Virus record (IMG/VR): IMGVR_UViG_3300045988_028566
Coordinates: 1-6,327 of that record
Origin: a virus
Length of the DNA: 6,327 nucleotides
Reading direction: 5' to 3' (one strand)
Made by a program: the position numbers and the translations under genes
The notes under the pieces: model-generated
What the model was told of the DNA's origin: nothing
Databases searched by the model: none
Seen by the model: only the letters and a program-made list of their open reading frames with translations
In this document: positions 1 through 6,327 of the stretch, piece after piece
Layout: each line of letters begins with the position of its first letter
How positions within the stretch are numbered: the stretch's first letter is position 1

Positions 1-55
1 TTCGGGAGCTTTAATACCGAACTGAGCGGCCATCTGATCTGAATAGTCCTTACTA
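1..55. repeat. Terminal redundancy, left copy. Marks a circular genome of 6272 nt.
   Basis: Bases 1-55 (ttcgggagctttaataccgaactgagcggccatctgatctgaatagtccttacta) match 6273-6327 exactly by eye. A 55-nt end overlap is typical of a circular contig from a k-mer assembler. Confidence 0.97.
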
Positions 56-1092
56 CTGAATTGTACTACTTCCTTCCAACGCTGAAGATACTCGGTTGCA
101 CGGATTGAGAGAGCGGAAAGATCTGAATTTAAAAAAGCGTACTTAGCAGATCCAGCACTATTAGCTGGAGAGGCGACAACAGACGTACCATCGTTGGGGT
201 TAGTAATAGTGGCATAGCTACCTAAACGGAAATCAGTACCAAAAGCAACAGAAGTAGACTCGTGAGAAGAATTAATAGAAGGCAAAACAGCTACCGAACC
301 ATACTGAGAATTAGGGAGGATACCCATAAAATAATCTTTAGGGTAATTAGCATACCGAAGTTTTAACATATCAGGAACAACAGCCAGCTGTGATGTTCCA
401 TCCCAATAATCAACATTATAAGAATAGGCCAAATGTTTTTCCCATTGAGAACAGCTGAAAAAATCAAAATAGACTTTCTGGTACGCCAATAGCGGAAGCA
501 AATTTACAATCTGGGAAGACTTATAAACCAAAGGGTTATCAGCATCGGCAACATCAGTAAGACCTAAATATGATGCGGTAATTGCTTTTTTAGAAACATT
601 ATTACTAGCAAGAAATGAACCATAACCCAATAAATCCAAAATCTTACAAGAACCATATGAAAACGGGAGGCCAGCATCATCAAGCGTATCAGAACCAGAA
701 CCAACAACAAGAGCAAGAGTATTACTAATATTAACCAAAGTGGTATTAGGTACAGAAGTTAACATCTTAGTATTAGAAGTACCGCTATCGGCAGAGGTCA
801 TATAATCAGACATCTGAGTAAATGCCTGCGGAAGCGCACGGGAAATCAGACGTAACGGCACAGCGTAAAAATCATAATACTCTTTAATACGGGTATAAGC
901 AGCCGTATTAACAGGGACAGTACGGGTGAACCAATCAGAAGAAATACGATACTTATTACCAGGAATAGCAATCTGCCAATAACAAGGTAAAATTTCACCA
1001 ACCTTAGCAGTAAATAGCTTCTTCGAGCTTAAATCAAAAGATGACCGATGAGTAGCAATTCTCGCTCGATCGAGGGGATTAAAATCACTCAT
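1..1092 (-). CDS. VP1: Major capsid protein VP1 (phiX174 F-like), N-terminal 364 codons. Continues across the circular junction into 6272->5622.
   Basis: ATG at 1092-1090, then an open frame to base 1 (1092 nt, exactly 364 codons). Hand translation begins MSDFNPLDRARIATHRSSFDLSSKKLFTAKVGEILPCYWQIAIPGNKY, the usual microvirus capsid N-terminus (FDLS...G.L.P). The last codons at the window start read FSSKDYSDQMAAQFGIKAPE, which joins YMGNHSH at 6272 in frame. It is missing from the ORF track only because it runs off the window edge. Confidence 0.93.
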   Translation of the reverse strand, partial: MSDFNPLDRARIATHRSSFDLSSKKLFTAKVGEILPCYWQIAIPGNKYRISSDWFTRTVPVNTAAYTRIKEYYDFYAVPLRLISRALPQAFTQMSDYMTSADSGTSNTKMLTSVPNTTLVNISNTLALVVGSGSDTLDDAGLPFSYGSCKILDLLGYGSFLASNNVSKKAITASYLGLTDVADADNPLVYKSSQIVNLLPLLAYQKVYFDFFSCSQWEKHLAYSYNVDYWDGTSQLAVVPDMLKLRYANYPKDYFMGILPNSQYGSVAVLPSINSSHESTSVAFGTDFRLGSYATITNPNDGTSVVASPANSAGSAKYAFLNSDLSALSIRATEYLQRWKEVVQFSSKDYSDQMAAQFGIKAPE

Positions 1093-1110
1093 AATTAATT
1101 AAAATTTAAA

Positions 1111-2790
1111 TTAGACCATACGGTTAAATACATCATTAGCATCATTAAGCTTTTTGTGCTTAATCATATCACGACAGAATGTTGCACTACGGTACCGGAG
1201 TTGCTCAAGGAGGGAAAGCGTTTCACTTGAGACGGCTTGCAAGGCATCAAGCTCCTGCCCGTTCTGAGGTAACGCAAACATACAATCTGATATTTCAGGG
1301 TATTGGGAACGGAGACTATATGTATCTCGTAAACTTTCATAATTCGCTTTCGTTTCATATTCTATGCCTTTTTTAATGATAAACATAATACGACCGGCAT
1401 AAGAATCAATATTACAGCCGAAGGAAGGCAAATGCCAATTACGGAAGAACTTATAGACATATAAGAACAGCCGATACAACTTATTAATATAAGATTCAAT
1501 ATCGACATCACTAGAACTGTTACAGAACCTAGTAAGGCACCGAGAAGTATGTAATATAATTTTATCATCATCAGTAAGAATAGGATTAGCCTTAAGATAT
1601 TGATAATAAGTACGAACAAGACTCAAGACTGAATCCTGTTTATAGTCAATGAATCCGTATTTTGCGATTCTTTTTGGCGTTGAATGTACAGCGCGAAGAA
1701 TTCGAGCAATCGCAATACTATCGTCATCGCGAGCAGACGAGAATCGGGGCAATAAGGTACGGATATACGAAATGGGTGGAGTTGACCGAATACTAAGGCC
1801 GTTGAAGTTGTAGATTCTTCCATTAACGACAGAATCGATTTTTTGCTCAATCTGCGCATAAGGTTCTTCACCTTCCACGAGATCACAGCCTTTTTCAAAG
1901 AATCCGAGAGACGCTCGCGACTTGGGTCTAAACGCGCGGCATGAGCGATATAATAAGGGAGCAGAACAAAGGCTGTTAACGTAACTCGAAACGTACGAAG
2001 AAGCTCCACCTCGGGCAATCTGGAAATCTGAACGACCGAATTTCCAACTCTTATCGTGACAGTATCGTAATACCTTTGAGACTTCTTCCGAGTTTGTGAA
2101 TAATAAGATATGATAATGCGGACGGAAATGTACAGGGCCGTACTCGCCGACAGCGTAGAAATGTAGCGTTTCATAAGAACCTAATTGTTTATATAAATAT
2201 TTACGTAATCTTTTAATATAATTCTGAACATCAACATAGTTTAAAAAGGGAATAAGGTTATCACGACCATATTGTTTAGAAGCGGGATAATCCGTTTTTT
2301 CAACCGATTGCGTCTTATAGATAAAACTACGAATAGCATCCATACTAAGAAACCAATTATCCTCAATAGGAGCATATTTCTTAATCTCACGGTCAAACGG
2401 CACAGTACCTTGTACTTGTTCGAAGAATATATGACGCAGCATGAAGTCATCATCACACTGATATTCGGAAACAGGAATATATTTATGATATTCATGGCCA
2501 AAATGAATATCTCCCGAAATGCCTATAGCGTCATCATAATCACTATGCAAAACCTTACAAGCCATAAGAGGAACATATTCATTATCATAAGTAAGTGTAA
2601 CGAAATAAGAATACTTAAAAGCACTTCCAGCGGTCCTCACGCGCATGGACGCTTTTTGGGCTTTCTTATGGATACAATAATCACATTGACCGCAATCTAC
2701 AGCAATGCGTGCACCATTATACCTATTTGTAATAAATGAACGATACTGACAATGGTCAACAGCCTTAAGCAAATCGGGAGAATATTTCAT
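1111..2790 (-). CDS. VP4: Replication initiation protein VP4 (HUH rolling-circle endonuclease, phiX174 protein A-like), 559 aa
   Basis: ATG at 2790, TAA at 1113-1111. All three rolling-circle Rep motifs are present: FVTLTYDNEYVP (motif 1), HFRPHYHILLF (HUH motif 2) and SSYVSSYVNSL (two-tyrosine YxxxY motif 3, as in phiX174 A). There is also an N-terminal Cys cluster, CGQCDYC. Confidence 0.95.
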   Translation of the reverse strand: MKYSPDLLKAVDHCQYRSFITNRYNGARIAVDCGQCDYCIHKKAQKASMRVRTAGSAFKYSYFVTLTYDNEYVPLMACKVLHSDYDDAIGISGDIHFGHEYHKYIPVSEYQCDDDFMLRHIFFEQVQGTVPFDREIKKYAPIEDNWFLSMDAIRSFIYKTQSVEKTDYPASKQYGRDNLIPFLNYVDVQNYIKRLRKYLYKQLGSYETLHFYAVGEYGPVHFRPHYHILLFTNSEEVSKVLRYCHDKSWKFGRSDFQIARGGASSYVSSYVNSLCSAPLLYRSCRAFRPKSRASLGFFEKGCDLVEGEEPYAQIEQKIDSVVNGRIYNFNGLSIRSTPPISYIRTLLPRFSSARDDDSIAIARILRAVHSTPKRIAKYGFIDYKQDSVLSLVRTYYQYLKANPILTDDDKIILHTSRCLTRFCNSSSDVDIESYINKLYRLFLYVYKFFRNWHLPSFGCNIDSYAGRIMFIIKKGIEYETKANYESLRDTYSLRSQYPEISDCMFALPQNGQELDALQAVSSETLSLLEQLRYRSATFCRDMIKHKKLNDANDVFNRMV

Positions 2791-2799
2791 AATTATTTA

Positions 2800-3108
2800 T
2801 TATTTACGTTTATCAATGACTAAATGACGGTTGCGCTCACCAAATGAAATATGAATAAACGTAGGATACAATATAAGTTGATCAAACACATGAACGGTAT
2901 CTGAATAGTTATAGATATGTTCAAGCAACCGGTTATAAGAAGTAGAACCATACGGTTTAATATCAACAGCTTCTCCAACCAAATGTTGTGAATTAGAAGC
3001 ACCTGCAGCAGCTTCATTTTCAGCAATAGAGCGCTTAGCACTTGTTACCGAAAAATGCAAGTTATAACACAACAGGTGCTCAAAAAAGTCCATAAGAGTA
3101 TAATTCAT
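2800..3108 (-). CDS. Minimal M15-family zinc peptidase (Peptidase_M15_3 / D-Ala-D-Ala carboxypeptidase-like), putative endolysin, 102 aa from ATG 3108
   Basis: VTSAKRSIAENEAAAGASNSQHLVGEAVDI matches the M15 core (SGxRxxxxNxxxGGxxxSxHxxGxAxD; H-x6-D encoded at about 2962-2991). A distal FIHISF (2842-2859) supplies the third zinc-ligand His. The tracked 123-aa version starts at a TTG (3171), and its first 21 codons give the implausible LENCDWSCFRCIRLYFKCYRS. ATG 3108 is preferred. Confidence 0.85.
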   Translation of the reverse strand: MNYTLMDFFEHLLCYNLHFSVTSAKRSIAENEAAAGASNSQHLVGEAVDIKPYGSTSYNRLLEHIYNYSDTVHVFDQLILYPTFIHISFGERNRHLVIDKRK

Positions 3109-3188
3109 AGACCGATAGCATTTAAAATATAACCTAATGCAGCGGAAACAGCTCCAATCACAATTTTCCAAATATTAGCACTTTTCAT
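3105..3188 (-). CDS. 27-aa single-pass membrane peptide MKSANIWKIVIGAVSAALGYILNAIGL, translationally coupled to the M15 peptidase
   Basis: ATG at 3188-3186. The TGA stop (3107-3105) overlaps the peptidase ATG (3108-3106) as ATGA. 15 of 27 codons end in T, matching the genome bias, against 9 of 21 in the competing TTG-extended peptidase frame. The layout is an N-terminal Lys followed by about 20 hydrophobic or small residues. It is the tail of tracked ORF 3105-3329, whose upstream part I treat as a frame shadow. Confidence 0.5.
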   Translation of the reverse strand: MKSANIWKIVIGAVSAALGYILNAIGL

Positions 3189-3372
3189 TTCCTTGAGTTT
3201 TAAGTTCAACAAAATCATTTTCTTCTTTAATCGAATCCACAATGACAATAAGGCCCAACGAAGAAATTCGCTCAGAATAATTTCCAAGACCATCGAGAGA
3301 ATTGACAATATAAGGCGAAATAACATCACGACCAGTGATTTTTTCTTTGACTGAAATAATAAATTTCTGCAT
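3175..3372 (-). CDS. Hypothetical protein, 65 aa; first gene downstream of the predicted promoter
   Basis: ATG at 3372 and TAA at 3177-3175. Composition is that of a soluble protein (MQKFIISVKEKITGRDVISPYIVNSLDGLGNY...). It packs tightly against the following genes. I recognise no motif. Confidence 0.6.
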   Translation of the reverse strand: MQKFIISVKEKITGRDVISPYIVNSLDGLGNYSERISSLGLIVIVDSIKEENDFVELKTQGNEKC

Positions 3373-3377
3373 AATTG

Positions 3378-3395
3378 TAAAATGTTTAAAATGTT
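3378..3395. repeat. Perfect tandem 9-nt repeat TAAAATGTT x2 (minus sense AACATTTTA x2), just upstream of the ORF65 start
   Basis: 3378-3386 equals 3387-3395 by eye. It lies in the predicted 5' UTR, 6 nt from ATG 3372. Confidence 0.8.
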
Positions 3396-3423
3396 AATAA
3401 ATAGTTGTAACTTCTAACTGGGG

Positions 3424-3454
3424 CAAATATACGAACTATTTTTATAATTCCAAA
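3424..3454 (-). promoter_or_regulatory. Bacteroidetes-type sigma-A promoter: -33 TTTG, 19-nt spacer, -7 TATATTTG (TAnnTTTG)
   Basis: The minus strand reads TTTG GAATTATAAAAATAGTTCG TATATTTG. TTTG is the complement of 3451-3454 and TATATTTG of 3424-3431. It sits in the only sizeable AT-rich non-coding stretch, about 50 nt upstream of ATG 3372. Both boxes and the spacing fit the published Bacteroides consensus. Confidence 0.55.
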
Positions 3455-3492
3455 AGAAATCTCTTTTTTTTTAGATTCTACCATAGAGTGTG

Positions 3493-3560
3493 AGTTGTGC
3501 GTTTATGGACGAGGGATGGAGAAATCGAGAAGATAACTCGATTTTGCTTCGCACACAACT
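3493..3560 (-). other. Nested stem-loop element: an interrupted outer stem enclosing a perfect 8-bp hairpin
   Basis: Outer stem is 3493-3501 (agttgtgcg) paired with 3550-3560 (cgcacacaact), 9 bp with a 2-nt bulge. Inner hairpin is 3522-3529 (aaatcgag) paired with 3537-3544 (ctcgattt), with the 7-nt loop aagataa (viral sense TTATCTT). The TAG stop of ORF 3559-3927 lies in the outer stem. Confidence 0.5.
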
Positions 3561-3927
3561 AGGGGCTTCGCTTAATTAACAAGAGGATGTATACAGAGGT
3601 GTATAGGCACGGCAGGTCAGATAGAACCTGCCTTTGCGCGCTCTGCGCTAAAATACCGGAGCGGGGCGCTCCTATAAGGAAGTCGCTCCGCTCCATTTTT
3701 AGACCAGGCCCTACGCGGGCGGCGGGTGTATATCGCTCAAACGCCGCGATGGGCTTTAAGTCCTGAAGAATGTTAGGATCTTTGGGATACAATGTGTAAG
3801 TATGCTCATATTTACGACACGTAGGAAGACTAGTCCAATATTCTATCCATTCCTTACACTGATCTAATGTACCAACATTACTAAACATAATTTTACGACC
3901 TACTTTAATACGAAGTTCAAACATCAT
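3559..3927 (-). CDS. Hypothetical protein, 122 aa as an open frame. Only the N-terminal 58 or so codons (3927->about 3754) look like genuine coding sequence.
   Basis: ATG at 3927 and TAG at 3561-3559. By hand count, codons 1-58 have T at the third position in 29 of 58, like the core genes. Codons 59-122 have 11 of 64 and coincide with the GC-rich hairpin island. Confidence 0.5.
   Translation of the reverse strand: MMFELRIKVGRKIMFSNVGTLDQCKEWIEYWTSLPTCRKYEHTYTLYPKDPNILQDLKPIAAFERYTPAARVGPGLKMERSDFLIGAPRSGILAQSAQRQVLSDLPCLYTSVYILLLIKRSP
3598..3754. other. GC-rich hairpin cluster, compositionally foreign; function unknown
   Basis: Four hairpins read by eye. H1 is 3611-3617/3626-3632 (ggcaggt/acctgcc, 7 bp). 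H2 is 3636-3639/3645-3648 (gcgc/gcgc), extendable through ttt/aaa. H3 is 3658-3668/3684-3694 (11 bp with one G-T), plus 4 more bp in the apical part. H4 is 3708-3721/3742-3754 (12 bp with bulges). 3601-3760 is 94/160 G+C against 54/160 in 3761-3920. GGTGTATA occurs at 3598-3605 and 3725-3732. Confidence 0.7.
3658..3700 (+). terminator. Terminator-like hairpin H3, best formed in plus (antisense) orientation, with an A-tract upstream and a T-tract downstream
   Basis: The plus strand reads ctAAAAtacc GGAGCGGGGCG-15 nt-CGCTCCGCTCC aTTTTTag. In minus sense the single G-T pair becomes a C/A mismatch, and the T-run (GGTATTTTAG) sits 4 nt from the stem. No credible plus-strand gene or promoter was found upstream. 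Confidence 0.3.
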
Positions 3928-3969
3928 AACTTTATAATTTAATGGTTAATATTCTGTTTTTCTGTATTA

Positions 3970-4003
3970 CAAAGATAAGAAATAGTTTGCAAAGTACGAC
4001 AAA
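3970..4003 (-). promoter_or_regulatory. Weak candidate Bacteroidetes-type promoter upstream of ORF 3559-3927
   Basis: The minus strand has TATCTTTG (TAnnTTTG; complement of 3970-3977) with an upstream TTTG (complement of 4000-4003). The spacer is 22 nt, outside the usual 19-21. Confidence 0.3.
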
Positions 4004-4044
4004 GTTGGAGTTAAAGAGTGTTTGGAATATATCAATAAATGTAC

Positions 4045-4079
4045 AAAAAAAATCTTTCCCCCGATTCGCGGGGGAAAGA
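4045..4079 (-). terminator. Rho-independent terminator directly downstream of VP2
   Basis: Minus sense reads TCTTTCCCCCG CGAAT CGGGGGAAAGA followed by T8. That is a perfect 11-bp stem (4053-4063/4069-4079), a 5-nt loop and a U-tract (complement of A8 at 4045-4052). It starts 8 nt after the VP2 TAA stop (4090-4088). Confidence 0.8.
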
Positions 4080-4087
4080 GAATAGAT

Positions 4088-5170
4088 TTACCAGCGGCCA
4101 ACACTATTACCGACACCTTGAAAAATACGGGTGCCATAATCAAAAGCATTACGCAAACCATAAGAATCAAAGTCTTTCTTAGCATTACCAGCAGACCACT
4201 TATAATAGTCACGAATAGCTTTGTCCCTACTATATTGAATACCTTTACGATTATTTACATTCTTATAATCCCATAAAGAATCATAATACTGTGTATAATA
4301 TGCCATATTAGTAGCAGATATAAGGGCATCAGCAGTACCAGCAGCAACCTTATTACTAATATTCTGTCCTTCAGTTTGAGCAGCAAGATTAATAGCACGC
4401 TGAATCTCTGTCTGGACCTGTTTTTCAGTTAAAACACCTTGCTGAACAAGATTATAAAGATATTGGGCCTTCGTAAACAAATCAGCTTGTTGCTGAACAT
4501 CCATATACTTATTAAGAATCGCTTGAGCGTCAGCCTGGAGATAAATTTGAGAAGTCTGAGCAGCAGAAAGCTTTCCAGCCGCAACAGCATTCTCAAGTTG
4601 TTGACGTTCTAATGATTGATCGAGTTCGGCAGAAATACGACCGGTATTCTTATCCCAATAACCAGACTCACCAATACCAATCTGCCGATAATTAGTATCA
4701 CCTTTCATCTTTTCAACCATGTACGGAGTCAAAGCATCTATTTGGTTACTTTCGGAAATAGCTTTCTTCGCCTGAGCAAAACTAGCTAAAGCCGTATCAA
4801 CAGAAGAAAAATCAGGATGAAAAGCCTGATAAGGAATAGGATTAACCGCACTAGCCTGAGCACCACTAGGGGAAGAAACGCCCGAACCAGTCATAGCAGA
4901 AGAACCACTCATAAACGGATTCAAACCACGAGAAATCATAGCTTGCGGAGAATTATACTCACGAGATTCATCAATCATTTTTTCTTGCCAATCACGTTGT
5001 TTTTGAGCTTCTTTCATATTAAACTGATTGGTAGTCTGAGTATTACGAAAATTAGCACGATTCGCAGAAGATTGTTGAAGAGTCCCGAATATACCGCTAA
5101 TAGCAGCACCTAAGAAATGATGCTCATTTCTAGGGGAAAGAATACTTTCCCCTACTTCTAAAAACCTCAT
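4088..5170 (-). CDS. VP2: Minor capsid / DNA pilot protein VP2 (phiX174 H-like), 360 aa
   Basis: ATG at 5170. It has an N-terminal hydrophobic segment (FLGAAISGIFGTL). It also has the VP2-typical EAQKQRDWQEKMIDESREYNSPQAMISRGLNPF region and a long Gln/Ala-rich helical central part. Size and position next to the capsid genes fit. Confidence 0.85.
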   Translation of the reverse strand: MRFLEVGESILSPRNEHHFLGAAISGIFGTLQQSSANRANFRNTQTTNQFNMKEAQKQRDWQEKMIDESREYNSPQAMISRGLNPFMSGSSAMTGSGVSSPSGAQASAVNPIPYQAFHPDFSSVDTALASFAQAKKAISESNQIDALTPYMVEKMKGDTNYRQIGIGESGYWDKNTGRISAELDQSLERQQLENAVAAGKLSAAQTSQIYLQADAQAILNKYMDVQQQADLFTKAQYLYNLVQQGVLTEKQVQTEIQRAINLAAQTEGQNISNKVAAGTADALISATNMAYYTQYYDSLWDYKNVNNRKGIQYSRDKAIRDYYKWSAGNAKKDFDSYGLRNAFDYGTRIFQGVGNSVGRW

Positions 5171-5610
5171 TGAGCAGATCCGTCAGGTGCGGACGAAGAC
5201 TCGGGCGCTGACTGATTCTCTGCCAACATCGCTTCGGCATAAGCCGATAATTCAGATTTCTCACTAGCCAACTGACGGAGGACAGCCTGACGTTCAGACA
5301 TAGTCTGACAGTGACGCGAAACAACACAATTAAATCGTTCTTCGTCAGTCATATTATCCATAACAGTAGACTGAGTAGGATGCATCTGGGCAATAATGCT
5401 CTGAACATTCATATCACCAAGCAAACGGCGGTACTTTTCCTGATTCAAAAGAATTTGTGTCATATCACACTGAATCAAATCACCATCAGGAAGTTCGTCA
5501 TACATAACCGAATCATAAACAGACGGCTGATAACACGGATTATTTTCAACACTAACAGGAATATAAGTGTCCTGAACAAAATCGGGATTAATATAAGCAA
5601 AACTTCTCAT
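5167..5610 (-). CDS. Acidic 147-aa protein (149 aa if the TTG at 5616 is used), possible internal scaffolding protein (VP3-like). Function assigned only from size, charge and position.
   Basis: The tracked start at 5616 is TTG (complement of caa). The first ATG is at 5610-5608, 11 nt after the VP1 stop. The TGA stop (5169-5167) overlaps the VP2 ATG (5170-5168) as ATGA. The protein is Asp/Glu-rich with a disordered-looking tail (ENQSAPESSSAPDGSAQ). Confidence 0.6.
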   Translation of the reverse strand: MRSFAYINPDFVQDTYIPVSVENNPCYQPSVYDSVMYDELPDGDLIQCDMTQILLNQEKYRRLLGDMNVQSIIAQMHPTQSTVMDNMTDEERFNCVVSRHCQTMSERQAVLRQLASEKSELSAYAEAMLAENQSAPESSSAPDGSAQ

Positions 5611-5621
5611 AATCAACTAAA

Positions 5622-6327
5622 TTAATAAGGTAAACCATTTCTATCCAAATTTTGGACAGCATATACCTGGAAATTAACATTACACAATAACTGATCAAAT
5701 GCAACAGAAGAATTCTGGCCTGAAACCTGAGGCTCAAAAATAGAATTCAATTGCTGAGGACGGACTTTCATGGACTGATAAGACCAAGAACCAGAAGAAG
5801 TCAAAACATCCCAACCATCAATAGGAGCGGACCAAGACTGGTAGGCCAGACCAGAACGGAAACCAGCATGAACGGTATCAATATTAGATTTCCATTGCCA
5901 ATAGCGCAAATTATAGCCAATCGAGGCAGGAACAGAACGACTAGGATTATTATGAAGATTCAAGCCAGGAACAGCCTGCATGCCCAATTGGTCAAATGCA
6001 GGTTGAGGAAAGTCAGATATAGAAGAAACGGTCAATTGAGGATTTTGACCTGTCAAATTCCAATCTACCAAAGGGACAGCATGATAAACACAAATAATCA
6101 CCTGATGCTCGGCACCACAATCATAAGTAATAGTATGACCAGAATTAGAACCAACACCTTTACCAGCAATAACAGCCTGAGAATTATCAGCAGTAAGATT
6201 CGTATTAAGAACCTCATTAATATTAATTACACTGGACCAACCACCAATATAGTGAGAATGATTGCCCATATATTCGGGAGCTTTAATACCGAACTGAGCG
6301 GCCATCTGATCTGAATAGTCCTTACTA
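5622..6327 (-). CDS. VP1: Major capsid protein VP1, C-terminal part (216 aa plus stop in 5622-6272). 6273-6327 repeats codons already counted at 1-55.
   Basis: Position 6272 is a first codon position in the frame of the tracked ORF 5622-6305, whose M is an internal Met. The joined gene is 1092+651=1743 nt, giving 580 aa and a TAA stop at 5624-5622. Confidence 0.93.
   Translation of the reverse strand, partial: SKDYSDQMAAQFGIKAPEYMGNHSHYIGGWSSVININEVLNTNLTADNSQAVIAGKGVGSNSGHTITYDCGAEHQVIICVYHAVPLVDWNLTGQNPQLTVSSISDFPQPAFDQLGMQAVPGLNLHNNPSRSVPASIGYNLRYWQWKSNIDTVHAGFRSGLAYQSWSAPIDGWDVLTSSGSWSYQSMKVRPQQLNSIFEPQVSGQNSSVAFDQLLCNVNFQVYAVQNLDRNGLPY
6273..6327. repeat. Terminal redundancy, right copy. 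Duplicates bases 1-55.
   Basis: Exact 55-nt identity with the window start. The capsid reading frame is continuous across the 1/6272 junction. Confidence 0.97.

Follow-up and report, generated by a model that had tools for sequence, protein, structure and literature searches.

A conserved 27-residue predicted membrane peptide encoded next to the M15_3 peptidase of microviruses, a candidate lysis partner

The DNA analysed here, referred to as the window, is a stretch of 6,327 nucleotides that holds a complete circular microvirus genome with all genes on the minus strand. The first 55 bases are identical with the last 55 bases, which represents an assembly overlap; the true genome therefore measures 6272 nt, and no break interrupts the capsid gene. 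The minus-strand gene order is capsid, 149-aa protein, pilot, 65-aa ORF, 27-aa ORF, peptidase and replication initiator. The closest public relatives, at about 75–85% nucleotide identity, are Dulem viruses from lemur faeces, Microviridae from dog faeces and a human isolate. The features considered are the following:

Spanning both window ends, minus strand: major capsid protein
After the major capsid protein in the gene order, minus strand: 149-aa protein
4088–5170, minus strand: 360-aa pilot protein
3175–3372, minus strand: 65-aa gene, directly upstream of the peptide, its last 14 nt overlapping the peptide start
3235–3330, minus strand: zone of suppressed synonymous change, codons 15–46 of the 65-aa gene
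3189–3326, minus strand: continuation of the peptide frame by 46 codons in the upstream direction, overprinted on the 65-aa gene
3105–3188, minus strand: gene of the 27-aa predicted membrane peptide, MKSANIWKIVIGAVSAALGYILNAIGL, the conserved core of the peptide family
3105–3108, minus strand: ATGA overlap of the peptidase start codon (3108–3106) and the peptide stop codon (3107–3105)
2800–3108, minus strand: 102-aa short-form Peptidase_M15_3 (LAS-type zinc peptidase), putative endolysin
1111–2790, minus strand: 559-aa replication initiator

The 27-aa ORF runs on the minus strand from an ATG at 3188–3186 to a TGA at 3107–3105, and the end of the peptide coincides with the start of the peptidase, since the four bases 3108–3105 contain both codons. 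A preliminary description of this DNA, made from the sequence alone, had given the same coordinates, product and start/stop overlap, and its count of codons carrying the genome's NNT signature (15/27, or 0.556, where the other genes range from 0.47 to 0.61) was reproduced on recounting. For comparative analysis, the region upstream of the peptidase was extracted from each member of a close set consisting of the window and 43 related genomes. Two observations had been named beforehand as damaging to the proposed gene, i.e., that relatives lack an open frame at this position, or that they conserve a TTG-extended peptidase frame in its place, and neither was made. The 27-aa frame is open in 44/44 close genomes, each time ending in ATGA, and encodes 27 aa in 43 of them and 26 aa in one. 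Eighteen of the 27 residues are invariant despite many synonymous codons, among them residues 7–9, 11–13, 15–20, 22, 23, 25 and 26, which never change, while residues 1–5 make up the most variable segment. The codons of invariant residues vary freely (GGT, GGC or GGA for Gly12; CTT, TTA, TTG or CTA for Leu18), and the 40 distinct nucleotide versions of the gene in the close set correspond to 19 peptide versions.

When pN/pS was computed over the 28 genomes of identical geometry, values of 0.12 and 0.27 were obtained for the peptide and the peptidase, respectively, and 0.33 for the 65-aa gene in its own frame. The two other frames across the peptide bases gave 1.07 and 4.7, the latter being the frame of the TTG-extended peptidase (123 aa, 2800–3171). 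That extended enzyme was rejected as a candidate gene product: the contrast in pN/pS between the frames, together with a stop in the TTG-extended frame in one relative (L003), establishes the peptide frame as coding and the extended peptidase as spurious. The peptide is thus under stronger purifying selection than the adjoining enzyme, and the 27-aa ORF is a genuine, separately conserved gene, far beyond what a chance ORF would display.

A family HMM built from 13 representative peptides scores 38–53 bits in 85 microvirus loci, each match adjoining the peptidase gene, and at all 85 the alignment ends at the stop or one residue before it. The scores that follow do not exceed 23 bits and stem from chance similarity in bacterial proteins fetched by the motif itself, and nothing above 12 bits was obtained in 36 dsDNA-phage loci with M15 peptidases. 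The homologous peptides comprise 26–30 aa and occur beside the peptidase in six sub-lineages. They are located upstream of the enzyme in clades A–E; MG945328 and MG945336 carry a family member, MTKEQLNKISNALCALISAVCAALSYFFS, on the downstream side of a long-form peptidase, with whose 3′ end it overlaps. These two genomes share an exchanged 700-nt peptidase region (Kirchberger 2022, PMC9239249). Homologues of the 65-aa gene, for which no match was found in Pfam or PHROG, precede the peptide in clades A–E; L171 carries the peptide and the peptidase and lacks the 65-aa gene. Among distant peptide-bearing microviruses, the peptidase is 39–53% identical and Rep only about 28% identical. Two peptidase-bearing microvirus loci, L061 and L049, have no peptide, and the copy in L127 is disrupted.

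The family members share a common plan of an initial Met, a polar stretch of 2–10 residues that includes one to three Lys, in most cases a Trp, and a helix that extends to the C-terminus with the core (I/V)(I/V)(S/G)A(V/I)x(A/S)(A/L)L(T/G/S)(S/Y). The helix sequence differs substantially between clades and is constrained within them, with a pN/pS of 0.12 and a pN of 0.027 for the peptide in clade B (25 loci). Searched against Pfam, the peptide returned nothing above the cut-off, and by sequence comparison it matches no described Pfam or PHROG family. Three family members show weak matches to one region of the holin PHROG phrog_443 at sub-threshold E-values of 0.012–0.06, which are not significant and may be called suggestive, and one member weakly resembles the signal peptide model PF19258 (E 0.0075, below cut-off). 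A scan of bacterial genomes for hosts or prophages with a GAVSAALGY-coding pattern gave chance matches in unrelated proteins only. No description of a membrane peptide beside the peptidase was found in the searchable literature, including PMC3394797 and PMC9239249. The peptides form, as judged by sequence, a previously unnamed microvirus family encoded next to an M15_3 zinc peptidase.

The predicted helix of the peptide comprises residues 6–27, of which 8/22 are Gly, Ala or Ser, in agreement with the richness in these residues noted in the preliminary description, and the mean Kyte–Doolittle value is 1.72. A marginally hydrophobic helix of this composition is a SAR feature; its computed hydrophobicity at the same time gives the product a holin feature, that of a small phage-encoded protein of the membrane with one or more transmembrane helices. 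Insertion into the membrane is estimated on a simple scale at about +1.6 kcal/mol, i.e., marginal. Both charges of the peptide, K2 and K8, are located at the N-terminus, and the positive-inside rule places a basic N-terminus in the cytoplasm. The hydrophobic helix of 19–22 residues reaches the C-terminus, the sequence ending in NAIGL-stop. Residues G12, S15, A16, G19, N23 and G26 cluster on one face of the helix, in a sector of about 100 degrees; small/polar faces of this kind are associated with tight helix–helix packing and pore lining.

The 102-aa product of the adjoining gene matches Pfam Peptidase_M15_3 (PF08291) with 37.8 bits, compared with a curated cut-off of 23.2. The match starts at profile position 38, and the N-terminal third of the profile is absent. 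Short and long M15_3 forms alike invariably have S23, R26, H42, D49 and H86, and the SxxR, H-x6-D and C-terminal His metal/catalytic motif is retained. The enzyme also matches the endolysin phrog_894 (3e-12), and its predicted fold resembles M15 peptidases in a viral structure library (TMq 0.55–0.76); the same model (pLDDT 74) has no significant fold match in the PDB, where sequence matches are weak only (1lbu, E = 0.07). Among the best 120 of 1644 homologues, nearly all are 101–103 aa long and a few are called at 97 aa; more distant M15_3 proteins, sampled as 150 representatives clustered at 50% identity, comprise 125–150 aa. The extra N-terminal residues of the long relatives, about 30–40 in number, constitute a soluble segment of the NFxxxEF type with no hydrophobic helix. 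The 11.6-kDa microvirus enzyme has no signal sequence or SAR helix of its own, and would therefore need help to reach the cell wall. A microvirus M15_3 peptidase was proposed as an endolysin already in 2012 (Roux 2012, PMC3394797), and it has been suggested that Alpavirinae and Gokushovirinae obtained this endolysin by horizontal transfer (PMC3394797, PMC9239249).

Two readings of this arrangement had been offered in the preliminary description. One takes the peptide as a small membrane partner that stands alone beside the endolysin; within the limits of sequence evidence it is supported, with linkage in six sub-lineages. The other assumes a split SAR endolysin, in which the peptide is the N-terminal SAR helix, separated from its catalytic domain by a −1 frame difference that is either real or an assembly indel, the fused product having about 129 aa; a programmed −1 frameshift that would join the two was considered along with it. 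The Gly/Ala/Ser-rich, only marginally hydrophobic helix, the exact abutment of peptide and enzyme, and the PF19258 resemblance of one family member would all agree with this suggestion; the comparison of the junction in related genomes, which the preliminary description had proposed, does not. The covalent joining of helix and enzyme that defines a SAR endolysin is absent: peptide and peptidase are separate ORFs with a conserved stop and a retained frame offset in 85 loci, and neither fusions nor SAR forms of the peptidase occur among the best 120 of 1644 homologues, which are 97–103 aa long, or among the 150 representatives. The junction is always split, with a geometry that differs by lineage, i.e., ATGA in 44/44 close genomes and in L053–L056, L063 and L170–L172, a peptidase ATG in frame at 682 that shares bases with the stop of the peptide in L048, a single-base TAATG overlap in L050, a spacing of 3 nt in clade B, and one of 10–11 nt in L047 and L051. 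The ATGA form is seen at 54 loci, which makes the read mapping over 3100–3115 suggested in the preliminary description dispensable. Since the codons ahead of the stop vary synonymously (GGT/GGA/GGC/GGG and CTA/TTA), there is no conserved slippery heptamer, and none was found at the junction in the 44 close genomes. Furthermore, the residues regarded as missing from the N-terminus of the short peptidase do not correspond to a SAR helix, the N-termini of the long M15_3 forms being soluble instead, and the peptide lies downstream of the peptidase in MG945328 and MG945336. The split loci, varied junctions, absence of fusions among these homologues and soluble long N-termini refute the split by frameshift or indel, and the peptide as a detached SAR helix, for which we see next to no chance, is ruled out by the split loci, the variable junctions and the reversed gene order.

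Upstream of the peptide start, the frame remains open for another 46–47 codons, giving 73 aa from an ATG at 3326–3324 or 74 aa from a GTG at 3329–3327. This open stretch had escaped the preliminary description. It is open in all close relatives, where stops in the alternate frame occur only upstream of the start, and shows conserved residues M1, L5, L10, L14, I17, W24, L26, L29 and W30. Under genome-wide codon usage, the probability of the frame staying open by chance is P = 0.017, whereas permutation of the 65-aa ORF's own codons, a conservative procedure, leaves it open in a median of 34% of trials. The 65-aa gene almost entirely avoids codon choices that would create a stop in the extension: NTA makes up 1.6% of its NTN codons compared with 17–25% in neighbouring genes, and NTG before G, which gives Trp, is common. 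Synonymous change is suppressed as well. In the 65-aa gene, pS is 0.14–0.18 in codons 15–46, compared with 0.41 in codons 1–14, 0.36 in codons 47–61, 0.43 in the peptide and 0.42–0.56 along the peptidase; 15/29 codon columns in the zone are invariant against 17/120 in controls (Fisher p = 4.7e-5), and synonymous transversions are nearly absent from it. The constrained zone begins at the upstream alternate-frame ATG, which is present in 28/28 genomes.

Other sources of this constraint were considered. RNA structure (z = −0.16), an Rfam family and promoter or terminator signals were rejected, none having been found in the constrained zone. A by-product of the NNT codon preference accounts for the hydrophobicity of the extension, which is expected because the wobble positions of the 65-aa gene, rich in T, coincide with the second codon positions of the extension, and simulation returned a mean Kyte–Doolittle value equal to that observed; the same preference fails to explain the conserved openness and the synonymous suppression. 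Clade B, which has the same geometry and codon bias, is a natural control in which both properties are lacking: the open length upstream of the peptide is 13–60 codons, and the upstream gene shows normal synonymous divergence (0.41–0.54). Related genomes enter the comparative statistics as pairs and columns and not by way of a phylogeny, and the clade B control and the sharp zone boundaries argue against a purely phylogenetic artefact.

Conserved openness and synonymous suppression, both absent from clade B, make it likely that a putative 73-aa isoform is produced from the upstream start in the clade of the window. It would probably begin with some 30 residues of hydrophobic character, followed by a linker rich in Lys and then by the 27-aa helix; the AlphaFold prediction for this form, one continuous long helix, is uninformative. 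Whether the long form would be the only functional product in this clade, i.e., a 73–74-aa two-helix protein with the 27-aa ORF as its C-terminal helix, concerns the identity of the product and is a matter separate from its function. Such exclusivity would accord with a frame that is open in all close genomes behind a conserved upstream ATG (28/28) or GTG, with synonymous suppression exactly over the hydrophobic part of the extension, with the low chance of openness under genome-wide codon usage, and with gene callers, which often choose the 73-aa form. We nevertheless regard it as unlikely: the linker segment is little constrained (pS 0.36), openness is common under own-codon permutation, and the Met of the peptide is kept in every lineage, including L051, L052, L171 and several clade B genomes that have no usable extension. 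The upstream frame is open for merely 8 codons in L051 and L052, for 13–20 in several clade B genomes and for none in L171. Because this Met persists where no usable extension exists, the short form is, on sequence grounds, the ancestral and general product.

The gene pair invites comparison with established lysis systems. As in the λ S105/S107 and R cassette, the gene of a small membrane protein adjoins that of a signal-less muralytic enzyme, often with overlap or coupling, and adjacency to the endolysin gene, a holin feature, was found at 85 loci in six sub-lineages. Lambda-type cassettes also employ alternative starts, two products from one frame serving as a holin/antiholin device; two starts for the present peptide are predicted from sequence, and the putative isoforms would differ by a whole helix and loop, and not by 2–3 residues as in the λ type. 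Further differences are size (60–150 aa for tailed-phage holins compared with 27, or 73, aa), the charged C-terminal domain of tailed-phage holins, which the peptide does not have, the absence of any above-threshold match in the Pfam and PHROG families, and the origin of the peptide from a 6.3-kb ssDNA microvirus. Pinholin S21 68, which operates with the SAR endolysin R21 in phage 21, resembles the peptide in its Gly/Ala/Ser-rich helix with small residues on one face and, provided that the 73-aa form exists, in a two-helix architecture. However, the small-residue helix would be the C-terminal one in the 73-aa form, unlike in S21 68, and R21 carries a SAR helix whereas the microvirus peptidase has neither SAR nor signal helix, so that a pinhole alone would not release it.

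The phiX174 protein E and LysM of the ssRNA phage M, the latter with 37 residues (PMC12506998), are likewise short proteins of very small phages whose activity resides in a membrane helix. The gene for E overprints gene D, much as the 46-codon extension, of putative translation, overprints the 65-aa gene with synonymous suppression; with respect to overprinting, an E-type feature, the 27-aa core itself overlaps its neighbours by 14 nt and 4 nt only. Lysis without a wall-degrading enzyme defines E, LysM and other single-gene lysis proteins, but here an intact M15_3 peptidase is encoded and linked to the peptide, and there is no sequence similarity. The type I toxin peptides TisB (29 aa) and DinQ (27 aa) consist of a single hydrophobic helix that presumably depolarises the membrane. 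They are alike the peptide in size and helix number, a likeness of mechanism only, with no homology claimed, and differ in being chromosomal, controlled by antisense RNA and unlinked to a wall hydrolase. The microvirus M15_3 peptidases of Roux 2012 and Kirchberger 2022 belong to the same enzyme family; a small membrane peptide is not described there. By these comparisons, the peptide appears most like a holin, from which it departs in two features, the charged C-terminal domain and membership in a described family. It is neither a SAR endolysin nor, given the presence of a muralytic enzyme, a single-gene lysis protein. The statement in the preliminary description that lysis would be arranged differently from that by phiX174 E is a reasonable one.

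On balance, we lean slightly towards a minimal lysis cassette formed by a holin-like peptide and a signal-less M15_3 endolysin. The reality of the peptide gene, its linkage to the peptidase, its separateness from that enzyme and the synonymous constraint upstream are observed; the lysis role we infer from neighbourhood and composition, together with topology, oligomerisation, hole formation and start codon use. According to this model, the peptide of about 27 residues would span the membrane once, with its short basic N-terminus in the cytoplasm, the Trp at the interface and a helix without a C-terminal tail. It would accumulate in the inner membrane, self-associate by the small/polar face formed by G12, S15, A16, G19, N23 and G26, and permeabilise the membrane in a holin-like manner, by which the 11.6-kDa peptidase would gain access to peptidoglycan. 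The ATGA overlap would make peptidase translation depend on translation of the peptide, and in the clade of the window the ATG 46 codons upstream is probably also used, yielding a 73-aa product with two helices, a Lys-rich loop and the shared C-terminal helix. Only as a tentative possibility do we raise the more far-reaching proposal that gut microviruses of the present lineage possess a true holin–endolysin system in place of single-gene lysis of the phiX174 kind, with the smallest known holin (27 aa) in a dual-start arrangement with the overprinted 73-aa isoform as a holin/antiholin pair that has one helix in common, in translational coupling with the 102-aa M15 endolysin.

Several observations count against a holin-like function. 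The charged C-terminal tail typical of holins is absent, L061 and L049 carry the peptidase without the peptide, and a pinhole-type lesion would not allow passage of the folded 11.6-kDa enzyme. To our knowledge, a size of 27 aa is far below that of any characterised holin. The near-invariant helix would also be unusual for holins, and fits equally well with binding to a specific host membrane protein. The latter consideration leads to a protein antibiotic of the Sgl type, in which the helix would block a conserved membrane enzyme of host cell-wall synthesis, in analogy to phiX174 E, which inhibits MraY, and the 37-aa LysM, which inhibits MurJ; the peptidase would be auxiliary or separate. A specific protein–protein interface predicts just such near-invariance, which within each clade (pN 0.03–0.05) exceeds that of the adjoining enzyme. 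Size and single helix resemble LysM (PMC12506998), and small phages often overprint their lysis genes, as is the case for the extension. Yet Sgl systems by definition require no muralytic enzyme, whereas the peptide shows strict linkage to such an enzyme, whichever of the two genes comes first. The helix, moreover, changes substantially between clades although the presumed hosts are similar gut bacteria, and no target can be named; we therefore consider this assignment distinctly unlikely.

Tight linkage and translational coupling would also suit a regulator or escort, and the peptide might anchor, escort or time the peptidase in an antiholin-like manner, or act outside lysis in superinfection exclusion or entry. 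The absent charged C-tail and the marginal estimate for membrane insertion (about +1.6 kcal/mol on the simple scale) are compatible with such functions. The peptide is, however, predicted to be almost wholly membrane-embedded, and its exposed residues 1–5 are the most variable, which leaves little surface for a soluble enzyme; with the N-terminus inside, no residues would get to the periplasm. A tethering, regulatory or non-lysis function is accordingly very unlikely in our view, and the holin-like partner of the M15_3 endolysin is retained as the preferred assignment.

Microviruses outside the phiX174 group count as some of the most abundant phages in the mammalian gut. A signal-less enzyme requires membrane passage, and no component for this purpose had been pointed out before the peptide; a 26–30-residue peptide beside the enzyme leads to a concrete three-gene hypothesis comprising the peptide, its long form and the peptidase. 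If the peptide permeabilises membranes, it would set a lower size limit for holin-like proteins and provide a compact lysis module for Bacteroidales or other gut bacteria. What is new here is the upstream constraint and, as far as the searchable literature goes, the peptide family, the endolysin role of the M15_3 peptidase having been proposed previously (PMC3394797, PMC9239249). As a computational example of a likely overlapping gene in viruses other than the phiX174 group, the overprinted extension is well controlled; earlier surveys explicitly omitted overlapping genes there (PMC9239249).

Existing annotations are corrected as well. In several GenBank records, the peptidase runs on across the peptide or the peptide is missing, and in the GenBank relatives inspected the peptide is either unannotated or covered by an N-extended peptidase. 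Public gene calls of the peptide frame use many different starts, resulting in products of 27–74 aa that are mostly designated 'hypothetical protein', and a few bear automatically assigned names, for instance 'uncharacterized membrane protein HdeD' or 'ThiT component'.

In two microvirus genomes from pig faeces, homologues of the 27-aa membrane peptide lie not upstream but downstream of the peptidase, which here is the long form of 131-132 aa and is overlapped at its 3' end by the peptide homologue:

L111 (MG945328) 5404-5493, peptide homologue downstream of the peptidase
L112 (MG945336) 5727-5819, peptide homologue downstream of the peptidase

The two genomes are assigned to different microvirus families (Kirchberger 2022, PMC9239249). 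As the peptide homologue adjoins the peptidase in both, the 700-nt recombined region reported for this pair probably carried enzyme and peptide jointly.

The neighbourhood of the peptide in the window comprises the following features, the first of them in the peptide frame:

3105-3245, minus strand, P0399, a 47-aa IMG-called protein beginning LSLWIRL…, apparently of the window's own genome
3175-3372, minus strand, conserved 65-aa gene directly upstream of the peptide
3559-3927, minus strand, 122-aa candidate ORF without family match

The 65-aa gene has no match in Pfam or PHROG, and its homologues are recognisable in clades A-E, the lineages with the peptide upstream of the peptidase (e.g., L046, L047, L050 and L051). 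Besides peptide and peptidase, the cassette may include this gene as its third component, but it is absent from L171 and from the MG945328 type. Dulem virus 254 (L001) has a counterpart of the 122-aa candidate ORF that shares 52% identity across 109 aa; in L002 and L003 the ORF is represented by fragments only, and these change frame.

The start codon in the peptide frame is evidently ambiguous to gene callers; other pipelines call relatives in this frame at 27, 29, 31, 37, 44 or 73-74 aa. In three GenBank records (L053, PP511323; L054, PP511396; L055, PP511322) a peptidase or hypothetical protein is annotated with 124 aa at locus positions 638-1012, starting 63 nt upstream and thereby covering the peptide ORF in another frame. 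These starts are probably wrong, because the corresponding frame has a pN/pS of 4.7 in the window's clade.

In the sister clade B, pS of the peptide gene (e.g., L113 908-997) is half that of its neighbours (0.23 versus 0.45), which hints at an extra constraint on those bases. One clade B copy is disrupted (L127 912-1001), which is a frameshift or sequencing error. Two further loci, Microvirus mar63 (L061) and L049, possess the short peptidase with no peptide detectable in the fetched flanks.

The window termini carry an exact 55-nt direct repeat (1-55 and 6273-6327), which is an overlap from circular assembly; the true genome size is thus 6272 nt, with an unbroken major capsid gene running across the window ends.

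Follow-up and report, generated by a model that had tools for sequence, protein, structure and literature searches.

Microviruses outside the phiX174/G4 group are among the most abundant gut phages, yet to our knowledge the way in which microviruses start their complementary strand has been described only within that group. The question arises at a GC-rich island in the window analyzed here, which is a 6,327-nucleotide stretch of virus DNA (positions 1 to 6,327 of IMG/VR record IMGVR_UViG_3300045988_028566). A sequence-only reading of this DNA had described the island as four stems between two candidate promoters and had proposed that it is a minus-strand origin. Our analysis defines a covariation-supported element of approximately 300 nt, composed of two modules and found in hundreds of gut microvirus genomes, in which the island is the clade-specific 5' half. 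A minus-strand origin is the leading hypothesis for what this element may be.

The G+C fraction of positions 3601-3760 was 0.588, compared with 0.338 in 3761-3920 and 0.375 in 3441-3600, in agreement with earlier hand counts of about 59% versus about 34%. When the island alone (3600-3756, - strand) was folded with DNA parameters, its energy was -40.4 kcal/mol, versus -26.8 +/- 2.9 in the controls. The sequence-only reading had allowed that shuffled sequences might fold with equal stability; none of 200 dinucleotide shuffles was as stable as the island (z -4.67). The fold with RNA parameters was likewise better than that of shuffles (-71.1 versus -53.8 +/- 3.9, z -4.48), and the wider stretch 3480-3770 also exceeded its shuffles, with z values of -4.7 and -4.85, one for each strand.

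All of the genes in the window are on the - strand, and the island therefore folds in the viral/mRNA sense; viral strand and mRNA share one sense. The two-part structured region is placed just 3' of the pilot-protein gene, and the island starts 2-3 nt past the position of the stop codon of the upstream gene in relatives. Bacteroidetes-type promoter matches numbered 3 in the window, compared with 0.54 expected. The island does lie between two of them, both on the coding strand, and the match upstream of the small ORF is kept in Dulem viruses 254 and 255. The coordinates of these features are collected in Table 1.

Table 1. Positions of the two-part element, its stems and the neighboring features in the window.
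Feature	Positions	Paired segments	Strand	Sequence or remark
Bacteroidetes-type promoter match	3424-3454		-	TTTG ... TAtaTTTG; for ORF65, peptidase and Rep genes
A-run closing the element	3464-3472		-	just upstream of next promoter; conserved in alignments
3' module core	3494-3559	3553-3559 with 3494-3500 (long-range helix I)	-	helix I encloses J and K
Hairpin K		3522-3529/3537-3544	-	loop TTATCTT; inside helix I
Mini-hairpin J	3546-3552		-	GCGAAGC; inside helix I
ORF122	3559-3927		-	122 codons, through island
Mini-hairpin H	3565-3571		-	GCGAAGC, then invariant CCCCTAGTT
Hairpin F (optional)	3590-3605		-	TATACA-CCTC-TGTATA; 95.5% of cells paired
GC-rich island, 5' module of element	3600-3756		-	hairpins A, S1/B, C, D, E
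Hairpin E (earlier H1)	3611-3632	3611-3617/3626-3632 (7 bp)	-	GGCAGGT / ACCTGCC, 8-nt loop
Hairpin D (earlier H2)	3638-3648	3638-3641/3645-3648 (4 bp)	-	GCGC-AGA-GCGC
Hairpin C	3658-3672	3658-3663/3667-3672	-	GGAGCG-CCC-CGCTCC, then GGTATTTTAG
Motif GGAGCGRAGCGAC	3682-3694		-	apparently unpaired; invariant alignment columns
Crossing stems S1 and B	3708-3724		-	3-4 bp each
Stem S1		3722-3724 with 3714-3716	-	CGC/GCG
Stem B		3717-3720 with 3708-3711	-	GCCC/GGGC
Hairpin A	3732-3750	3732-3736/3746-3750	-	ATCGC / GCGAT, 9-nt loop GGCGTTTGA
Bacteroidetes-type promoter match	3970-4003		-	upstream of small ORF preceding island
Canonical intrinsic terminator	4053-4079		-	11-bp stem, then eight T; directly after pilot-protein gene

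The covariation set comprised 128 distinct island copies, of which 47 representatives formed alignment A4 (covariance model R2). In A4, 98.8% of the island cells were paired, compared with 26-51% in slid controls, and 11 of 28 pairs showed double changes, compared with 4.8 +/- 1.2 in shuffles (0/500). The island contained 86 double changes versus 4 wobbles; over the whole element, double changes were present in 21 of 51 pairs. Compensatory changes back a structure for the island with five or six short hairpins and two further stems that cross each other.

Two of the four stems proposed from the sequence, H1 and H2, were upheld by compensatory changes as hairpins E and D, while the other two gave way to different pairings. 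Hairpin E had double changes in 4 of 6 pairs (for example, G-C 25 / A-U 22). In hairpin D, which in relatives reads GCAC-GGA-GTGC or has a GNNG loop, pair 138:144 was A-T in 78 copies and G-C in 27, with 0 wobbles. H3 (3658-3694) was present in the minimum-energy fold, but covariation favored the shorter hairpin C, whose pair 113:125 was G-C 65 / A-T 36. The long stem H3 corresponds to pairing of the GGAGCGRAGCGAC motif with CGCTCC of hairpin C, which can occur as an alternative. Its pair 96:120 was G-C 37 / A-U 5, its other pairs included G.U (G.T) in 19 and C.A in 24 of the 47 representatives, and we regard it as a possible, weakly supported alternative conformer.

The minimum-energy stem H4 (3708-3750) showed no double changes, and its broken cells reached 14/47; it was replaced by hairpin A and the two short crossing stems. 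The diagnostic pair of hairpin A was G-C 93, A-T 6 and C-G 4 with 0 mismatches (G-C 31, A-U 10 and C-G 4 within A4). Stems S1 and B either combine into a compact pseudoknot or exist as alternative hairpins; among variants of their core, pair 60:70 occurred as C:G, T:A (5) and G:C (5), pair 65:75 as C:G and G:C (3), and pair 67:73 as C:G and T:A (4), and no single-sided variants were seen. An outer stem drawn by RNAalifold, GCCC(30-33)/GGGC(73-76), was contradicted by the variant GGCC. Hairpin F is missing from genomes of the Dulem virus 254 type, and about 15 genomes have an extra hairpin inserted after it.

The island recognized from the sequence is thus real, but it is only the dispensable, clade-specific half of the element; the 3' half (3494-3575), just outside it, is far older and is the more widely conserved core. 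Mini-hairpin H was GCGAAGC in 102 of 105 copies, and the closing pairs were retained in its variants GCGGAGC and ACGAAGT. Mini-hairpin J alternates between GCGAAGC, CCGAAGG (the second most common form), ACGAAGT and GCGAAAGC. Helix I also encloses a pyrimidine tract and the invariant GTCYATAAACG. The 3' module was 98% paired, with double changes in 12 of 19 pairs and 124 double-change versus 0 wobble cells; the two modules together had 210 double-change versus 4 single-change cells.

Covariance model R1, of which only positions 213-296 are informative since its source alignment had one full-length row, detected the 3' module in phiHBP1, a cultured phage of Bacteroides fragilis (E 2e-8), as well as in bajarodmic virus 1134 (E 3e-11) and in Dipodfec virus RodF1_24 (E 7e-6). 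The closing A-run is present in phiHBP1 as well. The module persists down to Rep identities of about 28-32%, phiHBP1 included, which suggests a conserved host partner. A search for related loci by Rep alignment gave only close relatives (72-92% identity), and breadth was therefore assessed on eight GenBank genomes. In these divergent genomes, the viral strand of the post-pilot gap contained 17 SCGNAGS heptamers in 4.4 kb, compared with 3 in 46 kb elsewhere, an enrichment of about 60-fold (p = 8e-16).

The island was carried by more than 250 microvirus-sized contigs, always as a single copy at one site and in one orientation, on the coding strand. An exact-pattern scan with GGAGCGRAGCGACN{18,34}GGTANTTTAGC found at least 119 metagenome contigs, every one 9.6 kb or shorter, but none of 185,579 genomes of bacteria and archaea; blastn of the island against 72,556 plasmids gave no match. 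The genome and metagenome scans yielded no integrated, chromosomal or prophage copies, and the scans run detected no copy outside microvirus-sized DNA. A CRISPR-repeat search of genome contigs for the host gave 0 matches. Presence of the island differs among close relatives: the sister genomes L147, L122 and L127, with Rep 83-89% identical, have a plain hairpin and T-run in its place, and the island is therefore dispensable. Termination is the one function visibly replaced in these genomes. Sub-modules also occur alone, in L122 and in contig L021, which, if correctly assembled, has hairpins A and B and lacks the rest of the element, and the spacing between the island and the 3' module varies. 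The island behaves as a cassette with a fixed strand and site, present or absent among close relatives and with separable sub-modules.

We tentatively propose, as a reading that falls somewhat short of probable, that the island works in single-stranded DNA as an exchangeable cassette of hairpins and helps to prime the complementary strand. The folded molecule would be DNA rather than RNA, and we infer priming as its function. In the incoming single-stranded DNA, the region would serve as the signal for complementary-strand synthesis, with its very stable hairpins remaining folded and clear of single-strand-binding protein. The older 3' module, which comprises the two C(GAA)G mini-hairpins, the long-range helix and conserved unpaired motifs such as CCCCTAGTT and GTCYATAAACG, may be the site read by a slowly evolving host priming enzyme. 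The GC island would then supply auxiliary, exchangeable helper hairpins that raise priming efficiency or host specificity, in a role comparable to that of G4-origin hairpins II and III or of the interchangeable sso cassettes of rolling-circle plasmids, and hairpin C with its T-run may also terminate transcription of the upstream gene. G.T is a mismatch in DNA, and the near absence of wobble intermediates fits a DNA fold. The minus-strand origin suggested earlier is partly supported, by the non-coding nature of the region, its packaged-strand sense, the stem covariation, the lack of a matching Rfam family and the adjoining mini-hairpin module, but homology to the G4 oric was not found.

Local alignment, used to test for homology to the oric type of G4, St-1 and alpha3, was no better than that of shuffles (p = 0.72), and a 9-mer shared with the G4 oric, CCGTGCCTA, was within chance, with an estimated 0.17 or so chance matches expected. 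The architecture is alike: in these microviruses too, several stable stem-loops cluster in non-coding DNA of the viral strand, with auxiliary hairpins upstream. Mini-hairpin DNA (GCGAAGC, CCGAAGG or GCGAAAGC) has been documented for the priming sites of G4, St-1 and alpha3 as well as for RSF1010 ssiA, and GCGAAAGC falls inside the annotated G4 primer template. G4 combines a mini-hairpin with a pyrimidine-rich motif as GCGAAAGC...CCCTACTG; in the element studied here, the arrangement is GCGAAGC-CCCCTAGTT. In contrast to these origins, the element follows the pilot-protein gene rather than lying between F and G, and it differs from the G4 oric in its length of about 300 nt, its two parts, its long-range helix and crossing stems, and its host, presumably a member of the Bacteroidota. 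The island proper also lacks canonical mini-hairpins. Two of the GCGNAGC / GCGNNAGC type are in the 3' module, while the island has only hairpin D, whose loop is C-GGA-G in 31 of 105 relatives and AGA in the window. The mini-hairpin sequences of H and J and the C-GGA-G loop of D speak for a priming role, and the lack of canonical forms in the island proper speaks against it.

Several other systems serve as points of comparison. The phiX174-type primosome assembly site (PriA n' site) is a hairpin of about 55 nt that is bound by PriA and activates its ATPase, its recognition being structural and biochemical. The sso elements of rolling-circle plasmids (ssoA, ssoU, ssoT and ssoW) are highly structured, non-coding and orientation-dependent regions of 130-300 nt that are not essential and are exchanged between replicons as cassettes. 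Similarly, the island is orientation-fixed, dispensable and cassette-like, absent in sisters and with sub-modules found alone. However, sso is a plasmid element and this is a phage element; the CS-6 sequence TAGCGT is not kept (TAGCGC in 27 and TAGCAC in 78 of 105 copies), and the element showed no RSB-like site and no plasmid match. The M13/f1 intergenic region is non-coding and packed with hairpins, with several DNA-level functions side by side. The Rep encoded here belongs to a Pfam family that includes the gene II protein of these phages, but sequence resemblance to the plus origin did not reach significance and virion and packaging biology differ. The RSF1010 ssiA and ssiB signals are hairpins recognized by a primase and capped by CCGAAGG, which here is the second most common form of mini-hairpin J. 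Unlike this element, the ssi signals are about 40 nt long and are read by a plasmid-encoded primase, and no such enzyme is encoded here. In the metagenomic reekeekee- and roodoodoo-microviruses, intergenic hairpins with compensatory substitutions have been described as candidate minus-strand origins that "cannot be certified" (PMC9865509). These unrelated clades have only one or two hairpins, simple in form and 13-64 nt long. In the element described here, about ten helices fall into two modules; more than 250 genomes sample it, and one relative is in culture.

That relative, phiHBP1, is according to its authors the first Bacteroidota-infecting microvirus isolated; their paper makes no mention of the region. 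The core module is common to phiHBP1, and the priming question is therefore directly testable. Should the region act as DNA, the association of mini-hairpin DNA with priming sites would reach beyond enterobacterial replicons to phages of Bacteroidota.

Several observations weigh against priming. Every structural result fits RNA equally, the viral strand having the sense of mRNA; the island-free sisters show that the island is dispensable; contig L021, if correctly assembled, retains hairpins A and B alone; and similarity to the G4 or M13 origins was not significant (p = 0.37-0.79). The crossing stems and the two competing pairings of CGCTCC are more typical of regulatory RNA, resembling pseudoknots and switches. 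Less likely than priming, yet possible, is that the island forms a structured 3' untranslated region on the mRNA of the upstream gene (pilot protein or small ORF), which could act as a terminator or insulator, an mRNA stabilizer or a 3'-UTR-derived non-coding RNA, with the alternative pairings as a switch. In nearly all genomes it starts 2-3 nt past a stop codon and ahead of the next promoter, which is consistent with this, as are the fold with RNA parameters and the canonical terminator at exactly its place in island-free sisters. Hairpin C (6 bp) with GGTATTTTAG passed a loose terminator scan and looks like a weak terminator, its run having only four T; in L122, six T follow hairpin C. However, island-bearing genomes have no viral-strand T-run of five or more. 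In the window, the pilot gene already has a strong canonical terminator, and the island is still retained after the next small ORF, which argues that it is more than a terminator; a length of approximately 160-190 nt with long invariant unpaired motifs far exceeds the needs of termination. A search of 3450-3800 with Rfam gave no family match at E values up to 10, and no tRNA or tmRNA was found in the region. G.U intermediates are nearly absent (4 versus 210 double changes), and triloops dominated the loop census, with UNCG 0 and GNRA a minor variant only. Triloop dominance is unusual for a selected RNA fold.

The scarcity of wobbles and the triloop bias also count against a trans-acting RNA of a new family, derived from the 3' end of the late transcript and folding as a compact pseudoknot with a two-state helix. 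Such an RNA would, for example, titrate a host factor or a defense system; we know of no structured RNA of this kind in Microviridae and consider this role unlikely.

A little less likely still is that the region carries a signal for Rep: the origin of viral-strand (rolling-circle) synthesis, the site where that synthesis terminates, or a packaging signal. HUH-nuclease nick sites usually lie in long unpaired motifs bordered by stems, and the element has invariant unpaired motifs between stems (GTCYATAAACG and the TTATC loop of hairpin K, whose TTATCTT may resemble pC194-type nick sites). Rep matches Pfam REP_ORF2-G2P, and the 3' module is kept across the clade and beyond. However, this explanation could concern the 3' module alone. 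Genomes whose Rep is 83-89% identical lack the island, and Rep thus does not need it. The CTTG motif reads CTCG in the window itself, and CTCTTGTCCATAAACGCACAACTCAC, despite an apparent likeness to the M13 plus origin, aligned no better than shuffles (p = 0.37-0.79).

It is very improbable that the island is a palindromic element of host or mobile origin (REP- or MITE-like) or an attachment or dif-like site for host recombinases; the sequence-only reading had also considered a REP-like element and an attachment sequence. GC-rich palindromes within an AT-rich genome and the presence/absence polymorphism among relatives are in its favor, but the genome, plasmid and metagenome scans described above contradict a REP-like host origin, the absence of prophage copies from them speaks against an attachment site, and the invariable single copy, site and orientation fit neither. 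In some relatives, hairpin D and its linker read GGTGCGCAAAG, presumably similar to the XerC arm of dif in E. coli; we rejected this likeness because the sequence lies within a stem that covaries and the window does not contain it.

The sequence-only reading overlooked ORF122, which runs uninterrupted across the island. The remaining explanation, that the island encodes the C-terminal half of ORF122, is the least credible and was in practice ruled out by frame and indel analysis. Only the first 55 or so codons of ORF122 (3763-3927) match a gene, 50 codons long, in the annotation of Dulem viruses 254 and 255, and the rest is read-through into the island, caused by a 1-nt difference that abolishes the usual stop (GACTTAAAG in place of GACTAAGAG or GACTAGAAG). 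The upstream gene of most relatives ends with GAC TAG or GAC TAA just before the island. The frame is intact in only 23 of 104 relatives, with first stops scattered; 1-nt indels are frequent and island length modulo 3 is spread 42/39/24. Variation in the island tracks base-pairing rather than codons, and the island-spanning ORF had no Pfam hit. The annotation of Dulem virus 242 has an overlapping ORF as well; the ORFs called across the island there and in this window are likely spurious, as probably is the phiHBP1 CDS 2326-2736.

The window spans a complete, circular microvirus genome whose ends overlap by 57 nt (1-57 = 6271-6327), a direct repeat that stems from circular assembly; every recognisable gene lies on its minus strand (see the table). 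Because packaged strand and mRNAs have the same sense in Microviridae, the window's reverse complement represents both viral strand and transcript sense, and strand arguments cannot tell a function as DNA from one as RNA. The Bacteroidetes promoter pattern TTTG-N15-23-TAnnTTTG matched three times (0.54 expected), always on the coding strand, and the G+C-rich hairpin island (3600-3756) lies between two of the matches, as the sequence-only reading had placed it. The terminator behind the pilot-protein gene gave a weak, sub-threshold Rfam match to CRISPR-DR57.

Features of the window and of phage phiHBP1
Feature	Coordinates	Strand	Remarks
Rep	2790-1111	-	Pfam REP_ORF2-G2P
Major capsid protein	1092-1, continuing at 6270-5622	-
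Putative scaffold protein	5616-5167	-
Pilot protein	5170-4088	-
Two small ORFs		-
M15 peptidase	3171-2800	-
ORF122	3927-3559	-	122 codons, crosses island
Canonical terminator	4053-4079	-	perfect 11-bp hairpin, then eight T; directly after pilot-protein stop
Promoter-pattern matches	499-532, 3424-3454, 3970-4003	-	first one inside capsid gene
Helix A	3732-3736/3746-3750		supported by comparison
Helix B	3708-3711/3717-3720		supported by comparison
Helix S1	3714-3716/3722-3724		supported by comparison
Helix C	3658-3663/3667-3672		supported by comparison
Helix D	3638-3641/3645-3648		supported by comparison; first drawn as H2
Helix E	3611-3617/3626-3632		supported by comparison; first drawn as H1
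Helix F	3590-3595/3600-3605		supported by comparison; optional
3' module	3494-3575	viral	downstream of island
phiHBP1 'hypothetical protein' CDS (L151, PV598014)	2326-2736		covers terminator, G+C-rich hairpin stretch (0.56-0.60) and 3' module

The sequence-only reading had described a G+C-rich island in AT-rich surroundings, which held, and had named equally stable shuffled controls as a refuting result, which we did not observe: G+C content was 58.8% in 3601-3760, compared with 33.8% in 3761-3920 and 37.5% in 3441-3600, and the minus strand of the island alone folded as DNA at -40.4 kcal/mol (-26.8 ± 2.9 for 200 dinucleotide shuffles, z -4.67; z -4.48 as RNA). The island is non-coding. An intact coding sequence in relatives, which that reading had set against its own proposal, was not what we observed: the window's frame stays open to the island end in 23 of 104 relatives, with scattered first stops, island lengths modulo 3 are split 42/39/24 among 105 copies, and the variation tracks base-pairing rather than codons. 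A gene homologous to the start of ORF122 in Dulem viruses 254 and 255 has 50 codons and ends just ahead of the island, which in most other relatives directly follows the pilot-protein stop. In the window the stop was lost through a 1-nt difference (GAC TTA AAG, as compared to GAC TAA or GAC TAG in relatives), and ORF122 is a read-through artefact past the lost stop of a gene of ~50-55 codons. The C-terminus of this small gene (..LQD) resembles that of the pilot protein in relatives that lack it.

To derive the structure from comparison, we aligned 105 copies in viral-strand sense, sought covarying column pairs without an assumed structure and then counted pairs under an explicit model. In this alignment, 96.9% of cells were paired (22-46% with slid partners), and 21 of 51 pairs had changed on both sides, compared with 10.4 ± 1.3 after shuffling (0/500). 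Because the first search key had forced 3707-3729 to be invariant, copies found with other keys were added and the island alignment was rebuilt from 47 representatives; 98.8% of cells were now paired, and the stem covariation in relatives for which the sequence-only reading had called was evident, with double changes in 11 of 28 pairs (4.8 ± 1.2 shuffled, 0/500). The inverted repeats that it listed are present in the window, and two of its four stems, H1 and H2, persist in the model. H4 was replaced, because its minimum-energy stems lacked double changes and had as many as 14/47 cells broken, and H3 is rivalled by the short hairpin C, with which it contests the strand CGCTCC. Hairpin C is the form favoured by the diagnostic pair (G-C 65, A-T 36); we keep the long H3 as a possible alternative conformer because one of its pairs covaries (G-C 37, A-U 5). 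Stems S1 and B cross each other, either as a very compact pseudoknot or as a pair of hairpins that alternate; in three different pairs both sides switch together (C:G to T:A or G:C; C:G to G:C; C:G to T:A), with zero single-sided variants among 102 distinct copies.

The 3' module consists of mini-hairpin H (GCGAAGC), an invariant CCCCTAGTT, the long-range helix I and a terminal A-run, helix I enclosing mini-hairpin J (GCGAAGC), hairpin K (loop TTATCnT), a pyrimidine tract and an invariant GTCYATAAACG. Among 62 sequences, 98% of it was paired, with double changes in 12 of 19 pairs (6.2 ± 0.9 shuffled) and 124 double-change cells against 0 wobble cells. About 15 genomes carry an extra ~35-nt hairpin (CCCTAGATCTATTAGTAATGGATCTAGG) between hairpin F and mini-hairpin H (L003, L012, L041, L043, L045, L052, L077, L081, L083, L088, L089, L092, L098, L104 and L113), and in L027 and L099, among several IMG/VR contigs, an assembly break inside the element produces apparent tandem partial duplications.

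The two parts differ in distribution. Four complete genomes (L127, L135, L141 and L147) have the 3' module and, in place of the island, a plain hairpin with a T-run; L122 keeps only the hairpin C segment of the island, followed by six T, L021 keeps hairpins A and B alone, and in L115 ~170 nt are inserted between island and 3' module. L115 and L141 have in common an insertion of ~150-170 nt at the F/H junction, unlike the ~35-nt hairpin. The island covariance model found no match in island-free genomes, phiHBP1 or eight more distant microviruses. We regard the island as a dispensable, clade-specific cassette because its model is without a match in genomes whose Reps are 83-89% identical to that of the window (L147 89%, L122 87%, L127 83%). 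The 3' module model matched Bacteroides phage phiHBP1 (2329-2417, 29.5 bits, E 2e-8), bajarodmic virus 1134 (42.7 bits, E 3e-11) and Dipodfec virus RodF1_24 (23.3 bits, E 7e-6), each time in the gap that follows the pilot-protein gene, in genomes whose Rep is ~28-32% identical to the window's. The 3' module is much older than the island. L021 (IMGVR_UViG_3300045988_008295, 5,961 nt) jumps around 1-60 from A/B to the A-run, without hairpins C-F and the entire 3' module. This contig represents either a deletion variant that is viable or an assembly error at its end, and in the former case a claim that the 3' module is essential would be weakened. In seven of eight divergent GenBank microviruses (L192-L199; the eighth, L194, has its capsid gene alone annotated), the pilot-protein gene is directly followed by an unannotated gap of 300-600 nt, several of these gaps being G+C-rich (e.g. 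L192 4021-4230, 0.65) and holding GCGAAGC-type heptamers even without a homolog of the 3' module. A structured non-coding region at this place may be general for a large group of microviruses.

The 3' module is the more important object, as it opens the question to experiment in phiHBP1, a phage of B. fragilis described as the first Bacteroidota microvirus isolated. There, a different G+C-rich hairpin stretch (2390-2600) precedes the 3' module and is annotated as a CDS. This CDS also takes in the 3' module, there with several mini-hairpins (GCGAAGC twice, ACGAAGT and CCGGAAGG), and is probably spurious, as ORF122 is. The phiHBP1 paper does not discuss the region of the 3' module.

Three observations lean towards folded DNA. 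Across both modules there were 4 single-sided cells and 210 double changes, and scarce wobble intermediates are expected where G.T is a mismatch, less so where G.U is tolerated. Heptamers of the form SCGNAGS on the viral strand of eight divergent genomes numbered 17 in 4.4 kb of post-pilot gap and 3 in 46 kb elsewhere, a ~60-fold higher density (p = 8e-16), although the counts are not fully independent, H and J being homologous positions. Mini-hairpin H is GCGAAGC in 102 of 105 copies, J varies (GCGAAGC, CCGAAGG, ACGAAGT, GCGAAAGC) with a covarying closing pair (G-C 59, C-G 32, A-T 8), and hairpin D is C-GGA-G in 31 copies. These loops are 'mini-hairpin DNA' sequences, exceptionally stable as DNA and reported from the G4 primase site (GCGAAAGC), St-1, alpha3, RSF1010 ssiA (CCGAAGG) and N4 promoters (PMC13037366). 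Within the annotated G4 primer template, GCGAAAGC lies immediately 5' of CCCTACTG.

The minus-strand origin proposed in the sequence-only reading thus gains partial support, tempered by RNA-like features, and we tentatively favour a complementary-strand priming element in SSB-coated viral DNA. The region would stay folded in the incoming SSB-coated DNA, where the 3' module could be the conserved recognition and start site for a priming enzyme of the host; that this module persists in genomes with highly divergent Reps suggests a slowly evolving host partner. The island would add SSB-resistant hairpins that position or stimulate priming, would be exchangeable in the manner of plasmid sso cassettes, and might through hairpin C serve as a terminator too. 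The element is proposed to work like the G4-type origins and the sso family but is a member of neither. It has no sequence homology to the G4 and M13 origin regions, and sso motifs are absent from it. A 9-mer, CCGTGCCTA, common to G4 (L114 235-246) and the window (3603-3611) lies just 3' of a hairpin in both, although ~0.17 such matches are expected by chance and it is not significant. In two other microvirus clades, intergenic hairpins that are conserved and show compensatory changes have been proposed as candidate minus-strand origins, as yet unproven (PMC9865509).

A structured RNA is a possible but more doubtful role. The crossing stems, like the competing helices, are suggestive of RNA, and the island is placed exactly as a 3' UTR or terminator would be, a terminator standing at its site in island-free genomes. 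However, the window retains its island, behind the next small ORF, despite the strong terminator behind its pilot gene, so that termination alone is an insufficient explanation, and the mini-hairpin loops, SCGNAGS enrichment and near-absent wobbles lean towards DNA. The element is best filed as a single-strand initiation/origin-type structured element, with a real chance that it is a new RNA instead. A Rep-related role, plausible for the 3' module only, is unlikely.

The block 3488-3763 was matched by blastn at 73-87% identity in 34 GenBank phage records, mostly un-annotated there, from Dulem viruses (lemurs), dog-faeces Microviridae and one human microvirus. Pattern scans found a 25-nt island pattern in 102 IMG/VR contigs and a pattern from the 3' end of the element in at least 120; in metagenomes, at least 119 contigs carried the element pattern, mostly from human gut and all ≤9.6 kb. 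The exact pattern had 0 matches in 185,579 bacterial and archaeal species (one genome each), and no blastn match was found among 72,556 plasmids. In the scans run, the element thus occurred on microvirus-sized DNA only, which rules out the host-derived REP-like repeat and lends no support to the attachment site that had been suggested; together with the coding reading, these are very improbable. No Rfam family matches the element, and we found no description of it in the literature.

A type I-C CRISPR-Cas locus (Cas5d, Csd1, Cas7, Cas4, Cas1) is present at 11781-13026 of L136 (IMG/VR contig 3300029016_000046), a contig that derives from a true host; the same array occurs in L143. Its repeat, GTCACACCCTACGTGGGTGTGTGGATTGAAAC, present at least 19 times, had no match in 185,579 reference genomes. 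At least 12 of 18 spacers match microviruses of the window's clade, three of them along their full length at 100%. The 3' module is matched by one spacer (TTGTCTATAAACGTTGAACTCACACA), whose target in L013 is preceded by TTC, which we take to be the type I-C PAM.
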